Shown here: in pieces, positions 1 through 64,000 of the stretch
Layout of the letters: each line of letters opens with the position of its first letter
Numbering within the stretch: the stretch's first letter is position 1
Source of the DNA: Anolis carolinensis
Lineage: Eukaryota
Direction of reading: 5' to 3'
Assembly (NCBI RefSeq): GCF_035594765.1
Contig: NC_085841.1
Span: 333,693,402 to 333,757,401, forward strand
Length of the DNA stretch: 64,000 nt
The notes under the pieces: generated by a model
Told to the model about the DNA's origin: nothing
What the model saw: only the letters and a program-made list of their open reading frames with translations
Database searches by the model: none
Position numbers and translations under genes: made by a program

Positions 1-1154
1 TGGTGCGAACCTCCAAAAGAAAACCTTACCTGATGATCTTCAGATTCAGATAGATGATGGTGGGGGAAAAACCTGTTTCAAGTAATGTCCCCAAGCTCTT
101 TAGGTATTTTAGTAGGGAAATACAATATGGCCTCTGTACTCATGGGAAATACATACCTGGACTTCATATGGATATGTGAAACTGATAATAATAGTGAACC
201 ATATTTATTTTAATGGGATGAACAATGGAGGTACAGAGAAAAGGGTGTAGATTTTACAGGAGCCCCTAAGTGAAGAAGTGAATCCATGAAAAACCGTTAT
301 ATATTGCTTTGGCCAATATAGAGGTCAGACTGTATATCTTGAGTGTACCTCAGGCAATTGGTTAAACCATCTGCTTTATGGCAGCTATATTCAGCGTTGT
401 GATATCATCTCAGTTTGAATTCTGATGAGTTGCGGATTGTTCCAAGATCCCTTATGGTGCTTTTCATATATGGTAGGTACATTGTTCAATTTTTCATCTC
501 TTCTTCATTTTGTGGGACTTAGATAAGGGCTCTCATTCTTCCCAGAGGTGTGGATTAGAAGCTGACAGAACACTTCTGATGTGCTATGTCTCATAAGGAG
601 ATCAAAATAAATTAAGAGGCTGAAATCATATTTTGAAAAGTGTTGGGGATGCCTATTTTAGAAATGGCACTATAAGCATACGTTGAAAGAATCTGCCAAG
701 AGGAATGATTAAAGCATGACAAAGCACTGAGACCATGAACTGATTGTTGCTTGACATTGCAGGGTTAGGATAAGTGAAGTGTATTTATAAAAGCCAAGTC
801 AAAATATAAACATTATTGAGTACCATGTGAACATGCCATTTATTCATTTCTACAACTCATGGAAACTTCTACAAATGTAGGTGTGTAAATATCTATACAT
901 ACATATGCATCATGCTTGCCCTCACAATTTCTATGAGTTGAAAGACTTTCCCCTAAATTCCATTATTTTAGTTCTGGTTCCTATCAAGTTTAACTTGGAG
1001 AACCACATGATGTATCCCAGTTGCTTCAATTTCCAATCCATTTAGTTTGTATTCATTTTCCTCTCCCTTAGCCTTTCTCAATTATTCTTTATTATTAGAG
1101 GGTGCAAATGTTTATCTTCAATATATAAATCTGGTTGTGCACTGTTTATTGATT

Positions 1155-1421
1155 GAGCCCCCAGTGGAGCAATGGGTTAAACTCTTGTGCTGACAGACTG
1201 CTGACCTGAAGGTTGCCGGTTCAAATCCAACCTGGGGAGAATGCAGATGAGCTTCCTCTGTCAGTTCCAGCTCCACGCAGGGACATGAGAGAAGCCTCCC
1301 ACAAGGATAGTAAAGCATCAAACATCCGGGCATCACCTGGGCAATGTCCTTGCAGACAGCTAGTTCTCTCACATCAGAAGTGACCTGCAGTTTCTCAAGT
1401 TGCTCCTGACATGAAAAAAAA
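1155..1421 (+). mobile_element. tRNA-derived SINE, near full length, with a probable Vingi-type 3' tail
   Basis: A-box-like GGAGCAATGGGTTAA and B-box-like GGTTCAAATCC. Ends in ...AGTTTCTCAAGTTGCTCCTGACATG plus poly(A). Imperfect TSD TTTATTGA/TTTACTGA. Family assignment from recall. Confidence 0.75.
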
Positions 1422-3018
1422 CTTTACTGACACATATACATTCTCAGCATATCTGTAAACTACCACATAGAAAGAAGATTTTCCCCATTATTAAAGATGT
1501 GCAATGTCCACAATATTCAATTTGAATCACAATTCAGCAAACAGGACAACTCCACTCAGACTGAACTCAATGAACTGGTTTCATGTGTCCAAATCAACTA
1601 TTTCAGATTGGACATCAAAATCATTACTTTTTCCTTTAATTTTTATTGCAAATTAACAAATGGCTATTTTCCCTATTTGTTTAAATTGCATTATTTGTTT
1701 ATATTATAAACACATAGGAGGTGGTTAAATTTATCAGACTTCAGACAAATAGTGGCAAGCCTTGTGAATGGTGTTATTTTTTGTTTCTCATACAATGGAG
1801 ACTACTTTTGGAAGCCTTGTGTAAAGTATTCTCAGATCTGTCCATGTATTGGAGAATAGGAAGAGCTGCATACTCCTGTTACAATTTGAACATAATGGCC
1901 GAGATCCAGCATCAAACTAGTGGAGATAAAAGCTCCATCAAACATAGTTCTGCTCTGTTCTCTTAATTCTGAATACATAACTTACCTTTCTGTTCTTGGG
2001 GCAACCGACCGAAGGTAATGTCAGTGGTGTTTGTGTAGGTAGATGCACAAAGACAATGTCACCCTCACCAATCTAAGAGGACCATCAGGAGATTCTAAAG
2101 GATTTCTTTGTCTTCACATGTTAGCTGCATAAACAAAACTAATATCTTCCTGAGCACTCTCCCCTGACCACTAAGTGGCTATAGAAAGATATATTTGTGG
2201 GTAAGGAGGTCATGGCACAAAGGAAGTACTGGATATTTTCTTCTGTAATGATCATAAAAGAGCATACACAGGCATATGGTGACATTACATATGTGTATAT
2301 CAAGAGAAACATGGGATAAAAATAAATTAAATGTACATGACACTTTACAGTAAAACAACTAAAAACAGTGAATTCTGCCGAAGGCATACAGTCTAAAATA
2401 AATGTGTATGCACATAAATACATAGAGGGAAGGAGGAATAACAAATCACAAAAATGAAAAATAAAATTGCAAAATAAATTATCCATATAAATTGCAAGCA
2501 AACAAATAATCCACAAAATAATGCAGAACAAGTTAACCAATCAATACATGTAAACAAAATAAAGAAGACTACAAAACAACATTGAACTAAAATCACCAAG
2601 ACATTGGAAAAAAATGTAAAAGTTTCAACTGAGATTTAAAAACTGCCAGGGAAGGAGCAGTCCACAAATGCCCAGGAAGGCATTTCCAGGCATATGGGGC
2701 CAATGATGACGAAGACATAAAAAAGTTAAAATATTTTTTGAATCAATCATAAATCAAAATGGACACAGTATTCGAGGAATCAGAAGAGCAGCTAAGCCAG
2801 CTATGAATGAATGAAAAAAAAGAGTATCAAAAATAAAGGTAGAAAAGTATTTGCGAAAGGTGGACAGTGAAGAAAGCTAACAAAAAGAGGATTAATCTAT
2901 TTGAAAAGTGCTGGGAGAGAGTTCTATAGCTACTATGGATTTCCAAAAAGAGAAATAAGTCGAAGAACAAATCAGTTCTCAATTCTCCCTAGATGCCAAA
3001 ATGGTTAAACCATTGATA

Positions 3019-3216
3019 TGAGGCAACATGACTCACTGGAAAAGGCAATAATTCTTGATAAAGTAGAAGACAGTAGGAAGATAGAGATCAGAGAGGGACT
3101 GATGTCATCCAAAAAAAAAAAAAAAGCCTGGGTTTGCAAGAACTGAGCAGTGCTGTCAATGATCAGGGCTCATAAGGTTGCCATAAGTTGGAACCAACTT
3201 AAAGTAAATAACAACA
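3019..3216 (+). mobile_element. Degenerate 3' end of an RTE-clade LINE
   Basis: Remnant of the 'HDSLEK.I.L.KVE.SR' coding end, followed by an RTE-type tail GGTTGCCATAAGTTGGAACCAACTT...AACAACA. Confidence 0.6.
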
Positions 3217-4315
3217 GTATTACTAACAGCATCCAGGCAGTGTGGCGCTGCTGTAAAAATGTCCAATTTATGGCATATAGTTTCCCCTCTTTTGAGAGAA
3301 AGGATCTCATGAATTGTCCGTGCCCATGTTCCTATCATGTTATACGCATTGTGATGTGCAAGGATTCTCTTCGTTCTGTTTTTCATATTAACTCTCTTTC
3401 ATAGTAAAGCCACATGAAATTAATTATTACTGGTTTGCCTGCAGATGGTCCTGCACCATTTTCATGCTGCTGCTGGTGAGCTTAATGTGATGAGGGGCAT
3501 TATGGCAGAGATGGAGAAACGGCCTATGAAGATCATTGTGCAATGGGAAAATCAGGCATGACAGTTCAGCTTAGAGAACCTCCGGGTACTAATGTTGCTA
3601 CATTTCTCTGTCAGGTTACTTCTGTCTCAGTTTTATGGTCAAATGGAATAATAATAATGATGAATAGTCTGAACATGAACACACACACATAGTCCTTTCC
3701 AAAGATGCACCCACACAAATAACAAACATCTGGCCAGAGGGCTTGGCAGCTTGAGCAATAACTTTGTGCTTTCCAGACCCCATTGCCTTCAGAAAGAACA
3801 GTGCCAGCTGCAATCTCAGGCTAGCTCTGATGACACACAGTGACAGAAGGGGCTTCAGCACACATGTCAGTGTTTCCTTTGCTCCAAGAAAGGCAGCAGC
3901 AAGCACAAATAAAATTCTTCAGATGAAATAATAAGATTTACTCTAAAAGGCAATCAGATGGCAGAAAGCGGATTTGACCTGGATGAATGATCTCACTACA
4001 AGATTTGAGGAGCCAATGACCTCTAAATTCTGCATTCAAAACCTTTCAGTAGTTCAACAAATATTCAAAATGATGTTTACTTGAGCTCTATTATTCCAAC
4101 CATACTCTCTCTATTATATCTAGTACATACCACTTGACTGCCAGCAGCTTCAGGTTACTACTGTGTAGCCAAAACGAAATTTACAATATAACATTTTAAA
4201 AACACTTTTATAAAAAAAGATTTTTAAAACTTTATTCCACTCTGCATACTTTCGTTGTGTAATACTGGGTCGGTTAGTAGTAGATTTGGGATGGTTGTGA
4301 AAAGATAGCAAATTC

Positions 4316-4364
<49 letters not shown>
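4316..4364. repeat. (GATA)n microsatellite, about 12 units
   Basis: Directly visible. Confidence 0.98.
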
Positions 4365-5087
4365 GGACAGCAAATTCAGAGAGAAGAAGGAGAGGGGGAG
4401 AGAGACTAACTGATCTTACCAACTGATGAGAAAAAGGCATTAACGACCGAAGGCACCAAAATGCCCCTGCTATTCTAGGGAATCGTGATTTTAGATATTT
4501 GTTTATCATGTCTTGCTCTGCCTTTTTGGGTTATTTATGCTAATTTTCCATGCCAATTCATGGGATTCCACATCAGTATAGTAGTGAGTCCACTCTGGGT
4601 GTGTTTCTGAACTTCAAAGGAGCTGTCCAAGGTAACAATTTTTTTTGCAGGTTGGGATAAGTACCTTGTAGAGCTAAAACCTGGAGTTGATTCAACATCC
4701 TACTGGGCCAAATACCTAGGAGCTGATCTGGAGTGGGATTCATGGGATTAATGCTGGGGGGAGTCCATACTGTCAGCCACTGAGATGGCTCAATGACTGA
4801 CAGATGTCCACACTATGTGATAATGGGCTGGAAAAATCTGCAGTTCTATGTGGCACTCGATGGCCACCCTTACTGCTCTCCCTGTGTCCTTGGCTTAGCA
4901 GAAACCACCAACCACAAATTGCTAGTGGCTATCACCCATTCCATCTGGCTGGAGTGCCAAAGGATAAGGTCTTTGATCACTCTGGCACTCTAGCCTGCTT
5001 CACTATGCACAATAAACAATGACCACCAGCAATTTAATGGCCAGTGGTCACTGCTCAGCCAAGGGCATGAAGGAAATTGTAAGTGCT

Positions 5088-5217
5088 ATTGGAGTGTTGT
5101 GTGGTTTCTGGGCTGTACGGCCATGTTCTAGCAGTATTTTCTCCTGACATTTCATCTACATCTGTGGCTGGCATCTTCAGAAAAGCACACAACACTCCAG
5201 TGATTCTGGTCATGAAA
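5088..5217 (-). mobile_element. Penelope-like element pseudo-LTR fragment with an inverted end and a decayed hammerhead motif
   Basis: GGGCTGTACGGCCATGTTCTAGCAG...TCTGTGGCTGGCATCTTCAG resembles lizard Penelope pLTRs. Perfect 14-bp inverted repeat at 5090-5103/5186-5199. The minus strand carries CTGAAGA...GAAA.GTC. Confidence 0.7.
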
Positions 5218-6184
5218 ATGCTATTCTCTGTCTCCAGGCCGCCTGAGCTTGGGGAAGGCAAGATAGTCATGTGAAAAGTTCAGCCAGTTCCAAACCAGAA
5301 CTGGTCTACCTGCTTACATTGTCACAAAGTGTGGGGAAGCTCTGGAATATCACCTTTTTTTCAATGTGGGATAAGCCCACGTTAAGCAGTTTTGTCAGGC
5401 ATTAGGGCAAATGGTACCCATGTATCATATGAGTGCCATGTAGTCCATTCACCTCGATTCAGCCTCATTTGACTAGATGGGTTACAGAGTTCATTCACTC
5501 CCACCCTGTCTCATTTGGCCCATGTAGATGGGCCCATTGACAATGAAGCTACCAGCCACGTCTGTTGATTTTTTAAAAAAACACCCTATATTTACAATTC
5601 CAAATGTATTATGTTTTTCATTTCCACTATCCCTAGAAATAAAATTATTTATATTTAACAAACAATGAAACACATGTAATTGAATCTTAATGAAATTTCA
5701 CTTAATTTTGCTGCTGTTAGCAAAGGAGTATTGCTTTATGTTTTCACTTCCTCAAAGGGAATAAAAACCCAGAATAGGTAGCCTGGGCAGGAGAAGTTGA
5801 AAAACAGCACTTGTAAGAACAAGTCCACTTGTAGCCCTTCAGGATCCAGATGAATAAAGTTTATTCCCCCAGTTGATTGTCTTCCATTGTTTTTATCTAT
5901 ACATAGTTGGGCCTCCTGGCCCACACAGGAAGTTGCTTTTGTTCTGTGGGTTATTCATAGATATCAGGTCACCCACAAGGTTACCATGTTCTGTAAGTGA
6001 AAGGTGGGAAATAAATGTGAGCTAGAGTGGAATAGTAGGTAATAATAAAACTGGATAAAGTTCAGATACTTTGAATGCTGATTTTAGTCTGGTTATAATC
6101 TTGCAGTGCAACCTAATTCTTGTGAGGGCAGATGGAGTAGGGGATATCATGTTGCAATCCTTGAAAGAAGAAAGGGGTATACTA

Positions 6185-6320
6185 CAGACATCTTCAAACT
6201 GCAGCTCTCCAGGTGTTTGGGTCTCCAACTCCCAGAAGCCCTAGCCAACGTGTTCAATGATCAGGTATTCTGGGAGTTGGTGGGCCAAACAGCTGGATCG
6301 CGGCAGTTTGAGGATGCCTG
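6185..6320. mobile_element. Degenerate palindromic hAT-type MITE
   Basis: Inverted arms TCCAG..GTTTGG..CAACTCCCAGAA / TTCTGGGAGTTG..CCAAAC..CTGGA; termini CAGACATC / GATGCCTG. Confidence 0.55.
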
Positions 6321-7509
6321 GTGTACTGCATAAAAATAAAGTCTTTTTACTTTCAACACAGCAGATAAAGAACATTCATGATCTGAAGCCACCAAATAAC
6401 TTGACTTTTATAAAGTTACTCATCTCTGTGGCATACAGAAATTAGATTGGTGTGCAACTCCAAGGAACTGGAAAGAAAACATTCATAGAATCATAGAAGT
6501 TAAAAGTAGGGTTATTTTGACAGTAATAAAGGTTTCTTTAGGGTAGAAGAAACTTGAGGACAAGTTCACTTGGGTGATATAGGACTAACTTTAGTGGACC
6601 TTCTTTTCTCACTTCACTGCAGTCTTGCCTGCTAATTCTGTCTCCTGTTCCTGGTGTCTTTCGGAGCCCATGTTCTCTTTTGTTCCAAAGTCTATGGGTT
6701 GAGGTAGCCTTGGTGTGAAGTTCAGCTCTTGACAATGAAAGCGCCACAATGAGAAGAATGAAAGAATGAGATGAAACTTAAAGAAAATGAAAGGATCAGA
6801 AAGAAAGAGAAGGTCAAGGTCATCATGGACTAGAGGAAATGAGAGGACAGAAAAGAAAGGCAGAACCAGAATAGTAAGTTCTGTAACTTTTTCAAACAAG
6901 GAATGCGAGGAGAAAAGGACAAATAGTTTGGAACTGAAGCAAGCTTGAATAATGAAAATAGTTTGCTCCCCTGTTCAAATACCTTAATAATGCTATTTCA
7001 AAGGGAAAACTGAAGAACAAGTAGGTTACCTTGACAGGGTTGTGAAAAAGTTGGTACAGATTCTAAATGGCCTGACAAATGCCAAAAAACACTTTAGAAA
7101 GTGATCTGTGGAATTCCAGTTCAAATTAATCAGATCATATGATAATATCATGCTTGTGGGAGTGTGGAAGGTGTATCTGTTGCTGTGTAGGTGGTCCATC
7201 TACTCTCAGTTCATCCTGCAGCTGCTCCTAGTGTTGAACATATGCTGGAAATAGACACACCATCTGAATGGTTGTTGTGCAGCCATTCAGCCATAAGAGT
7301 GAATGTACTGCTTTACTGACAGTATATCCACCAGCTCCTTCTGTACTATGCAATGGAAAGAGCTGTGAAGTGTCTCAAGCCTTTTCTTTTGCAACAGATG
7401 AGCCACTAAGGACTGGCAGAAATACAAATCAGGTATAATCAATACAAAATACGAATCAGCTACAATATTGCCATCCCTTATGTATCCTTTATAATATTAC
7501 TCAGACCCA

Positions 7510-7834
7510 AGACCTGGTGGCGCAGCAAGTTAAACTGCTGAGCTGCTGAACTTGCTAACCAAAAGGTTGGCAGTTCGAATTTGGGGAACAGGGTGAGCTC
7601 CTGTTGTCAGCCCCAGCTTCTGCCAACCTAGCAGTTTGAAAACATTGCAAATATGAGTAGATCAATAGGTACTGCTCTGGCGGAAAGGTAACAGCGCTCC
7701 ATGCAGTCATGCCGTCAACATGACCTTGGGGGTGTCTACGGACAACACCAGCTCTTTGGCTTAGAAATAGAGATGAGCACCAACCCCCAGAGTTGGACAC
7801 GACTAGACTTAATGTCAGGGGAAAACCTTTACCT
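7510..7834 (+). mobile_element. Sauria SINE
   Basis: tRNA head (TGGCGCAGC...GTTCGAAT), body CCAACCTAGCAGTTTGAAAAC...AGATCAATAGGTAC, BovB-like GGACACGACT, and terminal ACCTTTACCT. Confidence 0.9.
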
Positions 7835-7845
7835 AAGATAATTAT

Positions 7846-8008
7846 AGAGTCAGCATGGTTTAGTTTCAGTGTTGGACTCTGGAGACCAGGGTTTTATTCC
7901 TTGCTCAGCCCACTAGGTGACCTTGGACGAGTCATACACTCTCAGCCCCAGGAAATGCTTTGATAGGCAAGCCTCTAGGTTGCCATAAGTTGGAAAGGCA
8001 CACAACAA
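7846..8008 (+). mobile_element. Older tRNA/CORE-like SINE with an RTE-type tail
   Basis: GGAGACCAGGGTT..ATTCC, GTGACCTTGGACGAGTCA..CTCTCAGCC, and tail GGTTGCCATAAGTTGGAAAGGCACACAACAA. Confidence 0.6.
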
Positions 8009-8708
8009 GATAAATATTAATGATATTTGGGGCTGGTTGTGCAAGCAGTTTTTTTATGTCCAGTTCCTCACAACCTCTTCAGCTGAGACATTCCTAACTG
8101 CCTTGCCTTCCAGGTAGAGACAATTTATAGGGACTTATAAGCCACCACTTGCTTTGCTTTTCACATGCATTTCGTGATATGCGTCTGGACCAAGATTCAA
8201 TATTTGTCAGCATCACAACTTACTTTTTCATTTCTTTGGCTTGAGAGCTCATTTTAGCTTAGAATCTGGTTGAATGGAATAAAGTTTGTTTAAATGGAAG
8301 TCTTTGTAATTTTTAAAAAAAGAAACATGAGGCTGGAGGTTGCAGAGTTGGAAAGGAGGTAAATTCTAATCACCTCGGGAAATGTTTAATGAGATAAATA
8401 AAATAATGGGACTGGTAAGAACTATAAAACACTTTGTACACCCAGAGAGAAAGCAGTCATGGTAAAATGTAAGACAAACATAGCAGTCATAGCAACAAGA
8501 ATTATATTTCCCAGAATAATATACATATTGGTTACCACATCTTGAGGGCATTCTTTTTCCTTTCACACTATGTGCAAAAAAAAAAAGCAAGTTCATGTGA
8601 AGCTAATAAAATTCAGCATTAAGAAAGATTGATTCTATAACGAAAAACTATAGATTATCCATAGTAAGAAAACACATAAATAGATTATCCAAAGTAATTA
8701 CATTCATA

Positions 8709-8820
8709 TTTATTTATTTATTATTTGCAGTATTTATATCTCGCCCTTCTCACCCTGAAGGGGACTCAGAGTGGCCTTGCAATAGGCAGCAATTTGATGC
8801 CACATAAAACAAACAAATAA
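8709..8820 (-). mobile_element. L2-type 3' tail fragment
   Basis: TTTATTTATT...CGCCCTTCTCACCCTGAAGGGGACTCAGAG; the same motif ends the L2 copy at about 42050-42115. Confidence 0.75.
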
Positions 8821-9288
8821 TAACTTGGTCAAAAAATAAAGTAGTCATACACTTTAGTCATATACATGTTCCAATTGTGCATAATTCTACATCTGTTAGT
8901 TATAACATGTATGTGCGCGCGTTTGTGCCTGTGGGAGAGAAGTTATTCAGGGTAGTGAAGGAAGAGTTACCTCACTTTGTCAGTAAAGTACACTAGCCAA
9001 ATTAGTTGTTCTGTAAAATTTCCATCTATAAGGAGACATCTAGTTCTAAAATATTTGTGTGGATACTTAAAGCAGTAATTTTTCTGCATAAGAGCATGGT
9101 CCTTACTTGTATGTCATTTCCTTCCCTTAGCTGGGCACAAAAACATCAGTGGGCAAAATATTAGGTCAGCAGCTGTTCCATAGCAAGTGTGAGCCAAACT
9201 GATCTTTTTTTTTTAATGGCATTTCTTCCCTCTTTACCCTACGTTTTGCTCATGGCACACAAGAAAACATGCATAACTTGTTAAACCA

Positions 9289-9321
9289 AGTTTCTCAAGT
9301 CGCTCCTGACACGAAAAAAAA
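9289..9321 (+). mobile_element. Extremely 5'-truncated copy of the 1155-1421 SINE/LINE tail
   Basis: AGTTTCTCAAGTCGCTCCTGACACG(A)8, flanked by ACTTGTTAAACC / ACTTGTTGAATC (imperfect TSD). Confidence 0.75.
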
Positions 9322-12084
9322 GACTTGTTGAATCTATTCTCTGCAGTTTCAATTTGTTTGTTTTTTTCTTATTTTTATTCATTTTCTTTTATAACCAGGA
9401 ACATAAAAACCTAAGTTGACCAATTTTAATTGGGGAAGAAACAATGAAAAGTAGCTGACAGAACTGTTAGTGTTTTCTGTTTATTCAGGTTACAAATACA
9501 TTATCAGAGGAAAGAGTTTATTTGAGCTCATGGTTGTCATCAGAGCAAGTAGGATGTAAGTTGATTAATTTTCTGAATATCAGTGTCCCACAAGTGCTTT
9601 CTTTTTACATCACACTAGTCTTTTCAGTAGATTAGTCATACAGGCAGTTGAATGTTTATATTAGACAGGAAGGAAAGGATATAAATGGATTAGGATCATA
9701 TTGATTACCTTGTAATATTACAACTCACACATATACACTGTTAGGATGGTTCTGCACATGGTGGGGTGGGGGGAGAAGTGAAACCATTGGCCAACCACTT
9801 TTTGTGCTTCTAATATAAGATTTATAGAGGAAATGCTTATGTCTCTTTCATGAGGTGTGTTCCTACCTGATAACCTTGAACAATCGATGTATAATGGTCT
9901 TCTTCATGGGTCATCACAGAAGCATGAAAGAGTTTCGTGTGTATCACTTCTGCATTGTGCTCTTAATGCTTCTTTATTACAATTGAAGTATATTTCAACA
10001 ACAGCAACAATAATGACAACAACAATCATGACAACGACAACAACAACAGCACATTGGTTGAGGATTCCGCCTTTCTCAGATCTCTACTCTAGTTTTGAAA
10101 TCCAATGTATAGTTGAATACCAGCAGCAATGTTTGTGAATTAATCTTGGTGGATCAATTCTTTCAGATTCAGATCCGATGGAACTTGATAGGATGCCTAA
10201 CACTTAATTCTTAAACAAGATGGCATGGTTTTAACTCCCAGTGATACCAATGGTTCTGATTTTCTCCTATTGTGTTTGACATTAACACTTGTTTGGTTTT
10301 AAGGGATAATTAATAACAGTAAATTGTTATGTGCAAGTAATTTATCAGCCACAAGTAGCAAAACTAAATTAAAATATTTTTAAATTTTGTGTTTTGGCAA
10401 CCTTCCTAATAATATGTGGAGATTCCATGTGGGATTTCCTGCATAGACCTTCTTTGTGTCTCTTCAGTCTTCCAAGAATCAGATTTTGACTCAGATGATA
10501 TAAGTGGTTGTCATTGAATAAATTATTGTTTCTTAAATGTGTACTTCTGAGATCACCATATACTCTAAGTGCTCTGATGTAAGTTGCTTTTTCTTTAAAA
10601 GATCAGCCTAAATGAAACAGGATTGAATGGATTTCTTTTCAACAAATATTTCAATGCTTTCTGATGAAGTCTTTCTGATGATAATGAGAAACTTTCCTTT
10701 AACCCACTCATGTCCTTGACATGGAGATGAACACGTTCTCATGCACATGTTCTTAAAGTTAATCTGAATAATGGTGGAAATAAATGGGGAAAATAACTTT
10801 TAAAAGGATCATGAAAAGATGCTAATGTTGCTATTTAAACTATTTTGAATTTTCAAATGTCCTTCAGTTTTTTCCCTAGTTTTTAAAGGTATGGTATTTT
10901 GATGTATATTTTAACTTCAAAACATGCTCTCTGCAAAAGTCAAAATAACAATAATCATAAAATAAACGTAAACTTAAACTTAAAATCAAAATGGTTAAAG
11001 ATGTGGTAGAGACTAGTAACACATTTCCTGGTTTAGATAGAAGTCCAGGGTTTGCTTGATTTTCAGGATTTTTTTATGGTGTTCAGGGTCTTATACATGA
11101 ATATGCATGAGTATTGTACATGTTTCATTGGAAGATTGGAAGAAAACTGATTTTAAATGGACTTTAACAAAACATTTGTAGGATGTATCTACAAGATTCC
11201 CCTTCATACAGGCCTCAACTTACTCATCCTTGGATATCCTTTTCTTCATCATGGTTTTCAAAAGGATGGTTGAGCACCATAATGTCTGGTTCTACTTTGC
11301 ATCTGTCAAATGATTTTGTAATGCACGACCTGTAGATCAGGTGCCTCCAAAGTGAAAGCACTTAAGATCAAGAACAGCAGTTATAAAACCGAATTAACCA
11401 AGACTACTTGCTGAGCTATCCAACACGATGCTAGGAATAACAAAAACAAATATTCTTTTTCTTTGACTTTTTAATCAGGTGCTTTTTAATCATTTAACCT
11501 CAGGCAAGCTGAATGAGAATGAATCGAACTGATGCTATTGTTAATATGTTGGATTCAGATATTTTTCAGAGGCTTGAGTAGATACACCAGGCATTATTCT
11601 GGGTTCCATCGTTCCTATTATGATTCCTTCCTTTCTGTTGCTTAATCTCTTTACTTGTCTAGAACAATTCTTCTCACTTCTTCCACCCCTTCCCCATTTT
11701 AATTTTGTTTTGTTTTGTTTTTTTCTTGGAAAGCTCCTACATGGAAACACTCTTGTACAGATTCAGATAACTGATCTGTCTAACCACTAGGTCAGGGTTC
11801 ACATATGAGTCTTTCCCAGTCCTCTCTTCTATTATTTCTCCCTGGGAATATGAGGGATATACCTGGAGATCATAAAGATTTCAACCATGTATTGTCCCAT
11901 TGGCATAATGACTCCATTCTGTAGCAGTGGAACATCATGCTGCTACTACAAGGCTTCCCTGGATGTGACACAGTCCTCTTGTGCTAAATTACTCCAAACA
12001 ACCTTGGGATGTTGAGTAAAGAGTTAAGAGAACCACATATAGGTCTCAGCTTTAGAAGAACATTTCTAATTAAATAGTGGCCAA

Positions 12085-12527
12085 GAAAACAGCCACGTCT
12101 TAAGTTTCTTTCTGAAAGACAGGAGGGAGGGAGCTGACCTGATTTCATTGGGGAGGGAGTTTCATAGATGGAGGCCAACACTGAGAAGGCCCTATCCCTT
12201 GTCCCTACCAATCGTGCTTGCGAAGATGGTGGGATCGAGAGCAGGGCCTCCCCAGAAGATCTTAATCTCTATGATGGTTCATAGATTGTTCATAGATTGT
12301 AAGCTGGGCCAAAACTATTTAGGGCTTTATAGGCTAAAGCCAGCACTTTGAATTGTGCTCGGTAGCAGACTGGCAGCCAGTGAAGCTGATGTAACAGGGG
12401 GTTGTGTGCTCCCTGTATGCTGCTCTGATGAACAATCTAGCTGCTGCCCATTGGACCATTTGAAACTTCCGAACAGTTTTCAAAGGCAACCCCACATAGA
12501 GAGCGTTGCAATAATCTATTCAGGATG
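12085..12527 (-). mobile_element. L2 LINE ORF2 3' fragment, degenerate
   Basis: The minus strand translates to 'VGTRDRAFSV' and 'DYCNALYVGLPLKTVRKFQMVQ', matching the 61088-61759 L2 ORF. Confidence 0.85.
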
Positions 12528-12772
12528 ATAATGTGAAGGAACATAATAAGATCAAGTATCTATATATTCCTTCCTAGCCCCCTGCCCTTTTTTGTTATAT
12601 TGCCCTCCCCCATTTTGTGTTAGACCCTGGACTCCCTTTGACCCTGCTTGTGAGTGAGAACTAATGTTCTTTGCATCTTTTCATCTTAGGCCTTGAACTG
12701 CTTAGATCTCCCCTTGAGATTCACTCAGCCTGGGCTCTGCTTGGCAAACAACAATGACAGGTCAATGTCAGC

Positions 12773-13309
12773 CAGGGCCGGCCGGAGATATTTTTTGATG
12801 TTAAGCGGGGGTGCTGAAAAGCGCCCCCGCCACCGGCCCCGCCTCCCGCGCCCTGGCCCCGCCCAGCGTGCCCTGGCCCCGCCTCCCACGCTGCGTGGGA
12901 GGCGGGGCCAGGGTGAATAGTGAGGGGGGCGGGGCCAGAGTTGGCCCCGCCCCCCGCCCAGCGTGCCCTGGCCCCGCCTCCCACGCAGCGTGGGAGGCGG
13001 GGCCAGGGCACGCTGGGCGGGGGGCAGGGCCAGAGCTGGCCCCGCCTCCCACGCTACTCCCGCTCGCCCGTCTGGCCTTTTCTAGCAGGCCAGACTTCAG
13101 CGGAGGTCCCTCCAGGCCGCAATCGCGGCCTGGAGGGACCTCCGCTGAAGTCTGGCCTGCTAGAAAAGACCAGATGGGCCAGGGCGCACTAGGCGGGAGG
13201 CGGGGCACCGTCAGGGCAGTGCCCCGCCTCCCGCCCAGCCTGACGGCGCCCCCCCGGGCCTGCGCCCGAGGCGGCGGCGTCAGGTGCCTCAATAGTGGGG
13301 CCGGCCCTG
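12773..13309. mobile_element. Non-autonomous hAT (Tip100-like) MITE, 537 bp, GC-rich and multi-palindromic
   Basis: Perfect 11-bp TIR CAGGGCCGGCC / GGCCGGCCCTG. Perfect 8-bp TSD ATGTCAGC at 12765-12772 and 13310-13317. Confidence 0.92.
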
Positions 13310-16097
13310 ATGTCAGCTTTACCCAGCTAAAAAGAAATTATTTGGTTTGTTCTGGCCCAGAGCAAAATGCATTGTGCTTTCCCCTTTTAAAGAACAAGTT
13401 AACTATTTTTATCATCTGGCCAAATCATAAATGCTACCGAAGTCTCATGAACGTCTAAGAACAGCTGATTCTGTTTGGCATCATAATTTCCCCAATTTCT
13501 GTACAGACATCGACATCTTCCATACTTGCATATTTTTAGTACACAGTGTGTCTCTGCCTATCCAAACTGATTCATGTAGGTTCAGACTCAGTAATTTCTT
13601 CTTCATCATCTCTCCCCCTCCTCCCCTTGTTGTATTCTTTTTGTTGAATAAGCTGTATATCATCTGTTTAAGATGTACACAAATAAGAGAAATAAAAACT
13701 GGAGAATTGTGTTGGGGTCTCTGTCCCTGCACACCTTATTCCAGGATCAAATAGTCAGTGGGGTAGTTCCAAAGTATAGTAATTTGAGAATTTCATCCTT
13801 GATTTTGTTTAATGAGAACTCAAACGATTCTGGATTTGTGAAATACATCCTTTTAGGTATCTCTGTGCTGTAGGCAACTTTCTATATCACTAATGTGCTT
13901 GGAAGGATGATTGACAGAGCAGGTTTCCACAATTTTACATTGCCTTTTGAGTCATAATAGCAGATGTTATGGAGGAATGTCAGGTTGACACTGGGCCTCA
14001 GGCATAAGAGCAGCAGAACAGAGATGTCTGTCCACAGTACTTAATTAACTGGCTCTTCAAAGGGACTGAAATCTTTTGTAACACTTGTGCATATAATGGC
14101 AGCTACTTATGAAAAGCTTTTTGTTCTCTCTCAAACAGACTGTATCCAGTCAGGGCAAACATTTATTGGACTTGGTCTGTCATCTTCCTATGGTTAGCAG
14201 GCCTTTTCACAACAAGCTGATTTTGCCCTCTGCCCTTTGCTCCAGCCTGACCAAGAGCTTTCACATCTCAAATGTCCTAGCAGGGAGGTTTTACTTGATG
14301 TTCCAGACTGTAGCCCTCTTTTATGTCTGCATTTAAAGAAATAGGTCTCACACCCAAATGTAAACTGACTGTCGGTATTATTTAAGTTCAAATCCAAATA
14401 TGAATGACCATCAGACAAATGCCAGTCAGTCTGCTGGAAGAACCATCATTTCAGTGGATGTGAAGGCTAGGTTTGACAGATGAGCTGAACCTGTAAAATG
14501 AGTTTCCAAATGCACCTTCTTATATTCCAAGATACCAGATCAACCTTTAATCTTGATATACGTGATGCAGACATGTTGCTTTGAGATTTAATGGAAATAA
14601 CTATAATGTTTAAAATGGAAAAGGGGAAATAGTTTGACATAACTTTGGCTAAAGTACATTATCCTTAGATGGCTTTCTTATCTACCTACTTTCCTTTCTC
14701 TTTTCTGTGCTCCATTATTCATTGTACTGACGCACTTGTGTTCTAAGTGGTTTTGGCTCTAAAATATCTGTGAATAGATGAAAAATACCCATAAATGAAA
14801 CTATTCAACAAGTGACTTTTCTGCCAATCCAACTCTCATTATCCCACCAAGTCACCCTCAGCAATGTTTTCTGAAGGAAGCAGAAGAATGCAAGACTTGT
14901 GGGCTTCCCATTGGCATCTAGATGGATATTGGTTGAACAAGATACTGGAATATGTAGGTCTTTGGTCTGATTCAGCATGGTGCTTCTTCTGTTCTTTTTC
15001 TGTGTGTGGTGGTTTGTGGCTCTGGAAGCTACTACATGCTTAATAAATACTTAACGAAGAGAAGACATTCACATTAAAGACCTGAACATCTGAGAAAATG
15101 TGTCAAAGAGCAGGTTAAGACAAGGAACAGAATAAGGCAAATATGAGACACTGTAGCACTTCAGAGAGTAAACAGGAATGACGTTTAAATGGCTTCCTAT
15201 GAACAAAAGCTCTTCCCACAGTTAGAAAACTACTTCCATGGCAGGGAATTCTAATATTTCTCCTTGATGTTATAGGTTGTTGCATTTTGCTTTCTGAGAG
15301 GGTTTGTTATCCTTAACATGGATCATTCAAACATGCTGTCTTTCACTTGTGACCTGAAGTGGAAAAGACAACTTTGTCTCTCATCCAAGATTCAGAAAAG
15401 ACAAAGTAGACATGTACGTAGAACAATCTTAGAGTGGGGTTTAAATATAGATCTGGTGATCCCACCATACAGAATCAGCCTTCTATGGATAGTCCCATCT
15501 TGGATTTAGTTTCTTCATCTTCGTAGAGCAGGACACAATGCTGAGATCTAAATAGATTTAAATGCATTACATTTGCTTTTATCGTTGCCCTCTCCTGATA
15601 TTGATTTTCAGTGCATAAAACAAACTATGATGTCTCAAACATGTCCTACTCCGGTATCTATGTTTTCTCTAAAAATCGTCATGTGTGTACCATGAAGGGA
15701 AGTCCAAACCACATTCATTTGAATGTATTGACTGAAGAAAGCTGTCTCAAAGTGCACAGAAGAATGAGGATAATGGGTCTGAGATACCTACACCATTTTA
15801 ACTTTCATGTGTTCATCTAAATGCTACAGCTTATGTGTCAAAGTTGGCTATCAGTAGAAGATATTTAAGGAATGTGGAAGGCTTTCTTTTACAGTTTTAA
15901 TCCCCCTGATCTTCTAGAATTCCAGGAAATGAAGTCTAACTATTCTTTACCACACTAAAAGAAGATTAAATATATACCTTCATGTTTATGTATATTTAAA
16001 TACCTTCATAAATAAAAGCAAAGAAACAAACCTAGGATGTTTTAACTATTTCATTGACTTTTCAGATTGTTTTTAAGCTGTTTTTTAAACTTTAAAG

Positions 16098-16184
16098 GCA
16101 ACACTGATACTGCGTTCCAATTGGTAAAACAGAAAATCCCCTTCAAATATAACCGGCCCGTAGAGGAATGGCTGCAGGAAAAAG
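16098..16184 (+). CDS. NRXN3: Neurexin-3 alternative splice site 4 (SS4/AS4) cassette exon, phase 1-1, 87 nt
   Basis: tttaaag|GC...AAAG|gtaaca. Translates (G)[28 protein letters not shown], matching the NRXN3 SS4 insert, and joins in frame to the exon at 30040. Confidence 0.95.
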
Positions 16185-16400
16185 GTAACACTTGTTAAAG
16201 CTTTCATTCTAAATCCATTTTTATTCTAAACCCTCATTTTTAAAGCCTGCGAATAAATGTTTCTTAAATTAGAATCGCCTGCTGCATAAATGACTCTTTT
16301 AATTTTCATTATAATTTGTGTCAACTTCCACCTGCCATATGTTGATAAATCATGCTATAATACATTGCTATTAAAACAAAGTTAAAGGGACAGAATTCTA
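16185..16400 (+). promoter_or_regulatory. AU-rich intronic splicing regulatory region with UWAA motifs (candidate STAR protein SAM68/SLM1/SLM2 sites)
   Basis: Repeated TTAA/TAAA motifs immediately downstream of the SS4 donor, and also in the acceptor. STAR-protein control of neurexin SS4 is established in mammals; function here is inferred. Confidence 0.55.
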
Positions 16401-17519
16401 AGCTTACTATCAAAAGGAAACAAGCAAAAAGCAAAAATTAAGAAAACATTTTAAACAAACAAAAAGGCGCAAAAACATGTATTATGGCAATTTAACCACT
16501 GCATGAACTTGTTAAAAATATTTAAACTACATTTATATCAAATTACATTTAGCATCAAATGTGTTTTTTAAAAGTCTTTGGAATCCTATTTTTTGAAGCA
16601 CTTACTTTCAGTTCTTCCCCACCCATACTCTTTTTCACAGTGTTAAGCTATGGTTATCTTAATCATTTTAATCTACATAATCTGTTTGGGATATTTCCTC
16701 CTGATTCCCCAAGCTGTAGAACACTACATATTTAATATTATATAAATTATAAAAAATAAAAACGTGTTGAGTCTTTTCTAAATCTAAGTGTTCTTTAGAC
16801 TACACATTCACGTTGTTTTAGTGATCCTTTTCCCAGGGGAAATTTTGCATATTGAAAACAAACTACAATGCGCAACCCATTATTGTATGTTGTACATGGA
16901 TAATGAAGGAAACCTAAATGGATTATTGAAACAGCTATAGCTGCAACACTAATATTTCTATATATCTATATAAATAGATAATATTAGTGTGAACCGGTCT
17001 GTATTCCCAGATTAGCCACACTTTCAGCTGCAATTCTATAATACACATTTGTGCATAAACCCAGTCAGACTTGCACAGGGGACATGTACCAAACTGTTGT
17101 GAATCTATATCTGGATGCAGATGTTGAATCTTCATGAAAGAAACATGTGCATACATTTCTACAGCACCATTGTGTTAACCATCATTTTTCAGTTTGAATA
17201 AATTATATTTTTTCAGTCCCAGTGATTTCAGTGGGGTGATATGTAGCCCCAGGAGGCAATTTAAATAAGCACATAGATGTTCCAATGGTTTCATGAGACT
17301 TCTGTGTGTTGTGAATTGTTTTCCAATGGGAGAACTTTTGTTTTGCCTCCTGATGGTTTGTTAAAATTGATGGAGAACTTATCCTCAAAGATAAGGGCAG
17401 TCAAAGATTTCATGGATGTCAGCTGAAATTTACCACAGATAAATTTCTGAGATTTCAGTCACCAATGTCTGTAAAGCCCTGCTATGATATTCAAGTGCAC
17501 ATCAGAACATAGGTTTCTT

Positions 17520-18231
17520 CTTAGGCAGAAAAAATGAAATGCAAAGATACAGGATGGAGGACACCTGTCTCGATAGCAATACTTGCGAAAATGATCTTGG
17601 AGTCCTCATGGACAACAAGTTAAACATGTGCCAAAAATGTGATGTGGCAGCTAAAAAGCCAATGGAATTTTGGCCTACACCAATAGGAGGATAGTGTCTA
17701 GATCCAAGGAAGACATGCTGCCCCTCTATTTTGCCTTGCTCAGATCACACCTGGAATACCGTGTCCAATTCTGGGCACCACAATTGAAGGGAGATGTTTA
17801 CAAGATGGAATGTGTTCAGAGGAGAGTGACTAAAATGATCAAGCACCTGGAGAACAAGCCCTTTGAGGAGTGTCTTAAAGAGCTGGGCATGTTTTGCTTG
17901 CAGAAGAGAAGACTGAGAGGAGACATGATGGCTATGTATAAATATGTGAGGGGAAGTCATAGGGAGGAGGGAGCAAACATTTTTTCTGCTGTCCTGGAGA
18001 CTAGGACACAGAACAATGGCTTCAAATTACAAGGAGGGAGATTCCACATGAACATTAGGAAGAACTTCTTCACTATGAGAACTGTTCAACAGTGGAACTC
18101 TCTGCCCCAGAGTATTTGCAAAGGCTCCTAATGTAGAGGATGGCCATCTGTCGGGGGTGTTTTGAATGTGATTTTCCTGCTTGGCAGGGGGTTAGACAAG
18201 GTCTCTTCTAACTCTATGATTCTATGATTCT
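17520..18231 (+). mobile_element. CR1 LINE, 5'-truncated (ORF2 C-terminus plus 3' UTR)
   Basis: ORF 17670-18131 contains 'PLYFALLRSHLEYRVQFWAP', 'KRRLRGDM' and 'IRKNFFT...WNSLP'. Ends in (TTCTATGA)n. Confidence 0.95.
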
Positions 18232-18447
18232 CTGAACAAAGCTCTTCTTACTGGGCTGCAGTTGGATCCTGAATGTACATTGTTAGTGGAACTGTTCCTA
18301 GCATGGAAAATAGCAGAGAGCCTTCGAAAATATCACTATGTATATGAGACAAATGAACACTTGAAGCCCTGGCACTTAATGGCCTTTATTGTACTCCTAA
18401 CTATGATATACCCATTGATCTATTGAATCTATTAGAATTATCTATTG

Positions 18448-18581
18448 AAGTGGTTTTCAACCTGTGGTCCCCAGATGTTTTTGGCCTACAACTCCCAGAA
18501 ATTCCAGTTAGTTTACTAGCTGTTAGGACTCTGGGAGTCGAAGGCCAAAAACATCTGGGGGGCCCAGATTGGGAACAACTG
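18448..18581. mobile_element. Palindromic hAT MITE
   Basis: Termini AGTGGTTTTCAACCT / AGATTGGGAACAACTG; inverted arms CCCCAGATGTTTTTGGCCT / AGGCCAAAAACATCTGGGG; degenerate 8-bp TSD. Confidence 0.75.
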
Positions 18582-18698
18582 AGCTATAGGATGACTAACC
18601 AATTGAACAATTGATTAAATGGGTCAGCTGTAGTCAGGACTAACCAAAATGATACCAGCTGTTACATTAAACCCCACATAGTTTTTCAGAAACTATTT

Positions 18699-18845
18699 CT
18701 GGATCTACACTGCTTTATATCCCAGGATCTGATCCCAGATTATCTGCTTTGAATTGGATTATATGAGTCTACACTGTCAAATAATCTGGGATAATCAGAT
18801 AATCTGGGATCAGATCCTGTGATATAAAGCAGTGCTAATCCATCT
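18699..18845. mobile_element. PIF/Harbinger-like MITE
   Basis: Long inverted arms CACTGCTTTATATC..AGGATCTGATCCCAGATTATCTG / CAGATAATCTGGGATCAGATCCT..GATATAAAGCAGTG. Confidence 0.7.
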
Positions 18846-19720
18846 TATAACTGGGCACACTTTTAGCTCAAAGAGCTTTGAAAGCTAGGCTTCTGAGATG
18901 TCCAAAGTCCTTAATCTATCTGAAGTGAAAGACAGTGCTGATTCCACACTGTTTGCTTCCCTTAAGCAAAATGTTTTCCCACTAAATTGGAATCAAGTCT
19001 AGATCAGAGGTCATTTAGTGTTTGTATTGGTTCAGGAACCTTCCTGAGAGCACTCATCTTCAACTCACCTTGTTAGGCTATAATATCAGTGATGACTCCA
19101 GGGATTAAGGGAGTTTCTTCTGGAGTTTGGGTGGAGCAATTCTGAGGCCAAATTTCCCTCTCTGAGCATTGCTCTCTCTTTTCAACCTTAGAAGAAATCT
19201 GATATCTCCCGAGGCTCCTGCTATGCTCCCTTTAGGACTGAAAGGTTGCAGCTTAAGCATTATTTAAAAGAAAATATGGTTGACATTTATCAAAATCTAG
19301 AGTAAATTTTGATTTTTTAAGCTTTACTGGCATAATTTTTTTTATTTATGATTGACATCAAATGTATAGTTACCAAGGTTGTTCCTCTTTAAATTATTAG
19401 TCTCCACAACCTTTGCCAAAAAAAAAAAAGCAAATGATACCAGGAGAAAGGTAGAAAGCCTAAACATAACTGTTAGTCCCTACTAGAATAGGCCCATTGA
19501 ATCCTTGGGATCTATCAAGTTCTGACTCATCACACATACCATACAGTGGAGTCATGCTAGCTGGGTCCAACAACTGGAATTAGAGAATTGAGTAAAGATC
19601 TTGTTTGCTTTCTTATTTCTGGTGTTAATCACTTAATAGTTTATGTTTTAGCTGACGTAGAAGCTCTAAGAGCCTGGGAAAAGATCAAAGTTGAGTAAAA
19701 AGTGAGTAAAAAATCAAACA

Positions 19721-19897
19721 ATCATAGAATAATAGAGTTGGAAGAGACCACATGAACCATCTAGTACAACCCCCTGCCATACAGGAGAAGCACAGTCAAA
19801 GTACCCTGACAGATGGCATCCAGCCTCTGTATAAAAGCCTCCAAGGAAGGAGCTTCCACCACACTCCAATGCAGAGGTTTCCACTGCTGAACAACTT
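19721..19897 (-). mobile_element. CR1 LINE 3' end fragment
   Basis: ATCATAGAATAATAGAGTTGGAAGAGACC...CAACCCCCTGCC...TTCCACTGCTGAACA is the reverse-complement homolog of about 18080-18231. Confidence 0.85.
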
Positions 19898-20553
19898 GGT
19901 CAAATGTTATAACTTGTTAACTGATCTTTTTTGTGTAAAATGAAGAAAATATATCCTACTAAGGAAACTATTAAGAGAGTAAATTTGTTCGTTGGCTGGC
20001 TTATCAAGGGAGAGATAAGAGCAGGCAAATAAGGATACCTCAGCTGGTTGAATGATGATGACGGATATGGAGAAAGTCACACAAATGAAGGAGAAATTGG
20101 ATGGGATGCTACTATTGCATAGTGGCTATCATGTAGTCATTTTTTCACGTCTTACCTGTGAACCTACTAGTTGGTTCTCAGTGAGCCACTATTTATCATC
20201 TTCTATATTTGTTCTTCAACATGGAAATAATGAGGATTAGCACCAGTCCTGAACAGATTACTCAGTTAGCTGATGCATACCTTAGTTAATGTCTTCTAGC
20301 TCAATTTCCTATGGAGTCAGATGTTGGAAATTAGGCATCTGCCCAACATTAAAATGTATCACAATTCCCTAAAGTGATGCTACATCCAGCATGTCAGCCC
20401 ATTTAGGACATCTATGCAGTTTCCCAGTTCCAGCCATTGTTGATATGTCCACAACCTAATAAAAAAGATGAGTTGGAGGAACAAATACAACCTGTCAGTT
20501 TTGCCACAGCTGTTCAATCCCAACAATCAGTAGAAGGTACTGATTGAATCCTA

Positions 20554-20703
20554 GGCCCCTTCCACACACCTGAATAAAATTCCACATTATCTGTTTTGAC
20601 CTGAGATATATGGCAGTGTGAACTCAGATAACCCAGTTCAAAGCAGGTATGGTGGGTTAATCTGCCTTGATATTCTGGGTTATATGGCTGTGTGGAAGGG
20701 CCC
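20554..20703. mobile_element. PIF/Harbinger-like MITE
   Basis: TIRs GGCCCCTTCCACAC / GTGTGGAAGGGCCC with a 3-bp TSD CTA. The internal sequence resembles 18699-18845. Confidence 0.8.
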
Positions 20704-23700
20704 CTAGACAGATACAAATATGAAACATATTGGGCACAGTTTTACAGAGTATATCCTACACCAAGCCTAGTATATCTTCATCTCTCTTGCTATCTCTTGC
20801 TTGAGTGAGTAACAAAACCAGGAGTTTTATGAAGCTATTTTAAGTTACCATGCATAACTGATGCCCATTCATTTTGCATGGATTCATTAGTACATGTGCA
20901 AGCTTTCCTCAAATTATTATACTATTTCCACATATTATTACTAATAGGTATACACATGCACACAGAGACACAAACATATTAATAAGTATTGACCTAGAAC
21001 TTCACAATCTGGCTTGATAACAAGTTTTTAAAGGTTAATTCTTTTAGATTAAAAAGTGAATAACTTTCTTTTGCTAATCTCAAATAAAAAGTCCCTTTAA
21101 CACAAAGGACAATGATAACCTTGCTTTTGTTCAAACCAGTGCATGCCTGATGCTGTGATGAAGCTCATGTGCTTGAGAAACCCATCCTTGTTTTGCACAT
21201 TGTCCCCCTTTCCTCCGTAGTGTCACTTTTCAGTTTGGTCTTTTAATCCATTGCTTTCCCAAGCCTGAGATAAGCATGTTCAAGCACTTTCTTTATATGT
21301 TTCAAATGTTAAAATTCTGAGATTAATATTTGTGTGGATGATGATGGTGTGATGATGATGATGATCTATTAAAGGGCAATCTCATGTGTGATCTAAATAG
21401 AACAACTATTTAAGCAATCTTAAATATTCCTAGGAAGTACAAGGGTGAGGTGGGGGGGGGGGGGTCACTGATATATGGTGTCAGCCGAGAAGATAAGCTG
21501 ATGTAAGCATTTTTGTATTATTAACCATATTATGCAATGGGTTATAGAAAATTCTTCTATGATATCATAATGTTTTAAATATATATTTTGAAGTTGTGAT
21601 TACTTCTACACATGGGTATCAGTGGGAGTGGGGGTGTACCATCCATGTGCCCACCTGTCATTTATTCAGTCATCTCCACGTGCCAGCCCATCCAGTCATT
21701 CATTCATTTCCTAATGCATCAAGAAAGTTTTATGTCAGAAGACCTCGTAAAATGATGAGTGAAAGGCTAGATAGCTATCAAAATAGAACATGACAAATTG
21801 ATAGATGCCTAGGTGGATGAATCAATTTGTCAAAAAGACAGGAAACAGAGGAGCTACCTGCCAGCTGTAAAGGACCTCCAGTGAAATAATTTACAATTAA
21901 TGCAATGGTTGGAATTTAGAAAAGTTAGATGTCCTTGAGCCCCAATTCCATCTTTAGCAAGTGTATAATTAAGTATCGAAAGGCTCTTTGATTTGTAAAG
22001 GAAGATAAGAAGAAATGCAAATCTTTTTTGCAAGAAAAGTCAAGATTGTACGATGTGAAGACAAATAGATACAACGAGGTGAAACATATAGGATAAATTT
22101 ACAGTTAAAGTGGATTAATTTGCATAGTTCAAGTGGATTATTTCTGCAATCTTCAATACCATTGCAAGGCCAATTGTCCCATTAAAATAATTGCCATATG
22201 CACACTTATGTAGGATCAGGCCTCATTGAAAACAGTGCCATGTACATCTGAGTGAACATGCCTAAGGCTGTATTCTGTTGAACTGTCAGTAGAATTGATT
22301 ATACTCATAGAAATAAGTCTTGTTTTCCTGTAGGACTGATATTTTTAACTGTATCTTAACTGGCAAACAGAAGTTATATTCAATGTATTTGGAGCCACAG
22401 GTGTACAAAAATGACTTAGTACAAACATTTATGGAAGAGGGCAAATATGAAGTCAGCCCCCCCCCCCATTATATTTTATACAGTTGGCCCGCCACATTTC
22501 TAGGTTATTTTTTTTCATATTTGCTACTGTCTGTACTGCTTCCAGATGCCATTTTTAGAGCCTTGTGAAACTGGGAGAGACTACATACATGACAAGGCTT
22601 GTAATTCCTTATTAAAATTGTGTAGACCAGCAGTGCAGGATAGAGGAAAGAAAGAGATTAGAAGAAACTGAGGCATGGACGCTGACATGCTACCATACAT
22701 TGACCAGGTGAAATAGATATATATGTGGTACACAGGAACAGAAGGGGTAGATTGTTAAAGAGCTGGCCTTACACATTACTGTCACCACTGCTACCTGCAG
22801 GTGCCTCCTAATCCTCTTCTGTCTCCTCCTTGTGTCTTTATTTCCCCTGAGCAACATTGATAACACCACTAGCCAGAGCACACAAAGCTGACTCTGAGGA
22901 GTATATTCAGTTCATTGTCCAGGAATAGGAGCAGCCCTGGTTAAGGGACTACAGAACAAGAAGGAGGCAGTGCTGAAGCCAATGCCTTCATGGAAACATC
23001 TCCACCCGGATCTGCCCCTTGTAAGCAGGAGATGAGGCGGGGTGGCAGAGGATGGAAAGGCACAGCTCCAGGTCAGGTCATGATAGCGATAGCTAAACTT
23101 GAGCATCTCCTCAAGAAGAAAATATGCTGGGGGATCATTGGCAACCTCTATGGCATGGTTATCAGGTGAGGATGAGTAGAGAGGAAGGGAGAGCAGCACT
23201 GTTTATTCTCTTTTGTACAGTGTTGTTGTCAGCCAAGAAAGAACAAGGGAAGAGGCTTTTGAGGCAAAGGGATAGGCACTCGCAACAACATGTTCTGGCT
23301 CAAAGAGACATCATATTAAATATGGTTGGAAGGGGGCACTAAGATATTCATAGATGTTTATTTAATTCCATGGGGATCCTGTTCCCCTAATCCCTGCAAA
23401 AGTGGAGGGCTGACTTGCCACCTCATGAAACGGCTGACAGCAGAAGGTGGCAATCTGCTTCTCCTCGAGATGTGGGGAATCCAGCACCCCACACATCACA
23501 TCACCCACCTCGCTGGGTGGGTGATCATATGGGGGAAAGTGTGGAGCGTATGTGGTGTGCACAGCTCCCCCCCCCCCCATAAATTGGGCAGCATGGGAAG
23601 CCTGATGACATGGCATATCAGTTCTGCCCCTCTGCAGCCACAGAGCTAGCACAACGTCATTTGATGGGAGTTGACTGGCTCCATGAGTGACCATAGCTAG

Positions 23701-23749
23701 ATCGGTGTTTGCTGCCGAATATCGCCCGTATCATTAGGTCATAACATAC

Positions 23750-23820
23750 ATTTATTTATTATTATTTTATTTATTTGCAGTATTTATATACCACCCTTCT
23801 CAATCCCGAAGGGGACTCAG
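23750..23820 (-). mobile_element. L2-type 3' tail fragment
   Basis: ATTTATTTATT...CACCCTTCTCAATCCCGAAGGGGACTCAG. Confidence 0.7.
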
Positions 23821-26800
23821 TTCTGTTCTGTCTGAACTGTCTGGCAACAGTTCAATGCCCTCGATAAAAAACAGCATAAAACATCAAAGTTGACCCTCCC
23901 CTAATAAAACATTAAACATTATTAAATACACCATGTCTACATTGGTTCTGCTGCTCATTATTGTTATATTTGAAGATGAAGATGGGGCTGAAGGAGAGCT
24001 ATAAGAAGATAGATCACATGCCTGCAGTTTAAAGTTCTTGGGAAACTAAGGACCTTTTACCCCACACAATTATAGCACTATGATTCTTCTTGAATTTCTG
24101 TTGGTATCATCCTATAGAATCTTGGAATTTTCAGCTTAGGAGGAAATACTAAGAAATCTCAGCAAGAGATCTCTATAGCCCTACCAAACTAAAAAACCCA
24201 GGATTCATGTACATTGCACCCAGTTGCAGTGTACATGAAATCATAGAACTGATAGTGTGGAATGAGTGGCTTTGAGAGAAGCAAATCGTCACTACTGACT
24301 TCATTTGGAAACACAACCTTGGGCCACTGCATGGGTCGCCTGTGCCTTTACGTGTCTGCCAACAAGCCTGCATAGATAGATGCAGGACATAATTGCTGCA
24401 AAGATCTGGTTCAGCTGTTGTTGATTCCTTTTTTGTGGGTTGGCCCAGATAAAGCAATAATGATAAAATTTGGAAAACCAGAGATTGTCCAGCCATAGGA
24501 AGCCTCTTGATGAATTCCCTAGTATAAAGGTCCTGCTAATATAAAGGTCCTGCTTTGCAGTATAGGAGTGGAAATATACATGCTCTTGGTATCAGTATTT
24601 GGTTTGCTTTTTTCTTCCTCAGCCTAGAAGAGCAGGGCAAATAATGAAATGATTCAAAATTCTGTTTGTCTATGTGTGTGTGCATGTGCATGTGTGTGAA
24701 GTTTTAGGAAATAGTTTGGAACCTGCATCTGTAGCTGCCCTGGAATCAAAATCCATAAATGTTACCATCTATCAGCTTCCTGTTCCAGAATTCTCTGTTT
24801 AGCAGTTTTAAATATATAAACCTGCTTATTCAGAATACAGGTTTGCTCTAAGCTTATGTCCAAATCCATCAGAGCATTACAAACCAGATTAATGCATTCT
24901 CTATTGCAGTGGTGTTCTGATATACAGGGTTGTGGGTTTTTGTTGTTATTTTTTAAAAGATTTATCCTGACATTTTATCAATAGGAAAACAAGATAATAT
25001 AGATATTTAGGGATGGATCTTAAACCAATTCAAATGTTTAAAGATGTAAACTGAATGGTGAACCTGATAGCACATCTCAAAGCAATACTGGCCTCTGTTG
25101 TTAACTCCCACAAGGTCCAGCCTGTATGGCCAGTGATATGGGACTTGTAGGGACTCACAAGCTATATCACTCAAATATATATGGCCACAATGAGATGCAT
25201 ACATCAAAATAAAGTGGGTAGATTCTTGAAAATAAAGAATATCTTTGAAAAAATGAAGTTAAAATGCCTTATTTTTAAGTTGCATTCCTTTTTTTATGCT
25301 GTGAGCCACTTGGCATCTAAATCAAGAGATAGAAGTAGGATATAAATAAATAATAGTACAATAATTTAACCAGTAAGAACAAGTTGTGTAGAGTTAGCCA
25401 ATAGCAAAAGCAAGAGGTCTGACATGACATATTTCAGCTATGCATGTTTTCTCTCCACATTTTTCTTTCTTTTTGCCCATTGTTTTCCACATGGTCATCC
25501 AAACAGAGATCCTTCATGTAGGAATTTTCTCTTAAAAACAGGTCTCCCTAGAGAGATGTGATAGTCCTTTTCGCAAACACACATTCAAAGCCAATGTTGT
25601 GTTCTAAAGTGGAGCTGTGAAATGTGTTGCTTGCCTTGTCTTCAGTTCTTGCACTAAAAGAACCCATTACCCAAAAGGAAAACACAAGGCCCTTTGTGGG
25701 TTTTCTGTGAACAGGGTTGCCTTTTTGGGAGGAGTGTAGCTAGCATATTAGAAGTAGTGATACACATGCCATGATCACATTGCTAAAGAAAAATAATAAA
25801 ATAAAAGAGGCTTTCTATTGAAATGTGGGAGTTTTTTATACTACCCATCCTGGAATCCTTAAACAGCCCAAGGTCTCACCAGGTTGACTTACAGGCAAAA
25901 CGTAATTTTACCAAGTTGGGCTTTCATTCAATTCCTCATAAGCTTATACTCTTGAGGATTTCCTACCCACTAACTGGGAAAAGCAGAAATTCTTCATGAA
26001 ACACATTCTGATCTTTCTTTGATACACTTAGCTCTGTCTCTTCCCTAGCTTTTCACACCAATCTTATCTAGAGAAAATTAGGTTCTTAGTCCAGACTATA
26101 CTTTCTAGAAATAAGCCATTTCTGGTGATTCGGAGCAGTTATACTCCATTTGGGTCAAGAATTCTGAAAGGAAAATTTGGCAAGTACAGTTTTTCTTTTT
26201 TAAAAATCTATCACTGCTATAAGTAGAATTGACATACATATATAACAGCTGTAAGTTGTCGATCTTGTAGTAATCTCCAGTTTGGGTACAAGACTTCCTC
26301 CTGTCTTCTCAGACCTTTACAGAAACGGGGAGTCTGTACTTATGGAATACAACTCTGCTTCTGCATTTCACATGGAGTCTCAAGCTAGCTTTCCTCTGCC
26401 GTGGGCAGAAAAGTGAGGGGAAATCTAGGTAGTCTAATATCCAGAAATGATGAAAGGAGATCATAACATTGGTTGAGGTCATAGAATCAGCCAGTTTTTA
26501 GTCCAAGAAATATAAATCAAATAATGAAAGACTTGGAATCACCTCATTAGCTATCTGGATATTTAGTCTTCAAACTACAAAGGGAAGGATTGATATGACC
26601 TCAAGGCAGGAGGGAAGAGTGGAAGAGAATCATGGGTAAGGTCATTCCCTCCAGTTTTGTCAGCTTTCCTAATTGAGATCAAAAGGCCTGGGGGGGGGGG
26701 AGAATACCCATTAATATATACTTTGAAGGTTGCCTAAGCTTCCTTCAGCTGTCCAAATTTGGATTTCAAGAACTCTAATTAGCTTTTTTTTTTTACTAGG

Positions 26801-27880
26801 GGAATTCCTCCCATGCCCTCACAAACATACACATAACTTTTGTCTTTTCTACCCCTTGATGGTTTGTCTGAAATGCAGCTCTTTACATGGACTGCATGAC
26901 TATTCTGGGAAAAGGCCAAAGAACTACTAATAGGGACAATCTTCTCCCCACAATAAAGGTAGAGCATGACAAAATGTTTGCCTCCAGTTTTACTCTCCCT
27001 ACTAATGCCACCCCATGGATGTGATGTGAGATAGATGTAAAAATTCAGTTTTAATGGTGAACATTGCACTCCCAGAATAAGGCATCTGCAAATGGAATTT
27101 TATGGCCCATTTTAATGGGAGCCCATCCTGTGATAACTATGGCTATCATGTCATTATTTGGAAAAAAAATTGCTGTGAGTAGAAGCCTGTTATTATAATC
27201 ATCTACTATCTAATAATGGATGATAAAGAAAGATTAGAGTGAGTGCGATTATTTTTATATAAAATTATTGAGCCTTGCTAAAACTGCTGCTCTCCCACAT
27301 ATAGATAGTAGCAATGTGCTATAATTGTAACAATGTGTAAGAAATCTATGCCACAAGGATAGAAATGGCCGGCATAAATGCAAAGAAGGAAGAGTAGCGG
27401 AGTTTACAAAAATTAAGGTTTTGTTGCTTTCTAATAGAACACTATCTCAGCCCTTTCATTTTTAAGTTGTTACTTTTGCATCTGTTACACAAAACCATCT
27501 TGCTCAAGTCTAGATTTTTTTTTTTGTAATGGCAGTGATGAGCACTGAGGGATGTGCACTCCATGCTGTCTCATACTCTAGGCATTTCACATACACATCC
27601 AGTTTTACTTGGTTAGCTAGGGTCCTCCTTGGGGAATAGGAACTCCTTTCAGATACATTTCTTCTCTTGTCCCCATTCTCTTCCCCATGATCCATCCTGT
27701 CACCATTAGATGATGCAACACCGCATCACCACTTGACTTCGAGACCTGCCACGACGACAAAAATTGGTGAGCTCCCCCTCCTATTCTGAACTGCTTTGAC
27801 CACTGGCTATGAGGGAATGGAGAGTGGGGTTTAGGCTCTGGCTTGCTATGTGGTGGCATTTGGCATTGATAAGAGTAGAG

Positions 27881-27882
27881 GA

Positions 27883-27953
<71 letters not shown>
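27881..27953. repeat. (GAAA)n microsatellite, about 18 units
   Basis: Directly visible. Confidence 0.98.
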
Positions 27954-28210
27954 TGGTGAGTGTGCAAGGATGAAGGGCAGGGAGATGGACAGGGAGGTGA
28001 GCAGGTGTGAGAAACTGTTAGAAGAGCTAGTTTGAATGAACTAAAATTGGTGCAATCGGATTTTCTTCAAAAACATAGCCAGTGTATTTCCATGTTTGAT
28101 ATCCATTTAGCATACTCCAAAAGCTCAAACTTAGGAAAATAATATAAAATAAGTCTAAGGTGAGTTCACATTACTGCGGTTTATTGTGTGATGATCGTAG
28201 CTGTCATATA

Positions 28211-28270
28211 GCTGAGTCCCTTTGGGTGAGAAGGGCGGCATATAAATGATGGAAATAAATAAATAAATAA
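28211..28270 (+). mobile_element. L2-type 3' tail fragment
   Basis: CTGAGTCCCTTTGGGTGAGAAGGGCGGCATATAAAT...(AAAT)n. Confidence 0.7.
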
Positions 28271-30039
28271 TTCTTGTGAAAAAATTATGCTACATATTTC
28301 CTCATTCTCTCTGACAGTGTCCTATTGATGATGGTTGAGGGACAAGAGAGAAGTGGGCATGTTTGCATTGCCACTTACACGAATGATGTGAACTCATCCT
28401 TTATGTTGAAAAAAAAACTCATACAAATTCGTGGGGTCCATGCAGTATTCTTGCTTTCACTGAATAAGAGTCAGGAAACAACGTTTTGATCTCAAGGAGC
28501 TCAGTTACTTTGATCATATTGCTTTCAGTAGCTCATGGGCAGGTAGGTATCAGAAGAAGGCAGTCATGGGCGAAATCTGCTTCCCTAAAAATATACCCAA
28601 TTTTCTCACCATACATGAGAAGTGGGGAAAGTGCAATCTGCTGGATACATACAGCCTCTAAATCTGCAGTTGTGATCTGGAAAGACCCAACCCCCTCTCA
28701 TAATATGATAATTTATTTTACTCAGAGTGCTCCCTGTACCTTCTGCACAGTGTCACTTTCACCATAGCCCCCTCTTCCATGGTAAGGTATATTTCTTCAT
28801 TCCCAGAAGTGACTTCCAACATTTCCTGTGTTGATAAAGAAGTCTCCCTGGGAACAGAACAAGGGGGCAAAAAATGGCAAAACAATTAATCCATACTCTG
28901 TAGAAGGCAGAGGCAGTAAATTGGAGTAAAAAAATACCTCTCCAAATTTGAGAGGAGGATGAAGTTATAATGGGTGTGACCCTCTAGGTTCTGATGGCAG
29001 GCATATGATCCTCTGAACCTGTTCTAAAGGTAGAGAAGGGGTTCAGAAGAAATTGCAAGCATGTAACAGCAAGATTTTACATTGAGGCTTTAGTGGGGAT
29101 CTGGTTTAGTATCCTCAGATCCATTCTTAAAATGGCTTTCAAGGTGGTCAACTTGTTGTTGGTTAAGGCCAGGTGCATCATTTGTTGGTAAACCTGTACC
29201 AGAGAATTAACGCTTCACATTGAGGTGGGTGTAGTGGGCAACATCCCCCCCCCTTTCAATCGTCTACGTGGTGGAACCTTTTTGAATGGTGCAATATCCC
29301 AGTTGATGTCTAAAGCCATACATCCGAGACACAGTTTTGCTTTGTGGACAAAACTGAACACTGTAGATTTACTTGTGTGCAATAATTCATTATGAATCTT
29401 TTTCTTTTCCACAGCAGAGGTGATCCAAAAATAGTCTTGAATTCAAATATTTATTATAACTAGATTCTTATTTTTGCATCCTTAAGTGTAGCTATCATAG
29501 GTTTCAAGGAGTCATACATATGTTCATCTCTTGGCACATATCTGTGTTTTTCATCCTTTGCCAAATCATAGGACAGGACTTAATTTCTGCTCTGTCCATT
29601 CAAGGATCCAGGTTTTTGTTTTGTGGGATTTTTTAACATTCTGGAGTAACTAAAATCTAGGGAGTTTTCAATATTTGGATAAGCTCTTTCTCAATTTCCA
29701 AATTAATACAGCATCTATTTTCAGACAACACGTAGTGAGTTGGATGGAAATTTGGAGTGAAATAAGAGTTTGGGCAAAAAATCTCCTGAATGCAATTCTA
29801 TTTATTCAAGAAGATCTGGATCCATTGTTTTGTTGCTCAGGCTTATCATGTTTGTAACACATCAAAACAGTTATTTATAGTACTGCATTCCTACCATTCA
29901 ACCACCACAATTGCCACCACCACTGTCATCAAGAAACTTGTTCTAATCTTCAGCCCATTTCAGCCAGGACTCAGCATAAAAGGGATTTGAAAAAGCAGAA
30001 ATATTCCTGGCAATAATATTATTCACCCCCTTCACTTAG

Positions 30040-30347
30040 GACGACAGTTAACGATCTTCAACACCCAGGCGCAAATAGCCATTGGAGGAAAAGACAGAGG
30101 GCGTCTCTTCCAAGGCCAGCTCTCCGGTCTCTATTATAATGGTCTAAAAGTACTGAACATGGCAGCAGAAAACAACCCCAACATCAAGATCAATGGAAGC
30201 GTCCGGCTCGTTGGAGAAGTGCCCTCCATCTTGGGAACAGCGCCCACAACATCCATGCCACCAGAGATGTCTACCACTGTCATGGAGACCACCACTACTA
30301 TGGCCACTACCACAACTCGAAAAAACCGTTCCACACCCACCATTCAG
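30040..30347 (+). CDS. NRXN3: Neurexin-3 constitutive exon after SS4 (end of LNS6 plus O-glycosylated Thr-rich stalk), 308 nt, phase 1-0
   Basis: cacttag|GA...ATTCAG|gtgagt. Translates (G)[102 protein letters not shown]; the stalk sequence is characteristic of NRXN3. Confidence 0.97.
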
Positions 30348-33300
30348 GTGAGTCATTTGATTTGTACATACCCTGGTTTTATTTTCTTTATTCTTTACCA
30401 TATTTGTGTTTTTTAAAGTTTTAAACAGCGATAAAATCCAGTCAAGAATTTGACCTTTTTTAGATTTGATATGTTTTCTTCTTTGTTATGGTGGAAATAA
30501 AATAACAGGGCCAAGTATTTTTGTGATATCTCTGAGAACTCCACTTTATGCTTGTATGTATGGTGGACAACTGGAATTGAAGTGTGTAATTTGAAAAAAG
30601 AGTGAAGGACTAGGATTGTATATACTAAAAAGGATGGAAATGCTGATTATTACTTTTCAAGTGTGTTTCTTGATTATTGGTTAAGATTTTGTCAGAGAGA
30701 ATTACAGTGTTCAAGGTGAGTTGTTCTTGAACCAAGCTTTAGACAAACTAACATTAAAGTGGGAATTGTTAGACAGTTGCTTCAAAATTCAAGGATCATT
30801 CAATCAGATGCTTTTGTTATGCGTAATGGCCCTTATTGTCAGGCAAGCATGCATTTATGTTCTTACTATAGCCTCATTAAACCTGTAAGAGGCTACACAG
30901 ATCCTCGGTGTGTCTTTTAAATAATAATGGTTGAGTAATTACTTATTTTAAATTGCTATATCTTGCTTTTCAGAGCAGTACACATTAAACTCCTAAAACA
31001 ATAAAGCAAACAGTACAACTCCCATCATCCAACATATCGAGGAAAGCTCAAAAGCTTGATTTTAAAGAAAAAAACTCTTAGCTGTCCTCTTAAGTTCAGA
31101 GTGTTAAGAAGCCACCAGTAGAGACTAATGGCTTTGATGTGAGTGGAGTGCTGAATTTGAAATTTAAAGGAGACATCAAAAGCACTGAACACATTTTGGG
31201 AAATCCCCCCCAGTCTTCAGGAACAAGAGGTTCCAGAGGTGACAGCAGGGGTGGGGGTGGGGAATGGGCACCAGAGAACAGGTTTTCCCACATTTTGTCC
31301 CCTTATGAATTCTTGGAAATACAAGGTAAAGGGTCTTGGTGGAACATTTCAATTCTTGAGTAGAATTATGGAAAGAATTTTGGGAAACTGCTCCCAAATC
31401 CATGCAGATTTTTATATCTTAGAATACACATTTTGAATTGTGAATAGAGGCAAACTGGAATCAAACTAAGTGAACTAACAAAGTAGCAGGGGTGGGTAAA
31501 CATTCTCTAGAAACATTTTCTCAATTCATTCCTGCAGGGAGAACTGGAACCACCACAGAGTGGCATATCTAACCATAGTTGAGAGTATTCAATGCCTCTG
31601 AAAAATGGTGCAGAATCTATAGGGACACATTTCTGCTGTCTAATTCTCAAGATAGTTATCAGTCTCAATGCCATAATCAGAACAGATGCCATTAGGGCAG
31701 TAAATCTGCTTAGGGTTTAGTCTGAACTTTAGAAGTACTTTAGGAAATGTATCCAATAGATTTAGTATCTTCAATAGGTCTTTTTAAAGTTCAACCTGAA
31801 AGCTACAGAAGGTTCACCCATCTGTTCACGTGGGAATCAGACTTTCTCTATGTGTGTACACAATATACACTGACACAGAAGTGGTTACCCACTTTCTTCT
31901 GGGATGCAGCTTATGGGGATTGCCATAATGAGTGTCTACGCCACTCTGCTTGCCATACCTACAGCTCTTTTGCATAGTGAAAACCTAGGTGGCTGTGAAT
32001 CAGCTCAAATTATTGTTATTTTTGGCCCTAATTTACTGCTAACTTCATATGAGTCTGCATTTTATAATGTCTTCAGGCAGAGTCACCCACATCTATTTTG
32101 GGTTGTGAATCACTGTGAAAGATTTGGAATGTCTTTCCTTATTTGGATATTCTACATGGTCATGAAAAAAAATTATAGGCTGGATTCTGCTCTTAGATCA
32201 TAATTTAATCAAACGTTGTAAAAATTTATTAAGCTCCTTCCAGTTATATCAGTGCCACCCAACCAAGTTGATTCCATTTAGTGAAAGAGTCTCAGATGTT
32301 TTCTCAGAGGTTTTAGCATCATCTACATGGGGACTTGCTAAACCTAAGACAGTCATTATGTTCTTTAAAAAGCATCAGGATGATTTAATAAAGTGTAGAC
32401 CAGTCTCTAAAAACATGATTGGAGCAATGATTTCCTGCGTGCACCTCACGACAATGAATAAATGGTCTCATCTTAACTTATATTAAAGCAATAACTCTTG
32501 ATACTTCACTCTTCCCCACTGAAAGAAAGATAAAGTCAATATGCACTTCCATTACAATTCTCTGTTTGTCAAGAGCAGGTCAGTTTATTGCTGTCATAGA
32601 GCGCAATAATTCTTTCTTCCATTCATTCACCCAGCAGAGTTGTTCAACTCTATCTGCATAACATGTATTGTGTGTAGGTTCAGCACCATAAAGAGGCATG
32701 CATGGGGAGCTGCTAACACTCGGGGGGGGGGATCTCCTATGTTATGCTCCATTTTAAAAATTTACAGGCACTACCCCCCATCTTTATTTCCCCTGGCATT
32801 CTAGTGCTAAGTGGATTTGAGTTCCAATTTGGGATTTTCTGCCAGAGCTCCGAAGCTTAATATATGATGGTGATGTTGGAGAGGTGACTTCTCTTATCTT
32901 TTGATAGACTAACCATCCCTACATGTGTGCATAAATATACACACACTAAGGATGGAGATAATATTTGAAAATGTTTATTAATAGTCAGTAATATGTTTCC
33001 TGAGTGTAAGAAAATCTGATAAGAAGTCCTGTATGTATGCAAACCTTTTCAGTTCAGGATTACCCAGATTGAACTTTGCTATGGCCTCCTCCACTGCTAA
33101 TGAGTGCATGTTTCAGCCAAGCATTTATAGACCCTTTCCCTTGGCCAGTAACTCTGTTTATAAGGATTCATGGGAATCCCATTGATGTTACTCTATTTAG
33201 CACAAGGAGGTTAGGAAAGAGAGGGTTTATGGAGACATCATGATCATGGATTTCCTCCATACCCCCTTCATATGTTGCAATTTTCCCATCAAGAGATTGC

Positions 33301-34410
33301 AACATATGTAGAAACAGGGCAACCTATAAATATGAAATAATGCTTTTACCTAAATTGTGAAAGCACACGAGAATGTTAAACAAGGCTTTGGGCTTCCTTA
33401 CCTTGCACCTAATGAGATATTGTTTTTGGTTTCTTCTTTTAAATATACTTAATATTTTAAATTAAATGGTAATTTAGACTCATTTTGTTGAAATAGTACT
33501 TAGCTGATCTTTTGAAGAAAATCAAGAATGTCAATAAATATCTGATAATTCCTTGCTTCATTGAATGGATCTTTTTATGCTTCTGACAGGCTAACAATTC
33601 TTTGATTAGGTTTAGTTTATGTGGATTATACCAAAAAAACAAAAAACAAACAAAATAAAACCTTCCAATGATAGACAACCATAATCTATTTGTAACTACA
33701 GTATAAGGGATCATTCTTTGCTGCTAACTGTTGAGGTCTTCTAAATTAGAAAGCCTCTGCATGGTTATGGCAAGAGAGATTAGTGTAACATTTTTTTTTA
33801 TCTACCTGGGATTCCATGACTCATGCATGCCATTTAATGAAGTACGCCTGCATCAGACTGACTAACGGACCTCCTGGCTGACCCTGAGAAAAAGTGCTGC
33901 TTTGACCTCTTCACACATGAGTTTGTTCTGCGTTTGAGCTTTGGTGTTTTCAGACATGTGTTGCCTTAAATTACTCTCACAGACCTCGGGCCAACACACA
34001 AGATTCTCCTGTATTAACAATATCCTCATTGGGAATTCCATTTTACCTCAATGCTATGCATTGAACACTGAGGCATTTGACTACCATGAACTTAGACACT
34101 TTTGCTTTTAACTCCGGAATGTCATGGAGTGCAGGCTGGGGCTTGACTAGAGCCATACTGCATCCCAATGAGAGAGGGATATTTTTTTTTTCTCGGGCAG
34201 CATCTCAACAGAGGTCTTGTTTCTTTAGCTATGGGTATTCAACTTTGTTTGACCAGCTTTCTTAAGTAGCCAAAGATCTTGGTTGTACCTGGGGTTGATA
34301 AAACAACACATCCACTTCTCAGTTTTAGTTATCTGTTTTCAGTCTACACTGAAAAATACTTAAAGGAGAAAAGTAGCAACAGTTCTAACAATGGTTTCCT
34401 GTGCAACATT

Positions 34411-34466
34411 CCTCCTCCTCCTCCCCCCCCCTCCTCCTCCTCCTCCTCCTCCTCCTCCTCCTCCTC
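34411..34466. repeat. (CCT)n microsatellite interrupted by a C run
   Basis: Directly visible. Confidence 0.95.
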
Positions 34467-34898
34467 ATTGTTGTACTATGTATTTATTTCTCAAGTTAAA
34501 TGCCACTGCAGTAAATAGTTATGAACCCAAAGGTATTGATTATATTTGAACTGAACTATTTATTATAAATCAATCCATAAAGAAGACTTGTCAAATGTCA
34601 CTTAGCCTGAAACACCCTAAATCCGAAAGCAAAGTCCATTTTTTAAAAGAACATTATCCATCAAAATCAAGAAACGGTCAAATGAAACTGAACAAATGCA
34701 ACATAAAATCAGATCAGTTGAAACTTTCTAGGGTCAAACTGTATGTCAAGCGACTCAGACCAGAACTGGAGTTTCCTACCACCACCACCACCATTAGATT
34801 TCAGCATACTTAGTGAATAATTTAAAATATATGCAACATTATGTAAGTGGAAGAAAGATTCCCATCTTCTCTCCTTCAGACTCCTGTATCTCCTAAAA

Positions 34899-35017
34899 CA
34901 GGCATGGGCAAGCTTCAGTCCTCCAGGTGTTTCGGACTTTAACTCTCACAATTCCTGTTAGGAATTGTGGGAGGTGAAGCCTAAAACATCTGGAGGGCTG
35001 ATGTTTGCCCATGCCTG
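34899..35017. mobile_element. Palindromic hAT MITE, 119 bp
   Basis: TIR CAGGCATGGGCAA / TTGCCCATGCCTG; TSD TCCTAAAA / GCCTAAAA. Confidence 0.85.
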
Positions 35018-38000
35018 GCCTAAAAACATCTTCATTATATATTATAGAACATTGTGGGCTGTGCCTTAAAATCTGCTGGAGAATTCTTGCACTGCTTTTG
35101 TAAGTTCATCCAGAAAGACATACTGGAGACTATGCTGGCCACTTCACAGTAGGAAGAAAATAATGTATGCAAACAGGCTTAAAGAAGCACATTGCTAATG
35201 GCTGGCAAAAAAGCCCAATGACAACCAGGAATATCAGTAACTATATGAATATTTGATTCATGCGTAGGCTTTGTGCAATCCAGATAAACCACTATGTTTT
35301 TTGGTGTCCTGGATTTTGGTGGGTGTCCCAATCCATTTTTGAGGAACCTCCCAAATTCGGGAGGACAGAAATCTATTTTTGATCAGGGAAGCCAAAAGAT
35401 TTGTTTTCTATCTGGCCCATTGGTGGTAATGGAGGGACTTCCCAGGCTCCCCTTCCCATCATTTTAGGCATCACTTGTCTTTATATCCTTCATTAAGACC
35501 TGGATTAAAAGCATCAGGTAAAATGCCACTCTTTCTGCTATCCTTTCCCTTCTGTCTATAGAGGAGACCTGGGCTTAATGCTTCATTAAAGCCATTTCTA
35601 CTCTAGAGGAAACAGGAGCTGCAGGTGTGCACAACTCTCTCCCTATAGAAGACAGTTTTCCAAGGCATTTTAAGGTGGCTTCCCACTACCCAAGGAAGAA
35701 AGACGGATTGACCTGGAGGTATCCTACCATGGACTTCCTTTACAAGGCCCTCCCTTCTCTCTTGATTTGGAAGCACCTGAAAGAACTAGCACCTTAGAAT
35801 GCCTCCCCCCTTGCACTTCAATATTCTTTCTGCTCCAAATCAGGAGAGAAGGGAGAACTTTAGAAATCTTGCTTCCTGGGATCTTTTTCCTTCTAGTGGC
35901 TCCCTCCCTCCCCACACTCCATGTATAACCGAAAGAAACCAAAAACAGCCAGTTTTCAACAGCCACTGTTTTGTTGTGTCCAGTAAAAAATGGTGGCAGA
36001 GCCCATGCTGTTATGTGCTTCTGAACAAGCCAAAGGCAAACATCCAAAACTAATTGGTGTACATGCCTAGTGTCTACACAGGCCACTAAATCTGCAGCCA
36101 GTCTGAAGCACAAATGATGCAGATTGGTCCCAGACACAGCCAGCTGCACATGACCAAACCAGCTGGGGCTCCATGTTTGCATCCACAGATTTCTGGTTCT
36201 TCTGTCTGGGAGCAATAGCAACTCAGGCATAACCCATCCCCGTTCCCTGATAAGTGCAGAGAAAGGGTGATGGTGCAGGTGGCCTATCTGTATAGGGAGC
36301 AGCCTCAATTGGACTTGATCCAGCTGTCTAGACTGCCCTGGATATTCCAGGTATTTTTAAATTTAAAAATAGCACTATTTAGGAGATCAGAAGGTTTTTT
36401 TTGCCTTTGTTAGCCTTTGAAATAGTGGGGTTTTCTGCCCTTTTATCCTTTTTAAAAGTTGAGATCAACCCCCCCCCCCCAAAAAAAAAAACATTGATAG
36501 TTCTATGGTTTTATATCTGATTGGATATCTATTTTCTGCATTTTCTATAAATTTTAATCTTTATTATTACAATATTAGAAACCTCATGTAAAGACTATAG
36601 CTGCAATGGGATACATGACCTTACATAAATATATTATATTTTTTTTCCTTTCCGCTACATCTTATATGGTATCTTTCCCAGTGTAATGGCATTTTTATTT
36701 TCTGAAAGTTATTTCCACATTTTAGGCCATTGTGCATCCTTACCTTTTTATAAAATATTATTTGATGTTCTACCCCCCCCACCCCCACCCCAAAATAGGA
36801 TAAAGTCCTAGGTCTATGAAAACTTGTGGTGCCAACTTTGTTCTTTCAGTTAGTCTAAGGTGCTATGAGATTCCTTTGCATACTGATATTCCAGACTAAC
36901 AGAGGTATGTCTTTGGATGGATACACTTAGTTTAGGTTACATGCCATAGGGGTTTTGATCAAGACCTTTCCATAAGACATTGTTCTGAGAGACTTCTCTT
37001 CCAGAAATGGCTTGTGATGGAACGCACAAAGATTTGTCACTCTAATTAGCCCTAACTGTCAGGTAAAGAAAGATCTACTTGTCTCCTCCTGTAATTGCCA
37101 AAGTACTCTTCCCCTATCTTAGAAAATAATTTTTGGTGAAGGAAATTGCCCCCTAATTTACTCATTTCTTGTTATGGGTCTCCAGTGACATTTTCATCTG
37201 CTGACAGAAAAGCACTTTTTAAAAAAGCTTGAAAGAGCTTGATTGGCTCACCTTTCAGGTCTTACTACATAAGACTATTCATGTCAGAGAAATTTGTATT
37301 TTCTCCCCTTACTAGTTCTTTTAAAAGTTACATCCTTTACACACACAAAAACAGACAAATAGATGTACAGAGAGAAAGCCATTCTAGTCACAGACATTTT
37401 CACTGATATACCAGTTTACCACTATGGTTTGGTCTACAATGAAGCCATCATCAACCAATCTAAAAAGAAAAATCTGTTCCCATAAATATGTTATGTGGAA
37501 AATAATAAAATCAAGTAGATGCAGCTTATTCTTGATCCATAATTCCTTATGCTATGAGTTGCTAGGGGAACATATATTGATGGGTGTCCTATTATGTAGT
37601 AACTAAACAAATAAGTAAAACTGATGCAGGATTACTAGAAGGGGTGAAAAGAATATTTTAAAATATTCAAAAACTATTTTTTCAAGGATAATAACTCCCT
37701 TATAAGGAGTATAATAAAGATGCTAAGATCTTCCCAGTTCAGGACTTTCTCTATCCAGTAAAAAAAAACCTGGGTTTTTTTGTTTGTTTTTTGCAGAAAT
37801 CAGATTTTAATTTCAGAAAATGTTAGTGTGAAGGTATATTTCTATGCCAAAAAAAAAAAAATCTTCTGCAACCTTTTTGTACTGGTTTCTGTGCAGAATG
37901 TGTTGTCTAAATAGAAAATGTCATTTTGGGTACAAAATATGTTTTTTGGACTAAACAATCTTCAGAAACTGTGTTGCTTTTGATGCTTCTCCCACAGTAA

Positions 38001-40470
38001 GGATGGAAATGGAATAATGATATGTTTTCAGCTGCTAGAATGAAATCTACCAAGATTTGCATCCCAATTGACAGTTCAGTGGTGAAGAGTACAAGTGGGT
38101 AGGAGCTAAATTTGCCCTTTGCTATCATCCTTTCTGCCTGATACAAAATCACTAGTGCTGGATTCTGATCATCATCTCAGGGTGTTATGTGACACCATAT
38201 AACCCGACCCTATCCTACTGCTTTCATCAACTAATACCCTGCAGTAATAAGCAGGCATTCCCCCTCATCAAAGCCATGACTCTTATTATATATTTATTAA
38301 AACATTTTAAAACCAGGTTTCATCCATAGGGATATGGGGGCAATATAGGAATATAATTAAAGCAATAATTAAAGCAATAAAGGCTCCAATCATGACATCA
38401 AGACAAAGAAAAGCAGCAAAAATAATAAAAATAGAGTCATCTCATCAAAAAATGCCTGGGCAAATTAAGAAAAAGTGCTTCCACCCACACAATCCAGCAC
38501 ATGAATGCCTCTGGTACTGTCGTTCTTCAACTAAATTATACCAGGCAAATACAAAGGATAGATAGTTGGGTTGAAAGAAGCCATTCCACTGATGTAGAAA
38601 GAGACAACCTGGTGCTCTCAAGGTGTTCAACTACAATTTCCACAAAATGTGCTATCTGGGGTTTAAGGGCTTTATAGTCCAGAAGACTCAGGACCTTATC
38701 CCATGCACACACACACACACACACACCCCAGTTTAAAACATTTACAACATCTAATTCATTGAGGATACAATTTATGATGGAAAAATGAGGCCCAAATCCA
38801 AAAGCCCTACTATAAGACAGGTTCCTGCTTAATGACCCACTAAAGTTTAAACACCACAGTCTATATAATTTTTTTTTGCATTTCTTCTACTGTTTTTTAC
38901 ATAGCAATTAGCCTTCAAATGCAGGAAGTGAGAGTCATTTGAAAAGGTGAGGGGAGCCCCCAAATGCCTGACAAATCAATAAAATGATTGTATATTGTTA
39001 GACATTTGGGGCTAACAAAAATTTGGGATTCCACAAAATCTTTGGAGTGACAAGGATGCTTGGGTAGATATAAGAATGGTTTACAAGTAACATGAGTTTC
39101 ATGAGTTACTCTCACTGATGTCTCTAGGTACCCAAGGATGTGTCATTTGCACTTACAAAACCTAAGCATATACTTTGAATTATTGGCAGCAGCTCAATTC
39201 TGCCCTCATTTGTTGTGGAATGTATGTCTTCAGTGAAATCTGTCACATTTTATCACAACATACTCACAGAGCTCTAACTGTGAATCAGTATGTGGGGGTA
39301 TGTTATGGGCACTGGACAAATGCAGATGGTATTATTTATGTAATCAGTGATGTCAGATAGATGTATATTTGAAAACATTTGATAATCTGTGTTATGAGAG
39401 AAAAGACTGAAATACATTATGATCTGCAAGTTGGTCTCAAAGCTGTGAGTAATCACAGAAATGCAAAGGTTTTTTGTTTGTTTGTTTTTTTACAAGCGTA
39501 TGGCATTTTTCTGGAGCCTGTTTGATTTCCAAATGCAATTACAAGTTTAGGCATCCTCTAGTATTCTTGAGCAGTCTATTAAAATTTGCTACATTAGGGG
39601 AAAATGCCAGCTAGGAAATGGATTTGCAAATATGTGTTGTTTTCAGAAGCCATGGATAAAAGACAGACAAATTACAAGAAAAGCCCTAAAGTGCAGACTA
39701 TCCTAAGGAAGTTACATAACCATTGGCTGTCTATCCTGAATCCTTTTTTTACTCCCAACTAGAGGAGACTCGTTGAATTAGTAGCTCTTATTTATTGATT
39801 CATTGTTTATTTGGTGTTTCTACTGTAACTTGGTTCAAGGTTTGATACTAGAAGTAAGTTTTTAAAAAATTGTCCAGGGAAATACATTAGCCATTTTTTT
39901 ACAACCATAAAGCAATGTCAGAAAATCAGCCACCTACTGTGATTTACAGCAAAGATGGGAAATGTGACAATCTACCTTATCAGATAGGACCTTTTCTGGT
40001 GGCATATGCCGGTTAAGCCCTAGATCATCCATGGAGTTCACTGGCTCCAATCAAACGACACACCGGAACTTTTGGCGGGGCTCTGTGGATGATCTAGGGC
40101 TAATATCTTGTTAACATTTTTTTTTCTTTTTATGTATGTTTTTCTCTATTTTTCTTCTTATCTTTTTTTTTCATTTACACAACAAAATAAAAGATTTATC
40201 ACTAAAAAAAATCTAGGGGCAGAACCGGCACATGCTGCTGCCGCAATGCGGGATTCTTCCCGTGCTGCCTAAGAAGCAATGGGAGGAAGCTGTGCAGTCA
40301 ACGCCTCCCCCCCCCACCCATGAGATCAGCTTTCTCAAGAGTCAGGCGATCCAGGGTATGGGGCAGCAGTAGCCACACACCCCCTGACAAGGGTCACTGG
40401 ATTTGCCACAACATGTAGTGATTCCGGTAACCATATGATGATGTCAAATGTAAGCAGTATTGGACTACAG

Positions 40471-40557
40471 CAGTCATGGGCAAATGTTGGCCCTCTGGGT
40501 GCTTTGGACTTCAATTCCCACAATTCCTAGCAGCCTAGCAAAGTTTGCCCATGCCTG
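40471..40557. mobile_element. Internally deleted copy of the same hAT MITE, 87 bp
   Basis: TIR CAGTCATGGGCAAA / TTTGCCCATGCCTG; perfect TSD GACTACAG at 40463-40470 and 40558-40565. Confidence 0.88.
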
Positions 40558-41529
40558 GACTACAGTATCTATCATCCCCAGCCATGGAGTGGGAACAGAA
40601 TATTTAGTGAAGTAACATGAGGTAAACCACATATTCTCCACCTGAGGATCTTAGATGGAAAAATACTAATAATATTAATGGGAGGAGAAAATAATTCCCC
40701 TAATACTTGTAATGAGCAAATTTTCTGAAGGTATACCAGTGCTTCTCTGCCTACAACACTAACCGCTCAAGAATAGAAAAATCTGTATACTGCAAAAATT
40801 ACATAAACATATTTCATATTTAAAATATCTTAAGCCACTTTTTATAATTAGGCCCTCACTTGGTAGTTTCCATCATAAAACTATTAAACCAAACTAAACC
40901 AAACAAAAAAACAACACTAAAATCTTACAACTACAAAGAAAAAAAGCCCACATGAAAGCAGTTCAAAAGCCAGCAGTAAGAATCAATAATAATAAAATAG
41001 CAGCAGCAAAGCAACAATAGGCAATAAATAGTAACGTCTGATTCAGCACAGCATAATTAAAAAAATAAAATACTTCATCAACAAATCAATTAACAGCATC
41101 AAGGAGAAAAGCAATTTGGAACAAATAGATGCTTAGTTGCTTGGTTGAAGATTTAAAATAATGGAACCATATGTAACTCTGTTGGAATAATGTTTATTTA
41201 ATACATTATACTGTTGGAATATAGAGTTTGCGTATAGATACCATTTGGGAGAGCTCTCCCCCATACAAAAAAAAAAAGATATACAGTTAGAGTGGACATG
41301 ATTGTTAAGTATACTAAGGTAACATAATTAAGAATAAGAAACTTGACTACTTCCTACATAGAAATAATATTTGTATTTTGGTAGTACTTTAGCAATAAGA
41401 GTATTGAAAGCATACATATTTTTTACTTCTGGTCATTGAGAGGAAAAACAACCATTTTAAGATTTTATTTAATTATTTATTTAATTTATATCCCAGTATT
41501 TTCCTTGCACAGAAATCAAGGCAGTTTAC

Positions 41530-42115
41530 ATCCAAATAGTCTGCCAGTCTGATACCAAACATAATTCAAAGTGCTGGCTTTAGCCTATCAAGCCCTAAAC
41601 TGTTCTAATCCAGTTTACCTGTCCAGACATATCTCCCTCTATAAACCATCTGGGGGTTAAGATCATCTAGGGACGCCCTGCTCTCAGCCCCATCTCCTTC
41701 ACAGGTGTGATTGGTGGGGACGAGGGACAGGGTCTTCTCAATGGTAACTCCTTGGCTATGGAACTCCCTCCCCAGCAAAATTAGATCAGCTTCCTCCTTC
41801 CTGGCCTTTAGAAAGAAAGTAAAAACATGGTTGTGGGACCAAGCCTTTGCACAGTAATGCAGTGCAATATGTGAAGATGGAATATGTGCACTTACTGCTG
41901 GAAAGACTCCTGGATTATTATTTCGGATTGTGTGGCTTTTAATCACTGATATTAAAGTTATGTGTTTTAATGTTATGTTGCTAATGTATATATGTATTTT
42001 ATTATGTCTGTTTTATGTGGCATTGAATTATTGCCTATTGTAAGGCCGCTCTGAGTCCCCTTTGAGGTGAGAAGGATGGGATATAAATACAGCAAATAAA
42101 TTAATTAATAAATTA
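41530..42115 (+). mobile_element. L2 LINE 3' fragment with 3' UTR
   Basis: Degenerate 'FKVLALAYQALN...VGTRDRVFS...WNSLP...FRKKVKTWL', then a T-rich UTR and the CTGAGTCCCC...(AAAT)n tail. Confidence 0.85.
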
Positions 42116-42259
42116 AAATCAAGGTGCAATTGAAATGGCTGTTTTACAAAAGATAAAATTAATTAAAGAAATGATTTTAAAACACAACAGTAAACCATAT
42201 GAAAAAAAATACAACATTATATGTATAAGCTCAGCTCCATTGAAAACCCCTTTTATCAA

Positions 42260-43075
42260 ATGAGTTATTAGCAAAAGACCTGCCTAAAAAATGTCTCTGC
42301 TTACTGGCAAAAAGAGAAGGGGAGCAACCAACCCTCCTGTGGGAGGGAGTTCCATAGCCTGGGAGCAGCCAGATCTTAAAATTTACAGGCTTGCATAAGG
42401 GAATGTAGTCTTTCAGAGAATCTGGATCCAATGATACAGGGCTTTAAAAGTCACAACCAGCCCTCTAAATTCTACCCAGAAATGGATGATTAACCAGTTA
42501 ATCTGTTTCAACAAGGGAGTTATGTCTCTTGTAAACTGCTACAGTAAGCAATCTCAATGGAACAATGTTTTGTATCTGTTGACATTTTTTAACAGTTTTC
42601 CAAAGGTAGTACCCATAGAACATATTAATCCAACTGGAATTGAATCAGGGCAAGTTTTACTATGGCTAAATCTGACATCTCAAAGAACAGGTACAGCTGG
42701 CACACTCAGTTGAATTATACAAATAGGCTCCTGGCCACTTCTAAAATCTGGTGATCCAGGCTGAATTGTGAGTCCAGGAATACTTCCAAGCTGCCAACAT
42801 GAGATTTCGGGGACTAAGCACTTTGGCACAGGTTTAATTCCTTTTCTCTGATCTTCTTTCCAATTGACCTAGAGCGTCTCTGTGTTGTCTGGAAGAGGTT
42901 TCAATTTGCCCTCATCTAGTCCATAAATGACTACAGACACTAGTTTAACACCAGGACAGTTTCCTCAGAATTAATGGAAAGGAGAGATAGAGTTGAACAT
43001 CATCTGCATACTGGTGACACTGGATAACATCTATGGATAACATCTCTCTTGGTTTCATGTAACTATCCAGCAAGG
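42260..43075 (-). mobile_element. Old, heavily degenerate L2 ORF2 fragment
   Basis: Minus-strand remnants of 'LWNSLP', 'LVVTFKAL', 'LGSIPGL' and the RT motif 'QYADDVQLYLSF' (GATAGAGTTGAACATCATCTGCATACTG at about 42986-43013). Confidence 0.65.
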
Positions 43076-43719
43076 GGCAAGGGGGAGCGTGCAATGGTTG
43101 TTGGGACCCAATCCTAGATCCGCTATCCCCACTCCCTCAACATAGAGGAAGATCCAAATCCTAGGGCAGAATTCAGACTTCCCCTGTGTTTTTTTTTTAA
43201 CCTGGCGTGCATCCACCTTAAGGATCTCATTACATTGATGAGGTTCCTCATCCTGATTCGCTAAGCCATGGTGAATCAGTGGGGCAGCGGGACAATCCCG
43301 AAGCCCTGCACCCCGCCTCGCCAGCAGCAATGCTTTCCCATCACATTTGGGGAAATGTCACTATGTGGCTTCTCCCTTTGCTAGCGCCGTTGTTCCTAAT
43401 GAAACACAAGAAGGCTCCCATGTTGCCCACGCAGCTTCATATGATTCTTGTGCCCCAGTTGAGCCACAGAGCCCCACTTGAAGTGAGTCTGCATCGTCTG
43501 GTGGGTGGTGTGGGGCTCTGTGGCTCAACTGGGGTGGAAATTTTTAAAACACATGTGTTAAGAAAAGTGCATTTAAGATATCTAGATCAGGAAATGTTCA
43601 TACCCAAATTCCCACAGATAGAAAAAAATTGTTCCTCAACCCACAATACAAAATCTTGGACAAGCCTAAAATTACAACAGGCCCAGATTACAATTCTGGA
43701 TAGAGTGGTTGATAGTGAA

Positions 43720-43886
43720 GGTATTGTTTTAAATGTTTTAATGTGTTTTATAATTCTATTTTAAAATGTTTATTTTAATTGTACATTGTTTTATGTCATT
43801 GAATAGTTGCCTATCTGTAAAGCTGCCTGGAGTCCCTTCTGGGGTAGAGAAAGGCAGGGTGTAAATGTCATAAATAAATAAATAAA
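43720..43886 (+). mobile_element. L2-type 3' UTR/tail
   Basis: T-rich UTR followed by GCTGCCTGGAGTCCCTTCTGGGGTAGAGAAGGCAGGG...(AAAT)n. Confidence 0.7.
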
Positions 43887-45272
43887 ATGCCGCTGGGACT
43901 CTCAGAAACATGATGAAAACAGAACTGACAAGTGTTCACATTCCTAATTCCCAGAATGGTTGCATTTTCAAAATGATAAGATTCAATGCAAAACATACTG
44001 TAAAGCCAATAGGCTACTTAGGAATGAACAGAGAAGAATCGTTGGCTTCAAAATCTGGTTAGATCTGGTTAGCTTCTTCTTTTTCTTTAAGTCATGCCTG
44101 CTTTGGCTTGCTATTTATACCCTGCAGTGAAATGATCTGGAGTTGCAGGGATTGCCAAAAGACTTCCAACGTGATATATTTTCATTTTGTTTTTGATAAC
44201 GCTCACTGAGAGGTGGGGAATGTATGCCTTGCTTTTCTTGGCTCATGTTTGGAGGAAAATGTAGAAATTAGGAACACTTCCCAGCTGTTATGACAGTCCT
44301 ATTTCTTGAAACCATCTAATTAACACCTTGGGTTTTCTTTGGTGCGAAACAGTACTGTGTAGGTAATAGAAAGAGGGAGGGAGGAGAAAAGAAATTCCTT
44401 CCACATTCTTTGTCTGTGATCTGTCACTAAAATGGGAACTACATCTGTCACTGCAAGCTTTTGGATTTGGTACAAGTTGCTTGATAAGAACTGATTGACA
44501 GCTGGAACCATCAAAATTGTACGCTGAGTGTATTTACCCTCTTTTATGCATAGTTCCTTACTAAAGAAAGTAGTAACTTCAGAAATAAGATTTATATGGA
44601 TTCAATCAAAAGAGGAATGCTTATGAAGTGACAAATGTAGTTCTTCCAAGTTCAGCTGAAGTCTCTCAAGAAGGCTGAAGTCTTCTTAAGAGAGGCAGGT
44701 AACTAAAATACAGTTAGGAGCATATTTGAAGAAAAAAAGGTTGTGTGAAGAGGTATTGGTCCAGAAGCATTGACTAAATATATGACAACCTTCCTATTTT
44801 CACCATTTCAAAAAAGACGTCCTTATAGTGGTCAGGACTATTTCTGGGTGTACATGCAAGCTATTTAAACTACAGTGTATGGTCCTGGATATCTGTGTGT
44901 CAATCCATCCATCCATCCATCCAAAATATATTCTAAAAAACCATGGTGTACATAAGCCAAAAGTAAATTTTAGATGTTTCATAATTGTTAGGGTAACACC
45001 CATTTTCAGTAACGCTACTGCTATAAGTGCTTTTAGTATTGGTACAATTTCAAATCTCTACATGTCTCACTGGCCAGGAAATCTTCATGGGTCAATAATT
45101 AAAGGCACAGGCTAAAGTGCACCACACCAGGATGAAAACACTAGATCTTATGTCCATCTGCTGTGTTGTATTTCTATCCCACTCTGCAGGACAGGGTAGG
45201 AATAGAAAAAGGAGCAGTAATGGTAAATACTAGAAAGATGGAGTAGTAGTAGTAGTAGTAGTAGTAACAACA

Positions 45273-45725
45273 ATTTATTTATATTCCGCCCTATCTCCCC
45301 AAGGGGACTCAGGGCAGATCACAGTACACACACGGCAAATATTCAGTGCTGTTTGGACAGACAAGACAGAACAGAACAGAACAGACAGTAGGAGGTATGT
45401 TGTCTCAAAGTCCAGTTTCAATACCTTGGAGGTTGAGTTCGGATTCAGTAACGGGGGTGCTGTTGCTCCATTCTCTATGATGAAGAGTCATCAGGACTTC
45501 CGCCTTCCACCTTCCTTTTGGTCTTGTTCTTTTTTATGTTGTCATAAAATACCTCCCCCGCTAATTAGCAGTACCTAATTTTTCTACTTTCAGCTCGAAG
45601 CTGTTTTCGAACTGCTTAAGTAAACAGTGAGCTGGGCTTGATGGTTGAGTGCTCACCCTGACCAGGCTTCGAATGGGCCACCTTTCACTTGGTAGATCTT
45701 ATTACTGCTGGTCATTTACCAGCCA
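45273..45725 (-). mobile_element. SINE with a Sauria-like head/body and an L2-derived tail (Anolis SINE2-like)
   Basis: The minus strand has AAGCAGTTCGAAAAC...AGGTACTGCT..GCGGGGGAGGTA, shared with the Sauria SINE body, and ends in the L2 tail CTGAGTCCCC...GGGCGGAATATAAATAAAT. Confidence 0.7.
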
Positions 45726-46475
45726 AGCAACATCAGAAGGTGGTCAAGATGGTAAAAGTTATTAATGAGGAAGAACAAATGAACTAGGAGAGTCTGCAGC
45801 AATGTGCTTTAGCTGGAGCCTGCTGGGACAGGGACAATTCCCGCTCCTCCTCTCCACTAACGCCCTCCTGATGAATTGAAACCACTTGGGCACTTTAGGT
45901 TCAGTTTGCAGTAACTGATGTAAGCTAGGGACAAGAAGGGAAAGTAGGAGGAAGAGGGAAAAACTGGTACATTTTTAAATAGTTGGAGAAATGAGACAAC
46001 AGAGGATTAACTGGGACTGTCCCTACCAAATCAGGACACTTTTCGTTTTCTAATAAGATCTTTCTAGGGTATACACACTGCATTAAAATGTAAAATACAA
46101 ACCATAAAGCAATCAGTAAAGAAAGTGGTCAATAAAGCCATAATGAAACCACCTGCAAATGAGACCAAACTTAAACAAGCATCAAATTAATATTCCGCTA
46201 AATTCAAAAGAGTAAAAAAAAAAATCTTAAAATATTTGTGAAAATAAAAAGGGTATCACATAGTAAAAATTGGAAGAATTGTAAATCTAGATTCTAAGGA
46301 AGCAGATACATTTAAGTGCGGCATTTGATACTTTTTCATTTCAGTGGCTAGCCTTACCATTTTGAGAACACCATTAAAGGATAGCACACTGACAATTATT
46401 CAAGATATTTTTCAAAATCTCTTCATGGATATTCTCAATTGGGAATAGTAATGAGGAAACCCTTTTAAGCTAAAG

Positions 46476-46617
46476 GGCCAAATTTGTGAGAGTTGTAGTT
46501 TTTACAAGGTTTGTGCCAAATACTGTCTCAACAAACAACTCCCATGACTCCATGGCATTGAGTCTTGACAGTTAAAGTGATGTCAAACTGCATTAATTAT
46601 ACAGTGTAGATGCACCC
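46476..46617. mobile_element. Partial Harbinger-like MITE (…CAGTGTAGATGCACCC terminus family)
   Basis: Shares GCAGTTAAAGTG.TGTCAAACTGCATTAAT..CAGTGTAGATGCACCC with 47401-47630 and 52030-52173. Confidence 0.65.
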
Positions 46618-47400
46618 TGCATAGTGTAAAAGAGCCTTGGAAAGAGCCATTCAACATTAAGAAAGCTTACTCAAGCAATCTGTTGTGAGCTGTCTATATA
46701 TGCTGAACCAGAAAAATTGCAGGTCTGACTGTTTTGCCCTTGCATATGCATATCATGCCTCATAATCCTGTGGCAGTGGCACATTTGATTTTTTTAAAAG
46801 ATGAAATTTAACTTGTCACAGTATTTATTCCCTTTCCTGAAAGGTGACCTCTGATGAGAGCAGAAGGACGTGGGTGATTTTAATCTACAGTAACAATGAT
46901 GAACCAGTCCTGATCAACTTCAGCAGTATAAATACATAAAATGACAGATTATTCTGCTGCTACTCCCTCCCCTTTTGCCCAGGCACACACCTACATACAC
47001 CATAATGCACAGCGAACCTCCCATTGTGCTTTATCTCTCCGCCGCTGCCCCAGTGATTAATGCTGCAGTTCCTGGGAGACTGGAAAATGAGAGGAGACAG
47101 AGAGGGAGGGAGAAGTGATATGTATTTCTTCTGCAGTCTATCATTATCATTATTCCTTTATAATAGTTTTCTTCTTCTCCCCTGTTAAAAGAGCTTAATA
47201 TACAAGAGGAACAGGGGACATGACAGGTGAGAAGAGAGTTGTTGGCAGGTGGATGGATGGGCAAAAGCAAGGACAAAGATAGGAAAGTACAGCTAGACGG
47301 AGCTAGCATTTCTGGGAAGGTTGTCAGGTAGTTCTGTGTTAGCATTCAGAAAAACAAAACACATTTTTCCAAGGCTTTGGAATAACCCCCATACCACTCA

Positions 47401-47632
47401 GGGTGCATTTACACTTATCACTCAGGATGCATATATACTTTAGAATTAATACAGTTTGACATTATTTTAATTGCCATGGTTTAATGCTATGGAATCCTGG
47501 TATTTGTAGTTTATGATGTGTTTAGCCATCTCTGCCAAAGACTGCTGGTGCCTCCTCAAAGTACAACTCCCATGATTAGATAGCAGTTAAGATAGTGTAA
47601 AGCTGTATGAGTTCTACAGTGTAAATGCATTT
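47401..47632. mobile_element. Degenerate palindromic Harbinger-like MITE
   Basis: GGGTGCATTTACAC start (locally duplicated) and CAGTGTAAATGCA end, with inverted arms. Confidence 0.65.
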
Positions 47633-50600
47633 TCAGTTAATTGGTAAATTGTTTCAAGATTCTGGTGCACTCCATTCAAATCAACTGAGCCCCACATTAA
47701 TGTAAGAAGTTCTTTTACTTTATTACAGTTAGCAGTGGGTATGGGGAAATAAATCCTTTACTTTTTGTCTTTACATTTGAGGCTAACTAATTATGGTAGC
47801 TTTCACCCCGCAATGGGAGGAAATAAATATTCTTTCAAAATATTTATTTTCCCTTATTCACACTGTTCAAGCTGGTTCTGCAGGAATTATTCTGTGGAGA
47901 AAGCAGGTGTGTCTGCAAGATGTATGTGTACAGGGAAATCTTTTTTTTCCCCTTTGGGGGAAAATTCCAGTATGAGAAACAGGGTTTTCTGAACCGAAAA
48001 TAAAAAATTATTTTGCACAAAACACATTTTTCTAGGCAGAAATTTCTCTGCAACACATTAGGACATTCAAATCCCCCCCCCCAAGGGGGGCACTGTACAT
48101 GATTCCCATGCATTATTATAGCACCTAACAAGATGACTCAATCATCTGAAACCCATTTTTCAATCTGGAAATAAATAATGATTTTCCCCCCATATTCAAC
48201 TGGGAGTGAATTTTGCATTTAATCCATGCAGTACTGGAGTGGGTGCATTGAAAAGATTAATTCAGCTAGTTTTAAATGCCTCGGTCTAAATTAATAGTAA
48301 ATCTTATTAGACAAGGAGTATGTATTTCTGGCGATGCTCTCTGTATTATCCAAGCTTTTATTGGATAACTACATTCACAAAAGTTATTTGGTTAACTGAT
48401 TGGTTGATTATGTGTATGGCTATCAGCTGTCCTGTTCCTTCTACTTGGGAATTAATTTTCATCAACTTTTCTTGATTCATACAATGTATAAAAAGGCAAT
48501 TGAAAGGTTGGGAAAGTAACTTACTTGTTTTATCTGCTAAACACATCTTTCTCTTACTGAATAGATACTGAATGCACCTCAGTGGTCTCCCATCCCATCC
48601 CTGCTCAGCATCAGGAAATATTAATTGCTCCTTGGCTAACCACAGGATTGCACAATCTGATCAGATTTATCATTTTGACTGGACTAAAAACTAAGAAAGC
48701 AAAGACTAGATAGACTTCTGTTCTTCCAGAAACAAGTCAGAAATAAAAATGATTCAAGGGTGTAGATTTTTGTTTAACTCATTACAACAAGGGAGAGTAA
48801 TAGTCCAGCCTTCCTATTTTTCTGATTTTGTCAAGCTTGGTCATTTTGAATTTTGGACAGCACGTTACTGCTATTCAAGACCATTTAATGGTTGTCATTG
48901 CTTGAAGGTCATTTCCCTTGAGAACCAAGGTTACTTTTCTGCCCATTGAATGCTGTTGTTCCTCCACTTTGGTATTTTGAATGACACCTCTTTTGTGATG
49001 GCACCAAAAGGTGGCTTTGATTCAGCACTGTCATTCTTCATTGCCTCAAAGCTATTAGAGATGTGGGAGAATATGTGACATGGTATTTTTACCTCTATAG
49101 CCTCATTTTTACTGAAGGCTCCAGATATGGGGTGATATAAATCATTGTATAACAATGCAAGGAAGTAGAATTTCCATGTTTAAAAACAATCTGTCAGTGC
49201 ATTGGCCTCTTAAGCTCTCTTGTCCAAGTATTCATAGCAGATGTCCAATTTTTTTAGTTTCAATTTCATTGACTTTTTTGAAATTCCTACCCACATTTTC
49301 TTCCTATTTTAATTTCATATCTTCTCTACATGAAATTCATTAATTTAAATAACATTTCCCTACAATTAGAATATTTTTTGTTTGTTTTTGAGAGCCTCCA
49401 AGTCATTTCTGTACTAAGGTGGCCCTGTTACATTATTTTCTTGGCCAGATTTGTTCCAGAAAGTTTTGCTGAGTATATTCCTGCATTTTTCTTGGTTTTG
49501 AATTGTTTGCAAAACACTTTTGGCAGAATTCTATTTGCATTGTACAAAATGCTTTTCCATATTTTTGTCTGATGCAAAACACCCACATTCTGGAAATGAA
49601 GGCTATGGAAGTGAAGTCATGTATCATGCTATTGTGCATGCAGATATACACTAATCTATACATTTGGATGTGTGTATAGTTGTAAAATGCCAATGTGCAA
49701 AAGTTGGTAGGGTCTAACAACCTAATGTAGATATTGACCATTATGTCTTACTTATGTCCTATAAGGGATACATTTTCTCATTACGAATTTCAGAAGATGT
49801 GATAATGCTTTTGATCCCTAATATATGAGAAGATGACATCTATTGATTGTGAACATTGGAATGGGATCTACCGAATGCCATGATGTAAGTCTGCCTAAGT
49901 AGTAGGCCTACCAAACAGAAAATGCAGTTATCCAATTGAGAGATTACCATTTTAAATCTCCAAATATAGCAAAAATTTGGGTCATTCAGAGAAATTTTAA
50001 ATGGAGACTACCTGTCTCCAAATTGTGCTGTATATCTGCAATTTTACGTTTTTGCAAGATCCCATCTAATGGAGACTGAGAGCTTCTGGCATTATGGGAA
50101 ATTAAAAGCCATGCTTATTAGGTTTCAGTGATACCTATAGAGGAGAATCGACATTGATAGCTTGAAGGTATTAAGTGATGATTCTAGGACAGACTTTAAA
50201 CACCCATGTTTCCATTGATTATCTATAGCTGTATCACGATTTTTCCCAGGAGTACTCATAATGGCATTTATGGGTTGTTGCATTTTATCAAGACCATCGT
50301 CAGTGTAAGCTTCATAACTGAACATGAATTTTAAGCAATAGTTAAAATATCAATTTTAAATCATTAAGATCCTCTTTAGCCCTATATTTCATTAATTGAA
50401 AGATGCTCGAAACCCTTGTGATTCATTTCTCACGTTTCTAGATTTCTCTGAGGAGTTCAGAGTGCTTGGCCCTTTAGCATCACATTTTATCCTCACAACA
50501 ATGATCTAAGATATATTAAGCTGAGAATTCAAGGGCCTTCACATTTCTACATGAGTGAGCACAGAATTGAAGTCAGGTTTCCCTAGCTGAAGGGGATATT

Positions 50601-52029
50601 AGTACTGCTACAGTATGTTACTTCAAATATCAGAGGAAATATATTTCATAATATCAGTTGTTAGATAATTCCTAGTTGGATGGATACTATTGCTCTCATA
50701 TCCCACTTACTGGTTTCCATTTGGATTTTCTTGACCACTGTAGCAACAGAATGAAGACCTAGATAGGCTTTTGTTGTAATCCAGCTTTTTTCAGAGCTCA
50801 CTCTCACATTTGAATGATCTCTATGGATTTCCGAAACATCTCTAGTATCTAATGTTTGTCCCAAGTGGGAACTGTTTCTGCCATAGAATTTAAGGCATGT
50901 TACTAGATCACCAGATTACTACTTTGTTATTTTTTGTCTGAGATGTCATTATCATTCTCTCTGTAGCTATTACCCCCTTATCTTTCTCCCTATGATACAC
51001 TGGCTCTTTGTATCATTCCCCATCTTTGCTGCTTACACTATGAATTCTGCTCACATCCCTTTTCCATTGCATCCTTCCTCTGTTTATTGTATTTTCTGTA
51101 TCACGCAAGACATTGACACTAATAGGAGAGTCAAAGAATTGTCTTTCCATCTCCAAACAAACTGTTGTTTTTTTTTGGCCTTCTAATTCTAGTTAGATGT
51201 CATTAAGTCATTTTGCTGTTAGAATGTGTCATTTCTTCTTCTTTCTGATGTACCAAAACCAAATGGAGATTTTTACTGTTTTTTTTAAGGAAGGATAATG
51301 AACCTCCACAGTGAAGTTTATCATTAGCTAATGAAAACATTTCAGAAACATTTTACCAAATTTACAAATTGAAAAACTGCCCTGGTGCATTACACCTTAT
51401 TTACATTTGCGTATCAATAGGTTTGTTTTGGTTGGTGATTATCATATGGAATTGTGTTTTGCCCTCCTCCATGTAAAATAGTAGGAAGTGAATTCAGTGT
51501 AAGGGATAACATTTACTTTTTCCACAGTAGGACCTGCAAAGGTTTAAATGTATTATTTTAAGGAAATAGTTTAAGCTATCCTTTCATAAATAATTACCTA
51601 AAATATTTGCTGATTATTGTCTCTCCCTTCCAGTGATCACAAGAGGTACCCACAATAAACACACCTAGGAACAGCCACACATTCTTGCAAACAAACAGAC
51701 AGATAGGAATAGCAGTAGAGAAAACTGAGATCAAGATCATTCCCATTTTGCTATGGGAAAGGAAGAAGTATGCAAACTGTAGGAAGTCTCTGAAGATTGA
51801 TTCCCAAACTTGTAGAAATAATTTTTGACTATAATTTCCACTTATTTTTGCCTACTGGCTAGGAGATTCTGGGAACTGAAATTTTAAAAAGTAATTTTCC
51901 CCAGACCTGATTACTCCAGTCCATTGAACTTGTTCATAACTCCTTTCTCTATGTGGGAGTTATCTAAGGATCGGATTACCGACAAGGAGGAAAAATGTCA
52001 CCTTCTTCTTCCTCCTGCTATATAGTCCT

Positions 52030-52173
52030 GCTACTATCTTTGCCGAGAGTGGACCAGCAGTCTTTGGCAGAGGAAAAAAGACCTTGTGAAACTATATTTC
52101 CTATGATTCCATAGCACTGAGGCATGGTAGTTGTGCTGTCAAACTACATTGATTCTACAGTGTAGATGCACCC
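52030..52173. mobile_element. Partial Harbinger-like MITE of the same family
   Basis: Ends in TGTCAAACTACATTGATTCTACAGTGTAGATGCACCC. Confidence 0.6.
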
Positions 52174-53881
52174 TGAATCTTTCCTAACCAGCTGATCAAG
52201 CCCAGCAAATTGTTCCAGAAATATTAATGAAAGCCTTCCTCTAAGATAGAAAGGCAAGTCAGAAAAGTACCCATCTTGAAAATCTGTCCAGCAAATGGCA
52301 GCTTTTGGTGACCTGTGAGTTTAGGACAATGTGTCTCTTTTTCCTTTCCTTAATACAGAGGAATCAATGCTTAATAGCAGAGGAGAGTCAGTTTAAACTA
52401 AAGCAGATGACATGCTGTGCATGTTCTATTCTGAGCTATGTAAAAATAACTCCTCTTTTGAGGAGACAGTCTGAGCATTTCTTCTGCAATGTGTTCCTCT
52501 ATAGGCCTGCCACCAACCTAACTCAAGCCTGGCTCAGGTTACCTCCAATGGACATCTGGTTGCAGCTAAAGTAAGAATGAGCAGTGCCGCTGTGGTTTGT
52601 GGGGAACAGCTGGGTGCTGCTTCTACGCCAGGGCTTTACCCAGAAGGGGAAAAATGATTCCACTGCAGAATGCTCATCTGATTCTTCTCTACGACTAGAG
52701 GCACACAAAAAAGAGCAGAGCAGCTGTCACACAGTTTTACAATGGCCAATTCCAGCGCTTGAGCTTTGCAGAAAGAAACAGTTTATGAGTGTTTGATGTA
52801 AAGTTTCTGCAGGGGTTTTGCATCATCCCATTCTGCATAGTCAGATGGAAAAGAAAATTGGCAGAGAGACTTCAGGGAGGGTAGAAGAGGTCAGGTGGCA
52901 AAAAGAGCATGCCTTTGTGGCTTTTATGAAAGCAAATGAATGTTACCTCTTGGTTCCACGGGGTGCTTTAGTGTAAACCAGTGACAATAGCAGTGAACTT
53001 TTATCATTTAACCTTACTCGTCACATGTACATGTATACAGTCACTGTACCAAACACATTGTAAGGAAGCAAATTCTAGTGAAGTCGATTTAACTGAACCA
53101 AGAGTGGATCCACTACAGATGTAATTTCGTTCTCACAGGTCTAAATTTAAAAAAAACTGGTTTCTTCCTGCTCAATTTTTTTTCAAAAACTGTAGAAGAA
53201 TTGTTCTTGTAGTGAGAAGAAACATTGCTTTACAGTTTTTAAATGGTCCCTCTCTTTCCTTAGACTTAATGTTTTCCTGTATCTTGCATTGGCCCGGGGG
53301 GGGGGGGGGAGGAGGGCAGCCAATGGTCATTCAGCTCTGTTCCGATAGCCAGATGCATGATGGTGTACACCTCCTGGGACTTCCAGAGGATCCCTGGGAG
53401 GTCCTGGAGGATGGCTGCACCATTGAGGCTTTTCTTCAGTATAGTTGATCCATTCCAGTAGCACATGTCACACCCACATTTTTTATGCCTATAAACCTTG
53501 TTCATCAACCATGTTCCACTGCAGATATGAGTATCCAAATATAAACAATATACATTTTTAAAAAAAGTTTGGGAATATTTATATGCTTTTACTTCATTCC
53601 AGATAATTCTCCTGGTATACTACATTTCTTTCCATTGAGACTGCCATGAGCCTGAAAGCATGGGAAGTGGCAGTTCCTCTTCCACACAGTTCCACAGTCT
53701 TAGGATTGCTCTATAAATAAATTCAATCTGAAAGTGTATTGTTGTTTAATAGATATACAATGAGCATGGATTTAGTTTAATTGATTTTTAACCAGGAAAG
53801 GAAAAAGTTGGAGTAATGATGAGGGGGGGGGGGGGTGATAGTAATAGTAACAACAATAACAATAACAATAACAACAACATT

Positions 53882-54462
53882 TTACTTACTTACTTAAGCG
53901 ATCCCTCATATTCTGAGTATGATGGCCTTCCAAGTATAGTGTCTTGGCAGTGGACACGTAGGTGACTGTTGAGTCCTATTTTTGATCTGCCTATTCTTCC
54001 ACAGTGAGGACATCAGTTTCCAGGTGGAAGGCAGTCCCAGTTAGAGTTGGCTTGATGCACCTTCCTCATGGCATGTTTCTCCCTTTCACCTTCCATTTGT
54101 GCCTCTTCAAATTCCACAGCAGTGCTGGTCACAGCTGTCCTCCAGTTAGAGCGCTCAGGGGCCAGGGCTTCCCAGTTCTCAGTGTCTATGCCACAGTTTT
54201 TAAGGTTAGCTTTAAGCCCATCTTTGAATTTCTTTTCCTGTCCACCAACATTCTGTTTTCCGTTCTTGAGCTGGGAATATCATAACTGCTTTGGGAGATG
54301 TTGATTGGGCATTTGGCCAACGTGGCCCGTCCAGCGGAGTTGATGGCATAGGAGCATCGCTTCAATGCTAGTGGTCTTTGCTTCTTCCAGCATGCTGACA
54401 TTTGTCTGCCTGTCTTACCAAGAGATTTTCAGGATTTTTAGGAAGCAACGCTGATGGAACAT
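53882..54462 (-). mobile_element. RTE-clade LINE 3' fragment (RTE-1_AC-like)
   Basis: The minus strand encodes 'FKDGLKANLKNCGIDTENWEALAPERSNWRTAVTSTAVEFEEA' and 'RWTGHV', with frameshifts, and has a (TAAG)n tail. Confidence 0.85.
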
Positions 54463-54502
54463 TAGCGGTATCACTGTAAAATGAAGTGTTAAGGTGTGCT
54501 TT

Positions 54503-54674
54503 NNNNNNNNNNNNNNNNNNNNNNNNNNNNNNNNNNNNNNNNNNNNNNNNNNNNNNNNNNNNNNNNNNNNNNNNNNNNNNNNNNNNNNNNNNNNNNNNNN
54601 NNNNNNNNNNNNNNNNNNNNNNNNNNNNNNNNNNNNNNNNNNNNNNNNNNNNNNNNNNNNNNNNNNNNNNNNNN
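54503..54674. other. Assembly gap (172 N)
   Basis: Run of N. Confidence 1.
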
Positions 54675-55355
54675 AGGAAAAAGTATTCTTAACACAAATA
54701 TATGGAATAGTTTTTAAGGGTCATGGATAAGGGTAAAGGTATTCTCCACTGCCATCAGACTTTTGTGATTTTTTAAATTCTCTAATCTAATACTTATTCA
54801 CATGACTTTTTGTTATAGTTGTTTTTGGTTATTCTGCAAAAAGAACAGCAGGTTGCAAAGAGTTTTAATTACATTTCATGCATGGTTAGCCTTATTCTTC
54901 AAGGTTCTTTTTTTCAAAGTTTGTTGCTGAAAGCATGTCTAAGGAGCAGTTCTTGTGTAAACCAGATCAACAGCCCATTTAGCCAGTTGGCCAGGGGTTC
55001 TCAAGCAAGGAGCGTTTCCAGCCCTGCTATATACAGATATTTAGTTATCAATTCAAGGACTGGAGCTTCTGTGAGGGAAAATCTGTTTCACCACTGAGCC
55101 AAAGTCCCTTCTCAAAACCTCTGCACAGAGTCAGCTGAAAATCCACCCCTCACAAAACTACACACCACTGAATGGATAGCTCTCTGCAGCGTATTGGGAT
55201 GATATTTTAGCCAGATGTCAAGGACATCACAGTTCTGCTCTAATGGAATTTCATGTTGTGCTCTCTTAATTTTTGCTGAAAAGACATACACACTAAAACA
55301 CTGACATACCAAAAAGTGTCTGGCCCAAGCTGACCTCTCCAGCATCAACATAGCT

Positions 55356-55440
55356 TCCTCCTCCTCCTCCTCCTCCTCCTCCTCCTCCTCCTCCTCCTCC
55401 TCCTCCTCCTCCTCCTCCTCCTCCTCCTCCTCCTCCTCCT
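55356..55440. repeat. (CCT)n microsatellite, about 28 units
   Basis: Directly visible. Confidence 0.98.
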
Positions 55441-56025
55441 GTCACTGGATTTAGAAAAGAACTAGGAAGGAGATATTTCTTCCCCAAATCTATGATGCCA
55501 GCATCGAAGAATACACCATTCTTCTGAGGGACTTTTCCAGAACAAAATTAATGACTAGTTCAAACATCACTAATTGTTTCAAATATAAATGAAGGTTTAG
55601 AGAAGACAGTTTTATTAATCCCCTGCACCACCCACACCACCCCTTTGCCATGATTTTGCAAGATCTGTGCCACTTGTCATATTTGCAGGCAAAGGGCTGC
55701 AAAAGAAAAATATGATTTACAACAACATAGAATAAAGCAAGGGCATTTTTGTTCAGGTAAACTTTAAAAACTCACCTTTTTGGACCACAACTTCACAATA
55801 TCCCAAGATTAATAGGCATGCTGACTGGAGGATTGTGGGAAAGGTTTCTTTCTTTCTTTTCATACCTGTGGTTACTCATTGTCATTGCTTGAATACAGAC
55901 ACTGTGATGGAAGGATTGCTAAAAACCGAAAGCTTATGAACAGAACTGTAAAAATGCATAGGCAGGAGTCCCTGTGAACACCCACAAATGAATAAAACCT
56001 GTCAGCATTATCAAAATGTCTTATA

Positions 56026-56355
56026 GTAAAGGTAAAGGTTTCCACTTGACATTATGTCTAGTCAAGACCGACTCTCCGAGATGAGTGTTCATCTCCATTT
56101 CTAAGCCGAAGAGCCGGCGTTGTCCTTAGACATCTCCTGGGTCATGTGGCCAGCATGACTTCATGGAGTGCCGTTACCTTCCTTCCTGAGCGGTACCTAT
56201 TCATCTACTCACATTTGCATGTTTTCAAACTGAAAGATTGGCAGAAGGTGGGGCTATCAATGGGATCTCACCCTGTCCTGTGGATTCGAACTGCCGACCT
56301 TCTGGTCAACTAGTTCGGCAGCTTAGCAGTTTAACCCTCTGTGCTACCGTGGCCC
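56026..56355 (-). mobile_element. Sauria SINE
   Basis: Reverse-complement homolog of 7510-7834. Begins with the (GTAAAG)n tail; imperfect TSD AAAATGTCTTATA / AAAACGTGTTATA. Confidence 0.9.
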
Positions 56356-57142
56356 TAAAACGTGTTATATCTTTCTGGAAATAAATTTCGTCTTTTTAGT
56401 AGCCCTCAGAATAGACCACCAGCCAGCTTAAGTAAAATGTTATTCCTCTGCCTGCATCTCCAGGCCAGCAAGCAGAGTTTGTCAAAGACAACAATGACAA
56501 CTGCAGTGGATAGACTAGGAAGCCATTTGTGGGAGTGTTCTGCCATTCCTTATCACCCAAGATTTCAACAAGGGCCAATGGATAATGACTGCTGAACTCA
56601 AGCTCTGCTGCAGTTGGACAGAGGAGCTGTTCATGTTAGTCTTAACATGACATAAATATATGGAAATGCTGCCAGAAGAACTTGTTTGTTTTTAGGTCGA
56701 GGCACCGTCAATGCCCTCAGGTAATTGGATCCAGTAAAGAAGAAGTAAAAAACATTGGCTGGCTTGACCTTTGAAGCTAACAAATTGTGTTGCAGTCTCT
56801 CCCAATCGCTCTTATTTATTCATTGCAATGGTTGTTTAAAGCTTGTTTATTTGGAACAACAGCTACAAAGGGAAACATTTATGTACTGATGAGCTTCCTC
56901 CTTGTTAAAGGAGATAGCTTTAAAAGGGCTCAAAGAGCTTTAATTGTAAGCAAATATAAGTCTGCTGGAAAAGTGATGAGTGCTTCTGAGAGAGTGGCCA
57001 TGTAAGCCTGTATTTTTTCACAAGTACAGATGGTAGAACAATTTCCCATGCATCCATGGACTGCTTCCTTTGCTGTCACTCATTTGTGATTTTTTACATC
57101 TGATTAATTCACAGACAGGATATTATTATTATTTTTATTATT

Positions 57143-57434
57143 ATTTTATTATGACACAGCAAACAAGATAGATATGCTGGATTTCGTTTCACAAAATCAC
57201 AAGTCGAACACTTCCCAAGTGTCTAGGACACCTGGGTGACGACCAGTATAGACTTTGTTTTGGTTTGATTCTCCATAATGCTAATGGGTTAGGTGCACTT
57301 GGTTTCACTCCTCAGCTGAGGCCTTTCTGGCTTGGTTGGACCTGCCGGTAGTTATACTACTGCCAGCACAGCCCTCAGTCATCATTGGAGTGGTTAAGCC
57401 CCCCCACCACATCAACGTGGCACCTGCGGGGAGG
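57143..57434 (-). mobile_element. Short internally deleted non-autonomous R4/Dong-like element (structured 5' segment plus 3' UTR)
   Basis: 57151-57229 is nearly identical to the 3' end of the adjacent element (57481-57559). 57230-57434 is a different, structured segment that starts exactly at the (TAA)n. The unit is bounded by (TAA)n on both sides. Confidence 0.75.
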
Positions 57435-57471
<37 letters not shown>

Positions 57472-57473
<2 letters not shown>

Positions 57474-58229
57474 TTATTGTATGACACAGCAAACAAGATA
57501 GATATGCTGGATTTCGTATGCCAAAATCACAAGTCGAACACTTCCCAAGTGTCTAGGACTGTGTGATGTATTTTCGGATGATGCGGGCAGATCCCAGCAG
57601 GGTGGCCTTTTGCAGTTGGCAGATCATAATTTTGTCAATGTCTATTGTTTCCAAATGCCGGCTGAGATCTTTTGGCACGGCACCCAATGTGCCAGTCACC
57701 ACCGGGACCACCTGCACTGGTTTCTGCCAACGTCTTTGAAGTTCAATCTTGAGCTCCTGATAGCGGCTGAGTTTTTCCTGTTGTTTCTTGTCAATGCGAC
57801 TGTCACCTGGGATGGCAACATCAATGATCCAAACCTTTTTCTTTTCCACAACTGTGATGTCTGGTGTGTTGTGTTCCAGAACTTTGTCAGTCTGGATTCG
57901 GAAGTCCCACAGTATCTTTGCGTGCTCATTTTCCAATACTTTTGCAGGTTTGTGATCCCTCCAGTTCTTTACTGCTGGGAGGTGGTACTTGAGGCATAAG
58001 TTCCAATAAATCATTTGGGCCACATAGTTGTGCCTCTGTTTGTAGTCTGTCTGTGTGATTTTCTTACAGCAGCTGAGGATATGATCAATGGTTTCGTCGG
58101 TTTCCTTGCACAGTCTGCATTTTGGGTCATCAGCTGATTTTTCGATCTTGGCCTTAATTGCATTTGTTCTGATGGCTTGCTCCTAGGCTGCCTTCTGTCT
58201 CCTTCTTCAGTGTCCCATTCATGAGCCAT
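57472..58229 (-). mobile_element. R4/Dong-clade non-LTR retrotransposon, 5'-truncated (CCHC knuckle plus restriction-like endonuclease)
   Basis: Encodes 'KCRLCKETDETIDHILSCC...YKQRHN...LWDFRIQTD...NTPDITVV...WIIDVAIP...EKLSRYQEL'. An upstream stop and frameshift inactivate it. Inserted in (TAA)n, the known Dong target. Confidence 0.92.
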
Positions 58230-59156
58230 ATTATTATTATTATTATGAGCCTACATGAATGATCTCAGAAGAGAGTCCCTTATGTCTGATTCCTTGCGTC
58301 AATTTTTGTTTCATATAACCCATGATGGTATAGGACTTTATCTTATGAAACTGGTATTTCATGGCAATTTCACAATCATAGACAGTGGATAGATATCTGG
58401 ATGAGCACCTCTGTTATTTCATCTCTCTCCATTTGTACAATTGCACAAATTCACTTAACGGTGGTCCTATGGTTTAACTTCAGGATATCCTTGTAACCCC
58501 ATCTTCCTGCACTTCAATAATATTTTTTTTAAAAAAAAAAACATTAACAGCAATTTCACAGTTTCAACAATAGTTAACAAAAAACATCAAATCACCAACA
58601 AATATAAATATCAAATTGCTCATAATTGTAAGGAGAAGAAGGGAGGAGCAAAGGAGAATGTCACCAGTGATGTCCCTTAACTGCTGGCATGCTGGTACAG
58701 AAGCAGAAGAGATCCATTGCACCAAGATAGGTGATGGAAACATTCCAGAATTGTGAGTTATTGATGGGTTTTACCCATCAATACAGGGGGACAGGTTAAT
58801 TGCTGAGAGGAGGCAGAGAGGCAGCAGGATGCATATGATGTCATGCGATAGGGACTTTCACCAATGGCAATGGTCCAGCTTCAGTGATAGCTTGGCTGCC
58901 TCCTGCAATAAAGTGCTTAGATTCCTTCACACCCAGATTGACCTCATATAAAAACAGATGTACATAGATGAACAGACCAATGCACAAAAATTCCTGAAAG
59001 CATGTAAGGTGGAAGTCTTATTAAGATTTGTGCATACCCCAAATTGGTAGCTTTTAAATTAAGAACTCAGCAAATTTGGGTTAGAGGTCACATTCTCAAA
59101 AGACACATTTAAGAGGCAGTCATTTTCAGGGCTGAAAGTGTATTATTTCTGTAGAG

Positions 59157-59460
59157 CAGGGTTTCTTAAACTTTTTTTTACCCATGACTCGTTTCCACCC
59201 AAGAAAATTTTATATGATCCCTGGTATATAGGTATATAAAACAGGTTTAAAAACCAAACACCTACTGATAATAAATCAACATTTGCATATCTTGTGAAAC
59301 AGGCTGCCTTTCCTATTTGTGGAGTACAGCTGAAGCATTTTCTGCTTAGACCACTGTAAACACTACATGTTGTTGCTAATTTGTGTAAATGGGTAGTGTT
59401 CAGAAACCCTTTACTGTTGGCAATTTTTGTGACCCCAACATTGAGCTAAGGCCACCCCAA
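59157..59460. mobile_element. hAT-Charlie non-autonomous element (Charlie4-like), right terminus missing
   Basis: Left TIR CAGGGTTTCTTAAAC, internal GGTATATAGGTATATAAAA..TACTGATAATAAATCA, and subterminal GACCCC repeats. Family from recall. Confidence 0.6.
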
Positions 59461-60017
59461 ATGGAGAATGGGCAAGAAGACGAAAGGTAGCTTGGGTGGC
59501 TTTAAATTTAAACCAGACTGTGCCAACAGATGCTAAGCTGCCAATGAAGATCAGAGCAGATATCTTTAACACTACATTTCTACCAGCAATGTTATACGCA
59601 TCTGAAACATGGGCAACAACAAAGTTAGAGGAGGAAAAATTGACAGTGACTTAGAAAGCAATGGAAAGAAGGATCTGAGGTGTAACAATAAGAGATAAAA
59701 TCAGCAACAAAGAGCTGCATCAAAGAATCGGGATACATGACATAGTCAATGAAATCTATGAGGCAAAAAGAAGATGGCCAGGGCATGTAGTGTGAACAAA
59801 AGTCAACCAATGGACATGGTGACTAACAAACTGGAAAACAAGAGACTGCAAGCAGCCCCTGGGCAGATCTCATATTCGATGGAATGAACCAATGGTTAAG
59901 CTATTAAGCCAGAAATGGAAAAGAAAAGCACAGGATCGTATATGTTGGCAAATGGTAGATTTGCATGAGGCCCAAAGGATTGGATTGGTGACATATAGAA
60001 TAGAATAGAACAGAAGA
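59461..60017 (+). mobile_element. RTE-clade LINE 3' fragment of a second, RTE-1-like lineage
   Basis: Translates with stops to 'IFNTTFLPAMLYASETWATTKLEEEKLTVT*KAMERRI...KRRWPGHV...PLGRSHIRW...WKRKAQDR'; (ATAGA)n tail. Confidence 0.85.
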
Positions 60018-60737
60018 GAAATTTTTTGCTAAGACAGCTAGCCAAGGTGGTCATTCTGTGCAGGAAGTCACTCTGAATAAGGAATCTCCTTCCCTTGCTG
60101 ACAGAGGCATGTTAGGTACTCTCCATTACAGAAGTCTGAGATTTAAAAAGCCAGCAATACAGACAGGGGGAAAAAACAAAGATATTTTGAAATTTTGGTA
60201 TTTTGAATGATTATATTAATTAAAAAAATTACAATGCTGGGCCAATGAAGCAAGATTTTGGGAGAGAAATATCAATTCTAGGTAAGGGGCAGCCACAGGA
60301 ATGCACCTTACTTCCTTTCATTGAAGCGATTCAACCTGGGCAAATTTTACAGCTCCTATCGCACATATTTTTGGGTGTTTTTCCCCCCAGTTATATCCCA
60401 GTTTCTGAATCCAGAAGATAATCTCTGACTGCCTCCCCCCCTTCCTTTTTATGACATTTGTCTAAGGAATCCTGATGGACCTGACAGGAAGTTCCCCTGC
60501 ATCATTGAAAGAACTCCATCATAAATTGTACCCTGAATGGATTAGAATTTTTTTAAAGAGGGTGGGCATGGAATAAGGTCCTAAATCCATTGAGATAGGG
60601 GAAGTCCCAGTGGAAGGCTGACACAATGATTCTTCCCATAGCCACCTAGAAGTTTGCTTCAAAATGCCCCGGCATAATTTCATGGAGTATGGATTTGCAG
60701 TGCGAAGGACGATTTAATGCTACCATGAGCAGGAACC

Positions 60738-60740
<3 letters not shown>

Positions 60741-60781
<41 letters not shown>

Positions 60782-61730
60782 ACTTTATTTGTACCCCGCT
60801 AGCATCTCCCGAAGGACTCGATGCGGCTTACAAAGGCCAAGGCCTCAACACACAATATAACAATACAAAACAAAAGGCAAATTAAAAACAATTAAAACAG
60901 TATAAACAACAAGCAATAAACAATACGCTAAAACACAATAAAACTGGGCCGGGCCAGAGTAATGGGTACAAGATTAAAAGTGCTGATGTGACAGGTGATA
61001 TATAAGGCTTCTAGGGCAAGTGCAGAGTGCGATATACGATCTAGTTCTAATAAAGTGCTTATGGGACTTGGAGTTGGAGATTTCCTATTAATCTGGGAAG
61101 GCACATTGGAACAGCCAGGTCTTCAAGTTCTTTCTGAAGTCTGCCAATGTAGGGGCCTGTCTGAGATCCTTGGGGAGGGTGTTCCAGAGTCGTGGGGCCA
61201 CCACAGAGAAGGCCCTGTCTCGTGTCTCCACCAACCGCGCTTGCGACGCAGGTGGGATCACGAGCAGGGCCTCTCCAGATGACCGAAGTGAATGCATGGG
61301 TTCGTAGACGGAGATGCGGTCACGGAGGTAGGATGGTCCCAAACCGTTCAGGGCTTTGTAGGTAAGCACCTGCACCTTAAATTGGGCTCGGAAAGTAAAT
61401 GGCAGCCAGTGGAGCTCCTTGAACAGGAGGGTTGACCTCTCTCTGTAAGGGGCCCCAGTTAACATCCTGGCTGCCGCTCGTTGGACCAGTTGGAACTTCC
61501 GAGCCATTTTCAAGGGCAGCCCCACGTAGAGCGCATTACAGAAGTCCAGTCTGGAGGTGACCAAGGCATGGACCACCCCGGCCAGATCAGCCTTCGCGAG
61601 GTACGGTTGCAGTTGGCGCACGAGTCTCAGTTGTGCGAAGGCCCTCCCAGACATCGCCGACGCCTGAGCCTCGAGCACAAGCGATGAATCCAGGAGGACT
61701 CCCAGACTGCGGACCTGTGTAACCCCGTCC
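60741..61730 (-). mobile_element. Young 5'-truncated L2 LINE with an open ORF2 C-terminus, 3' UTR and (TAA)n tail
   Basis: Uninterrupted ORF ('VRSLGVLLDS...VHALVTSRLDFCNALY...LHWLP...RAFSVVAPRLWNTLP...FRKNLKTWLF'), many CpGs retained, and a possible TSD ACCTTT at 60735-60740 / 61731-61736. Confidence 0.93.
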
Positions 61731-63907
61731 ACCTTTCTGTTCCCTAAAGAAATATCCACTTATGACAGACTGATTTGGGCATGATGTTAATGCAAGAAAA
61801 CTCCCAAACTCTGTCACACATGAGGCTGCAGTAATGGTTTGCTAAAGAAATAGTAGTGACTGCTAGGTCCAATGGCCATAGGGTAGCGAAGGTACTCTGG
61901 GTTTTAAGCGTAAAACTAACAGAGTTAATTAAGATTCCAGGACCTTGTACATTGGGCCCCGCCTACACAACCACTCACAAAAATAGAAATGTAATTTATT
62001 GATAACATAAATTTGTATTTATTGGTCATCATAAACCAGGAGTTTATTTTTCTTCACTTTATTTTCTTACACTTCCTCTAACCCTTCACCACACAAATAG
62101 TATTCTTGAAACACAAACAGCAGAGGTTCTGCTTCTGATAATAGAAATGTACACTGCCAGCAATTGTTGTCTCCAGCCATCAATTGCCTCCTGCACATCC
62201 ATTACAATATTCAGCTTCCATAAAATTGCACGCAATAAAAAGAGTAAAAATTTTCTTATGGATGCAGGCATGCCAACTCTCTGCTACAAGTGGTATTTTT
62301 CTCCTTTGACCAAGTTAGCAGGAGATATGACTGTTGAGGTGGGTGATGGGAAAATTACTGTTAAATGCAGATCTCTGCATAGATTAGCAGAGACATTCCC
62401 ATGCATTGAGACGGCACTGTGATACACGTCTTTCAGAACTTTACAGCAGACAATTTGTTTAATGCATGAAAACAACAAATCTGCTTAGCAAAAGTCAGTT
62501 TCCCAGGGTCCAAAACTCTCTGAGATTATTCTTGTTCTATGTGCAGTAGTGAGGACTCATCCATTAACATATGCCACTACCTATAGAACTAACACCTTAC
62601 ACCGTCCTTGAAATTTAGGGCAAGGCTCATTATTTGCATCTTTCTGGATCCTATTATATTCTATCCCAACCCCATAACTGTATAAATTTGCTTTATGCCT
62701 GAGGCCTTAATACCACTCGGTATTCTTGTGAAAATAAATCTTAAAGATGCTACAATAGGACCTTGGATCACTGCTTTAAAGTTCAGAATAAACCTCTCTA
62801 ATTGTTTTGGAAAGAATGGCACAATTTTCAGACCTGCTCCCCCCCCCAAAAAAAAATCATCCAAAGTATATAAAACTATACAAACTACCCCCATTCTGTC
62901 CCAACAAGCATCCCAGAACCTTGGGTACCACTAAATACCTGTGCAATCCCTCACAAAATGGCATCAGAAGGTGACGACTTTCTGTCACTATTTTGAGGGA
63001 CTACTAAGAAAATTGAAATATTTGGACTTGTGATGAGTGTGGCCCGGAGGAGCCTGGGGGAATTGGTTTGTGGCTCTTATGCACTGGCCCACTTTTGTCA
63101 GAATAAGGCCACACATACTACAGTAAATGTTGAATTCTAGCAAGCAGTGGATGAAAAATGTGGAAGAACAATGTTGGATTGAATATGGCAGTCTGGTCAA
63201 CTTTCAAGGTCAAACAAAAACTTTTCTTCTTAAAGTATAGAATTCTGTTGGTGCATTAAACATATTTAATTGCACAAGTATATGACATGGAAAAGGAAAG
63301 GAAAAGTCTAAAAGTCAGTTGTTGAGAAAGAAGTATCACGTTAGATAAATTGGCTATTGAGAAGTAACAGATTTTGCCTGGCTTCCCTCGCCACTGTTGG
63401 AACCCTGTCATCCCAGAAAAGGTTAACCTGTTAGAGTAGAATGGCAACTAGGTTTTGAAGCTGTTTCTGCTTTGGAGATGAGAATTGCTCATGGTGTGAT
63501 TTAGTAACCTGAAAGAGATTAGAGTGGATGAATGATTCTAATCTGATTTTTGATAATTAGTTTCACACCTAAATATGCATACAGTATTTCATGTTTGGTT
63601 TTATAATATCCATTGCAGAAGTCATAGCTGAGGTATGTGCCACCAAATGCACTGCAATCCATCCTGTTTCCAGACTTGTTTCAGAGGGTGAAAAGCTAAT
63701 GTTGGTTTTCAATTTATGTTTTTTGTTATTTCCAGATAGTATTGGGTGTGTATGTGTGTGTGTGTAATTTGTAATGGAGGTTAAGAAAGTTAGAAAAGAA
63801 AAGATCTAAGTTGGCATGGAAAGATTTCAGGTGGTCCATGAGCTTAAATTGAAAAAAAAATCAACTTAATAGCTTTATTTTCTCTGACCTCTAACTGAAA
63901 TCTAGCA

Positions 63908-64000
63908 TTTATTTATTTTTTATTTATTTACAGTATTTATATTCCACCCTTCTCACCCCAAAGGGGACTCAGGGTGGATCACATTATGTACATATAGGGC
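63908..64000 (-). mobile_element. L2-type/SINE2 3' tail, continuing past the window end
   Basis: ATTTATTTATT...CACCCTTCTCACCCCAAAGGGGACTCAGGGTGGATCACA; similar to 45273-45330. Confidence 0.75.

What the first reader, a model, noticed from the sequence alone, without database searches (positions are those of the whole stretch)
57120..58246. Tandem R4/Dong array in (TAA)n including a SIDE-like non-autonomous element
Seen on the minus strand: (TAA)n - truncated R4/Dong - (TAA)n - a 205-nt structured segment fused to the last codons and 3' UTR of the same family - (TAA)n. The fusion falls just before the native stop (…GTCCTAG). An ATG in the 5' segment reads MENQTKTKSILVVTQVS* into that stop, which may be chance. 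Established: Dong elements target TAA repeats, and R2 elements spawn short internally deleted elements (SIDEs) that keep the 5' ribozyme and 3' UTR. Inference: this may be an R4-dependent, Pol III-independent SINE-like family that serially re-targets the same microsatellite.
Basis: partly seen in the sequence, partly recalled or inferred. Interest (0 to 1): 0.7.

Follow-up and report, generated by a model that had tools for sequence, protein, structure and literature searches.

The report
Lizard LINE flips at one hotspot
The short element is a one-off deletion product of a lizard jumping gene, not a family of its own, but in that parent family about half of all front ends sit flipped at one fixed point, likely because both cut ends of the target DNA start copying the same RNA.

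Summary
The anatomy is real. The 205-nt segment is the native 5' end of a 3.65-kb R4/Dong-type LINE: a predicted HDV-like ribozyme plus the true start codon. The SIDE family is not supported. The junction occurs once in the genome, and all 8 short head-plus-tail copies found have different junctions. This copy also has two changes in the predicted ribozyme core.

Following the head led to something unexpected. In 607 places it breaks at nt 340 and runs straight into (ATT)n, against 352 that continue natively. Of 50 examined, 46 read (TAA)n - inverted nt 340→~1 - a sense 3' piece starting at 44 different positions. An interior control window gives 7 of 639 against 264 of 473. Four independent sequencing runs show the same break.

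The likely mechanism is twin priming at one fixed AUUAU site, with the 5' RNA held near the second nick (inferred). I found no report of this in an R4 element, but the library lacks key papers.

The parts
58230..58245 (-). (TAA)5 upstream target repeat
57480..58228 (-). 5'-truncated R4/Dong-type copy, element nt 2886-3645 (CCHC knuckle and restriction-like endonuclease region, 3' UTR)
   Evidence: 94% to full-length copy L038
57435..57478 (-). (TAA)15 between the two insertions
57291..57434 (-). Predicted HDV-like ribozyme (element nt 1-144). This copy has C19G in P3 (57416) and C24T in L3 (57411), so it is likely broken
57312..57385 (-). Box C/D-type kink-turn motif inside P4 (AUGAUGA at nt 50-56, CUGA at nt 120-123; consensus recalled)
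   Evidence: 0 of 5000 shuffles; motif columns invariant or nearly so
57231..57276 (-). Native ORF start (nt 159-209) with a private 5-nt deletion
57230..57230 (-). One untemplated T at the unique junction nt 209 / nt 3566; both sides end in similar CAC(C/A)CAG words
57150..57229 (-). Last codons, native stop and 3' UTR (element nt 3566-3645)
   Evidence: 97.5% to L038
57121..57149 (-). Degenerate (TAA)n downstream repeat

Best explanation
The short element is a single internally deleted copy of a 3.65-kb R4/Dong-type LINE, likely made when reverse transcriptase jumped from nt 3566 to nt 209 of its RNA, and its parent family carries hundreds of copies whose first 340 nt are inverted at one fixed point, likely by twin priming. 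Shown: the junction is unique; the family has a stereotyped inversion class with variable 3' pieces. Inferred steps: (1) an HDV-like ribozyme cuts the RNA free at nt 1, just after the host (TAA)n. (2) The bottom-strand nick primes copying from the 3' end, which usually stalls within 0.1-2.4 kb. (3) The top strand is cut before copying is finished. Its ...AAUAAU-type end pairs with AUUAU at nt 336-340 and primes a second cDNA that runs to the RNA 5' end. (4) The two cDNA ends are joined. The result is (TAA)n - inverted head - sense 3' piece - (TAA)n. The preference for nt 340 is most likely positional: the 5' few hundred bases of RNA are held near the target, as is proposed for R2's 5' protein-binding RNA. 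The same tethering would explain why sense deletions like this one mostly land in the first ~380 nt.
For: Uniqueness. Native 5' end and ORF. Hotspot: 607 vs 352 exact matches; 264 of 473 forward-strand heads followed by (ATT)4, against 7 of 639 for an interior window; 22 of 46 consecutively listed heads inverted at nt 313-340. Anatomy: 46 of 50 have the sense 3' piece joined, from 44 different starts, and 35 of 50 reach nt 13 or less. Primer signature: 16 of 50 carry an extra target-type A at nt 335, seen in 0 of 100 native copies listed. RNA 5' end: 0 of 17 inverted heads reaching nt 1-2 continue as ATT repeat. Same-template signal: head and 3' piece share subfamily markers, mean r 0.31 vs 0.04 permuted, n = 33, p = 0.0002; young subset 0.27 vs 0.09, n = 20, p = 0.017. 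Not an assembly artefact: contigs of 4 of 4 other runs break at nt 340 into (AAT)n. L1-like inversions with adjoining breakpoints also occur in this family (L142: 1973/1970; L146: 2111/2108).
Against: No biochemistry was possible. The first P1 base of the ribozyme is C or U rather than the usual G (recalled rule), and Rfam's match is weak (E 6.1). The HDV descriptor was written after seeing the sequence. The nt 336 site is also the most accessible 5-nt match (unpaired probability 0.50, against 0.07-0.27 for the other four sites), so accessibility may explain part of the preference without tethering. Subfamily concordance is confounded by time of activity. Four of 50 hotspot copies show no joined 3' piece, and 11 of 50 stop before nt 30. 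The searches for sense deletions were limited to 400-nt gaps and exact anchors, which biases their 5' breakpoints; all 8 hits lie on one genomic strand, unexplained. A later genomic deletion cannot be excluded for the window copy.
Confidence: 0.8

Rival explanations
1. The short element founds or belongs to a mobilised SIDE/SINE-like family.
For: It has both parts a SIDE needs, the 5' ribozyme region and the 3' UTR, as defined in PMC3414825 (abstract and Discussion read). It sits in the family's own target.
Against: One genomic match; 8 of 8 short fusions differ; the 5-nt deletion is private; no amplified junction in 4 runs; two changes in the ribozyme core.
Confidence: 0.04
2. The window copy arose by a later genomic deletion (repair between similar CAC(C/A)CAG words) in a full-length insertion, not during reverse transcription.
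For: Similar words at both breakpoints and one extra base. PMC3414825 (Discussion) favours recombination or repair for Drosophila SIDEs.
Against: Among distinct sense deletions of more than 40 nt from a head piece, most 5' breakpoints lie at nt 376 or below, not spread over 3.6 kb. That fits an RNA-level jump, though part of the sample is biased.
Confidence: 0.2
3. The inversion hotspot is twin priming set only by sequence and RNA accessibility, with no tethering of the 5' RNA; a cDNA started at nt 340 simply reaches the RNA end and is joined easily.
For: Nt 336 is the most open matching site; most inverted heads run to the RNA end.
Against: The nt 2031 site matches better (6 nt; 10 of 15) and is half as open, yet accounts for 1 of 11 interior hits against more than 600.
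Confidence: 0.3
4. The inverted head comes from a separate short RNA (nt 1-340) or a second RNA molecule, inserted on the opposite strand at the same cut.
For: The break is sharp at nt 340 and 4 of 50 copies show no 3' piece.
Against: 46 of 50 are joined to a 3' piece; subfamily markers agree between the two pieces; the extra A at nt 335 points to priming by target DNA inside a longer RNA.
Confidence: 0.1
5. Snap-back synthesis by the first cDNA, as described for R2 transgene insertions.
For: Snap-back junctions give inverted pieces and occur after full-length synthesis (PMC11371274, passages read).
Against: Snap-back can only copy sequence already in the cDNA. Here nt 341 to 1282-3566 is missing, and the inverted piece lies far 5' of the sense piece.
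Confidence: 0.03

Closest known systems
R2 SIDEs of Drosophila (PMC3414825; abstract and Discussion read)
   Same: 5' ribozyme region joined to the 3' end of the same element, sitting in the element's target.
   Different: SIDEs are multi-copy, old and conserved lineages. This is one copy with a damaged core, among several unrelated one-off deletions.
Dong of Bombyx mori and Ascaris R4 (PMC3774820; passages and two sections read); Anolis R4 clade (PMC5389967; passages read: 2 families, about 3,000 copies, 994 full-length, 3.8 kb)
   Same: Single ORF, TAA target, HDV-like ribozyme cutting at the exact 5' end. The best protein hit is a UniRef Anolis carolinensis entry at 99%.
   Different: The passages read report no inversion class; the word 'inversion' occurs in PMC5389967 only in a reference title. 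P4 here carries a box C/D-type kink-turn.
Twin-primed 5'-inverted L1 (model described in PMC2912911 and PMC4245944, passages and one section read; the 2001 original is not held)
   Same: Inverted 5' segment primed by the top strand through a short match to the RNA, then joined to a sense 3' segment.
   Different: The enzyme here is of the restriction-like class. The priming point is fixed, the inverted piece usually includes the very 5' end, and 0.9-3.2 kb is lost between the pieces. PMC4245944 found inversions almost only with L1 in human cells.
R2Bm two-RNA-ends model, 5' and 3' protein-binding motifs (PMC6895275, passages read)
   Same: Offers a reason for the 5' RNA to be at the target site during insertion.
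   Different: In that model the top strand is cut only after cDNA synthesis removes the 5' RNA. These copies need a top-strand cut while nt 1-340 is still single-stranded RNA. R2Tg does cut the top strand early without the 5' UTR (PMC12222951, passages read).

Membership tests
SIDE (non-autonomous family) | 5' end of the parent element, with ribozyme | tested here: met
   the core is changed at two positions in this copy
SIDE (non-autonomous family) | 3' UTR of the parent element | tested here: met
SIDE (non-autonomous family) | Several independent insertions sharing one junction | tested here: not met
R4/Dong clade | Single ORF with reverse transcriptase, CCHC knuckle and C-terminal restriction-like endonuclease | tested here: met
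   1137-aa ORF; RVT_1 and weak zf-RVT; best PDB hits are R2 proteins; endonuclease motif read by eye (recalled motif)
R4/Dong clade | Insertion into (TAA)n | tested here: met
R4/Dong clade | Groups with R4, Dong or Rex6 in an RT tree | not tested
   no named R4, Dong or Rex6 protein was returned by the tools
HDV-like ribozyme | Nested double pseudoknot P1-P2-P3-P1.1-P4 at the 5' end | tested here: met
HDV-like ribozyme | Catalytic C in J4/2 (C-N-A-A) | tested here: met
   C133 is nearly invariant, A135 and A136 are invariant, and position 134 varies
HDV-like ribozyme | Self-cleavage | not testable with these tools
   indirect only: inverted heads end at nt 1 without upstream repeat, 17 of 17
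Twin-priming 5' inversion | Inverted 5' piece plus sense 3' piece at one target site | tested here: met
   46 of 50
Twin-priming 5' inversion | Short match between target top strand and RNA at the priming point | tested here: met
   5-nt match at nt 336-340; target-type base at nt 335 in 16 of 50
Twin-priming 5' inversion | Both pieces from one RNA molecule | tested here: inconclusive
   subfamily concordance p = 0.0002, young subset p = 0.017, confounded by age
Twin-priming 5' inversion | Target-site duplication | not testable with these tools
   cannot be read inside a pure microsatellite

The most novel reading that the evidence does not exclude
This lizard R4 element has a built-in, single-site twin-priming pathway: protein holds the 5' 340 nt of its RNA at the target, the top strand is cut early, and the microsatellite end primes on one AUUAU word. 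It turns about half of all 5'-end-bearing insertions into dead, flipped copies and leaves an in vivo record of the order of strand cleavage in restriction-endonuclease LINEs.
Probability: 0.45. Interest if true: 0.78.

Novelty: new variant of a known kind. Interest (0 to 1): 0.6.

Why it matters
How and when the second strand is cut and primed is the least understood step of LINE insertion (stated in PMC6895275). Here more than 600 natural insertions record it at one base-exact position, in an enzyme class related to the R2 proteins used for gene insertion. Changing five bases of the RNA is a direct test. It also bears on counts: copies with both a 5' end and a 3' end could be scored as full length by end-based methods, so published full-length numbers for Anolis R4 may be overstated up to about twofold (inference; my 972 head anchors are close to the 994 quoted in PMC5389967).

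Tried and rejected
Energy folding of the head gave no signal. Rfam on the window stretch gave only chance hits.

A truncation hotspot at the stop codon was not seen: among the first 100 of 2740 short copies, starts are spread, and the commonest lie near nt 3530 and 3548 (read by eye).

The other AUUAU at nt 156 is not used: all 17 distinct loci in the first 100 rows break at about nt 313-350. Reverse-strand counts repeat loci and were not used.

No RNA holder was listed for the head; this says nothing about expression.

Literature: nine answered searches showed no paper on inversions in R4/Dong elements or on a kink-turn in a retrotransposon HDV-like ribozyme. Apart from the papers cited as read, I saw listings only. 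The 2001 twin-priming paper is not held. The 2009 Anolis LINE survey and Repbase entries were not read and may already note the inversion class. No supplements were read.

No structure prediction or complex job was run; neither bears on the claim.

Full report
Observation. Mapped on a full-length copy from the same genome (L038, 3645 nt), the upstream piece is nt 2886-3645 and the short element is nt 1-209, one T, then nt 3566-3645. The element encodes one 1137-aa protein with a reverse transcriptase and a C-terminal CCHC and endonuclease region. It is intact in 6 of 18 full-length copies checked. Its best solved relatives are R2 proteins, and its best database hit is a UniRef Anolis carolinensis entry at 99%. 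I call it R4/Dong-type from this layout and the TAA target; no tree was built.

The head. The 205 nt are the family's own 5' end. The search gave 2140 candidates, and 29 of 29 other fetched copies run on into the native ORF after nt 209. The ATG is the real start codon. The 17-codon frame is an accident of a 5-nt deletion found only here.

The ribozyme. Nt 1-144 fit an HDV-like double pseudoknot: P1 1-7/30-36, P2 10-16/137-144 with a bulge, P3 17-19/27-29, one P1.1 pair 22/37, a long P4, and C133 in J4/2. A descriptor hits only this place in the element and 0 of 5000 shuffles (written after seeing the sequence). Over 41 distinct copies 97.1% of cells pair, and two P4 pairs change on both sides between subfamilies. 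Rfam gives a weak HDV-family alignment at the same place (E 6.1). Dong and R4 ribozymes that cut at the exact 5' end are known (PMC3774820, passages and sections 16 and 18 read). The window copy fails the descriptor through C19G and C24T.

No SIDE family. The junction pattern has one match in 1.85 Gb. A search for any head within 400 nt of a tail found 7, then 8, places. Their junctions all differ: 209/3566, 316/3567, 359/3525, 127/2853, 294/3414, 286/3400, 311/3392, 137/3402. Further one-offs turned up at 42/3561, 321/2812, 355/2127, 376/2133 and 912/3516. In four other runs the summed depth falls to 0-93 across the junction, and loose ends continue as native sequence. These are exact-anchor searches, so counts are lower bounds. 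All 8 hits lie on one genomic strand, which I cannot explain. Stacking in one repeat is common: 34,549 3' anchors, with 43 of the first 100 within 1 kb of another.

The inversion class. Many head copies stop at nt 340 and pass into (ATT)n: 607 exact matches, against 352 for the native continuation. I examined the first 50 in coordinate order. Read on the other strand they are (TAA)n, the inverted nt 340 down to a variable end, then a sense 3' piece. 46 of 50 have that piece, starting at 44 different positions from nt 1282 to 3566, so they are separate events. 35 of 50 reach nt 13 or lower. In 31 the 3' end is seen to enter (TAA)n, in 10 it is out of view and in 5 my test found no repeat. Of 46 consecutively listed head anchors (of the first 48; two probable near-duplicates not fetched), 22 are inverted at nt 313-340, 22 run on and 2 are sense deletions.

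Controls. On the forward strand 264 of 473 head anchors are followed by (ATT)4 within 400 nt. For an anchor at nt 1800 the figure is 7 of 639, although that window holds the best match to the repeat, at nt 2031; the two patterns differ by one leading letter. Four of those 11 interior hits are inversions, two with adjoining breakpoints as in L1. Contigs from 4 of 4 independent runs break at nt 340 into (AAT)n (8, 17, 14 and 10 contigs), so this is no assembly artefact. Against all 3' anchors the class is small, roughly 2%.

Mechanism. Three details point to priming by the cut top strand on the RNA. The junction has a 5-nt match to the repeat. 16 of 50 copies carry a repeat-type A at nt 335 that none of 100 native copies listed has. 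None of 17 heads that reach nt 1-2 goes on as ATT repeat, as expected if the RNA begins at the ribozyme cut. Head and 3' piece share subfamily markers, which fits one RNA but is confounded by age. Why nt 340? It is the most open of five matching sites (0.50 against 0.07-0.27), but a twofold edge over nt 2031 does not explain a several-hundredfold preference. I infer that the 5' RNA is held at the target, as proposed for R2Bm (PMC6895275, passages read), or that a short run to the RNA end makes joining easy. The window's element would be the sense-orientation counterpart: a jump of the first cDNA onto the same nearby 5' RNA. A later genomic deletion remains possible.

Comparison and verdict. 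SIDE membership fails on copy number (definition from PMC3414825, abstract and Discussion). Twin priming is known from L1, about 10% of human copies (PMC2912911, passages), and was seen almost only with L1 in human cells (PMC4245944, passages and section 16). Snap-back (PMC11371274, passages) does not fit. Nine searches found no report of a fixed-site inversion in R4/Dong elements, but key papers and Repbase were not available. The flagged element is ordinary. The family-wide hotspot is a new variant of a known process. Interest 0.6.

Noticed in passing
L173-L177 (G000:C1 arrays): All five tandem arrays fetched hold one longer copy followed by repeated ~93-nt 3' units that start at nt 3551-3553, where the element reads AAT-like. 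Shared spacer variants suggest duplication by slippage or unequal exchange rather than serial insertion.
   Followed up: partly
L064, L072, L153: One ~140-nt inverted mini-copy (nt 340-281 plus 3566-3645) occurs at three places with shared flanks, so it was multiplied as part of a larger stretch. In L064 another insertion interrupts it.
   Followed up: partly
L077 junction: Three telomere-like TAGGGT units sit between head nt 127 and the 3' piece.
   Followed up: no
window 57385-57312 (-): Box C/D-type kink-turn inside ribozyme P4, kept in the copies aligned; function untested.
   Followed up: partly
window 58264-58220 (-): The flank just upstream of the first (TAA)n repeats the first bases of the truncated copy, once direct and once inverted; perhaps a templated addition at the 5' junction.
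   Followed up: no
L003, L004, L005, L049, L124, L125: The 5' C-run is often lengthened beyond 7 at junctions, likely by slippage at the RNA end.
   Followed up: no
window 29991-30416 (+): Open frame that looks like a neurexin exon (label recalled; no Pfam hit). If right, the array may lie in an intron, antisense to that gene.
   Followed up: no
window 61088-61759 (-) and 17655-18131 (+): Fragments that look like the ends of other LINEs (L2-like and CR1-like; labels recalled, no Pfam hit).
   Followed up: no

Follow-up and report, generated by a model that had tools for sequence, protein, structure and literature searches.

An HDV-like 5′ module and an inversion hotspot in a presumed R4-type LINE family of the green anole

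Self-cleavage of the 5′ end is described for the R4 lineage, in which Dong cuts itself in vitro behind seven TAA repeats (PMC3774820). Among HDV-like ribozymes, a crystallised variant from C. briggsae cuts at U-1/C1 with a rate of 9.3 per min and builds P1.1 from a U:A and a C:U pair, and an Ackermannviridae variant has U:A and U:U at this place; both variants are attributed to Weinberg et al. 2015 in PMC13635239. A review counts G1 among the invariant HDV nucleotides (PMC8495972). The timing and manner of second-strand cutting by RLE LINEs are described as poorly understood, and both models for R2 put the top-strand cut after first-strand synthesis, either once the 5′ RNA has been stripped or after a template jump (PMC6895275).

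The Anolis carolinensis element described below has in common with Bombyx mori Dong and Ascaris R4 its R4-type organisation, its TAA target and a ribozyme, predicted in the lizard, at the precise 5′ junction (PMC3774820). Dong cleaves behind its TAA leader, and the lizard family sits behind TAA too, with cleavage predicted; in the Dong primer, G is the first element base behind the TAA run (PMC3774820), whereas the lizard element starts with C and has a G22-C38 pair and a k-turn in P4. With the C. briggsae and Ackermannviridae variants it shares G25, a P1.1 of one Watson-Crick and one pyrimidine-pyrimidine pair and the general-acid C, and with the C. briggsae variant also the C at +1; the Watson-Crick P1.1 pair is U:A in both variants but G-C in the lizard (PMC13635239), which further differs from them by a P4 of ~90 nt and by heading a vertebrate LINE. 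The lizard module is closest to these C1 variants and lies outside the canonical G1·U37/C22-G38 subtype. As for the 5′ ribozymes of the RTE clade (Ruminski et al. 2011, as cited in PMC5786205 and PMC3774820), the same core is found on two APE-encoding families of this genome; the R4-type family, by contrast, carries it on an RLE element. The literature searched yielded no account of an R4 ribozyme from a vertebrate, of the G22-C38 variant or of an inversion hotspot in R4, and Ruminski 2011, Weinberg 2015 and Novick 2009 may cover the subtype or the inversions. The predicted ribozyme by itself extends a known device, the 5′ ribozyme of R4 and Dong, to a vertebrate element. We hold with good confidence an explanation that combines an R4-type HDV-like 5′ end, cleavage at the level of the family, a one-off deleted copy in the window and a second priming at +336.

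The element and its copies in the window

The window, a stretch of 64,000 nt, carries on its minus strand a short copy of 314 nt (57434-57121) located directly after the (TAA)n tail of a 5′-truncated copy of the same LINE (Table 1). The short copy consists of the 5′ 204 nt of the element followed by its 3′ ~109 nt. Its sequence-only reading as the representative of a short element did not hold, since the 5′/3′ junction, searched with a pattern allowing a gap of 0-6 nt, has a single match in the genome, the window locus itself. We therefore interpret the short copy as a single internally deleted insertion, which would have arisen by a template jump or by a later deletion. Membership in a mobilised non-autonomous family with a ribozyme head (SIDE or bipartite SINE) would agree with its bipartite anatomy and with the elements of this kind described for RTE, Ingi and R2 (PMC5786205), but it is very improbable given that the junction is confined to this one locus and that the breakpoints of other direct deletions (copies L011, L024 and L063) differ from those of the window copy; a SINE/SIDE family was rejected because of the single junction match. 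The window copy itself is not inverted. The deletion brings the start codon of the LINE in frame with its own stop, leaving a 17-residue frame, MENQTKTKSILVVTQVS (57276-57223, minus strand), probably by chance.

Table 1. Positions of the copies and of the parts of the 5′ module in the window
Feature	Position	Strand	Remarks
Deletion junction, last codons, 3′ UTR and (TAA)n tail	57121..57230	-	One extra base at 57230
Start codon and first LINE ORF codons (MENQTKTKS...)	57231..57276	-	Start codon 57276-57274
P2 3′ strand	57291..57298	-	G57298, bulged U57297, GCACCU
J4/2 ACCAA	57299..57303	-	C57302, the cytosine predicted to be the general acid (equivalent of C75)
P4 domain with box C/D-type k-turn	57305..57393	-	AUGAUGA 57385-57379, CUGA 57315-57312
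P1.1 3′ strand	57397..57398	-	C57398-G57413 pair; U57397 opposite U57414
P1 3′ strand G7	57399..57405	-	G57399 pairs with C+1
P3 3′ strand GGU	57406..57408	-	
L3, family UUGACGU, window UUGAUGU	57409..57415	-	U20 at 57415, G22 at 57413, C24→U at 57411, G25 at 57410
P3 5′ strand, family ACC, window ACG	57416..57418	-	C→G at 57416 breaks the pair beside L3
P2 5′ strand AGGUGC with top pair base C57419	57419..57425	-	
P1 5′ strand CCUCCCC (family CCCCCCC)	57428..57434	-	C57434 is +1; predicted cleavage immediately 5′
(TAA)n run	57435..57478	-	Ends the truncated copy upstream and served as target for the short one; gives U-1 of the predicted cleavage site
5′-truncated copy, same LINE as the short copy	57479..58240	-	CCHC knuckle and RLE-type C-terminus; its tail received the short copy

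A family search with the 5′ 165 nt as query returned 1906 candidates, and the 40 that were scored are 92-100% identical to the query. Longer loci of the family correspond to 3.67-kb elements in which an ORF begins with MENQT at an ATG located 14 nt past the fold, the distance from P2′ also found in the window. The family protein gives an RVT_1 match and a weak zf-RVT match, and the best PDB matches of its RT domain are R2 proteins. A PD..D motif in the C-terminus of the window LINE is presumably an RLE-type signature. The family thereby has the anatomy expected of R4, a single ORF with RT, CCHC knuckle and C-terminal RLE in ~3.7-3.8 kb; none of the 11 long family loci examined contains an unbroken ORF. 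TAA lies directly upstream in 19 of 21 non-inverted family copies (the TTA runs that end the 20 break loci considered further below are a property of how those loci were selected). Together with the target, this anatomy and a size comparable to the R4 clade entry reported for the green anole (3.8 kb, about 3000 copies; PMC5389967) lead us to infer that the element is an R4/Dong-type RLE LINE targeting (TAA)n.

Three further observations concern the repeats of the region and of the family. At 60739-61700 on the minus strand, the window contains the 3′ part of another LINE, which we take to be L2-like and whose (TAA)14 tail is free of R4 copies. Inverted and direct repeats, nested and 81-95 nt long, make up a GC-rich array at 12857-13206. 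Elsewhere in the genome, one R4 copy is split by ~2 kb of antisense RTE-like coding sequence (L034:970-2990).

Fold of the 5′ module and its covariation

The first 144 nt of the element form an HDV-like fold. In the family, the core reads P1 CCCCCCC, J1/2 GC, P2 AGGUGC-C, P3 ACC, L3 UUGACGU, P3′ GGU and P1′ G7, followed by CU, P4, J4/2 ACYAA and P2′ G-(W)-GCACCU, so that P1, P2, P3, P1.1 and P4 make up a nested double pseudoknot in HDV order at the family level. The P1-P2-P3-P1′-P4-P2′ order recognised in the sequence-only reading is thus correct, as are the segments that it named on the minus strand, CCUCCCC after (UAA)n (57434-57428), AGGUGC (57425-57420), G7 (57405-57399) and AAACCAAGU-GCACCU (57305-57291). 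Its P3, the hairpin CAC-GUUGAU-GUG, was one base off: base 57416 is C in 42 of 43 aligned copies and the G is private to the window copy, which makes P3 ACC/GGU and L3 UUGACGU. We rejected the CAC-GUUGAU-GUG register also because base 57419 forms the top P2 pair with G57298, and because metagenome relatives close P3 with A-U or G-C (82 and 17, respectively, of the 101 matches with a paired P1). The minimum free energy structure of the window copy prefers the rejected register, presumably because pseudoknots are not modelled and because the copy is mutated. The G1·U37 and C22-G38 features of the canonical viral and CPEB3 ribozymes are replaced by a first P1 pair C1-G37 and a P1.1 made of a Watson-Crick G22-C38 pair plus U·U.

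The pairings are well preserved in the alignment of the lizard family (43 copies, 42 distinct), with 96.4% of 1957 paired cells actually paired. The P1.1 G-C pair is found in all 42 distinct copies, and the P3 pair next to L3 is intact in 41 of them, the window copy having G·G instead. Within the fold, the window copy differs from the family majority at eight columns; one of its changes, C→U at 57411, is shared by 7 of the 43 copies, itself included. Of 42 copies, 40 have the k-turn of P4. Compensatory changes recur only at the base of P4 and are almost absent from P1, P2 and P3, and for this reason the family alone cannot prove P1-P3; our covariation evidence for P1 and P2 is drawn from other families.

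A search of the whole genome with the core pattern gave 1942 exact matches, and the reversed control gave 0. The 30 pattern loci that were read belong to the R4-type family and to two APE-encoding LINE families, which we take, with the help of PMC5389967, to be RTE-1-like (L038, L042, L048-L058, L062, L065, L066) and BovB-like (L068-L079). Across the three families P1 changes from CCCCCCC/GGGGGGG to CCCCCUC/GAGGGGG and CCCCAGC/GCUGGGG, and P2 from AGGUGC/GCACCU to GGAUUGU/ACAAUCC and GGAUCGU/ACGAUCC, while the top P2 pair, behind a one-base bulge, switches between C-G, U·G and U-A. The family alignment and covariation check that had been proposed thus came out on the positive side between families, where P1 and P2 compensate, and within the lizard family for the base of P4 only. 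One BovB-like subfamily has an apparently bulged 5′ strand in P1 (CCCCAUGC versus GCUGGGG). The k-turn test was positive in 11 of 12 BovB-like loci, in 0 of 10 loci of the RTE-1-like family, where the strict requirement for a four-pair stem bears on the result, and in 24 of 100 metagenome matches.

Beyond the lizard genome, at least 121 loci on metagenome contigs match the core pattern. Among the 120 analysed, 101 have at least 6 Watson-Crick pairs in P1 and 80 fold completely, counts that are biased upward because the P1 strand was picked by best pairing; likewise, conservation of L3 and CUU among the matches is partly by construction, as the search patterns fixed both. Phage matches obtained with a pattern without J4/2 have a paired P1 in 64 of 105 distinct cases, compared with a mean of 13.8 and a maximum of 25 in the swap control, and C-N-R-A stands just before a P2′ defined by pairing only in 27 of 30 phage folds in this motif-free test. 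When P1′ was left free, 44 of 84 distinct phage matches folded fully, 39 of them with C-G as the first pair, 4 with G·U and 1 with G-C. Among phage matches with a base other than G at position 22, P1 is present in 33 of 38 distinct cases; positions 22:38 read C-G in 14 (13 of these with G1·U37), A-U in 1, and C/U in 14 further cases that look like versions with a 6-bp P1 shifted by one base.

These variants bear directly on the probability that the pairings are a matter of chance among the homopolymer runs of an old repeat. The P1 of the lizard family is indeed C7/G7, the folding energy of this stretch of the window, taken by itself, does not reach significance (z -1.22), and Rfam at the gathering threshold returns 0 matches in the window. 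However, the heteropolymeric P1 and P2 variants of the other families and of phages pair in step, far above the swap control, which leaves chance with a negligible probability and supports the sequence-only proposal of an HDV-like 5′ module on an R4-type LINE. Rfam gave little more elsewhere: with the corrected P3 register, family copy L021 yields a weak match to HDV-F-prausnitzii (13.4 bits versus a gathering threshold of 44, E 3.9), and no ribozyme family was matched at E<=1 in 20 of the 121 metagenome loci. Rfam models miss the C1-G37 plus G22-C38 subtype, which LINEs of two clades and phages carry.

The phage relatives can be compared with the theta and minimal HDV-like ribozymes described from phages, with which the minimal forms found here share L3 and J4/2 and, at some loci, the company of tRNA genes; the theta motif is described with G1, whereas most of our phage relatives have C1-G37 (PMC10879173). 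No tRNA lies within 300 nt at 107 of 120 phage loci. Minimal C1-G37/G22-C38 folds are abundant among viral contigs (L202-L443) and metagenome loci (L084, L148, L161, L163, L176, L184 and L186), for the most part on large phage contigs. In these folds, the first pair and the P1.1 pair appear to be coupled, C1-G37 going with G22-C38 and G1·U37 with C22-G38. Several high-copy metagenome repeats (L086, L088, L089, L107 and related ones), some with a k-turn P4, begin exactly at the C+1 of the fold and probably come from animal host DNA. The P4 of L021 resembles that of another metagenome repeat, L123 (z 7.0, the best of 5 pairs with L021), a relative of which, L082, runs into an APE-like frame; this likeness to a probable RTE repeat hints that 5′ modules may have been exchanged between clades.

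Predicted self-cleavage of the family and of the window copy

We next consider whether this fold cuts. By analogy with Dong and with the C1-type HDV variants, the family RNA probably cuts itself where the (UAA)n leader meets C+1, which would free the element RNA from read-through host transcripts; we judge self-cleavage at the family level to be probable. All 43 lizard copies have the predicted catalytic C as well as G22 and C38, and in L3, U20 is found in 43 and G25 in 40 of the 43, both being kept in the window copy. Of the 19 collinear TAA-flanked copies, 12 begin exactly with the 7-nt P1 strand, 6 have extra C's and 1 is one base short. The caveats raised in the sequence-only reading, the missing G at +1 and a non-canonical L3 and P1.1, deserve comment here. 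The letter at +1 is indeed C, but a fast C1 variant is known (PMC13635239), so that the lack of G1·U37 and C22-G38 excludes the canonical subtype only. L3 loses much of its oddity at the family level, where the shifted P3 keeps U20, C24 and G25 and P1.1 is G22-C38 plus U·U. Neither caveat excludes activity, since C1 variants with a weak P1.1 cleave (PMC13635239). The literature searched contained no assay of the G22-C38 form.

The fold might alternatively form without cleaving, as a nuclease-resistant, protein-binding or translation-initiating leader, with an internal promoter setting the 5′ end of the RNA. Such a leader would make sense of the large k-turn P4 conserved in most copies and of an ATG so close to P2′, and HDV-like modules have been proposed as IRES and as protein partners (PMC6765202). 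We nevertheless consider it unlikely: the catalytic positions of the family are conserved as given above, the same core persists in phage versions almost devoid of P4, and of the 44 full phage folds 39 have A or U at -1 and none has G there. Leader roles are, moreover, compatible with cleavage. The non-catalytic leader suggested in the sequence-only reading fits the mutated window copy better than it fits the family. With G·G beside L3 and C24→U, the window copy is likely a weak, impaired or dead ribozyme; it need not be dead, since PMC3774820 reports a mismatch in the P3 of an R2 ribozyme.

A recurrent inversion breakpoint at +336-340

Among 45 loci that include the element's 5′ end, the 5′ piece is inverted relative to a 5′-truncated 3′ piece in 24, collinear behind TAA in 19 and neither in 2. 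The inverted 5′ pieces end at +330 to +344 in 20 of the 24 cases and run into (TTA)n or a degenerate version; all 24 start within 11 nt of +1, though presence of the 5′ end was what the 45 loci were chosen for. In the genome as a whole, the sequence breaks at ...CGCAC(A/T)ATTATTATT (+336-340) in 625 exact matches, against 350 that read through. The RNA at the break holds AUUAU, which is complementary to the (TAA)n end of the top strand. Two control sites behave differently: at +156, AUUAUG offers identical letters with 0 breaks against 1344 intact copies, and a site near +2030 with a better match to the target has 4 breaks against 1495 intact copies. Complementarity alone therefore does not explain +336, as the better-matching site is almost unused. 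In our view this fixed inversion site, with 625 copies against 0 and 4 at the controls, matters more than the ribozyme itself.

A second sample, made of the first 20 listed break loci not examined before, was selected for the break rather than for the 5′ end. It contains 16 loci with an inverted 3′ piece, 13 of which reach the 3′ end, and 4 without an inverted partner. The 5′ piece extends to +11 or nearer in 11 of the 20, and 5′ pieces reaching the first bases fit a defined 5′ end of the RNA. The 3′ pieces of the 16 inverted loci begin at 15 different places, and junctions often hold extra bases, with gaps of up to about 55 nt. The variety of 3′ starts, and the inversion of both subfamilies, led us to reject the re-amplification of a single inverted master. 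Nested insertion into an AUUAU micro-target was rejected as well, because the 3′ piece lies upstream of +1 and because unique DNA or the tail of another element follows the TTA run. In contigs of two other data sets, the same loose end is found at L032:616, in 23 and 11 records.

The simplest reading of this hotspot is twin priming; the architecture is observed, and the priming is its likely cause. First-strand synthesis would begin at the tail of the element, the top strand would be cut while the 5′ part of the RNA remains uncopied, and the (TAA)n end of the top strand would anneal to AUUAU at +336 and be extended to the first base of the RNA; joining of the two cDNAs would then leave +1 to +340 inverted against a 5′-truncated 3′ piece. 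Twin-primed L1 insertions likewise combine an inverted 5′ piece, a truncated 3′ piece and microhomology with the top strand (PMC2837659). Unlike L1, the lizard element encodes RLE rather than APE, uses one fixed priming site in hundreds of independent events, and has an inverted piece that often reaches the first bases of the RNA. In PMC11371274, twin priming appears in the reference list only.

Inversions could also stem from two RNAs priming both target strands, a dual priming that has been proposed for L1 with this same outcome (PMC2837659), or from a 5′ cDNA fragment captured by host repair. The frequent extra bases at the junctions would suit these scenarios, and accessibility may contribute to the choice of site, since +336 is predicted to be unpaired and +156 partly paired. 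Against them, the near absence of breaks at +2030 has to be weighed along with the origin of the two pieces, which share their subfamily in 23 of 26 scorable copies out of 40 (p = 2e-4; majority of seven 3′ markers, 10 of 40 copies without a site and 4 ties dropped), a concordance confounded by time of activity, as subfamilies active at different times would match even with two RNAs. One of the seven markers (2885) is discordant. Other versions of this comparison gave 23 of 24 at the single site 3287, which was picked after looking, p = 0.39 with tail length, a faulty marker, and p = 0.14-0.18 with two markers per piece, where 11 of 40 copies were scorable. Target-site duplications are indistinguishable inside TAA runs. 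On balance, we consider dual priming or repair capture somewhat unlikely.

Twin priming at this site implies early second-strand cleavage. We advance tentatively, and with a slight lean to doubt, a wider model in which the RNP would hold the RNA immediately 3′ of the 5′ module (at about +336) and beside the place of the top-strand cut, a cut that would come before the first strand reaches the 5′ end, and in which the C1-G37/G22-C38 form would be one widespread HDV subfamily of R4 and RTE LINEs and of phages, passed between LINE clades as a module. If this model is true, about half of the insertions containing the 5′ end arise by twin priming at a single fixed site, with copying up to a 5′ end made by the ribozyme, and hundreds of genomic copies record in vivo a second-strand cleavage earlier than in both R2 models (PMC6895275). 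The hotspot would offer a precise handle on second-strand cutting, a single mutable 5-nt RNA site, and such inversions would be unwanted in gene insertion tools based on R2 or R4. Our results also suggest that, in the lizard R4-type family, counting 5′ ends may overestimate the number of "full-length" copies.

Examples of the break are found at L004, L005, L019, L043 and L493-L512, and another one (L492) lies ~15 kb past the end of the window. Two inverted copies (L023:1440-1500 and L026:1480-1510) have tandem repeats of their first 20-30 nt at the internal junction, which suggests repeated template jumps at the 5′ end of the RNA.
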